DNA from: Oscillospiraceae bacterium
GTDB lineage: Bacteria > Bacillota > Clostridia > Oscillospirales > Oscillospiraceae
DNA length: 37,581 bases
Reading direction: 5' to 3'
Assembly: GCA_017456045.1 (NCBI GenBank)
Contig: JAFTKE010000147.1
Location: forward strand, 1-37,581
Positions 1 through 37,581 of the stretch are shown piece after piece (within the stretch, counting starts at the first letter, position 1; each line of letters opens with the position of its first letter). Both the position numbers and the translations under genes were made by a program. Under the pieces are notes generated by a model. That model saw only the letters and a program-made list of their open reading frames with translations. It did not search any database and was not told where the DNA came from.

Positions 1-270
1 ACCGCGCTTGTGCTTCAGGTCGTTCTTGACGCCGTTGTAGAAGAACTCGCCCTTGATGCAGTAGCCGGGGCCGCCCATGCCGGTGCCCTCAGGGCAGCCG
101 CCCTGGATCATGAAGCCGGGGATCACCCGGTGGAAGATCAGACCGTCATAATAGTTATGGTCAGCCAGGTCGATGAAATTATACACGCTCTGGGGTGCCT
201 TTTCGGGGTACAGCTCGCCTTCGATGACGCCGCCGTTTTCCATGGTGATCTTAAAAGTAGGATTTGCCAT
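1..270 (-). CDS. ppiB: Cyclophilin-type peptidyl-prolyl cis-trans isomerase (3' end runs off the window)
   Basis: Absent from the ORF track because it has no stop codon in the window. Manual translation from ATG at 270: [70 protein letters not shown], containing the cyclophilin signature [22 protein letters not shown] at 286-281. Confidence 0.93.
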
Positions 271-272
271 TG

Positions 273-743
273 TTAGTATCTCTCCTTCATGGCCCGGTCG
301 ATCTGACGCTTGGCGTCCCGCTCGGCCGCAGCCTGTCTTTTGTCGTATAGCTTCTTGCCTTTACACAGTCCTACGTTCACCTTCACCCGGCTGCCCTTGA
401 AGTAGACGGACAGGGGGATCAGGGAATAGCCGTCCTGCTTGACCTTGCCGTAGAGCCGCATGATCTCACGCTTGTGCATCAGCAGGCGGCGGGGACGGCG
501 GGAGTCCACGTTGAAGCGGTTCCCGTGGTCATAAGGGGAGATGTGCATCTGGTTCAGCAGCAATTGGCCGTCCTTGATACCACACCAGGCATCCTTCAGG
601 TTCAGGGTGCCTTGACGGATGGACTTGACCTCAGTACCCACCAGCTCGATGCCGGCTTCCATCTCTTCCTCCACGAAATATTCATGGTAGGCTTCCCGAT
701 TCCGGGCCATGACCTTGACAGACTGCTTTTCCAAAATGCTCAC
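273..743 (-). CDS. smpB: SsrA-binding protein SmpB
   Basis: Motifs [33 protein letters not shown] and KGKKLYDKR. The true start may be TTG at 734, with GAGGTG as the RBS. Confidence 0.97.
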
Positions 744-758
744 CTCGTTTCCATATGA

Positions 759-789
759 TTATACCATGTTTGTCAAGGGGACAAACATG
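759..789 (-). promoter_or_regulatory. Extended -10 promoter (TGgTATAAT) for smpB-ppiB, overlapped by a perfect 10-bp inverted repeat
   Basis: The minus strand reads CATGTTTGTC-CCCTT-GACAAACATG-GTATAAT. No canonical -35 lies at 17-bp spacing. Confidence 0.5.
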
Positions 790-802
790 ATCCTGTGTAA
801 GA

Positions 803-1468
803 TCATGGGTCTTCGAATAGGTATCGCTCCAGGTCTGCGGTCGTATCGAAGGTGTGGTCGCAAAGATCGCACATCTCCGATGAAAGCTCCGGGAATTCGG
901 CCTTGCCCCATGCAGCGAAAGCGATCGGGACCTCCAGAGGCTTCGCCATCATCCAGGCCAGCTTCATATCGTCCACCACAAGGATGTCCTTGGGGGTCAA
1001 GTTGTAACGCGCCATGATGTCCAGCAGGGGATAGGGGGCGGGTTTGCGCTGATGCTCCGGCAGATCCCAGCCGTAGATGGCATCGGGCTGGATACCGAAA
1101 TGGACATCGTAGTCTCTGGTGATATTTTCGATGGACGAATGGGATACCACGCAGATGAGACCGCCCTCTTCTTTTTGGCGGTGTATGATCCGGTGGATGC
1201 CAGGGAAGGGGGCTGGGATATGGGTGCGGACATAGTCCATCCACCCCCGGTATTCGTCCAGCAGTTCCTGTTCGGTGAACCGCCAGCGTTTCCGGCACAT
1301 ATCCGCGAAGCCGAAGTTGTGGCAGTCACGGACGTAATCCTGGAAGCTGATCGTCTCTCCCGGGCGATACTGGCTCAGGATCTGACAAAAAAAGGGGTAT
1401 CCGATGGTCTTTTCACTTTGGACCACGGTGTCGTCGTGATCCAGGACGAGACAAGGGTATCTCAGCAT
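803..1468 (-). CDS. HAD-superfamily hydrolase (phosphoglycolate phosphatase-like)
   Basis: Motif I LDHDDT, motif II VVSHS, motif III RKPAP, motif IV VVDD. ATG at 1468 has RBS AGGAG; the ORF-track start at 1603 is too long. Confidence 0.88.
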   Translation of the reverse strand: MLRYPCLVLDHDDTVVQSEKTIGYPFFCQILSQYRPGETISFQDYVRDCHNFGFADMCRKRWRFTEQELLDEYRGWMDYVRTHIPAPFPGIHRIIHRQKEEGGLICVVSHSSIENITRDYDVHFGIQPDAIYGWDLPEHQRKPAPYPLLDIMARYNLTPKDILVVDDMKLAWMMAKPLEVPIAFAAWGKAEFPELSSEMCDLCDHTFDTTADLERYLFEDP

Positions 1469-1539
1469 GGGCGCGCTCCTTCTCTTTGTTTGCTCCATTA
1501 TATCAGACGCTGCGGTGATCGGCAACCTGAAAATCCCTG

Positions 1540-1567
1540 TTGCAAATTCGAACGAATGTGCTATAAT
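1540..1567 (+). promoter_or_regulatory. SigmaA promoter for the 1594 gene
   Basis: TTGCAA (1540-1545), 16-bp spacer, TATAAT (1562-1567), with extended -10 TG. Confidence 0.75.
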
Positions 1568-1582
1568 ACAAACAAACGTTCG
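1549..1582 (+). promoter_or_regulatory. Two Gram-positive LexA (Cheo/SOS) boxes
   Basis: CGAACGAATGTGCT (1549-1562) lies in the promoter spacer. CAAACAAACGTTCG (1569-1582) lies over the predicted TSS and has 1 mismatch to CGAACRNRYGTTYG. Confidence 0.7.
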
Positions 1583-1593
1583 GAGGTGAGCAG

Positions 1594-1863
1594 GTGGAAG
1601 CAAAAAACAGTCCGGTGGATGTGATCGCCTTGTGTTCTGCGGAAGGGCAGATCAAACCGCTGCGTCTGCGCATGACGGATGAGCAGGCATGTCAGATCCG
1701 GGTGGATATCGATGAGGTGGTCAGCATGAGGAAGGTCACCTATGTGGGGATCGAGGCCCATGTGTTCCTTTGTCGAGCTACCGTGTTGGGGCGGGAATGG
1801 TTGTTCGAACTGAAATATCTGATCCGCAGCCACAGCTGGAGGATGGTCGGGCGAGTCCACTGA
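1594..1863 (+). CDS. Small conserved hypothetical protein, probably SOS-induced
   Basis: GTG start with RBS GGAGGTG; 89 aa. The pattern VDVIA..G.IKPLR...IDEV...C...LKY...W resembles small clostridial proteins that I recall near Y-family polymerase genes (inference). Confidence 0.75.
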   Translation: MEAKNSPVDVIALCSAEGQIKPLRLRMTDEQACQIRVDIDEVVSMRKVTYVGIEAHVFLCRATVLGREWLFELKYLIRSHSWRMVGRVH

Positions 1864-1974
1864 AATTATGGGTGGAAAATTTATAAGGATCGTGATATGC
1901 TTCGTGTTGGAAGATCGATCGTTATGGACCTTTTCCTGGGAAATGGGATGCTGCAGTAAAATGGAGGTCGAGCT

Positions 1975-2445
1975 ATGCCTATCGTGAAATTTTATCGGGG
2001 AGATCCGAAAAACGCGCCGAAGACCACTATGGGCGCTCATTTGGGTGCCAACGCGATCATCACCTGTGACGGGAAGCTCCTGCTGGAGAAGCGTCGGGAC
2101 AGTGATGTGTGGGGACTGATCGGCGGTGGCGTGAAGGATCATGAGACAGAAGTCCAGGCCATGGCCCGGGAGGTCTATGAGGAGCTGGACCTTCGCATCC
2201 CCCAAGAGCGGTTCCGGAAGCTGGCGGTCTATGGAGAGCCGGGACGGATCGCGGCCTACTGCGATGGCAGTGTTTGGCGGATGGTGATCGTAGTGTTCGC
2301 TTTGGAGCTGGAAAAGGAAACGGAGCTTAGGATCAGTGCGGAGTCCAGAGAATTGCGGTCCTTCACGAAGGAGGAGCTGCGGGATATCGAAGTTGTGATC
2401 ACTCATTCCGATATCGTGGAAGACTGGTTCGTGAATAAGGCTTGA
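1975..2445 (+). CDS. Nudix hydrolase
   Basis: Nudix box GGGVKDHETEVQAMAREVYEELDL; RBS GGAGG. Confidence 0.92.
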   Translation: MPIVKFYRGDPKNAPKTTMGAHLGANAIITCDGKLLLEKRRDSDVWGLIGGGVKDHETEVQAMAREVYEELDLRIPQERFRKLAVYGEPGRIAAYCDGSVWRMVIVVFALELEKETELRISAESRELRSFTKEELRDIEVVITHSDIVEDWFVNKA

Positions 2446-2469
2446 TTTTTTTGATTTTTATCGTATGAT
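2442..2469 (+). promoter_or_regulatory. Possible sigmaA promoter for the SGNH hydrolase gene
   Basis: TTGATT, 16-bp spacer, TATGAT. Confidence 0.4.
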
Positions 2470-2498
2470 GGTACAAAACATCCAGGGAGTACGTTTTT

Positions 2499-3626
2499 AT
2501 GGAGCATAACAAGTGGGTCAGTGTCTGGGGCAATGCGGTGAGCGTGGCGGAGAATCGTCCGGAGCGGTATGCAAAGGATATCACCATCCGCTATCCCATC
2601 CATATCCCGTTTTCCGGCGAGGCGATCCGGCTTACCTTCGACAACTATTGTGGGACGGAGCCTATCACCATCGATAAGGTCACCGTTTTTTATGGCGGCA
2701 GGTTCTACCCAGTCCTGTTTGAGAGCGACAGAGCTGTGACGGTCCCGGCAGGGGAGGACAGGGTGTCCGATCCGCTGGCTGTGAAGCTCAATGAGGGCGA
2801 AGTGATCCAGGTCAGCTTCTATTTGAAGGATTTCACCCAGATGCGCAGCGTAGTCTTCACCTGTGGGCCGCTGTCAGAAGGGCTTTACGCCAATGGAGAT
2901 ATGACTGAGGCCAGGGATATCAGCATCGATACTTCCCGCACTACCCATCTTTTCTATTTCTTGAGCAATGTTTCCGTGCTGACAGCGCCGGAGAATCGGA
3001 CGATCGTCTGTTACGGTGACTCTATCACAGCCCAGGATTGGCCGGATCATTTAGCGCTGCGCTGTTTCGAAGAGGGTTATCATGACACGGCGATCATTCG
3101 CCGGGCCACTTCCGGATCCAGGATCTTGAGAGAATACCACTGTCTGACCTATGAATCCTATGGGCTCAAGGGCAGTAATCGTTTCCACCATGAGGTGCCT
3201 ACTGATGGGGCGGATACGGTGATCATCCAACAGGGGATCAACGACATCATCCATCCGGTCGGGGAGAAGGTCAATGTGTTCCGCCCCATGAGCGACCTTC
3301 CCACGGTGGAGGAGCTGATCGAAGGACTGAAGACTTATATCGCTCAGGCCCGGAGCTATGGCTACAAGGTCTATGTGGGCACACTGCTCCCCATGGGCGG
3401 CTGGCGGACGGATGCGCCCTTCCGGCAGGAGATGCGTCATGCCTACAACGAATTCATCCGCACCACGGATCTGATCGATGGCTGTATCGATTTCGATGAA
3501 GCGCTTCGAGATCCGGCTGCTCCGGACCGGTTCCTGCCCATCTACGATTCCGGCGATCATCTGCATCCCAGCGCCGCCGGCTATCAACGGATGGCCATGG
3601 AGATCCCGGCTGATATCCTGAAATGA
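2499..3626 (+). CDS. SGNH/GDSL-family esterase/lipase
   Basis: Block I GDSIT, block III QGIND, block V DHLHP, preceded by an N-terminal accessory domain. Confidence 0.92.
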   Translation: MEHNKWVSVWGNAVSVAENRPERYAKDITIRYPIHIPFSGEAIRLTFDNYCGTEPITIDKVTVFYGGRFYPVLFESDRAVTVPAGEDRVSDPLAVKLNEGEVIQVSFYLKDFTQMRSVVFTCGPLSEGLYANGDMTEARDISIDTSRTTHLFYFLSNVSVLTAPENRTIVCYGDSITAQDWPDHLALRCFEEGYHDTAIIRRATSGSRILREYHCLTYESYGLKGSNRFHHEVPTDGADTVIIQQGINDIIHPVGEKVNVFRPMSDLPTVEELIEGLKTYIAQARSYGYKVYVGTLLPMGGWRTDAPFRQEMRHAYNEFIRTTDLIDGCIDFDEALRDPAAPDRFLPIYDSGDHLHPSAAGYQRMAMEIPADILK

Positions 3627-3631
3627 ACATC

Positions 3632-3670
3632 ACACCTGTCATCTGTCATGGATACGGATGACAGGTGTTC
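3632..3670 (+). terminator. Hairpin / likely terminator after the SGNH gene
   Basis: ACACCTGTCATC...GATGACAGGTGT forms a 12-bp perfect stem; the U-tract is weak. Confidence 0.55.
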
Positions 3671-3729
3671 CTATATGGTGGATAGATCATTAACGAATCG
3701 AAAATTTATGCAAAAATCCGGTGGACCAC

Positions 3730-3758
3730 TTGCATATTCACATATTATGTGTTAATAT
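3730..3758 (+). promoter_or_regulatory. SigmaA promoter driving ole-oapA-dxs
   Basis: TTGCAT (3730-3735), 17-bp spacer, TAATAT (3753-3758), with extended TG. The predicted TSS (~3765) coincides with the 5' end of the RNA. Confidence 0.75.
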
Positions 3759-3765
3759 ACATCCC

Positions 3766-4379
3766 GACGGTGCAGTATCCTAGTCGGGATGGCCATCTTC
3801 CAGGAAGGGCCTAAAAATCCTTTGAAGGGCACATCGATGAAGTCCCTGGTGTCTGCTTTTTACGCCCAGTTTAGGGTGGATGCTGGGGGTTAAGGATCTC
3901 GGGCGCGCTCCAATGGCATGGGGCATACGACCCGATTTCCGTGGAGACTTGAAGTTTGTGCGACGATCTTGCGAACTCCATTTTGGAAGCCTTCTTCGCG
4001 TACGAGTCAAGTATGAACCTGCAAGGCGGTGCATAGGATCGTGTGCTGCGTGCAGCGTAGCCTGCCTTGAGTGATCATGCGGGGAAGGGAGATCAGGCAT
4101 GACAGCGTTATGGCCATAACGCTTCTTGCTATCGCTCCCGGAAACCATGCTTGCAAAAGAGGCTAAGACTATGGCACATCCTGTCGTGGAAATCACCTAG
4201 GCTGTCGTAATTGGGCAGGCAGGGGATTACAGTACGGACTAAGTGGCGATCGGGTGCTCAGGTTTGGCAACACCTGTGCGGACGGATCAAATGGAAACAG
4301 CCCATGCGGTAACGGTGGGTACTGTCCGGGGAAAACCGACCCGACCTAAGCCGTAAGATTTATCCTGCCTGCTACCGTT
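3766..4379 (+). ncRNA. ole: OLE (ornate, large, extremophilic) RNA
   Basis: Matches remembered OLE conserved blocks: GGTGCAGTATCCTAGTC, GGGCCTAAAAATCC, GGGCACATCGATGAAGTCCCTGGTG, GTGGAAA..CCTAG, GGATTA.AGT..GGACTAAGTGG. Long-range helices are visible: 3766-3772/4373-4379, 3773-3783/4197-4204, 3788-3797/4171-4181, 3917-3922/4145-4150, 4215-4223/4364-4372, plus GNRA-capped hairpins. Length is ~614 nt and it lies immediately upstream of oapA. Confidence 0.93.
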
Positions 4380-4410
4380 TTTCAACTACTACACTATCAA
4401 GGAGTAGACC

Positions 4411-5001
4411 GTGTCTAAATTCGATCCTGCCGCTGCGAAAAAGGAGCGGAACAAGACGATCCGCTGGGTCGTCACTATTTTTTTCGTCACCATACTGGTT
4501 TCGGGCATCATCTCTTTGGTGTCCGACGCTGTCATGTCTGTCAGCGGCATCGTCGTCGCTTTTTTGATCTTGATGTTCATCATCCTGGTCGGCATCGTTT
4601 TCGATATCATCGGCGTGGCTGTGACCTCTGCCGACGAAAAGCCGTTCCACTCTATGGCGGCCAGAAAGGTCCCCGGAGCCCAGAACGCCATCAAGCTTCT
4701 TCGCAATGCGGAGCGGGTCAGCTCCATTTGCAATGACGTGGTGGGAGATATCTGCGGTGTCGTTTCCGGTTCCGCCTCCGCCACCATCGCGGCGCAGGTG
4801 CTGGCGCAGACCTCTTTATCTTGGCCTCAGCTTATCACCTTGCTGATGTCCGCACTGGTGGCCGGTTTTACAGTGGGAGGGAAGGCCATCGGAAAGACCT
4901 TCGCAGTGAATTCCAGTACCACCATCGTTTCGTTCGTGGGGAAGGTACTGTACACTTTACAGGGCATCCCTCGTTCCTTCGGGAAGAAAAAGAAAAAATA
5001 A
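4411..5001 (+). CDS. oapA: OLE-associated protein A (membrane protein)
   Basis: 196 aa with about 4 hydrophobic segments. Motifs FDIIGVAVTSADEKPFHSMAARKVPGA, ICNDVVGDICGVVSG (DxxxD) and TVGGKAIGK. RBS AAGGAG, GTG start, located between ole and dxs. Confidence 0.92.
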   Translation: MSKFDPAAAKKERNKTIRWVVTIFFVTILVSGIISLVSDAVMSVSGIVVAFLILMFIILVGIVFDIIGVAVTSADEKPFHSMAARKVPGAQNAIKLLRNAERVSSICNDVVGDICGVVSGSASATIAAQVLAQTSLSWPQLITLLMSALVAGFTVGGKAIGKTFAVNSSTTIVSFVGKVLYTLQGIPRSFGKKKKK

Positions 5002-5020
5002 CGTTAGGTAGTGTTACTTC

Positions 5021-6895
5021 GTGAGTATATTAGAAAACATCCATGGTCACGAGGATCTGCTTCGCCTGAATGATGAAGATAGGCTGCTGCTTTGTCAGCA
5101 GATCCGTACGTTCTTGATCGATCGTGTCTCTAAGACCGGAGGGCATCTTGCCTCCAATCTGGGTACGGTGGAGCTTTCTGTCGCCCTCGAGACCGTCTAT
5201 GATACCGCCAGCGACCGATTGGTCTTCGATGTCGGACATCAGTCCTACGTCCATAAGCTCCTGACCGGACGTCAGGCAGAGTTCGATTCTTTGCGTCAGT
5301 TCGGCGGGATGGCCGGCTTCCCCAAGCCAGGCGAAAGCCCGACGGACTCTTTCGTTGCCGGTCATGCCTCCAGTTCCGTCTCCATTGCTTTGGGGATGGC
5401 CAGGGCCCGCAGTTTGTCCGGAGGCACCCATGATGTGGTAGCTGTGATCGGTGACGGAGCTGCCACTGGTGGTATGGCCTATGAGGGCCTGAACGATGCC
5501 GCCGAAAGCAGAGAGCCCATGGTCATCATCCTCAACGATAATGAGATGTCCATCGATCGCAATGTTGGCGGTATGGCGAAGCATCTGTCCAGACTGCGTA
5601 CCAAGGAGACCTACCTTGGTATGAAAGCCCACTACCGCAAATTCATGAGCAAGAACCGAGTTAGCCGGTTCATCTACCGCACCACCCGTTCCATCAAAGA
5701 TTTCTTCAAACGTATGATCCTGCCCACCACTCTATTTGAGAACATGGGCTTGACCTATCTTGGTCCTGTGGACGGGAACGATGTCAATGAATTGATCGGT
5801 CTTTTGCGTCTGGCTAAGGATATGCGTTGCCCTGTCCTTTTGCACGTGCTTACCAAGAAGGGAAAGGGATATGCTCCAGCTGAGCAAGATCCATCCAAAT
5901 TCCATGGCATCGGCAAATTCGATCCCGCCACCGGTGAGACCTTGAGCAAGGGAGGGGAGACCTTCTCCAGCCAGTTCGGTCAGACCATGATGGAGATGGC
6001 TCAGGAGGATCCCCGGATCTGTGCGATCACGGCAGCGATGCCTGGTGGTACCGGCCTTTTGAACTTCAAGAAGACTTATCCGAAACGGACGTTCGATGTT
6101 GGTATCGCAGAGGAACATGCAGTTTCTATGGCGGGTGGCCTTGCAAAGCAGGGCATGGTGCCTGTCGTAGCGCTTTATTCCACCTTTTTGCAGCGTTCCT
6201 ATGATATGATCATGCAGGATGTGGCGATGCTCCATCTGCATGTGGTCCTCGCTGTGGACCGGGCCGGTCTGGTAGGAGAGGATGGAGAAACGCACCACGG
6301 CATTTATGATATCGGTTTCCTGCGCCATGCTCCCGGCATGACGATCCTTTGCCCTGCCAGCCTGGCGGAGCAGAAACAGATGCTGCATTGGGCAGTGGAA
6401 AAGCATGATGGGCCTGTGGCGATCCGTTATCCCCGAGGTGGCGACCGCGATTTCGTTGGAAGCAAGTGGGAGCCTACGGCGGATATCGCCCGTTCCGGTG
6501 CCCTTGCCTGCCATCGCATGGGCGCCGATGTGACCCTGATCACGTATGGTACGCTTCTGGACAATACCATGAAAGCGGCGGGACTATTGTCGGAGCAGGG
6601 CATCGAATGCACCGTGCTTCGTCTTATGACCGTTGCTCCTCTGCCTGTCTATAATATCCTGACAATGATGTCCGAGACGGAACATGTGGTAGTGGTCGAG
6701 GAGACGGCTGGTGGTTGTGGTATCCGGGAAGCGCTGGCCTGGGAGCTTCAGCATCTCAAGCCCGGTATCCGCGTGGATGGCATCGATCTTGGTCATCGGT
6801 TCATCACTCATGGAGATATGGCATCGCTGTATCAGTATTATGGCCTGGATGCACCGTCTATCGCGAAATTCGTACAGGAGGCTCGTTCGTCATGA
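5021..6895 (+). CDS. dxs: 1-deoxy-D-xylulose-5-phosphate synthase
   Basis: Motifs GGHLASNLG, DVGHQSY, GDGAATGG (TPP binding), GIAEEHA and DRAGLVGEDGETH. Confidence 0.98.
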   Translation: MSILENIHGHEDLLRLNDEDRLLLCQQIRTFLIDRVSKTGGHLASNLGTVELSVALETVYDTASDRLVFDVGHQSYVHKLLTGRQAEFDSLRQFGGMAGFPKPGESPTDSFVAGHASSSVSIALGMARARSLSGGTHDVVAVIGDGAATGGMAYEGLNDAAESREPMVIILNDNEMSIDRNVGGMAKHLSRLRTKETYLGMKAHYRKFMSKNRVSRFIYRTTRSIKDFFKRMILPTTLFENMGLTYLGPVDGNDVNELIGLLRLAKDMRCPVLLHVLTKKGKGYAPAEQDPSKFHGIGKFDPATGETLSKGGETFSSQFGQTMMEMAQEDPRICAITAAMPGGTGLLNFKKTYPKRTFDVGIAEEHAVSMAGGLAKQGMVPVVALYSTFLQRSYDMIMQDVAMLHLHVVLAVDRAGLVGEDGETHHGIYDIGFLRHAPGMTILCPASLAEQKQMLHWAVEKHDGPVAIRYPRGGDRDFVGSKWEPTADIARSGALACHRMGADVTLITYGTLLDNTMKAAGLLSEQGIECTVLRLMTVAPLPVYNILTMMSETEHVVVVEETAGGCGIREALAWELQHLKPGIRVDGIDLGHRFITHGDMASLYQYYGLDAPSIAKFVQEARSS

Positions 6896-7698
6896 AGATC
6901 AAAAAAAGACTGGATGTACTCCTGACGGAACAGGGCTACGCCGAGACCCGCACCAAAGCACAGGCCATCATCATGGCCGGATCTGTCTATGTAGAGGGTC
7001 AGAAAGCGGATAAACCCGGTATCTCCTATGAAGAGAACGTTTCTATCGAGGTCCGCAGCAGCGGTACCTGTCCGTATGTCAGCCGTGGCGGCCTGAAGCT
7101 GGAGAAGGCGCTCCGGGACTTTGGAGTGGACCCTACAGGTTTCGTTTGCAGCGATTCCGGTGCCTCTACCGGTGGATTCACAGATTGCCTGCTCCAGCAG
7201 GGGGCGAAAAAGGTCTTCGCGATCGATGTTGGATATGGCCAGTTGGATTGGAAGATCCGCTCTGATGAGCGTGTAGTGGTCATGGAGCGGACCAATATCC
7301 GCTACGTGACCCCGGAAGACTTGGGCGAGCCGTTGGATCTCTCGGTGGTGGACGTGAGCTTCATTTCCTTGAAGATCGTCCTTCCCGCGATCAAGGCATT
7401 GCTCAAGGCTACAGGCCAGGTCCTGTGTCTGATCAAGCCTCAGTTCGAGGCTGGGCGTGAGAAGGTAGGGAAGAAGGGCGTCGTTCGTGACCCGAAGACC
7501 CATAAAGAGGTCCTGGATATGTTCGTGGATCTGGCTGCTTCTTTGGGCTTTACGATCCTTGGACTGACCTTCTCTCCTGTAAAAGGGCCGGAAGGTAACA
7601 TCGAGTTCCTGGGACATCTGACCCTGGATCAGAAAGAGGGCATCTGCCCGGATACTGCTGACGTGGTACGTCAGGCTCATGAGACGTTGAAGGGGTGA
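6892..7698 (+). CDS. tlyA: TlyA/YqxC-family RNA 2'-O-methyltransferase
   Basis: S4-like KRLDVLL, YVSRGGLKL, GASTGGFTD, DVSFISL and KPQFE. ATG at 6892 overlaps the dxs stop (ATGA). Confidence 0.95.
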   Translation: MKIKKRLDVLLTEQGYAETRTKAQAIIMAGSVYVEGQKADKPGISYEENVSIEVRSSGTCPYVSRGGLKLEKALRDFGVDPTGFVCSDSGASTGGFTDCLLQQGAKKVFAIDVGYGQLDWKIRSDERVVVMERTNIRYVTPEDLGEPLDLSVVDVSFISLKIVLPAIKALLKATGQVLCLIKPQFEAGREKVGKKGVVRDPKTHKEVLDMFVDLAASLGFTILGLTFSPVKGPEGNIEFLGHLTLDQKEGICPDTADVVRQAHETLKG

Positions 7699-7703
7699 AG
7701 GAT

Positions 7704-8570
7704 ATGATCAAAAAAGTGATCTTGACCCCGAATCCTTATCGGGATAAGGATTTCTTGACCGTTCGTGAGGCGATGAAGATATTGAAAGAGGCACAGATCG
7801 AGACCAGACTGTGCCTTCCGTTCGAAGTTGACAGATCCTATGAGCTGCCCAAGGACCTTCGGTTCCATAAGCTGGACCGTGAGATCCAGTCTTCTGACCT
7901 TGTGATCTGCTTTGGCGGAGACGGTACCATCCTGCACATGGCGAAAGCCGCCACCCGGCATGGTGTCCCTATCTTGGGCGTCAACATCGGGACGATGGGG
8001 TTCATGGCAGAATTGGAAGCCTCGGAACTCCATCGATTGACACAGCTAGCAAAGGGGGAATACACCACTGACAGCCGTATGATGCTGGATGTGACCGTCC
8101 GACGGGACAGGGATATCATCTTCCATGATATCGGGCTGAACGATGTGGTGATCACCAAGGGCGCGGTGGCGAGGATCGTCCATTTGTCTGTTTGCTGTGA
8201 TGGGGTACAGGCCATGGAATGTGGCGGCGATGGCATCATCATCGCTACGCCCACAGGGTCCACCGCTTACAGCCTTTCTGCAGGCGGACCGATCGTGGAG
8301 CCTGAGGCGAAGAACATCCTTATCACCCCGATCTGTGCCCATGACATGGGGAGCCGTTGCATGGTCGCTTCCGATAAGCGGGTGATCACGGTGGGGCTGA
8401 CCCGGAACATGCGGCGTAACGCGTTCTTGTCAGTGGATGGCGGGAAGGCCGTGCGTATGAACATGGGCGATGTCGCCACTGTTCGCAGATCCGATATGGA
8501 GACGAAGCTGCTTCGGCTGAAGAAACGAAGCTTTTATGACGTTTTGAATGTGAAATTCAAACACAATTGA
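7704..8570 (+). CDS. nadK: NAD kinase
   Basis: Motifs GGDGT, LND and TPTGSTAYSLSAGGP. Start is ATG 7704 (or GTG 7695). Confidence 0.96.
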   Translation: MIKKVILTPNPYRDKDFLTVREAMKILKEAQIETRLCLPFEVDRSYELPKDLRFHKLDREIQSSDLVICFGGDGTILHMAKAATRHGVPILGVNIGTMGFMAELEASELHRLTQLAKGEYTTDSRMMLDVTVRRDRDIIFHDIGLNDVVITKGAVARIVHLSVCCDGVQAMECGGDGIIIATPTGSTAYSLSAGGPIVEPEAKNILITPICAHDMGSRCMVASDKRVITVGLTRNMRRNAFLSVDGGKAVRMNMGDVATVRRSDMETKLLRLKKRSFYDVLNVKFKHN

Positions 8571-8583
8571 GGAAGGTGCGGAA

Positions 8584-9036
8584 TTGAAAACACAAAGACA
8601 GGCGAAGATCCTCGAGATCGTCATGACCAGGGACGTAGAGACCCAGGAACAGCTGCTCCAGGAGCTGCAGGATGCTGGCTTTTACAGCACCCAGGCCACC
8701 ATCTCTCGGGATATCAAGGAGTTGCGTATCGTAAAGGAGCTGACCAGCTTCGGTACATACCGCTATACTACATCCGCTAAGGAGGTCTCCGGGACCTTCT
8801 CTACCCGGCTCAATACTATTTTCCGGGAATGCGTGACTGGTTTCGATTACGCCCAAAATATCGTGGTGATCCATACGCTGCCGGGCCTTGCTTCCGCTGC
8901 CGGATCTGCTGTGGATGCGATGAACATGAGTTTCGTGTTGGGGACACTGGCCGGTGATGATACGGTCATGATCGTCATGCGGGACACGAACGCCGCTGCT
9001 ACGTTCTGCAGCGAGATCAAGAATCTGTTGAACTGA
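8584..9036 (+). CDS. argR: Arginine repressor
   Basis: Motifs TQATISRDIKEL and GTLAGDDT; TTG start. Confidence 0.97.
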   Translation: MKTQRQAKILEIVMTRDVETQEQLLQELQDAGFYSTQATISRDIKELRIVKELTSFGTYRYTTSAKEVSGTFSTRLNTIFRECVTGFDYAQNIVVIHTLPGLASAAGSAVDAMNMSFVLGTLAGDDTVMIVMRDTNAAATFCSEIKNLLN

Positions 9037-9058
9037 CCACTCAAGGGAGGGATCGACC

Positions 9059-10708
9059 GTGCTGAGTCTACTTCATATCGAGAATATCGCCGTGATCGAG
9101 TGCGCGGACATCTCCTTCGATCGTGGGTTCAATGTTCTCACCGGTGAGACAGGTGCAGGTAAATCTATCGTCATCGACGCGATCTCTGCCATTTTGGGAG
9201 AGCGAGCTTATCGGGACATGATCCGGACTGGCACTACCATGGCCAGCGTGCGGGCGGTGTTCACAGATGTCCCGGAGCTGCCCTGGTTCCAGGAGAATGG
9301 GGTGGCATACGATAGCGAGATCGTCGTCCAGCGGCAGATCCATCTGGACGGCAAGAACGTTTGCCGGGTCAACGGATCGCTGGTCACCGTGTCGATCCTG
9401 CGCAAACTTGGGATCCAGCTGATCAATATCCATGGTCAGCACGATTCCGCATCTCTTCTTGATGAAGAGAACCATCTAGGGTTTCTGGATGCTTTTGCTG
9501 ATGACGCCCAACTGATCGCTGATCACCAGGAAAGATTCTCTGCGGTGATGGCTTTACGGCGGGATATCCAGCGAATGAGTATGGATGAGAGCGAGAAGCT
9601 TCGAAGGATGGAGACCCTGCGTTATCAGATCGAAGAGATCTCCAAGGCTTCATTGGAAGCAGGGGAGGACGATGAGCTGGAAGAGCGGAGGAAGCTCCTG
9701 CAAAACGCAGAGAAGCTCAGCAATGGGATGGACACCGCAGTGGAATGCCTTTATGGAGGCGACGAATCTGATGGTGCCGCCAGTTTGCTGGCTCAGGCGG
9801 AACGGGAACTGGCTCGGCTGTCCAGGTATACGGATTCCTTCGCCCATTTGCATGAACGTGTGGCGGATCTGATGTATCAGGTGCAGGATGTGGCAGAGGA
9901 TGTCCGCTCCGCAAGAGACGATCTGAGCTATTCCGCAGACGAGCTGGAGCAGATCGAGTCCCGCCTGGATGTGATCCACCGCTTGAGACGAAAGTATGGT
10001 GCAACTTGCGAGGATATCCTGGGATATCTGGAAAAAGCGCAGAAAGAGCTGGATGAGATCGAATTCGCGGACGATCACGTAGAGCGGTTGAAGGCGAAGC
10101 TGCAGAAGGCAGAAAAAGAAGCCTGGAAAACGGCATACGCCCTTCGTGACCATCGCAAAGGAAAGGCGCAACTGCTTTCTGACAGGATATTGACAGAGCT
10201 TGCACAATTGGATATGCCCAGGGTCCAGTTCTCCTGTGTGTTCGAAGAGACAGAGCTGACTGCTAGTGGTGCAGACAGTGTCGTGTTCTATATGTCCGCC
10301 AATGCGGGCGAAGCCTTGAAGTCCATGAGCAAGGTCGCTTCCGGCGGCGAGTTGGCCCGTATCATGCTGGCGATGAAGAACGTACTGGCAGAGAAGGATA
10401 GGGTGGACACACTGATCTTCGACGAGGTCGATACCGGTGTTTCAGGACGTGCCGCTCAGAAGGTGGCGGAGAAACTCAGAAGCGTCGCTACTCACAAGCA
10501 GGTCCTTTGCGTCACCCATCTGCCTCAGCTGGCAGCTCTGGCCAATACTCATTTGCTGATCGCGAAATCCGAGCGAGATGGGCGGACTTACACCACCGTG
10601 ACTCCTTTGGATATAGAGGGCAGGAAACGCGAGCTGGCTCGCATCATCGGCGGAGCCAATATCACCGAGACGACCTTGAAAAGCGCCGAAGAGATGCTGT
10701 CCATATGA
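9059..10708 (+). CDS. recN: DNA repair protein RecN
   Basis: Walker A GETGAGKS, IHGQH, ASGGELAR, IFDEVDTGVSG and THLPQ. Confidence 0.98.
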   Translation: MLSLLHIENIAVIECADISFDRGFNVLTGETGAGKSIVIDAISAILGERAYRDMIRTGTTMASVRAVFTDVPELPWFQENGVAYDSEIVVQRQIHLDGKNVCRVNGSLVTVSILRKLGIQLINIHGQHDSASLLDEENHLGFLDAFADDAQLIADHQERFSAVMALRRDIQRMSMDESEKLRRMETLRYQIEEISKASLEAGEDDELEERRKLLQNAEKLSNGMDTAVECLYGGDESDGAASLLAQAERELARLSRYTDSFAHLHERVADLMYQVQDVAEDVRSARDDLSYSADELEQIESRLDVIHRLRRKYGATCEDILGYLEKAQKELDEIEFADDHVERLKAKLQKAEKEAWKTAYALRDHRKGKAQLLSDRILTELAQLDMPRVQFSCVFEETELTASGADSVVFYMSANAGEALKSMSKVASGGELARIMLAMKNVLAEKDRVDTLIFDEVDTGVSGRAAQKVAEKLRSVATHKQVLCVTHLPQLAALANTHLLIAKSERDGRTYTTVTPLDIEGRKRELARIIGGANITETTLKSAEEMLSI

Positions 10709-10755
10709 CTATCCACAGGTGTCCTCTTGATCATCCTAAATGTGAAACTTCTATG

Positions 10756-10782
10756 ACCGCCGGGGATCCCCGGCGGTTTTTT
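10756..10782 (+). terminator. Rho-independent terminator of the ole-recN operon
   Basis: Perfect palindrome ACCGCCGGGGATCCCCGGCGGT followed by TTTTT. Confidence 0.88.
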
Positions 10783-10888
10783 GTAAATTGGCTCTTTTCT
10801 TTTCAGGGATGAACGTGTATAATGTATAAGAGTATTTGTGCCCAGAGGAGGATCCTGGTGGGTGATCATATGGTTCGGAGGTGTCCTT

Positions 10889-11509
10889 ATGGGATGGTTC
10901 AAGAAAAAGGAGAAGAAGACTGACGAGGCTTCGGAAGTCAAGCTGACCTGGCAGCAAAGCCTGATCACGGATATTCGTGACGTGCTGTATGTGCTGGCGG
11001 GCTTCATGATCGTTTATATGCTGTTCTTTCGGGTGGTCGTAGTGGTCGGTCCGTCCATGTATGATACGCTGGTGGACGGCGACCGTCTGGTGCTGGTAAG
11101 CAACGTGCTTTACACCGAGCCGGAACAGGGAGATATCATCGTAGCCAGTAAGAATGCCTTTCGCAATGGGGAGTGCATCGTCAAGCGCGTGATCGCCACG
11201 GAAGGCCAGCATGTCGATATCGATTTCGCCCGGGGCATCGTTTATGTCGACGGTGAAGCGTTGGATGAATCCCTTTATATCACGGGAGAGACCACGAGAC
11301 GGGAGGGGATGACCTTCCCTCTGGTGGTGGAAGAGGGCCATGTGTTCGTCATGGGCGACAACAGAGACGATTCCATGGATAGTCGTGACCCGGCCATCGG
11401 TCTGATCGACGAACGAGAGATCCTGGGCAAGGTCGTGTTCCTGCTGACCCCCGGGACCAACGGCGGCACCCAGGAACCGGATTACGCAAGGATCGGAGTG
11501 GTCGAGTGA
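10889..11509 (+). CDS. lepB: Signal peptidase I
   Basis: N-terminal TM segment, GPSMYDTL (catalytic Ser), IVKRVIA (catalytic Lys), MGDNRDDSMDSR. ATG at 10889 follows GGAGGTG. Confidence 0.95.
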   Translation: MGWFKKKEKKTDEASEVKLTWQQSLITDIRDVLYVLAGFMIVYMLFFRVVVVVGPSMYDTLVDGDRLVLVSNVLYTEPEQGDIIVASKNAFRNGECIVKRVIATEGQHVDIDFARGIVYVDGEALDESLYITGETTRREGMTFPLVVEEGHVFVMGDNRDDSMDSRDPAIGLIDEREILGKVVFLLTPGTNGGTQEPDYARIGVVE

Positions 11510-11510
11510 T

Positions 11511-12377
11511 ATGGACGATAAGATGAACATCCAGTGGTATCCAGGCCACATGACCAAGACTCGCCGCCAGATCGAAGCGGATCTGAAACAGGTGGATGCG
11601 GTCTGTGAGATCGTGGATGCCCGGATCCCCATTTCCAGCCGGAACCCTGACATCGACGCGATCTGTGGAACCAAGCCCAGGATCATGATATTGAACCGTA
11701 TGGATCTGGCTGATCCCAACGCCACTGCCAGATGGGCAGAGCATTATCGCAGCCAGGGGCGGGCCGCTGTCCCCACCGATTGCAAAAGCAGGAAGGGCAT
11801 CAATGCCTTCACGCCTGCCGTCAGACAGGTGCTACGGGAGAAGCTGGAGCGTGATGCTGCCCGGGGGATGAATCGTCCACTGCGTGTCATGGTGGTGGGG
11901 ATCCCTAATGTGGGAAAATCCACGTTGATCAACCAGATCTCCGGGCGCAAAGGTGCCAAAGCAGAGAACCGTCCCGGCGTGACCCGGGGCAAGCAATGGG
12001 TCACAGTGGACAGTGGGCTTCTACTTCTGGATACGCCCGGCATCCTGTGGCCCAAATTCGAGGATCCCACAGTGGGTATGATGCTGGCTTATACAGGCGC
12101 TGTCAAAGAAGGGATCCTGGATATCGAGGAACTATCCTGCCATCTGATGGAGCTGCTGTGGAAACGATATCCGAAGGCAGTGACCGACCGGTATGGCATC
12201 GAGGCCGAGCCAGATCTTCCTGGCTATGAGCTGCTGCAGCTGGCGGGGAAGAAGAGAGGCTACCTGCTGGCTCGAGGAGAGATCGATACGGAACGGATGG
12301 CGAAGGTGCTGCTGGACGAGTACCGGGCCGGAAAGCTTGGCCGCTTCACGTTAGAGCTGCCGGAGGATGGGAAATGA
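11511..12377 (+). CDS. rbgA: Ribosome biogenesis GTPase RbgA/YlqF
   Basis: Motifs IQWYPGHM, DARIP, GIPNVGKS and DTPGILWPK. Confidence 0.97.
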   Translation: MDDKMNIQWYPGHMTKTRRQIEADLKQVDAVCEIVDARIPISSRNPDIDAICGTKPRIMILNRMDLADPNATARWAEHYRSQGRAAVPTDCKSRKGINAFTPAVRQVLREKLERDAARGMNRPLRVMVVGIPNVGKSTLINQISGRKGAKAENRPGVTRGKQWVTVDSGLLLLDTPGILWPKFEDPTVGMMLAYTGAVKEGILDIEELSCHLMELLWKRYPKAVTDRYGIEAEPDLPGYELLQLAGKKRGYLLARGEIDTERMAKVLLDEYRAGKLGRFTLELPEDGK

Positions 12378-12988
12378 GTATGGTAGATATGTGGAGTATC
12401 GAATCGCTCCATTTCGATAAGGGGATCCGCCTGATCTGCGGTGTGGACGAGGCCGGACGCGGACCTTTAGCTGGCCCTGTTTGCGCCGCTGCTGTCATTT
12501 TACCGCCCTATGCGGATATCCCTGGACTGAACGACAGCAAGAAACTGACGGATAAACGGCGTCGAGAACTATTCCCGATCATCAAGGAGAAGGCCATCGC
12601 CTACGGCATCGGTCTTGCCAGTCACGAGGAGATCGACCAGATCAATATCCTACAGGCGACCTACCTTGCCATGGAGCGAGCGTTGGAGCGGCTGGACGTG
12701 AAGCCAGAGATGGCTCTGATCGATGGGAACAGAGCGAAGGACTTCGGCCTTCCGGTAGAAACTGTGGTGAAAGGGGACAGTCTCAGTGCCAGTATCGCCG
12801 CAGCTTCTGTGTTAGCGAAAGTCACTCGAGACGATCTGATGCTGGAGGCGGCAAAAGCGTTTCCCCAGTACCAGTTCGATATCCATAAGGGCTACGGGAC
12901 CAAAGCGCATTATGAAGCGCTCCGCACCTATGGTCCCTGTCCGATCCACCGCATGACCTTCCTCAAGAAATTCTATGGGGAGAAATAA
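12374..12988 (+). CDS. rnhB: Ribonuclease HII
   Basis: Motifs GVDEAGRGPLAGPV, DSKKL, IAAASVLAKVTRD and HKGYGT. Confidence 0.97.
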   Translation: MSMVDMWSIESLHFDKGIRLICGVDEAGRGPLAGPVCAAAVILPPYADIPGLNDSKKLTDKRRRELFPIIKEKAIAYGIGLASHEEIDQINILQATYLAMERALERLDVKPEMALIDGNRAKDFGLPVETVVKGDSLSASIAAASVLAKVTRDDLMLEAAKAFPQYQFDIHKGYGTKAHYEALRTYGPCPIHRMTFLKKFYGEK

Positions 12989-13340
12989 TATCGTCGGTGC
13001 CTGGGGAGAAGCTCTGGCATCGGAATATCTTCGTAAAAAACATTACATCCTTGAAGCGGCCGGATTCCGCTGTCGCTTTGGAGAGATCGATCTGATCGTT
13101 CGGGATAAAGAATACTTGGTCTTCGTGGAAGTGAAGCTACGTCGATCTGACTCCTTCGCCCAGGCGATGGAGTATGTCGACCACAGGAAGCAGCAGCGTA
13201 TCCGCACCACTGCTTCTGTGTATTTGGCAGACCATCCCACTTCGCTCCAGCCCCGTTTCGATGTGATCGAGATCTATGCCCCCGAGGGCACCATGACGAA
13301 AAAGCCACAGATCCATCATATGGAGGATGCGTTCCAATGA
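12975..13340 (+). CDS. yraN: YraN-family (UPF0102) putative nuclease
   Basis: Motifs GEIDLI, FVEVK and RFDVI; conserved position after rnhB. Confidence 0.92.
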   Translation: MGRNNIVGAWGEALASEYLRKKHYILEAAGFRCRFGEIDLIVRDKEYLVFVEVKLRRSDSFAQAMEYVDHRKQQRIRTTASVYLADHPTSLQPRFDVIEIYAPEGTMTKKPQIHHMEDAFQ

Positions 13341-14290
13341 ACTTTCCTGTTTTCGACCTGCACTGCGATACCGCCTATGCGCTGCTGGGTAGCGATCACA
13401 ACAGCGCCGGCGCGCTTCGTAAGAACGATCTGCATATCGACCTGGAGCGGGCCAAGGCCCTTCCGGGGTATGCCCAATGTTTTGCTTGCTTCACCACGCC
13501 TTTCATGGAGGAGTGGTATCATATCAAGCCTCTGACCATCTTCGAACGGGAGTTGGCTACCATCCAGCGGGAGATCGACAAGAACAAGCGTATGATCTCC
13601 ATCGCTTATGGCCCTGGGGATATCGAAGCGAATCGACAGAAGGGGAAGATGTCCGCGATCTTGACGATCGAAGGTCCTGCCGGTTTTGGATATGATCCGG
13701 AGCTTTTGCAGGATCTTGCGCTGATAGGATTTCGAATGACCACCCTGACCTGGAACGAGCAGAACCCGCTGGCCGGATCACACAAGACCGGGGGCGGTCT
13801 GACGGATCAGGGGAAAGCGTTCGTGGAGGAAGCACAGCGCGTAGGGATGTTGATCGATGTGAGCCATCTCAGCGATGAAGCGTTCTGGGATGTCATGGAT
13901 ATCACCCAGGCGCCGATCGTTGCCACCCATTCCAACAGTCGCAGTGTCTGCGACGTCAGTCGGAACCTGACGGACGATATGTTCCGCGCGATCTGCCGCA
14001 CCGGTGGCGTTGCTGGGGCCAATCAATGCGCTCCCTTCGTTGGAGAAGCGCCTACCCTGGATACGGTCTGCGACCATATCCTCCATTGGCTCCAGATCGA
14101 TCCCGAATGTCGCCACATCGCCCTTGGCGCGGATCTGGACGGCTGCGATACCTTGACTGGTGGATTCCATGGGATCCAGAGCTATCCAGCTCTGGCGGAA
14201 CGTCTGCTGCAGCGGGGCCTGACTGAAACACAAGTAGAGGACATCTTCTGGAACAATGCGATGGGAGTGATGGAGAAATGCTGTATGTGA
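13337..14290 (+). CDS. Membrane dipeptidase (peptidase M19 family)
   Basis: Motifs DLHCD, TIEG, TLTWN, IDVSHLS, ATHSN and LGADLDG. Confidence 0.92.
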   Translation: MNFPVFDLHCDTAYALLGSDHNSAGALRKNDLHIDLERAKALPGYAQCFACFTTPFMEEWYHIKPLTIFERELATIQREIDKNKRMISIAYGPGDIEANRQKGKMSAILTIEGPAGFGYDPELLQDLALIGFRMTTLTWNEQNPLAGSHKTGGGLTDQGKAFVEEAQRVGMLIDVSHLSDEAFWDVMDITQAPIVATHSNSRSVCDVSRNLTDDMFRAICRTGGVAGANQCAPFVGEAPTLDTVCDHILHWLQIDPECRHIALGADLDGCDTLTGGFHGIQSYPALAERLLQRGLTETQVEDIFWNNAMGVMEKCCM

Positions 14291-15321
14291 CCACCCGAGG
14301 CAAGCATGATGTCTTTACTGCGTCCATCACGATGAACCAGGATAGGGGACCGGACGGGGGACTATTCATCCCGTTTCGGATGCCCAGCTTTGAAAAGGCC
14401 CAGATCCTGCAACTGGCTGACAAATCCATGGGACAAAACATCGCGGACATCCTGAACCTGTTCTTTTCTTCGAAGCTCACTAGTTGGGATGTGGATATGG
14501 CCATCGGTCGGTTCCTTCTGGAATTCAAGCCGATCAATTATCGGGTCGTGGTGGCGGAAGTGTGGCATAACATGGATCAGTCCTTCGATCGCGTTGTCCG
14601 CTCTCTGGCTGAAAAGATCCATCCTGATGGGGATATCATCGGGGATCCTTCGGATTGGATGCAGATCGCGATCCGCATCGCTGTCTTGTTTGGGATCTTT
14701 GGTGAGCTTTTGCGCACGGGACAGATCACATACGAAAAGCCTATCAATGTGGCTGTCAGCGCCGGGAACTTCGCCGCTCCTATGGCTGCCTGGTATGCTC
14801 GACAGATGGGGCTTCCGATCGACACCATCATCTGTGGCTGTAATGAGAACGGCGCTCCTTGGGAGCTTTTGCACCGGGGTGAATTGGACACCGCAGCTGC
14901 TGTGATCCCTACATCCACGCCGGAAGGGGACCATGCAGTCCCAGCCGGGCTGGAAAGACTGATCTGTGGCGCCTGTGGACTTGAGCAGACCATGGATCTT
15001 TGCTGGTGCTGCTCAGAAGGGGCCACCTATGTGCCTGATGGAGAGGCTCATTCTGCTATGCGGGAGGGGATGTTCGCCGCTGTGGTCAGTCAGGTCCGGG
15101 TGGATACCATCATCCCTAGTGTCTATCGTACCAATCAGTATGTACTGGATATGTACGCATCGCTGGCTTACGGCGCGCTTTCGGATTATCGTTCCCGCAC
15201 CGGAAAGTCTACTACGACACTGCTCATCGCGGAAAAATGCCCGCTTGTCCAAGCAGAAGCCGTGGCACATACGATGCGAATCAGTGTCCAGGAACTTAAA
15301 AAGCGGGTCATGGAGGGGTAA
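14278..15321 (+). CDS. Degenerate threonine synthase-like protein (probably catalytically inactive)
   Basis: ThrC-like N-terminus (YVTTRG..PDGGLFIP) and C-terminal region (AGNF..AAWYARQMGLPI..CGCNEN). The PLP-lysine motif HGPTxAFKD is replaced by HNMDQSFDR and no TSGDTG motif is present. The frame is intact at 347 aa. Confidence 0.75.
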   Translation: MLYVTTRGKHDVFTASITMNQDRGPDGGLFIPFRMPSFEKAQILQLADKSMGQNIADILNLFFSSKLTSWDVDMAIGRFLLEFKPINYRVVVAEVWHNMDQSFDRVVRSLAEKIHPDGDIIGDPSDWMQIAIRIAVLFGIFGELLRTGQITYEKPINVAVSAGNFAAPMAAWYARQMGLPIDTIICGCNENGAPWELLHRGELDTAAAVIPTSTPEGDHAVPAGLERLICGACGLEQTMDLCWCCSEGATYVPDGEAHSAMREGMFAAVVSQVRVDTIIPSVYRTNQYVLDMYASLAYGALSDYRSRTGKSTTTLLIAEKCPLVQAEAVAHTMRISVQELKKRVMEG

Positions 15322-15322
15322 G

Positions 15323-16009
15323 ATGGCCTTATACGCGATCGGAGATCTCCACCTGAGTCTGGGCGTGGAAAAGCCCATGGATGTGTTCGGGGGTAATTGG
15401 GTCGGCTATATGGATAAGCTGGCTGAAGGGCTGTCGGTGATCCGTCCCGAGGATACCACGGTCCTTTTGGGCGATCTTACCTGGGCGCTGGATCTTGAAG
15501 GAGCAGCACCGGATTTCGCCTGGATCGATGCGATCCCCGGAAAAAAGATCATCCTGAAAGGTAACCATGATTACTGGTGGAGCACTGCGTCCAAGTTCTA
15601 TAAATTCTGCCAGGAAAAAGGGTTTGCTGACCAGTACATCCTGAATAACAACCACTATGTTTATGAAGGATGGGCGATCTGCGGGACCAGAGGCTGGTTC
15701 TTCGAAGAAGAGCGGAGCGGACAGCATGATGAGAAGGTGTTCAAACGGGAGCTGCTGCGACTGGAGGCTTCCTTGAAGTCTGCTGGCGATCTTCCGAAAA
15801 TGGTCTTCCTGCATTATCCGCCGCGCTACAAGGGCTATCAGTGCGACGAGATCCTGGAACTGCTCTCTCGCTATGAGGTGAGACGCTGCTTTTATGGCCA
15901 TCTCCACGGTCCCAGCCATAAATTGGCTATGGAAGGGCTGTGGGACAGCATCGAATTCCGGCTTGTTTCCGCGGATTTCCTGGATTTTAAGCCCTTCAAG
16001 GTAATTTAA
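15323..16009 (+). CDS. Calcineurin-like metallophosphoesterase
   Basis: Motifs GDLH, GD, GNHD, HYPP and GHLH. ATG at 15323 follows GGAGG. Confidence 0.92.
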   Translation: MALYAIGDLHLSLGVEKPMDVFGGNWVGYMDKLAEGLSVIRPEDTTVLLGDLTWALDLEGAAPDFAWIDAIPGKKIILKGNHDYWWSTASKFYKFCQEKGFADQYILNNNHYVYEGWAICGTRGWFFEEERSGQHDEKVFKRELLRLEASLKSAGDLPKMVFLHYPPRYKGYQCDEILELLSRYEVRRCFYGHLHGPSHKLAMEGLWDSIEFRLVSADFLDFKPFKVI

Positions 16010-16031
16010 TAAATAATTTGCTAAAAAAGTG

Positions 16032-16060
16032 TGGACAATTCCCGCTTTCTCTGCTAGAAT
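16032..16060 (+). promoter_or_regulatory. SigmaA promoter of tig
   Basis: TGGACA, 17-bp spacer, TAGAAT, with extended TG. Confidence 0.7.
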
Positions 16061-16124
16061 ATATCAGCTGTGAACCAATACATAAGATCCGCATTCGCGG
16101 ACTGATCTTAGGAGGAAAATCGTA

Positions 16125-17411
16125 ATGAATGTTAAGAACATCGAAAAGAACGGCAATCAGGCTACCATCGTCGTGGAGATCGACAAGGAGCTGATGGAGT
16201 CCGGCGTGAACAAGGCTTACATGAAGGCCCGCAAGCAGATCCAGATCCCGGGCTTCCGTAAGGGTAAGGCCCCCCGGAAGATGATCGAGGCTATGTACGG
16301 CGCCCACGTCTTCTACGAAGACGGTCTGGAGGAGATCTTCCCCGAGGTCTACGAGGCAGCCGTTGTGAAGCAGGACGTGAAGGCTGTTGGCCGGCCCAGC
16401 CTGACCGATATGGATATCAGCGATGAGGGCATCGTCACCATCACCATCACTACTGATGTGTATCCCGAGGTCACTCTGGGTGAGTATAAGGGCCTGGAAG
16501 TCGAGAAGGCTGAGGCTACCGTCACCGACGAGCAGGTCCAGGCCGAGCTGGACAGCATGGCTCAGAACGTGGCTTCCACTGAGACTGTGGAGCGTGCTGC
16601 TCAGATGGGCGACACTGCTAACATCGACTTCGAAGGCTTCGACAATGGCATCCCCTTCGATGGTGGTAAGGGCGACAACTTCGATCTGAAGCTGGGCTCC
16701 GGCTCCTTCGTCCCCGGTTTTGAGGAGCAGATCGTTGGCATGAACGTGGGTGAGGAGAAGGATATCGATATCACTTTCCCCGAGGATTACCATGCTGAGC
16801 TGGCTGGTAAGCCCGTCGTGTTCCATGTCAAGGTCAACAAGATCACCGAGACCGTCGTTCCCGCTCTGGACGACGAGTTTGCCAAGGACGTCTCCGAGTT
16901 CGATACTCTGGAAGAGCTGAAGGCTGACATCCGCACCAAGGCGCTGGAGAAGGCTCAGAAGCAGATCGACTCCGCTTTTGAGAACGCCTGCGTCGAGAAG
17001 GCTGCTGAGAACACCACTGTCGATATGCCCAACGCGCTGATCGAGGCTGAGCTGGACACCCAGATGGAGCGCTTCGGTTACCAGCTGCAGATGAGCGGCT
17101 ACTCCATGGAGCAGTACGCAAAGATGATGGGCGGCGATGTGTCCACCATGCGTAACGCTTTCCGTCCTGCTGCTGAGAAGCAGGCTAAGATCAACGTGAC
17201 TCTGGAGAAGATCGGCGAGGTGGAGAACATCACCGTTTCCGAGGATGAGATCAACGCCGAGCTGGAGTCCCTGGCTGCTCAGTACCAGCTGGAGCTGGAG
17301 AAGGTCAAGGACATGGTCCCCGCTGAGGAGATCACCACCAGCCTGAAGACCCGCAAGGCCGTCAAGGTCATCGTGGACAGCGCTGTCGCTGTCGCTCCCA
17401 AGGCGGAGTGA
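16125..17411 (+). CDS. tig: Trigger factor
   Basis: Ribosome-binding signature GFRKGKAP, FKBP domain (FVPGFEEQ, FPEDY), strong codon bias, RBS AGGAGG. Confidence 0.98.
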   Translation: MNVKNIEKNGNQATIVVEIDKELMESGVNKAYMKARKQIQIPGFRKGKAPRKMIEAMYGAHVFYEDGLEEIFPEVYEAAVVKQDVKAVGRPSLTDMDISDEGIVTITITTDVYPEVTLGEYKGLEVEKAEATVTDEQVQAELDSMAQNVASTETVERAAQMGDTANIDFEGFDNGIPFDGGKGDNFDLKLGSGSFVPGFEEQIVGMNVGEEKDIDITFPEDYHAELAGKPVVFHVKVNKITETVVPALDDEFAKDVSEFDTLEELKADIRTKALEKAQKQIDSAFENACVEKAAENTTVDMPNALIEAELDTQMERFGYQLQMSGYSMEQYAKMMGGDVSTMRNAFRPAAEKQAKINVTLEKIGEVENITVSEDEINAELESLAAQYQLELEKVKDMVPAEEITTSLKTRKAVKVIVDSAVAVAPKAE

Positions 17412-17477
17412 TATTGAGGAATAACCTTCCTCTTTAATGGTTAGAATGTTTCAAACCCTTTGAAAGGAGACATCACC

Positions 17478-18059
17478 ATGGCATTGGTCCCTTATGTCGT
17501 CGAGCAGACCAATCGGGGAGAGCGCAGCTATGACATCTTTTCCCGACTGCTGAACGACCGCATCATTTTCCTGTCCGAAGAAGTCAACGACACGACTGCC
17601 TCTTTGATCGTAGCGCAGCTGCTGTATCTGGAGGCCCAGGATCCGGACAAGGATATCCAATTCTATATCAACAGCCCAGGTGGCAGCGTTACCGCAGGTA
17701 TGGCCATTTACGACACGATGCAGTACATCAAGTGTGATGTGGCTACCATTTGCGTCGGCCTTGCCGCTTCTATGGGTGCGTTCCTGCTGTCCGCCGGCAC
17801 TAAGGGCAAGCGGATGGCCTTGCCCAATTCCGAGATCATGATCCATCAGCCCAGCGCTGGGACCCAGGGCCAGATCACGGATATGGCTATCCACATGAAG
17901 CGTTTGCAGACCATCAAGGAGCGCATGAACCGCATCCTTGCCGACAATACCGGCAAGAGCGTGGAGGAAGTCACTTCTGCCTGCGAGCGTGATAATTTCA
18001 TGACCGCCGAAGAGGCTTTGTCCTTTGGTCTGATCGACCGCGTGCTCGATCGTCATTGA
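17478..18059 (+). CDS. clpP: ATP-dependent Clp protease proteolytic subunit
   Basis: Motifs [19 protein letters not shown] (Ser), MIHQP (His) and ERD. ATG at 17478 follows AAAGGAG. Confidence 0.98.
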
Positions 18060-18083
18060 TCCTGAAAGGTAGGTACCTGTTTC

Positions 18084-19343
18084 ATGGCAAATCACGAAGA
18101 GCAACAACCGATCCGCTGCTCCTTCTGCGGTAAGCGGGAGGGGCAGGTCCAGATGATCGCCGGCCCCGGCGTATATATCTGCGGCGAATGTGTTTTTGCG
18201 TGCAGCGAATTGCTGGAGGAGCAGGGCCGTATCCAGCCTCCTGAGCCCATGGGGTTGAATGAGCTTCCCACCCCCATGGAGATCAAAGCCTTCATGGACA
18301 ACTATATCGTTGGACAGGATGAGGCGAAGGTCGCACTGGCTGTCGCTGTGTACAATCACTACAAGAGGATCTATGTGGCAGACGATTCAGATGTGGAGCT
18401 TCAAAAAAGCAACATCCTTCTGATCGGCCCTACCGGTTCCGGTAAGACGTTGTTTGCCCAGACCCTTGCTAAGATCCTGAACGTTCCCTTCGCCATCGCA
18501 GATGCGACGACGTTGACGGAGGCCGGTTATGTTGGCGACGATGTGGAGAATATCCTGGTCCGTCTGCTGCAGGCTGCTGATTTCGATGTCGCTCTGGCGG
18601 AGCGGGGCATCATCTATATCGATGAGATGGATAAGATCGCCCGAAAAAGCGAGAATACCTCTATCACCCGTGACGTTTCCGGCGAGGGCGTCCAGCAGGC
18701 ACTGCTGAAGATCCTGGAGGGGACCGTCTCCAATGTACCGCCTCAGGGTGGCCGGAAGCATCCTCAGCAGGAGACGATCCCGATCGATACCTCCCGCATC
18801 CTCTTCATCTGCGGCGGTGCGTTCGATGGGCTGGATAAGATTATCGAGACCCGGACAGACCGTTCTGCCATTGGCTTCGATGCCCCTGTGGAGAGCAAGA
18901 AGCAGCGGGACGTAGGTAAGATCCTGGCGCAAGTCCAGCCCCACGATCTGCTTAAATTCGGCATCATCCCGGAACTGGTGGGCCGTCTCCCGGTGATCAC
19001 CTGTCTGGAGAGCCTGAACAAAGACGATCTGATCCGCATCCTGGTAGAGCCCAAGAACGCCTTGACCAAACAGTATGAAAAGCTGCTGGAGATGGATAGG
19101 GTGGAGCTTGAGATCCAGCCGGAGGCTCTGGAGGCAGTCGCGCAGAAGGCCATCGAGCGCCAGATCGGTGCCAGAGGTCTGCGTGCCGTGATGGAGAAGG
19201 CTATGACCAAGATCATGTTCCAGATCCCTTCCGATCTGACCATCCGCAAGGTGATCATCACACCGGAATGCATCAACGGAGGAGAGCCCATCATCGAGCG
19301 TACCCCTGACTCCCCCCGGATCAAGAAAGGATCCAAGAAATAA
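18084..19343 (+). CDS. clpX: Clp protease ATPase subunit ClpX
   Basis: Zinc finger [24 protein letters not shown] and IGF loop. Confidence 0.98.
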
Positions 19344-19351
19344 GTTTTCCC

Positions 19352-19382
19352 AAAAGGGGGGTAGTTTTCTACCCCCTTTTTT
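19352..19382 (+). terminator. Rho-independent terminator between clpX and lon
   Basis: GGGGGTAG-TTTT-CTACCCCC followed by TTTTTT. Confidence 0.8.
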
Positions 19383-19407
19383 GCTCTATACGAAGGAAGG
19401 TGTTTCC

Positions 19408-21810
19408 ATGAGCGAACATATCTATTCCGGCAAACTACCGGTGATCGCACTTCGCGGTCTGGCGGTGTTCCCGGATCAAAGCGTCCATTTCGATGTTGGC
19501 CGCCCAAAATCTGCCAAAGCCTTGGAGCAGGCTATGAAAGAGACGCAATATATCTTTTTGGTCCCCCAGAAGGATATCCTCACAGATGATCCCGATCTGG
19601 AAGGGTTGTATCCCATCGGCACCGTTGCAAAAGTCAAACAGATCCTCAGACCCCAGAGCGAGACGGTTCGGGTGCTGGTGAAGGGCATTTGCAGGGGCCG
19701 TATCACGCAGCTGCATCAGGTCGATCCTTACCTGGAAGCTGACGTGCAGTCTGTTCCCGAGTCCGAGACGATCGATAGTCCCAGGAACCATGCTCTGTGC
19801 AGGGAAGCTACTGCTTTGTATGGGATGTATTTGGAATACGCAGAGTTTCCTGCCCAGACTGTGATGCTGAAAATGCTTGCATCCTCCACACCGGGATATT
19901 TGGCAGACTCCATCGCCCAGAATTCTGGTATCGAGTTCCAGGATAAAGCTAAGCTCCTGTGTAAACTGGATCCTATCAAGCGTCTGGAGTCTGCGATGCG
20001 TCTTCTTGGCCGGGAGCTGGAGATGCTGAAGCTGGGCTCTGATATCCAAGAGAAGACCCACGCCAAGATGGATAAGAACCAGCGGGAATACTATCTGCGG
20101 GAGCAGATGAAAGTGATCCGTGAAGAGCTGGGAGAAGAGGATGAATACGGAGAATTCGCTGAGTATGAGCGGAAGATCCTGTCCCTACATTTGGATGAAG
20201 AGTCTGAAAACAAGCTTCGTAAGGATCTGGAGCGTTTGAAAAAACAGCCCTTCGGTTCATCTGAGGCTGCCGTGCTGCGCAATTACCTGGACACTATCCT
20301 GGACCTTCCCTGGAACAAGAAGACCAAGGAGCGGATCAGTGTGGAAACCGCATCCAAAGTACTGGAAAAGGACCATTATAGTCTGGAGAAGGTCAAGGAG
20401 CGCATCCTGGAGACCATCGCCGTTCGGCAGATGGCACCGGATATGCCGCCGCAGATCATTTGTCTCGTGGGCCCTCCCGGCGTTGGCAAAACATCGATCG
20501 CTTATTCCATCGCCCGTGCGTTGAATAGAAAGATGGCACGGATTTCTTTGGGCGGTGTGCGTGATGAAGCGGATATCCGTGGACACCGCAAGACCTATGT
20601 TGGTGCCATGCCCGGACGGATCATGGCAGCTATGACCCAGGCTGGCAGCAGCAATCCACTCCTCCTGCTGGACGAGATCGATAAGATGGGTTCCGACCAT
20701 CGTGGCGACCCCAGCGCAGCTATGCTTGAAGTGCTGGACGCAGAGCAGAACAAGACCTATCGTGATCATTACATAGAGATCCCCTATGATCTTTCTGATG
20801 TCATGTTCATCACCACTGCCAATACGCTGGATACTGTGCCCCGTCCGCTGCTGGACCGGATGGAGATCATCGAACTGGGGTCGTATACAGACGAAGAAAA
20901 GCTGATGATCGCTAAAAACCATCTTATCCCCAAGCAGATCTGCAAGCATGGCCTGAAAAAGTCGCAATTACGTATCAGCGATGATGCGATCCGTGAGATC
21001 ATCTGCTGCTATACCCGGGAGTCCGGCGTCCGCTCTCTGGAGCGTTGCTTCGCGGATATCTGCCGAAAGGTGGACCGTAAGCTTCTGGAAAGTGAAGATC
21101 AGAAAAAGATCATCGTCAACGCTCGAGATGTGTCCCAGTTCCTGGGGGTACGCAAGTTCCTTCCCGATACGCTCCCGGCAGCAGATCCTATCGGGCTGGT
21201 CACAGGTCTGGCCTGGACCGCTGTAGGCGGTGAGACGCTGGAAGTCGAGGTCAACGTGATGGATGGCACCGGCAAACTGGAGCTGACAGGCAATCTTGGT
21301 GATGTGATGAAGGAATCTGCCCATGCAGCCATGAGCTATATCCGGGCCAACGCCCAGAAGCTGGGTTTGCCGGGAGATTTCTATAAGACCAAGGATATCC
21401 ATGTCCATTTTCCCGCAGGTGCTGTCCCGAAGGATGGCCCGTCCGCCGGCGTGACTGTCACAACGGCCATGGTATCTGCCTTGACTGATACGCCTGTACG
21501 TCGGGATATCGCCATGACCGGCGAAGTCTCGATCCGTGGTCGTGTCCTTCCTATCGGCGGTCTGAAAGAGAAGACCATGGCCGCACGCAGACATGGCATC
21601 ACCACAGTCATCATCCCCGAGGACAATCGGCGCGACTTGGAGGAGATCGACCAGACCGTCCGTGAAGCCCTGACCTTCATCACCGCATCCACCGTGGATA
21701 CTGTCCTGGAGGCTGCTCTGGTGAAGGAAGCGGCGATCATCCCAACCATCATGAACGATCTTCCCAACGACTTGAAGCCGATCCCCCGGGTCAACAGCAT
21801 CCACCAGTGA
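19408..21810 (+). CDS. lon: Lon protease
   Basis: LON N-domain, GPPGVGKT, KDGPSAG (Ser) and GGLKEK (Lys). Start at ATG 19408. Confidence 0.98.
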   Translation: MSEHIYSGKLPVIALRGLAVFPDQSVHFDVGRPKSAKALEQAMKETQYIFLVPQKDILTDDPDLEGLYPIGTVAKVKQILRPQSETVRVLVKGICRGRITQLHQVDPYLEADVQSVPESETIDSPRNHALCREATALYGMYLEYAEFPAQTVMLKMLASSTPGYLADSIAQNSGIEFQDKAKLLCKLDPIKRLESAMRLLGRELEMLKLGSDIQEKTHAKMDKNQREYYLREQMKVIREELGEEDEYGEFAEYERKILSLHLDEESENKLRKDLERLKKQPFGSSEAAVLRNYLDTILDLPWNKKTKERISVETASKVLEKDHYSLEKVKERILETIAVRQMAPDMPPQIICLVGPPGVGKTSIAYSIARALNRKMARISLGGVRDEADIRGHRKTYVGAMPGRIMAAMTQAGSSNPLLLLDEIDKMGSDHRGDPSAAMLEVLDAEQNKTYRDHYIEIPYDLSDVMFITTANTLDTVPRPLLDRMEIIELGSYTDEEKLMIAKNHLIPKQICKHGLKKSQLRISDDAIREIICCYTRESGVRSLERCFADICRKVDRKLLESEDQKKIIVNARDVSQFLGVRKFLPDTLPAADPIGLVTGLAWTAVGGETLEVEVNVMDGTGKLELTGNLGDVMKESAHAAMSYIRANAQKLGLPGDFYKTKDIHVHFPAGAVPKDGPSAGVTVTTAMVSALTDTPVRRDIAMTGEVSIRGRVLPIGGLKEKTMAARRHGITTVIIPEDNRRDLEEIDQTVREALTFITASTVDTVLEAALVKEAAIIPTIMNDLPNDLKPIPRVNSIHQ

Positions 21811-21820
21811 GGTGAACGAA

Positions 21821-22414
21821 ATGAATTTCCATAATGTCGAATTCCTGATCTCAGCAGCATCGCCGAAGGATCTCCCAAAGGAGCGTCTTCCAGAGATCGC
21901 CTTCGCAGGCAAGTCCAATGTTGGTAAATCCTCCGTGATCAACCGGATATTGAACCGTAAGAATTTCGCCCGCGTAGGGGAGAAGCCCGGTAAGACCATC
22001 CATGTCAATTACTTCACCATCGACAAGAAGTGCTACTTCGTCGATCTTCCCGGTTATGGCTATGCCCAGGTCTCCCAAAAGGAGAAGGAGCGTTGGGGCA
22101 AGCTGATGGAGGATTATTTCGCCGCGGATCGCATCGATCTTGGCGTGATGATCGTAGATCACCGTCATGCCCCCACCAATAACGATATCACCATGGCTCG
22201 TTGGTTCATCGACAGCGGCTGTCCCTTCGTGGTGGTGGCCAACAAGCTGGACAAGGTGAAAAAGAGCCAGGTCCAGTCCACTCTTGAGACCATCCGTCAG
22301 GATCTGGAGCTGCCCGAGGGCTGTCCGATCATCTCCTTCTCTGCAGAGAAGGGGAACGGTAAAGACGCGCTGGTACGGCTGATCGTGGATACCGTGAAGG
22401 AGAAAGGGCTATGA
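21821..22414 (+). CDS. engB: Ribosome biogenesis GTPase YsxC/EngB
   Basis: Motifs GKSNVGKSS, PGKT, DLPGYG and NKLDK. ATG at 21821 follows GAGGTG. Confidence 0.97.
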   Translation: MNFHNVEFLISAASPKDLPKERLPEIAFAGKSNVGKSSVINRILNRKNFARVGEKPGKTIHVNYFTIDKKCYFVDLPGYGYAQVSQKEKERWGKLMEDYFAADRIDLGVMIVDHRHAPTNNDITMARWFIDSGCPFVVVANKLDKVKKSQVQSTLETIRQDLELPEGCPIISFSAEKGNGKDALVRLIVDTVKEKGL

Positions 22415-22908
22415 TCCTTCAGGTCGATGATTGGAGGTTCGACATCGATCTGAAGGCGACTATGGCTTATTCGGCCGAAGAAGTCTCTGACCACTGTACC
22501 TGCGACTATTGTCTGAATTTCTATGCAACCATAGACCGAGCCTATCCAGATATTCGCCCCTTTTTAGCACGCTTTGCCGTGGATATCGAAGGGCCGGACG
22601 AGCTTATGACCTTCGACCATACGCGTTATCTCGGAGCGTATGCTGTTTCTGGACATATCCTCCAGTTTGGCTCAGCACCCATCCGAGTCAACGGTATCTC
22701 GATCCTGCCAGAGAACGCGGAGGACGCTATGGTAAACACTGGCTGTCTATCCCCGTTCTTTATCCTGACTGTCGGGATGCTGACGCTGCCGTGGGTGTTG
22801 GAGGTCGCCCCGGAGGACGTAGTCTCTCCTGCCAATACCCCATCCTTCCTACGGAAGATGTGGGATAAGATCATGAAATACCGCCCCATGGACGATCTCC
22901 TTTCCTGA
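22411..22908 (+). CDS. Hypothetical protein with a CxCxxC motif
   Basis: ATGA overlap with engB; motif HCTCDYCLNF; 165 aa. Confidence 0.75.
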   Translation: MILQVDDWRFDIDLKATMAYSAEEVSDHCTCDYCLNFYATIDRAYPDIRPFLARFAVDIEGPDELMTFDHTRYLGAYAVSGHILQFGSAPIRVNGISILPENAEDAMVNTGCLSPFFILTVGMLTLPWVLEVAPEDVVSPANTPSFLRKMWDKIMKYRPMDDLLS

Positions 22909-22942
22909 ATACACGACGGGCGCTTTTCAAAATGCGGTAAAC

Positions 22943-22988
22943 AGACACATCGGCTGGCCCCGAAAAGGGGGTGGCCGATATGTCTTTT
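22943..22988 (+). terminator. Terminator after lon-engB-hypothetical
   Basis: Extended hairpin AGACACATCGGC...CCCCGAAAAGGGG...GCCGATATGTCT followed by TTT. Confidence 0.7.
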
Positions 22989-23066
22989 GCGTAGTGGTCG
23001 CTGAAAATCTCAAGTACTTGTTTTAAATAATTGCGCTGCACTATATCTGTAAGTGAGGAGATTTAT

Positions 23067-23741
23067 ATGCATAATGAACCAAGTACTGTCAAAGATTCTT
23101 ATCAGGAGTTTTTGAGTAGTTTTGAGATCGATAAAGAGGCACTATATCAGTGGGGAATTACTGCAACGATTTTTCCTCCGGTCTCTGCTGTGGCAACTGC
23201 GTGGAATGATTTAAAAAGCAGAGTATTTACCAACCAGAGAGTCTACATTCGTGGATATGGTCGAGATGCTCATGGTACGCAATTGTATAAAGACCTCTAT
23301 ATGGCGCTATTAAATAATTCTCATATTGAAAAAGACCCTACAAACAATGCTATACCCCATAGACACATACAGCAGCTTACGGGACTTCGGCGTAATGCAG
23401 ATGTATATAACTATCAAGTCTCTCATATATGGGGGCATACAAAGAATGTGTTTATGTTCGAAGCTCCTTGGAATATTTGCTATACACCAAAGTTGATCGA
23501 TCCATTTACGGGACACGAAACCAAGGGTGTGTGGCCGGAAGAATATCAGCAGTTATTTATTGCATATGCGAGCGAGAAGTACAAGACGTTTATTGATGAG
23601 TATAATCAATTGATGCAGGAACACTGCTTTGCAGAAAAAATTGACAGGTATTTACAGTCAATTAAACATACGATTTCGGATAGGACGTTTGTACAATTTG
23701 AAAAGGATGTTTACAGCGAGCTATCACCAATAGACCGTTAA
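23067..23741 (+). CDS. AT-rich hypothetical protein with a possible HNH/His-Me nuclease motif
   Basis: ATG at 23067 follows GAGGAG; 224 aa; visibly lower GC than its neighbours; motif NYQVSHIWGHTKN..FEAPWNICYTP. Confidence 0.7.
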   Translation: MHNEPSTVKDSYQEFLSSFEIDKEALYQWGITATIFPPVSAVATAWNDLKSRVFTNQRVYIRGYGRDAHGTQLYKDLYMALLNNSHIEKDPTNNAIPHRHIQQLTGLRRNADVYNYQVSHIWGHTKNVFMFEAPWNICYTPKLIDPFTGHETKGVWPEEYQQLFIAYASEKYKTFIDEYNQLMQEHCFAEKIDRYLQSIKHTISDRTFVQFEKDVYSELSPIDR

Positions 23742-23751
23742 TATTTTGAAT

Positions 23752-23797
23752 AAAAAAAGCAACGTTACCTAATCGCTGGATAAGGTAACGTTGCTTT
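23752..23797. terminator. Bidirectional terminator between convergent genes
   Basis: 15-bp stem AAAGCAACGTTACCT/AGGTAACGTTGCTTT. The upstream A-tract gives a U-tract on the minus strand. Confidence 0.85.
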
Positions 23798-23836
23798 GCC
23801 ATAATTTATGAGAGTATAGCGTGTTTCGTATGTGGT

Positions 23837-24085
23837 TTATGTGCCCTTCGCTTCTTTCAAAGCCTGGGCCAGCTGGTCGGGGCAGGAAGTGGATTTCATG
23901 CCGCACTTGATGCCTTCGACACGGGCGATCACATCATCGATGTCCATGCCCTCCACCAGGGCGCCGATGCCCTTCAGGTTGCCGTTACAGCCGCCAAAGT
24001 ACTGGACATTGCGGACCTTGCCGTCCTCGATATCGAAGCTGATCATCTGGGAGCAGACTCCCTTGGTCTTATAAGTGTACTGCAT
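23837..24085 (-). CDS. TIGR03905-family small TSCPD-domain protein
   Basis: Four-Cys pattern GVCS, GGCNGN, GIKCG, TSCPDQLA. Confidence 0.92.
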   Translation of the reverse strand: MQYTYKTKGVCSQMISFDIEDGKVRNVQYFGGCNGNLKGIGALVEGMDIDDVIARVEGIKCGMKSTSCPDQLAQALKEAKGT

Positions 24086-24100
24086 ATGTCATATTCCTTT

Positions 24101-24574
24101 CTATTGGATGATATCCACGAGTGCAGCGTCCACGAGGCTTGCGAGCGCCTCTGGGGACAGTATCATTTGGTGACCACGTGCCCCGGCAGAGACCGCGATC
24201 TCATCCCAAAGGATGCAGGTCTCGTCCATGAACGTGGGGTATCTTTTTTTCATCCCAACAGGACTACAGCCACCACGGATATAGCCAGTCAAGCCCAGCA
24301 GCTCCTTGACAGCCACCAGTTCGACCTTCTTATCGCCGGAGGCCTTGGCCGCTTTCTTCAGATCCAGCTCGCAGCATACGGGGATGCAAAACACATTGAT
24401 ACCGGTCCGATCGCCTCGAGCTACCAGGGTCTTGAATACCTGCTCAGGCGCCATCCCGATCGCTCGGGCGGCATGGTTGCCATTCAGGTCGTTCTCGTCG
24501 AAATCGTAGAACGCTTCCCGACAGGGGATATTCGATCGTTGGACCAACCTTACCGCATTGGTCTTCTCAGCCAT
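24101..24574 (-). CDS. ybaK: Cys-tRNA(Pro) deacylase YbaK/EbsC
   Basis: Motifs KTNAVR, VFKTLV, GYIRGGCSPVG and VSAGARG. ATG at 24574 follows AAAGGTGA. Confidence 0.93.
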   Translation of the reverse strand: MAEKTNAVRLVQRSNIPCREAFYDFDENDLNGNHAARAIGMAPEQVFKTLVARGDRTGINVFCIPVCCELDLKKAAKASGDKKVELVAVKELLGLTGYIRGGCSPVGMKKRYPTFMDETCILWDEIAVSAGARGHQMILSPEALASLVDAALVDIIQ

Positions 24575-24679
24575 ATGATCACCTTTTCCATTATACATCA
24601 TCTGTCATCTGGATTCAAGTATGAATTACTTGGGCGGATATGGGAAAACCTATTAGAAATCACGATCGGAGGGATCTTC

Positions 24680-25384
24680 ATGGACGAAAAACGAGACGCA
24701 GAAATGAAAAAGGAAGAGCGGGAACAGGTGATCGAGCTGGGATCCGACATCACCAAAAGCACCCAGGGGAACATTTACACACTGACGATCATCGGCCAGG
24801 TAGAGGGTCACCAGGTGGCACCGGAGAACGTGAAGACCACCAAATACGAACACGTCCTTCCGCTTTTAGCTGGGATCGAGGAAAGCGAAGACATCGATGG
24901 CTTGCTGCTCCTGCTCAATACCGTTGGCGGAGATATCGAAGCAGGTCTGGCGATCGCGGAGATGATCGCGGGGATGAAGAAACCCACGGTATCTCTGGTC
25001 CTGGGCGGCGGACATTCCATCGGTATCCCGCTGGCCGTCTGTACGAAAAAAAGCTTCATCACGCCCACTGCGAGCATGACGGTGCATCCGGTGCGAATGA
25101 CGGGCATCGTGGTCGGTGCGCCACAGACATTCCGCTATTTTCAAAGGATCCAGGAGCAGATAGCGGATTTCGTCACAACGAACTCTAAGATCTCCCGCGA
25201 GGATTTCGAGCATTATATGATGGCGACAGGGGAGATGGCTACGGACGTAGGTACGATCCTGTATGGAAAGGAAGCCGTCTCGTCAGGTTTGATCGACAAA
25301 TTGGGCGGCTTGAGCGATGCGCTGTCGGCTTTGCACAAGATGATAGATAAAGAGAAGGAGCGCAAAAACAAGCCCAGCAGATAA
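24680..25384 (+). CDS. tepA: TepA (ClpP-like sporulation protein)
   Basis: Motifs GQVEGH, TTKYEH, LNTVGGDIEAGLAIAE, GGGHSIG and HPVR. ATG at 24680 follows GGAGG; conserved position upstream of ftsK/spoIIIE. Confidence 0.92.
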   Translation: MDEKRDAEMKKEEREQVIELGSDITKSTQGNIYTLTIIGQVEGHQVAPENVKTTKYEHVLPLLAGIEESEDIDGLLLLLNTVGGDIEAGLAIAEMIAGMKKPTVSLVLGGGHSIGIPLAVCTKKSFITPTASMTVHPVRMTGIVVGAPQTFRYFQRIQEQIADFVTTNSKISREDFEHYMMATGEMATDVGTILYGKEAVSSGLIDKLGGLSDALSALHKMIDKEKERKNKPSR

Positions 25385-25400
25385 TATTTTGAATATGGGG

Positions 25401-25429
25401 TGGAAATCCTGCCGGAAATATGATATCAT
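25401..25429 (+). promoter_or_regulatory. Possible sigmaA promoter for uppP-ftsK
   Basis: TGGAAA, 17-bp spacer, TATCAT, with extended TG. Confidence 0.45.
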
Positions 25430-25462
25430 GTAACAGAATATCGAAGAGGGGAGGGGACAGTC

Positions 25463-26293
25463 ATACAAGATAATATCCTATACAAGTTCTTTTATGTATT
25501 GCTATCCGGCTTTACAGAACTCCTTCCTGTATCATCCAGCCCCCACCAAATGTTGATGTCATCGATGACCGGCATCCCTATGACAGATGGTATGGTCTTT
25601 CTGGCCATCCATCTGGGGACGGTTTTGGCGATCTTCGTATCCTGCAGGTCTCGTATCAAGCGACTGAGGACGGACAGCCGTCACGAGAAGCTTTCTCGCC
25701 GCAGAAAACGTCAAGGGGAGCGAACAGTCTCTTTCGATGCACGTGTATTGAAAACGGCTGTATCCCCTCTGCTGCTGAGCTTATTCCTGTATCCCATCGC
25801 AAACAGATGGATCGATTCGCTCCCTCTGCTGATCCTGACCCTAGTGGTCAACGGCACGCTGCTGTTCCTCCCCAGCCTTGCGGCACAGGGGAACAAGGAT
25901 GGTCGCAGCATGAGCAGGCTGGATAGCGTCCTCATCGGTCTGGGCGGTTCTCTTGGAGCGATCCCAGGATGCTCCCGGATCGCGGGGATGATCAGCGTAG
26001 GATCGCTTAGAGGCGTCGACAGGGAGTATATGCTGGATGTGGCATTCATCCTGTCGATCCCTGTCCTTTTAGTGATATCGGTACTGGATATTTATTCAGT
26101 GTTCCTGGCTCAGATCGCGCTCTCGTTCCTGGACATCGTCCTTTATCTGCTGATGGCTGCGGTCTCTTTCTTTGGTGCTTATCTTTGCTGCTTAACACTT
26201 CGTTTCCTTGCGGCGAAGACCAACTTCGTCTCGTTTTGTTACTACAGCTGGGGGATGGCGCTGTTTACTTTCATCCTATACCTTATGATTTGA
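25463..26293 (+). CDS. uppP: Undecaprenyl-diphosphate phosphatase (BacA/UppP family), divergent
   Basis: Motifs GFTELLPVSSSPH, HLGT and PGCSR; multiple TM segments. Start uncertain: ATA at 25463 (after a strong RBS) or TTG at 25499. Confidence 0.82.
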   Translation: MQDNILYKFFYVLLSGFTELLPVSSSPHQMLMSSMTGIPMTDGMVFLAIHLGTVLAIFVSCRSRIKRLRTDSRHEKLSRRRKRQGERTVSFDARVLKTAVSPLLLSLFLYPIANRWIDSLPLLILTLVVNGTLLFLPSLAAQGNKDGRSMSRLDSVLIGLGGSLGAIPGCSRIAGMISVGSLRGVDREYMLDVAFILSIPVLLVISVLDIYSVFLAQIALSFLDIVLYLLMAAVSFFGAYLCCLTLRFLAAKTNFVSFCYYSWGMALFTFILYLMI

Positions 26294-26305
26294 TTGGAGG
26301 TCCAT

Positions 26306-29026
26306 ATGGCTCAAACAGATCGAACCTCTCGGGCGCAAAAAGCTGCATCTGCTGGCAGCCGTACTTCTTCCGGAAATAAGAAGCTTCCGGCGAAGTCTTC
26401 TGACAAGAAGGGTCTGAGCGATCCTACGCCGATCCCTGTACGACTGATCAGCTCCTGCGTCTGTATCGTCCTGTTCATTTTATTCCTTGTCATGCTGTTC
26501 AACCCTGGCGGCGCATTGATCCGCTTGATCTATGGCTTCGTTTTGGGCTTCATCGGACAAGCCGCGTTCTATGTACTGATCCCGGCTTTATTGTACTTAT
26601 TCTCGATCCATGCCTTCAGTGGTGGACGCCCGATCAAGATGCGTACCGTTTGCCTTCTGAGCTTCGTCCTTTGCATCGGATGCATTTACAGCGTCGGCGT
26701 CGATTATGACAAACTCTTCGCCCAAACAAATGGAGGTCTGTTCCAGACCATCGGCGCGCTTTATAACGGTGGCGTCACGGGGGAGACCGGCGGTATCATT
26801 TGCAGTCTCGTTGCAATGCTGGTTAAGTGGCTTTGCTACCCCTTCCTCTCCTACGTGATCTTCATCGTGGGTGCGATCATGACCTTGCTCGCAGCCATGC
26901 AGATCACCATCCCCAGCTTGATCCGTGCCTTTGAGAATCGCCCAAGGGCAGAATGGGAGAGCGACGAGGCTTTGGATGAAAGGCCGGAACCTGCTTCGAT
27001 CGTGGTCAACCGCATCGCAACGAAGCGCATCGAGATGATCGAGAACCGTCGCCGTACCAAAACGGAGCGTATCAATATCGATATGCCTTTGGATGGTGAG
27101 GTTCGGGAAAAACCGCTCAGTCCCAAGACTAAGGATATGATCGCTCAGATCGATGAGATCGACGGCCCTGTTTCTGCCGCAGAATCTCCGGTGGTGGATC
27201 ATGATGACACGGTCTTCAGCGCCTCTCCGATCGTGGAGCCCAAGAAGCCCCGCCGTGAGAAGAAGACAGTCCAGCAGCCTCTGGAAGTTGAGGTGATCCC
27301 CGAAAACGTCACTGGGATGCCCCTTCTGGAGCTGGAAGAGGAGGAGCAGGCGGAGCCGGAAGGGCCGATTCCGACCCCCGAGCAGATCAAGGAAACGGCT
27401 CCGGTCAAGGTCACAGCAAAGGAAGCCGCATTTTCTGCAGCGCAGGTGGCAGCGGAGATCGCCCAGAATTCCGCGTCTGAAAAGCCTATCTACTGCTTCC
27501 CGCCCATCGACCTGTTGAAGCCGTCGGGCAAGGGAGCTTCGGATGGGACAGCCGAAATGCGTGAGAATACACGGCGTCTCAACGAGACGCTGGCCAGCTT
27601 CAAGATCGAGGCCCATATCATCAATGTGACCCGAGGCCCCAGTGTCACCCGTTACGAGGTGGAGTTGGAAAAGGGCGTACGACTGAACAAACTGACCACT
27701 GTTGCTGATGACATCGCATTGAGCCTGGGCGCTTCCGGCGTCCGTATCGCTGCCGTCCCCGGAAAGATCTCTGTTGTCGGCATCGAGGTCCCGAACCGTG
27801 CGGTGACGATGGTCTCCCTCCGAGAAGTTATCGATTCCCCCGAATTCAATAAAGCTAAGTCCAAATCTAGCTTCGCTGTGGGTAAGGACATCGGCGGAAG
27901 CTGCATCGTCGGCAACATCGCAAAACTTCCTCATATGTTGATCGCCGGTACCACCGGTTCCGGTAAGTCTGTTTGCATGAACTCGATCATCATCAGTCTT
28001 CTGTACAAAGCAAGTCCCGATGATGTGAAGCTGATCATGGTCGATCCTAAAATGGTGGAGCTTGGTATCTACAATGGGATCCCCCATCTGCTGATCCCTG
28101 TAGTAACAGACCCCAAGAAGGCAGCCGGCAGCCTCCAATGGGCGGTGACTGAGATGATGCGTCGCTATAAGGCCATGTCCGATGCCGGTGTCCGAGATCT
28201 GGAATCTTATAATTCCATCGTGGAATCCGAGGAAGAGGGGACTAAGCTTCCCCAGGTGGTAGTCATCATCGACGAGCTGGCTGATCTGATGCTAGTGGCG
28301 GCCAAGGAAGTGGAGGAATCCATTTGCCGCATCGCACAGATGGGCCGTGCGGCTGGTATCCACCTGATCATCGCCACCCAGCGTCCTTCTGCTGATGTCA
28401 TCACCGGTTTGATGAAGGCCAATATCCCTTCTCGTATCGCTTTCTCTGTGGCATCCGCCATGGAATCCCGCATCATCCTGGATACCCAGGGTGCTGAAAA
28501 GCTGGTGGGCAGGGGAGATATGCTATTCGCCCCGATCGGAAGCGGGAAACCCCTGCGTGTCCAGGGTTGTTTCGTCAGCGATCCCGAGGTGGAAGCGGTA
28601 GCCAGCTACGTGAAAGAGAACTACATCACATCCTACGATCAGACTGTCATGGAAGAGATCGAGCGAAAAGCCGTACAGACTGGCAATCGTTCTTCTGCCG
28701 CCGATCCCGAGCCCAACGCAGAGGAACTGGATGGGGACGAGATGCTCCCCGCTGCGGTGGACGTGATCCTGGAAACAGGACAGGCCTCCGTTTCCATGCT
28801 CCAGCGCAGATTGAAGCTGGGCTATGCCCGTGCTGCCAGGATCGTGGATGAGATGGAAGAGAAGGGGATCGTCGGCCCCTTCCAGGGAAGCAAGCCTCGT
28901 GCCATCCTGATCACCAAGGAACAGTGGGAAGCCCGGAAAAATGGTGATACCGCTTCTGAAACAGCGGAAGATCTGCCCTTTGAAGATCTGGACCTTGAAG
29001 ACTTCGACGACCGATCCACCAGATGA
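26306..29026 (+). CDS. ftsK: DNA translocase FtsK/SpoIIIE
   Basis: N-terminal TM domain, linker, PHMLIAGTTGSGKS, IIDELADLM, ATQRPS and gamma domain SMLQRRLKLGYARA. ATG at 26306. Confidence 0.98.
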   Translation: MAQTDRTSRAQKAASAGSRTSSGNKKLPAKSSDKKGLSDPTPIPVRLISSCVCIVLFILFLVMLFNPGGALIRLIYGFVLGFIGQAAFYVLIPALLYLFSIHAFSGGRPIKMRTVCLLSFVLCIGCIYSVGVDYDKLFAQTNGGLFQTIGALYNGGVTGETGGIICSLVAMLVKWLCYPFLSYVIFIVGAIMTLLAAMQITIPSLIRAFENRPRAEWESDEALDERPEPASIVVNRIATKRIEMIENRRRTKTERINIDMPLDGEVREKPLSPKTKDMIAQIDEIDGPVSAAESPVVDHDDTVFSASPIVEPKKPRREKKTVQQPLEVEVIPENVTGMPLLELEEEEQAEPEGPIPTPEQIKETAPVKVTAKEAAFSAAQVAAEIAQNSASEKPIYCFPPIDLLKPSGKGASDGTAEMRENTRRLNETLASFKIEAHIINVTRGPSVTRYEVELEKGVRLNKLTTVADDIALSLGASGVRIAAVPGKISVVGIEVPNRAVTMVSLREVIDSPEFNKAKSKSSFAVGKDIGGSCIVGNIAKLPHMLIAGTTGSGKSVCMNSIIISLLYKASPDDVKLIMVDPKMVELGIYNGIPHLLIPVVTDPKKAAGSLQWAVTEMMRRYKAMSDAGVRDLESYNSIVESEEEGTKLPQVVVIIDELADLMLVAAKEVEESICRIAQMGRAAGIHLIIATQRPSADVITGLMKANIPSRIAFSVASAMESRIILDTQGAEKLVGRGDMLFAPIGSGKPLRVQGCFVSDPEVEAVASYVKENYITSYDQTVMEEIERKAVQTGNRSSAADPEPNAEELDGDEMLPAAVDVILETGQASVSMLQRRLKLGYARAARIVDEMEEKGIVGPFQGSKPRAILITKEQWEARKNGDTASETAEDLPFEDLDLEDFDDRSTR

Positions 29027-29030
29027 ACAT

Positions 29031-29069
29031 AAAAAAGATCGCCTCACTCAATGATGAGGCGATTTTTTT
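29031..29069. terminator. Bidirectional terminator between ftsK and coaBC
   Basis: AAAAAAG-ATCGCCTCA-loop-TGAGGCGAT-TTTTTT between convergent stop codons. Confidence 0.88.
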
Positions 29070-29070
29070 A

Positions 29071-30264
29071 TCATCCAAGAAGCGAAATGGCCCGGTCTAG
29101 GATCGCGTTTGCCACATCCTCCTTCGACAGCAAGGGCAACTGGTCAACGGATTCTTTGGTGATCAACGTGATGATGTTGGTATCCACGCCGAACCCAGCG
29201 CCATCCTGCTTCAAGTTGTTGGCGCAGATCATGTCCACACCCTTTTTCTCAAGCTTCGTCTGACTATTGCGAACCATGTCCTGGGTCTCCATCGAGAAGC
29301 CGCAGATCACTTGTCCGCTTTGGCGATGGTCTCCAAGATATTTGAGTATATCCTGTGTACGTTCCAGCGGGATCGAAAGCTCACCATCGGATTTTTTCAT
29401 TTTCTCATCAGAGTATCCAGCAGGTGTATAATCCGCCACAGCCGCTGCTTTGAAGATCATATCCGAGTCGATAGCGTGCCGGACGACCTGTTCATACATC
29501 TCCCTGGCACAGACCACCGGCACAACATCCACGAACAGGGGAGGAGCGATGGAAGTAGGACCGCTGATCAGAGTCACATCTGCCCCACGCAGCATCGCCA
29601 TCTTTGCGATGGCATAGCCCATCTTCCCAGTGGAATGGTTGGTCAGATAGCGGACCGGATCCAGTGCTTCCTGGGTCGGACCGGCGGTGACCAGGATCTT
29701 TTTTCCTGCCAGATCATGGGGGAAAGCGATATGATGGAGGATATGCTGGATCAGCTGCTCCGGCTCCGGCATCTTTCCTTTTCCCACCGCTCCACAAGCC
29801 AAACGGCCGCTGGTGGGTTCGATCACTTCCCATCCGTAGTTACGAAGGATCTCGAGATTGTCCTGGGTCACAGGGTTCTCATACATATTTGTATTCATGG
29901 CCGGGGCGATCAGCTTGGGACACTTACAAGCCAATACAGTGGTGGTCAACATATCGTCTGCCAGACCATGGGCCAGCTTCGCACAAACATTGGCGGTAGC
30001 CGGAGCGATCAAAACCAGATCGGTCCGTGTGGCCAGTGAGATATGCTCTACCTGATGGGAGAAATTCCGATCGAACGTATCCACCATCGTACGCCGTCCT
30101 GTGAGCTGTTCGAAGGTCAACGGTGTGATGAATCTCGTGGCATTGGCCGTCATGACCACCTCTACAGCGGCGTGGAGCTTGACGAGAGCCGATGCCAATG
30201 CTGCCGCCTTGTATGCGGCGATGCCACCAGTGACTCCGAGAAGGATCGTTTTTCCTTTCAGCAT
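29071..30264 (-). CDS. coaBC: Bifunctional phosphopantothenoylcysteine decarboxylase / phosphopantothenate-cysteine ligase
   Basis: Motifs GVTGGIAAYK, APATAN, PAMNTNM, GRLACG, TAGPTQE..DPVRY and AAAVADY. ATG at 30264 follows AGGAGG. Confidence 0.97.
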   Translation of the reverse strand: MLKGKTILLGVTGGIAAYKAAALASALVKLHAAVEVVMTANATRFITPLTFEQLTGRRTMVDTFDRNFSHQVEHISLATRTDLVLIAPATANVCAKLAHGLADDMLTTTVLACKCPKLIAPAMNTNMYENPVTQDNLEILRNYGWEVIEPTSGRLACGAVGKGKMPEPEQLIQHILHHIAFPHDLAGKKILVTAGPTQEALDPVRYLTNHSTGKMGYAIAKMAMLRGADVTLISGPTSIAPPLFVDVVPVVCAREMYEQVVRHAIDSDMIFKAAAVADYTPAGYSDEKMKKSDGELSIPLERTQDILKYLGDHRQSGQVICGFSMETQDMVRNSQTKLEKKGVDMICANNLKQDGAGFGVDTNIITLITKESVDQLPLLSKEDVANAILDRAISLLG

Positions 30265-30292
30265 TGTCTTACCTCCTGGATCGTTTGCCCCT

Positions 30293-30321
30293 ATTATAGC
30301 CTTGATTCCCACCGGTGTAAA
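30293..30321 (-). promoter_or_regulatory. SigmaA promoter of coaBC
   Basis: Minus strand: TTTACA (30321-30316), 17-bp spacer, TATAAT (30298-30293). Confidence 0.75.
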
Positions 30322-30334
30322 GAGGAGGTTTTTC

Positions 30335-30363
30335 TTGATTTCTCCCCACATCCGTGATATGAT
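30335..30363 (+). promoter_or_regulatory. SigmaA promoter of panT-coaX
   Basis: TTGATT, 17-bp spacer, TATGAT, with extended TG. Confidence 0.7.
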
Positions 30364-30369
30364 CGTTTC

Positions 30370-30419
30370 GCGACCATCGGTGTCGCATATCAGCGCTGTA
30401 TCCTGTGAGCAGGAACGGC
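30370..30419 (+). promoter_or_regulatory. Structured 5' leader with two hairpins, a candidate pan-like RNA element
   Basis: Hairpin GCGAC..GTCGC (30370-30386), then hairpin GCTGT-A-TCCTG-TGAG-CAGGA-ACGGC (30395-30419) with a bulged A, ending just before the RBS AGGAGG. Confidence 0.4.
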
Positions 30420-30437
30420 AGCAGGAGGAAATCGAAT

Positions 30438-31046
30438 ATGAGGAAGAAAAACATCGCGACCCGCGATATGGTGACACTGGCTATGCTGTGCGCCATTTTG
30501 CTGGTCCTGTCCTTTACGCCACTGGGTTATCTGACCATCGGTCCGCTGGCTATATCCCTGAATATGATCCCGGTGGGGATCGGTGCGATCGTTCTGGGTC
30601 CAATGGGGGGTGCATTCTTGGGAGCCGTATTCGGCATCACCAGTTTCCTGCAGTGCATCGGAGTAGGAGGGACCAGTCCGATGGGAGTGATATTGTTCGA
30701 GATCAGTCCCATCCTGGCATTCCTGCAACGGTTCATCCCCAGAGTATTGGCAGGGCTTTTGGCAGGGTATATCTATAAGGGGACCAAACGCCTTATAAAC
30801 GCCACCATTGCCAGTTTCGTTACCGGCTTTTTTGCAGCGCTTTTGAATACCGTGCTGTTCATGCTGGCATTAGTCCTGTTCTTTGGAAACACAGAGTATC
30901 TTCAGAGCCTGATCGGCGGTCAAAACGTGATCTTGTTCATTTGCGCGTTCGTCGGCATCAATGCCGTAGTGGAGATGATCGCTGCAACGCTCATCGTTGG
31001 TCCCATCGGCAACGTCCTCAATAAACTCGTTCTTTCAAGGAGATGA
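30438..31046 (+). CDS. panT: ECF transporter S component, probably pantothenate-specific (PanT)
   Basis: Motifs TPLGY, IPVGIGAIVLGP and FGITS; about 6 TM segments; flanked by coaBC and coaX. ATG at 30438. Confidence 0.85.
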   Translation: MRKKNIATRDMVTLAMLCAILLVLSFTPLGYLTIGPLAISLNMIPVGIGAIVLGPMGGAFLGAVFGITSFLQCIGVGGTSPMGVILFEISPILAFLQRFIPRVLAGLLAGYIYKGTKRLINATIASFVTGFFAALLNTVLFMLALVLFFGNTEYLQSLIGGQNVILFICAFVGINAVVEMIAATLIVGPIGNVLNKLVLSRR

Positions 31047-31819
31047 CGCAGATGCTTCTTGCCATCGATATCGGAAATACGAACATCGTCATCGGCTGCA
31101 TCCGTGACGATCGGATCGTTTTCAAAGCTCGCATCGCCACAGACCAGACCCGCACCTCGGATCAGTACGGCGTGGAGATCAAGAATATGTTGGAGGCCTT
31201 CGACATCCATCGGTCTGATATCTCGGACTGTATCATCTCGTCAGTCGTCCCGCCCGTGTTCCATTCTGTCCGCACCGGTGTCATCAAGGTGATCGGTAAG
31301 CAACCTATGGTGGTGGGGCCTGGCTTGAAGACGGGACTGAATATCCATATGGATGTACCATCACAGGTGGGCAGCGACCGGATCGTGATCGCTGTCGCGG
31401 CACTGGCAGAGTATGATGCCCCCTTGATCCTGATGGATATGGGTACCGCCACCACCATCGAAGTGGTGGAGCCTGATAATATCTACATGGGAGGCGTCAT
31501 CTTCCCGGGCGTGAAATTGTCTTTGGATGCCCTGACCAATCGAGCCGCACAGCTTCCTGGCATCAGTTTGGATAGACCGAAGCAAGTGATCGGTAAGAAC
31601 ACTGTTGATTGTATGCGAAGTGGTATGATGTACGGGACCGCTGCCATGATCGATGGCATCGTGGACCGCATCGAAGAGGAGCTGGGGCATCCTTCCACCT
31701 TAGTTGCCACTGGCGGCATGGCGCAATTCATCACGCCTCTTTGCAAAAGGAAGATCATCCTGGAGAAGGACCTTCTTTTGAAGGGTCTGAATATCATCTA
31801 CAAAAAGAATAAACGTTGA
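31043..31819 (+). CDS. coaX: Type III pantothenate kinase
   Basis: Motifs IDIGNTN, SSVVP, VGSDR, DMGTATT, GGVIFPG and ATGG. Confidence 0.97.
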   Translation: MTQMLLAIDIGNTNIVIGCIRDDRIVFKARIATDQTRTSDQYGVEIKNMLEAFDIHRSDISDCIISSVVPPVFHSVRTGVIKVIGKQPMVVGPGLKTGLNIHMDVPSQVGSDRIVIAVAALAEYDAPLILMDMGTATTIEVVEPDNIYMGGVIFPGVKLSLDALTNRAAQLPGISLDRPKQVIGKNTVDCMRSGMMYGTAAMIDGIVDRIEEELGHPSTLVATGGMAQFITPLCKRKIILEKDLLLKGLNIIYKKNKR

Positions 31820-31833
31820 TAGGTGGATGTGTC

Positions 31834-32577
31834 ATGAGAGGTATCCTATATTTCAGTGCAACAGGGAACAGTCTCTACATTGCCCAGCGACTTCGTGGAC
31901 GATCAGGTGGAGATATCCGCCATATCCCTTCTTACGATGGCACTGGTGAGGAGTTCGATGAGATCATCATCGTGTCTCCTGTCTATTCTTTTGGGCTTCC
32001 TGTCCATGTTTATGACCTGATCCCTAGGCTGACGAAACAGCGTCCGGTATGGATCGTCTTGAACTACGGTGGGATGCTTGGTGGGGCGGATGGATTCACC
32101 TATCGTCACTGCAAGGCGCATGAAGTGGATATCAGAGGCGTTTATTCCGTTAAAATGCCGGAAAACTACACACTCGTATTCTCTGTCCCTAAATTCTATG
32201 AAAGAGCCACTTTGAAAGCCGCACCAAAGGCCATAGACAAGATCGCTTCCAAGATCGAAGCTGGCATTGCATGTACGCCCGATCTCAAGAAATCCTCTGG
32301 AACGGCCTATATGAAAAACCGTCCGACATGGCATCTGATCGTTAATGACTTTTCTGTCAGTACCGACTGTGTCCGATGCGGTAAGTGCGTCAAGCTTTGC
32401 CCAATGAATAATATCTCTATCCTTGATGGCGCATTGGTGTTCTCAGACCGTTGTGTCATTTGCCTGGGGTGTTATCACCGATGCCCCCAAAAAGCGATCC
32501 GCTATAAAAATAAGAAAAAGTCCGACCGCTATCTGAACCCGGACATCCAGGAGTCGGATATCGGCAAAGACCTGTGA
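31834..32577 (+). CDS. EFR1-family flavodoxin-ferredoxin fusion protein
   Basis: Motifs YFSATGNS and MPENY, plus two CxxCxxCxxxCP motifs. Confidence 0.9.
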   Translation: MRGILYFSATGNSLYIAQRLRGRSGGDIRHIPSYDGTGEEFDEIIIVSPVYSFGLPVHVYDLIPRLTKQRPVWIVLNYGGMLGGADGFTYRHCKAHEVDIRGVYSVKMPENYTLVFSVPKFYERATLKAAPKAIDKIASKIEAGIACTPDLKKSSGTAYMKNRPTWHLIVNDFSVSTDCVRCGKCVKLCPMNNISILDGALVFSDRCVICLGCYHRCPQKAIRYKNKKKSDRYLNPDIQESDIGKDL

Positions 32578-32588
32578 CATCCATACCT

Positions 32589-32620
32589 AAAGCAGCTACC
32601 ATCCTTGGTGGCTGCTTTTT
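32589..32620 (+). terminator. Rho-independent terminator
   Basis: AAAGCAGCTACCA-TCCT-TGGTGGCTGCTTTTT. Confidence 0.85.
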
Positions 32621-32621
32621 G

Positions 32622-32649
32622 GCATATCTCATATTCGTGCGCATAGTCT
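32622..32649 (+). promoter_or_regulatory. SigmaE-type promoter of spoIIIA
   Basis: GCATAT, 14-bp spacer, CATAGTCT, matching the mother-cell sigmaE consensus (ATA..14..CATAcanT). Confidence 0.65.
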
Positions 32650-32667
32650 AGCCTAGGAGTGATGCAA

Positions 32668-33495
32668 ATGAGATGTGCATGGAAAGAGCTGCTATCGATC
32701 CTGCCAGATTGGATGCGCGCTGACGTGGACGAGCTGGGGAAAGACAGCCTCCAGGAGCTGCGGCTTCGGATCGGCCATCCACCGGAGCTGGTACGAATGG
32801 GCAACGATAAACTGTTGCGCCGTGATGTCCGGGAGGAAGATCTGAACTACATCGTGAATGTAGCGTCGCGGTATTCACCATGGGCAGCGGCTACATCGGC
32901 GCAGGGTTATTTGACAGCACCGGGAGGACACCGGATCGGTCTATGCGGAGAAGCAGTGATACAGCGATGTGCCATGACCGGTCTGAGGCAGGTCCGTTCC
33001 TTATGTATCCGAGTAGCACGGGATCTGCCCGGGATAGCTCATGCCTTAGACCATTTGGATGGATCTATCCTGATCATCGGAAGACCGGGAAGTGGAAAAA
33101 CAACACTATTACGTGATCTGATCCGATATCGTTCCCTTAAAGGATCCGTAGCCGTGGTGGACGAGCGGGGAGAGATCTTTCCCAAAGGATTCGATATTGG
33201 CAACAGAACAGATATCCTGACAGGATGTCCTAAATCCTATGGCATCGATATATTGCTACGCACCATGGGACCGACCACGATCGCCGTTGATGAGATCACG
33301 GCTGAAACAGACTGCGAGGCGATGATCAAGGCAGGTTGGTGCGGTGTCGGGCTCCTGGCGACGGCCCACGCCGCTTCCAGAGAAGATCTTGCGTCTCGTC
33401 CGGTCTACCGGCCTTTGGTCGAAAGCCGGTTATTCGATTCGATCGTGATATTACGCCCGGACAAGTCCTGGAAACTGGAAAGGATGGACCTATGA
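32668..33495 (+). CDS. spoIIIAA: Stage III sporulation ATPase SpoIIIAA
   Basis: Motifs GYLTAPGGHRIG, GRPGSGKTTLLRD, VDERGE, VDEI and ATAH. Start lies between 32659 and 32668. Confidence 0.95.
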   Translation: MRCAWKELLSILPDWMRADVDELGKDSLQELRLRIGHPPELVRMGNDKLLRRDVREEDLNYIVNVASRYSPWAAATSAQGYLTAPGGHRIGLCGEAVIQRCAMTGLRQVRSLCIRVARDLPGIAHALDHLDGSILIIGRPGSGKTTLLRDLIRYRSLKGSVAVVDERGEIFPKGFDIGNRTDILTGCPKSYGIDILLRTMGPTTIAVDEITAETDCEAMIKAGWCGVGLLATAHAASREDLASRPVYRPLVESRLFDSIVILRPDKSWKLERMDL

Positions 33496-34004
33496 CCTTG
33501 AAATTGATCGGAGCGATCTTGATCATCGCAGCTTGTGGAGGAGTAGGTGCTACGATGGTAAGGAACCATAGAAGGGAGGAGCAGGGAGCGTGTCAATTGA
33601 TCCAGGCAGTCGAACTGATGAGTTGTGAATTGGAACAGCATCTGACACCTCTTCCGCAGCTGTGTCGTATGACTGCGGAAAACTGTTCTGGTATCATTGG
33701 ACGGGTACTTACGGATCTTTCTTTTGAGTTGGATGGACAAGTCGGACCAAGCGTAAGTTTGTGTATGGCAGAGGCCATCAGGAAGGATCCCAAATTGATG
33801 CCCACTACACGAGCCCTCTTAGAGCAGCTGGGCATGACTCTTGGACGATTCGATCTGAATGGTCAACTGAAAGGTCTGGATGGTGTGAAACGTTCATGTC
33901 AGATGCAACTGGAACGTTTTACGAAAGATAGGGACATTCGATTGAGAAGCTATCAGACACTGGGACTGTGCGCCGGTGTAGCGCTGGCGATCTTATTTTT
34001 GTGA
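33492..34004 (+). CDS. spoIIIAB: Stage III sporulation protein AB
   Basis: N-terminal LKLIGAILI, LGRFD..GQ and C-terminal LGLCAGVALAILFL; ATGA overlap with spoIIIAA. Confidence 0.9.
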   Translation: MTLKLIGAILIIAACGGVGATMVRNHRREEQGACQLIQAVELMSCELEQHLTPLPQLCRMTAENCSGIIGRVLTDLSFELDGQVGPSVSLCMAEAIRKDPKLMPTTRALLEQLGMTLGRFDLNGQLKGLDGVKRSCQMQLERFTKDRDIRLRSYQTLGLCAGVALAILFL

Positions 34005-34009
34005 ACGCT

Positions 34010-34204
34010 ATGGATATCGATCTCATATTCAAGATCGCCGCGATCGGCATCATCGTCTCCATACTGAACCAGGTACTCTCCAGATCCGGAAGGGAGGAAC
34101 AAGCGACTATGACGACATTGGCAGGATTGGTCGTTGTCCTGATGATGGTCGCCCAAAAGATCTCCGAGCTGTTCGATCTTGTAAAAAATCTGTTCGATTT
34201 CTGA
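34010..34204 (+). CDS. spoIIIAC: Stage III sporulation protein AC
   Basis: MDIDLIFKIAAIGIIVSILNQVL..SGREEQA; 64 aa. Confidence 0.95.
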   Translation: MDIDLIFKIAAIGIIVSILNQVLSRSGREEQATMTTLAGLVVVLMMVAQKISELFDLVKNLFDF

Positions 34205-34599
34205 TGGAAAGATTTTGGCAAGGAGCAGCCCTGGTCTTATTGACGGTCATCATTGGAGCAGCACTGGGAAAGCAGCGAGACGACATTGGGTCACTGCTCG
34301 TTTTGACAGTCTGCTGTATGATAGTGGGCATCGCGATCAGCTATATCACACCTGTTATCGGATTCATCCAACAGCTTCGAACACTTGCTCAGCTGGATGA
34401 TCAAATGCTGGAGATCCTGTTAAAGATCGTAGGGATCGGGATGGTGGGTGAGATCGCGTCTATGATCTGTGTCGATTCAGGCAATTCAGCACTTGGAAGA
34501 TCGCTTCAGTTGCTTAGTACTGCGGTGATCTTATGGATGTCACTACCGATGCTCCAAAAACTGCTGGATCTATTGCAGGATATCTTGGGGGAAGCATGA
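34204..34599 (+). CDS. spoIIIAD: Stage III sporulation protein AD
   Basis: Motif ILLKIVGIG..EIAS.IC.DSG; position in the operon. Confidence 0.92.
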   Translation: MERFWQGAALVLLTVIIGAALGKQRDDIGSLLVLTVCCMIVGIAISYITPVIGFIQQLRTLAQLDDQMLEILLKIVGIGMVGEIASMICVDSGNSALGRSLQLLSTAVILWMSLPMLQKLLDLLQDILGEA

Positions 34600-35636
34600 A
34601 ATCGATCATAATCTCCATCATCTTACTTATGACTATGGTGATCCCCGTCGATGCATACGCATCGACAGCACCGGAGGCGCCAGATCCCGCATTGGAATAT
34701 ATGCCCGTTGAGCAACATAGCTTTAGCGAGGACCTGTGGTATGTGATACGGTCCGCCCTGGAAGCGTTGGAACCAGAGATCTCAGGGTGTATGGCCAAAT
34801 GCCTTGCCGTGACTGCTGCAGTGATCATGGTATCTATCCTGGGGAATTTTCCTGGGACATCGGGTTTGGTGACGGAATTATCCGGAAGCGTGGTAGTGGG
34901 GATATTACTGCTGGATGGTTCCGGCGCTCTGATCGATGCAGCCGCCCAAACGATCCAGTCCATGAGTGATTACGGCAAGCTATTACTGCCTGCGATGGCA
35001 TCTGCCCTGGCTGCTCAAGGTGGTATCACCAGCTCTATCGCCCTTTATACCGGTACTGTCGTATTCGACGCAGTGTTATGCGGGCTGGTCTCCGGTGTGA
35101 TGATACCGATCGTTTACGTATTCTTAGCCCTTTCAGTTGGGAAATGCGCGCTGGGGGACGAGACGATCGGTCGATTGCAAAAACTATCCAAATGGTCCGT
35201 CACCTGGATCCTTAAGATCATTTTGTATGTATTCACTGGATATATGACTGTGACCGGAGTCGTCAGTGGCTCCACCGACCAGTCGGTCTTGAAAGCCACG
35301 AAGCTTACGATCTCCGGTGTGGTCCCAGTGGTGGGCGGGATCCTTTCTGATGCCTCAGAAGCGGTCCTGGTCAGTGCGGGGGCCGTGAAGAACACGATCG
35401 GCGTCTACGGGACGGTCGCCATGATCGCTATCGCTATTGGTCCATTCTTTTCGATCGCACTGCAATATCTGCTGCTTAAGGCCACATCCGCCATATGTGC
35501 GACCTTTGGCCTGAAGAGGACGACCTCTTTGATCGAGGATATCCATGATGCCATGGGTCTTTTGCTTGCGATGACCGGAGCCGTTTGCTTCATGCTATTG
35601 ATCAGCACGGTGTGTTTTATGAAAGGAGTGGCGTGA
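34596..35636 (+). CDS. spoIIIAE: Stage III sporulation protein AE
   Basis: Polytopic membrane protein with VPVVGGILSDA...VKNTIG. ATG at 34596. Confidence 0.92.
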   Translation: MKSIIISIILLMTMVIPVDAYASTAPEAPDPALEYMPVEQHSFSEDLWYVIRSALEALEPEISGCMAKCLAVTAAVIMVSILGNFPGTSGLVTELSGSVVVGILLLDGSGALIDAAAQTIQSMSDYGKLLLPAMASALAAQGGITSSIALYTGTVVFDAVLCGLVSGVMIPIVYVFLALSVGKCALGDETIGRLQKLSKWSVTWILKIILYVFTGYMTVTGVVSGSTDQSVLKATKLTISGVVPVVGGILSDASEAVLVSAGAVKNTIGVYGTVAMIAIAIGPFFSIALQYLLLKATSAICATFGLKRTTSLIEDIHDAMGLLLAMTGAVCFMLLISTVCFMKGVA

Positions 35637-36109
35637 TGGATGCGGTCCGAGGCTATATCCTCACCATCGCCATCGCCGCGATCATCTGCGGGATCTTGAC
35701 GAAACTGGTGGGAGAAAAGGGGACGGGTGGAACTGTGGTCAAGATGATAAGCGGCCTGTTTTTGATGTTCACGCTGATCCGTCCTCTGGAAGATATCGGA
35801 GCCTTTGGACCGTCTTCACTTACTGACGGGTTATCTCAGGAAGCCAGCAGTATCGCTGCAGAAGGCGCACAACGAACGAGAGAAGCCTTACATGATAGCA
35901 TAAAGCAGCGATGTGAAGCATATATCTTGGACAAAGCCGATTCTCTGGATGCTTCCATTACCGTGGAGGTCTTTTTGTCAGAGGACGATATACCGATCCC
36001 TCAAAGCGTCGTGGTGAAGGGACGACTGTCTCCCTTCGCAAAAAACGAACTGGCCAGGACCATCGAAGATGATCTTGGCATCCCGAAGGAGGATCAAACA
36101 TGGATCTGA
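35636..36109 (+). CDS. spoIIIAF: Stage III sporulation protein AF
   Basis: Two N-terminal TM segments (VKMISGLFLMFTLIRP); position between AE and AG. Confidence 0.82.
   Translation: MDAVRGYILTIAIAAIICGILTKLVGEKGTGGTVVKMISGLFLMFTLIRPLEDIGAFGPSSLTDGLSQEASSIAAEGAQRTREALHDSIKQRCEAYILDKADSLDASITVEVFLSEDDIPIPQSVVVKGRLSPFAKNELARTIEDDLGIPKEDQTWI
35898..35926 (+). promoter_or_regulatory. Internal sigmaE promoter (P2-like) for spoIIIAG-AH
   Basis: GCATAAA, 14-bp spacer, CATATATC, inside spoIIIAF. Confidence 0.5.
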
Positions 36110-36585
36110 AAAACATGTACGGGAGATCGAAAGAGGTGATCAAAAAATATCGCTATGCTGTGGCAGTCTTGGTTATCGGCATCGGACTGATGCTACTGCC
36201 TGAACTGGGCGAGAAGAAAGAAGTCGCCACGACAGTCGAACAGGAAGAAATGGCACCGGATGTCGCCGCATCCTTGTCTCGGATATTGTCCCAGATCCAC
36301 GGGGCGGGTAAGGTGGAGATCTATCTCACACTGGAATCCAGTGAGCGGACGGTTTACCAGACCGACGGTGACAGTCAAGGCGGAGGGGCTGATACCGTCA
36401 TCGTCACGGATGAGGATCGGGCACAGCAGGGACTAGTCCAGGAAGTCTTATCACCCCAATATCGGGGTGCGATCATACTCTGTCAAGGTGCGGATGATCC
36501 AACAGTTAGATTATCCATCGTTGAGGCTGTCGCAGACGCGACAGGACTCACCTCTGATCGGATATCCATATTGAAAATGAAATGA
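36100..36585 (+). CDS. spoIIIAG: Stage III sporulation protein AG
   Basis: TM segment, ILSQIHGAGKVEIYLT, and P.YRGAIILCQGADDP.VR..IVEAV. Confidence 0.92.
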   Translation: MDLKNMYGRSKEVIKKYRYAVAVLVIGIGLMLLPELGEKKEVATTVEQEEMAPDVAASLSRILSQIHGAGKVEIYLTLESSERTVYQTDGDSQGGGADTVIVTDEDRAQQGLVQEVLSPQYRGAIILCQGADDPTVRLSIVEAVADATGLTSDRISILKMK

Positions 36586-36602
36586 ATGGGAGGAGCTTAT
36601 TC

Positions 36603-37160
36603 ATGAAATTGAAGAATTGGAAAAAGAATTTGGTGGCAACCGGTATCCTGGTCACCGTATGTGCCGGAATATACATAAACTGGCTATATACCGGAGGGAC
36701 GGACACCAAGGATCTGACCGACACTCTGGATGCCCAAAAGGTGATGTCCGATGATACGCTCATCTTGAACGATGCTACGATCCAGGTAGGCACTGATGGG
36801 ACGAACACCGCAACAGATTACTTCGCTGCTGTGAGATTATCCCGTCAGCAGGCCCGGGACAGCGCGGTGACTCTGCTCCAGGAGGCCATGGCTTATGGAG
36901 ATGAGGAGGGGGAGTCTACCTCTTCCGCACAGCTGGATCTGATCGTGCAGACAGCGTTATGCGAGGCGCAGATCGAAAGTCTGGTGATCGCCAAGGGCTA
37001 CGCTGATTGTGTTGCCTATATGGGCGACGAGGGTATCTCAGTAGCAGTAGCTGCTCCGGAGGGAGGGCTGACGGAGACGGATGTGGCATTGATCGCCGAC
37101 ATCGTTATGTCCCAATCAGATATGGACATCCCTGATATCCATGTAGTGGAAGTACAGTAA
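36603..37160 (+). CDS. spoIIIAH: Stage III sporulation protein AH
   Basis: Motifs AGIYINW, YFAAVRLSRQQARD and IESLVIAKGYADCV. ATG at 36603 follows GGAGG. Confidence 0.92.
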   Translation: MKLKNWKKNLVATGILVTVCAGIYINWLYTGGTDTKDLTDTLDAQKVMSDDTLILNDATIQVGTDGTNTATDYFAAVRLSRQQARDSAVTLLQEAMAYGDEEGESTSSAQLDLIVQTALCEAQIESLVIAKGYADCVAYMGDEGISVAVAAPEGGLTETDVALIADIVMSQSDMDIPDIHVVEVQ

Positions 37161-37166
37161 GGATGG

Positions 37167-37193
37167 ATCGCCCCGGCACGACCGGGGCGATTT
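37167..37193 (+). terminator. Terminator after spoIIIAH
   Basis: ATCGCCCCGG-CACGA-CCGGGGCGAT followed by TT. Confidence 0.75.
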
Positions 37194-37207
37194 CATTGAA
37201 AAATCTG

Positions 37208-37236
37208 TTGTATTTTTTCTTCGCTCGTGGTATAAT
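37208..37236 (+). promoter_or_regulatory. SigmaA promoter of the Asp23-family gene
   Basis: TTGTAT, 17-bp spacer, TATAAT, with extended TG. Confidence 0.75.
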
Positions 37237-37288
37237 GAGTAAAAATATGCCACGCTTCCTGCGGGGCGGTTTTACAGGAGGTTTTACC

Positions 37289-37581
37289 ATGGCTGAGAAT
37301 AAGCAGTATATCACGCAGGTCCAGGATAATGGTCGTGTGATGATCTCTGAAGATGTGATCAATACCATCGTGATCCAGTCTTTGACGGATATCGAAGGTT
37401 ACGTGGGTCTCAGTGCCAAGCCCGGTGCTGATATCGTCGAGATGATCGGCAAGAAGAATTGGGGCAAGGGCCTCAAGGTCACGATCGGTGAGGATGACGC
37501 CCTGACCATCGAATGCAATGTGGTCATGTGCTACGGCCATAGCGTCGTTACTGTCGCCAAGACCATCCAGGAGACTATCGT
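37289..37581 (+). CDS. Asp23/Gls24-family protein (YqhY-like), runs off the window
   Basis: Absent from the ORF track. RBS AGGAGG, ATG at 37289: MAENKQYITQVQDNGRVMISEDVINTIV...KKNWGKGLKV...VMCYGHSVVTVAKTIQE. This is the usual position after spoIIIAH. Confidence 0.9.
   Translation, partial: MAENKQYITQVQDNGRVMISEDVINTIVIQSLTDIEGYVGLSAKPGADIVEMIGKKNWGKGLKVTIGEDDALTIECNVVMCYGHSVVTVAKTIQETI

What the first reader, a model, noticed from the sequence alone, without database searches (positions are those of the whole stretch)
3766..5001. A ~614-nt OLE RNA and its membrane partner OapA hidden in an apparent intergenic gap
Seen in the sequence: the ~780-bp gap between the SGNH gene and the 4411 ORF has no credible ORF. 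It does have a promoter and nested long-range helices: the ends pair (GACGGTG/TACCGTT), CAGtatCCTAG/CTAGGCTG, GGATGGCCAT/ATGGCaCATCC, GCATGG/CCATGC and GCAGGCAGG/CCTGCCTGC, with GCAA, GTAA and GAAA tetraloops. Established knowledge: OLE RNA is a ~600-nt Firmicute ncRNA encoded upstream of oapA and dxs. It forms a membrane-localised ribonucleoprotein with OapA (plus OapB and OapC), is linked to cold, ethanol and Mg2+ stress tolerance, and its biochemical function is still unresolved. The OapA DxxxD motif (NDVVGD) is intact here. Inference: this is a functional, divergent OLE in an Oscillospiraceae-like organism. The class is known but is usually missed by annotation.
Basis: partly seen in the sequence, partly recalled or inferred. 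Interest (0 to 1): 0.88.

Follow-up and report, generated by a model that had tools for sequence, protein, structure and literature searches.

The report
Ordinary OLE RNA with oapA partner

Summary
Confirmed and ordinary. Rfam OLE (RF01071) matches 3751-4394 end to end at 438.4 bits (cut-off 50). P1 spans 3766-4379 (614 nt). Across 26 sequences 89.9% of cells pair and 111 of 179 pairs co-vary. ORF 4411-5001 is OapA by position, a weak CNNM match, an invariant DxxxD and CorB as top (weak) fold hit. dxs-tlyA-NAD kinase-argR-recN follow. OapB-, OapC- and bS21-like genes lie elsewhere in the genome; no MpfA was found (80% complete). Near-identical pieces occur in gut metatranscriptome contigs. It is not divergent: it scores mid-range among relatives (Oscillospiraceae, Faecousia-like). 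The scan has reported OLE-oapA in at least 8 other genomes. Side result: 8 of 60 same-genus genomes lack both ole and oapA, and all 8 carry a full CNNM (MpfA-type) gene, against 12 of 52 carriers. In 7 the same promoter sits directly before dxs, and these 7 are scattered on a dxs tree. This repeats the published OLE/MpfA anticorrelation within one genus.

The parts
3730..3758 (+). Predicted sigma-A promoter: -35 TTGCAT (3730-3735), 17-nt spacer, extended -10 TGnTAATAT (3750-3758). Likely drives ole-oapA-dxs and onward.
   Evidence: Sequence. TTG..TGnTAnnnT layout 5-9 nt before P1 in 61 of 61 sequences. The same element lies directly before dxs in 7 of 7 relatives lacking ole-oapA. Missed by the strict scan.
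3766..4379 (+). OLE RNA, P1 to P1 (614 nt); full-length type with P7, P8 and P9
   Evidence: RF01071, 438.4 bits over 3751-4394, model 1-616; covariation; near-identical pieces in RNA-library contigs
3804..3823 (+). P4 with A-rich loop CCUAAAAA (dimer bridge B1 in the cryo-EM structures)
   Evidence: GCCTAAAAATCC in 62 of 62 sequences; PMC12286853 passages
3864..3918 (+). Loops L5.1 GCCCA (3864-3868) and L6.1 AUGGCA (3913-3918), the kissing-loop dimer contact; J4a/5 and J6/7 k-turn elements flank this region
   Evidence: both loops conserved in 62 of 62 (AUGGCA or ACGGCA); role from PMC12265935
4112..4115 (+). L9.3 palindrome GGCC (self-kissing dimer bridge B3)
   Evidence: GGCC in 62 of 62 aligned sequences; PMC12286853
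4259..4276 (+). P13 hairpin with GCAA (GNRA) loop and a 2-nt UU bulge; OapB site by analogy
   Evidence: rough script: bulge of 1 nt in 56 and of 2 nt in 14 of 87 rows (some duplicates); PMC7936274
4399..4404 (+). Shine-Dalgarno AAGGAG, 6 nt before the GTG of oapA
   Evidence: Sequence
4411..5001 (+). oapA, 196-aa membrane protein; DxxxD at 4735-4749; basic segment HSMAARK
   Evidence: Weak CNNM match E 4.6e-4; D109 and D113 invariant in 27 of 27; top fold hits MtCorB 7M1T/7M1U, E 0.02-0.33; OLE upstream in 80 of 80 relatives
5021..6895 (+). dxs
   Evidence: TIGR00204, 678 bits
6892..10708 (+). tlyA (6892-7698), NAD kinase (7695-8570), argR (8584-9036), recN-like (9059-10708): the usual downstream cluster

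Best explanation
This is a full-length OLE RNA gene followed by a gene that likely encodes its membrane partner OapA; the RNA is likely made from its own promoter, predicted to dimerise, and likely held at the membrane by OapA in a stress-protective complex whose core job is likely Mg2+/metal-ion homeostasis. Shown here: family membership, secondary-structure covariation, conserved dimer-contact loops, gene order, partner-like genes, and presence of near-identical RNA pieces in gut metatranscriptomes. Inferred from H. halodurans and Clostridium work: transcription from the proximal promoter with read-through into oapA-dxs-tlyA; dimerisation through L4, L5.1-L6.1 and L9.3; OapA binding near P4; OapB on the P13 GNRA loop and OapC on the k-turn. 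Inferred mechanism, about 55% within this reading: OapA supplies a CNNM/CorB-like membrane domain, and the RNA takes the place of the CBS/CorC regulatory part of MpfA-type Mg2+ exporters.
For: Rfam 438.4 bits, full model. 89.9% of cells paired and 111 of 179 pairs with double changes; 0 of 500 shuffles reach this, and slid controls give 38-44%. L4, L5.1/L6.1 and L9.3 are conserved in 62 of 62. OLE lies upstream of oapA in 80 of 80 loci and dxs follows in 79 of 80. OapA: weak CNNM, invariant DxxxD, CorB top fold hit as published for H. halodurans OapA (PMC11332333). OapB-like ORF between map and infA, whose only PDB hit is OapB 7K9B, E 4.8e-4. YbxF/OapC-like ORF before rpsL, best hit YbxF, E 1.1e-15. 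bS21 present. No full CNNM or CorC gene in G000. In the genus, 8 of 8 genomes lacking ole+oapA carry a full CNNM gene, against 12 of 52 carriers.
Against: No function, binding or localisation was tested in this organism. The fold hit is weak (best E 0.021, TM 0.45) and the sequence search of PDB found no relative. 12 of 52 ole/oapA carriers also have a full CNNM gene, so MpfA does not force OLE loss. The bS21-site mimic CCUCCU is not present in P6 here. P13 has a 2-nt rather than a 1-nt bulge. G000 is 80% complete, so the missing MpfA is not proof of absence. RNA evidence is from contigs and cannot give strand, ends or level.
Confidence: 0.95

Rival explanations
1. It is an OLE RNP, but its main job is broad stress signalling or catalysis (the 'bTOR' or ribozyme idea), and Mg2+ handling is only one output.
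For: Deletion phenotypes span cold, alcohol, Mg2+ and carbon source (PMC12265935; PMC11332333). bS21 and ArgR genes are present here. 12 of 52 relatives keep both systems.
Against: No catalytic activity is reported in the papers read. Close relatives lose ole-oapA repeatedly, and all 8 that did carry an MpfA-type gene, which fits a replaceable ion-homeostasis role.
Confidence: 0.35
2. It is a divergent or reduced OLE variant (variant 1 or 2 type) with fewer partners.
For: 2-nt P13 bulge; no CCUCCU mimic in P6; about 19 extra nt in the P7 loop; OapB-like protein only a weak match; no ispA upstream.
Against: P7, P8 and P9 are full length and the P13 GNRA loop is intact. The score is mid-range among relatives. 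OapB- and OapC-like genes are both present.
Confidence: 0.04
3. It is a decayed OLE pseudogene, or a cis-regulatory leader for dxs.
For: The locus is absent in 7 close relatives while the promoter and dxs remain.
Against: 143 of 155 Rfam pairs are canonical in the window. The promoter, RBS and oapA frame are intact. At 99% identity, RNA-library contigs cover only 3766-4381. A single stable OLE band is reported in H. halodurans (PMC3413148).
Confidence: 0.01

Closest known systems
OLE RNA, full-length type (Rfam RF01071; H. halodurans; C. acetobutylicum and C. botulinum cryo-EM dimers)
   Same: Full model match; P1-P15 architecture; A-rich L4, L5.1/L6.1 loops, GGCC L9.3 palindrome, P13 GNRA loop; own proximal promoter; oapA-dxs-tlyA-NAD kinase-argR-recN downstream.
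   Different: Gut Oscillospiraceae host; SGNH hydrolase upstream, not ispA; 2-nt P13 bulge; no CCUCCU anti-SD mimic in P6; longer P7.
OapA (OLE-associated protein A)
   Same: About 200 aa, four long helices in the model, DxxxD, weak CNNM similarity, CorB 7M1T/7M1U as top fold hits, encoded directly after ole.
   Different: Not aligned directly to the H. halodurans sequence, which no tool supplied. Only three hydropathy peaks above 1.6.
MpfA/CorB/CorC (CNNM-CBS-CorC) Mg2+ exporters
   Same: Membrane domain resembles OapA (PF01595, E 4.6e-4; fold hits).
   Different: The window protein has no CBS or CorC domain, scores below the CNNM cut-off and carries DxxxD, which CNNM domains lack (PMC11332333). 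It works like one at most; it is not a member.

Membership tests
OLE RNA (RF01071) | Covariance-model score over gathering threshold across the full model | tested here: met
   438.4 bits against 50; positions 1-616
OLE RNA (RF01071) | About 600 nt, ~25 helices supported by covariation | tested here: met
   614 nt; 111 of 179 pairs co-vary in 26 sequences; controls far lower
OLE RNA (RF01071) | oapA immediately downstream | tested here: met
   ORF starts 32 nt after P1; pairing holds in 80 of 80 loci, which were chosen by oapA
OLE RNA (RF01071) | Dimer-contact loops L4, L5.1/L6.1, palindromic L9.3 | tested here: met
   Sequences present and conserved in 62 of 62; dimerisation itself not tested
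OLE RNA, full-length type | P7, P8, P9 not shortened and P13 OapB site present (390 bits or more on the authors' model) | tested here: met
   All stems aligned. The 390-bit line belongs to another model, so the score comparison is only indicative.
OLE RNA (RF01071) | Abundant stable transcript | tested here: inconclusive
   Pieces of 140-162 nt with 0-1 differences in RNA runs of 2 studies; contigs cannot show level, strand or ends
OLE RNP | Membrane localisation and stress phenotypes | not testable with these tools
   Needs experiments
OLE RNP | OapB and OapC genes (optional; about 60% and 45% of OLE hosts) | tested here: met
   OapB-like E 4.8e-4 to 7K9B; YbxF-like E 1.1e-15
OLE RNP | bS21 site: anti-SD mimic CCUCCU in P6 (H. 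halodurans feature, not family-defining) | tested here: not met
   P6 3' arm reads GACCCGAUUUCC (PMC12054373 passages)
OapA | DxxxD motif in a CNNM-like four-helix membrane protein | tested here: met
   (119 of 120 homologues)
OapA | Direct alignment to H. halodurans OapA | not testable with these tools
   No OapA chain found in PDB searches; no named OapA among 120 listed homologues
MpfA/CorC | CNNM over cut-off plus CBS pair and CorC domain | tested here: not met
   20.3 bits against 28.4; no CBS or CorC

The most novel reading that the evidence does not exclude
In this gut genus ole-oapA behaves as a cleanly removable cassette between a conserved promoter and dxs. It has been lost at least five separate times, each time in a lineage that carries an MpfA-type Mg2+ exporter. 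These are natural paired knockouts showing that one exporter can replace the whole OLE ribonucleoprotein, which would point to Mg2+ efflux control as OLE's essential job.
Probability: 0.45. Interest if true: 0.4.

Novelty: new member of a known kind. Interest (0 to 1): 0.15.

Why it matters
The locus adds one more typical OLE-oapA to thousands already catalogued, so it changes nothing by itself. The genus-level pattern is more useful. Near relatives with OLE only, MpfA only, or both, at an otherwise identical locus, give a tighter natural comparison than the phylum-wide anticorrelation for asking what OLE is needed for.

Tried and rejected
Strict promoter/terminator scan: no + strand promoter and no terminator at the RNA's 3' end. 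PDB sequence searches with the OapA candidate and its alignment: nothing significant. NCBIfam has no model for it. A Pfam KOW search for OapB returned only uL24, so OapB was found through the map-infA interval. The second L7Ae hit (YlxQ-like, in the nusA-infB cluster) was rejected as OapC on context and score. The second weak CNNM hit (C133) is a sugar-symporter-like ORF by inspection, not MpfA. The conserved TTGTATATTCA element was considered as an ARG box: no strict ARG-box pattern (recalled consensus) exists in the genome, and the element occurs once, so this is unsupported. The first L9 loop counts were mis-anchored and were replaced by the alignment count. The 'full' flag used a wrong threshold and was corrected. 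The depth contrast (thousands over the RNA against about 10-20 or 0 on the flanks) was not used as an expression level, because contig depth sums organisms and the flank contigs were about 7-8% diverged. The IQ-TREE run did not finish. Paper searches for 'OLE RNA'+'Oscillospiraceae' gave 0 papers, and the one held supplement of PMC11332333 had no taxon names. Other supplements, which I could not see, may list this genus.

Full report
Observation. The gap between the SGNH hydrolase gene (2499-3626) and the ORF at 4411 holds one Rfam match, the only one in the whole window: OLE RF01071 at 3751-4394 (+), 438.4 bits against a cut-off of 50, covering model positions 1-616. In the window 143 of 155 Rfam pairs are canonical. 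The RNA folds with z = -3.06 against 20 shuffles.

Covariation. I aligned the window with 25 full-length homologues (L010, the window itself, and the four loci with partial hits were left out). On the Rfam pairs plus P1-P3, 89.9% of cells pair and 111 of 179 pairs show changes on both sides. None of 500 shuffles reaches either value, and slid controls pair at 38-44%. Kin are not independent and the structure was mapped from the window, so these numbers lean favourable, but the margins are large. GCATGG/CCATGC is not: both halves belong to other elements, and the forced pair reaches only 127 or 117 of 156 cells.

Functional sites. The dimer contacts described from cryo-EM (PMC12286853, passages; PMC12265935, parts 1-2 of 5) are present. 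The A-rich L4 and the L5.1/L6.1 loops are conserved in 62 of 62 sequences, and so is GGCC in L9.3. The P13 GNRA loop, the OapB site (PMC7936274, passages), reads GCAA but has a 2-nt bulge; a rough script finds 1 nt in 56 and 2 nt in 14 of 87 rows. The CCUCCU anti-SD mimic that binds bS21 in H. halodurans (PMC12054373, passages) is absent from P6.

Promoter. TTGCAT-17-TAATAT with an upstream TG (3730-3758) fails the strict scan. The same layout ends 5-9 nt before P1 in 61 of 61 sequences (no shuffle control). An OLE-proximal promoter is already shown in H. halodurans (PMC3413148, passages).

OapA. ORF 4411-5001 (196 aa, GTG start, AAGGAG 6 nt upstream) has only a sub-threshold CNNM match. D109 and D113 are invariant in 27 of 27 aligned sequences and present in 119 of 120 homologues. 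The AlphaFold model (pLDDT 77.5) has four long helices. Its top four Foldseek rows are MtCorB 7M1T/7M1U, none at E <= 0.001 (best 0.021). This matches what PMC11332333 (parts 1-4 of 7 read) reports for H. halodurans OapA: 7M1U as a top hit, a weak CNNM score, and DxxxD as the distinguishing motif. I could not align it to the H. halodurans protein directly. Of 80 loci fetched by this protein, 80 have OLE upstream (61 full-length, the rest cut by contig ends) and 79 have dxs downstream. Record titles name Oscillospiraceae and Faecousia, which supports the host guess. None of the 80 has the SGNH gene upstream, and the upstream neighbour varies.

Other partners. A 90-aa ORF between map and infA has OapB (7K9B) as its only PDB hit, E 4.8e-4. 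A 79-aa ORF before rpsL matches YbxF, E 1.1e-15, and keeps the conserved glycine (PMC9723947, passages). bS21 is present. No full CNNM or CorC gene was found in this 80%-complete genome.

Expression. 16 of 20 listed runs are on record as RNA. At 99% identity, contigs from three RNA runs of two studies and one run of unrecorded kind cover only 3766-4381. They include pieces of 140-162 nt with 0-1 differences across the variable P7 region. This shows that this RNA, or a near relative's, is in gut RNA libraries. Contigs do not give strand, ends or level.

Not divergent. OLE is found in 27 of 41 genomes of a relatives draw; the window ranks 10th of 26 full-length hits. In the genus, 52 of 61 genomes have it and the window ranks 25th. 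Identity to 61 relatives is 78-92%.

Side result. Of 60 same-genus genomes at least 90% complete, 9 gave no OLE hit. One of them (G057) has oapA with OLE cut by the contig end. The other 8 lack oapA too, and all 8 carry a full-scoring CNNM gene, against 12 of the 52 carriers. Four of the 8 were checked: all have CNNM+CBS, and three show CorC in the stretch scanned. dxs was found in 7 of the 8. In all 7 the same promoter lies within 200 nt of dxs-tlyA, with no trace of ole or oapA. On a FastTree of 85 dxs proteins (5 of 90 left out as short or broken), these 7 need 6 changes, at least 5 of them forced by strongly supported branches. Caveats: the comparison rows were chosen by oapA; a count of changes does not tell loss from gain, though loss is the simpler reading; two of the 7 are over 5% contaminated; and this is a single-gene quick tree. 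The anticorrelation itself is published (PMC11332333). A search for 'OLE RNA'+'MpfA' listed four papers; in the parts I read I saw no within-genus analysis, but I did not read them all in full.

Mechanism. Best reading: an OLE dimer anchored by OapA, with OapB and OapC as folding partners, in which the RNA likely regulates a CorB-like membrane domain for Mg2+ homeostasis. Membership is shown. Everything about binding, localisation and Mg2+ is inferred from other species and from the co-occurrence pattern. A broader signalling or catalytic role remains a live rival.

Verdict. It is an ordinary new member of a well-catalogued class, already met at least 8 times in this scan (those notes were not used as evidence). 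Interest 0.15.

Noticed in passing
L120-L123, L125-L127 (G087, G082, G002, G089, G070, G083, G059), upstream of dxs: ole-oapA is cleanly absent while the conserved promoter and dxs-tlyA remain; all these genomes carry an MpfA-type gene; they are scattered on the dxs tree.
   Followed up: partly
L121 and L122, between promoter and dxs: Short GC-rich inverted repeats lie in the 90-140-nt leader where ole-oapA would be; no match to the OLE profile at E <= 1.
   Followed up: no
L118:3289-4525 (NZ_AP023421.1): OLE (399.8 bits), oapA and dxs-tlyA-NAD kinase-argR lie on a 504-kb Pusillibacter faecalis record filed as a plasmid; it may be a chromid or chromosome piece.
   Followed up: partly
window 3730-3740 and relatives: Conservation extends past the -35 hexamer (TTGTATATTCA, often near-palindromic with upstream bases), which may be a regulator site; an ARG-box pattern test was negative.
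   Followed up: partly
G086 C11:3009-3647 and C36:85807-86446: Two full-length OLE hits in one genome (98% complete, 3% contaminated); duplication or binning artefact.
   Followed up: no
L024 and L026, L9.3: The L9.3 loop reads UGUACA in L024 (an alternative palindrome) and the non-palindromic GGAC in L026; L015 lacks the P13 tetraloop.
   Followed up: no
L081:2998-4001: About 360 nt separate OLE from oapA, against 15-200 nt in the other loci.
   Followed up: no
window 3632-3668: 12-bp inverted repeat with a 13-nt loop just after the SGNH gene, likely its terminator (sequence; not flagged).
   Followed up: no
window 32659-37160: spoIIIAA, AB, AE and AH matches: the host is likely a spore former, in line with the published OLE-sporulation correlation.
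   Followed up: no
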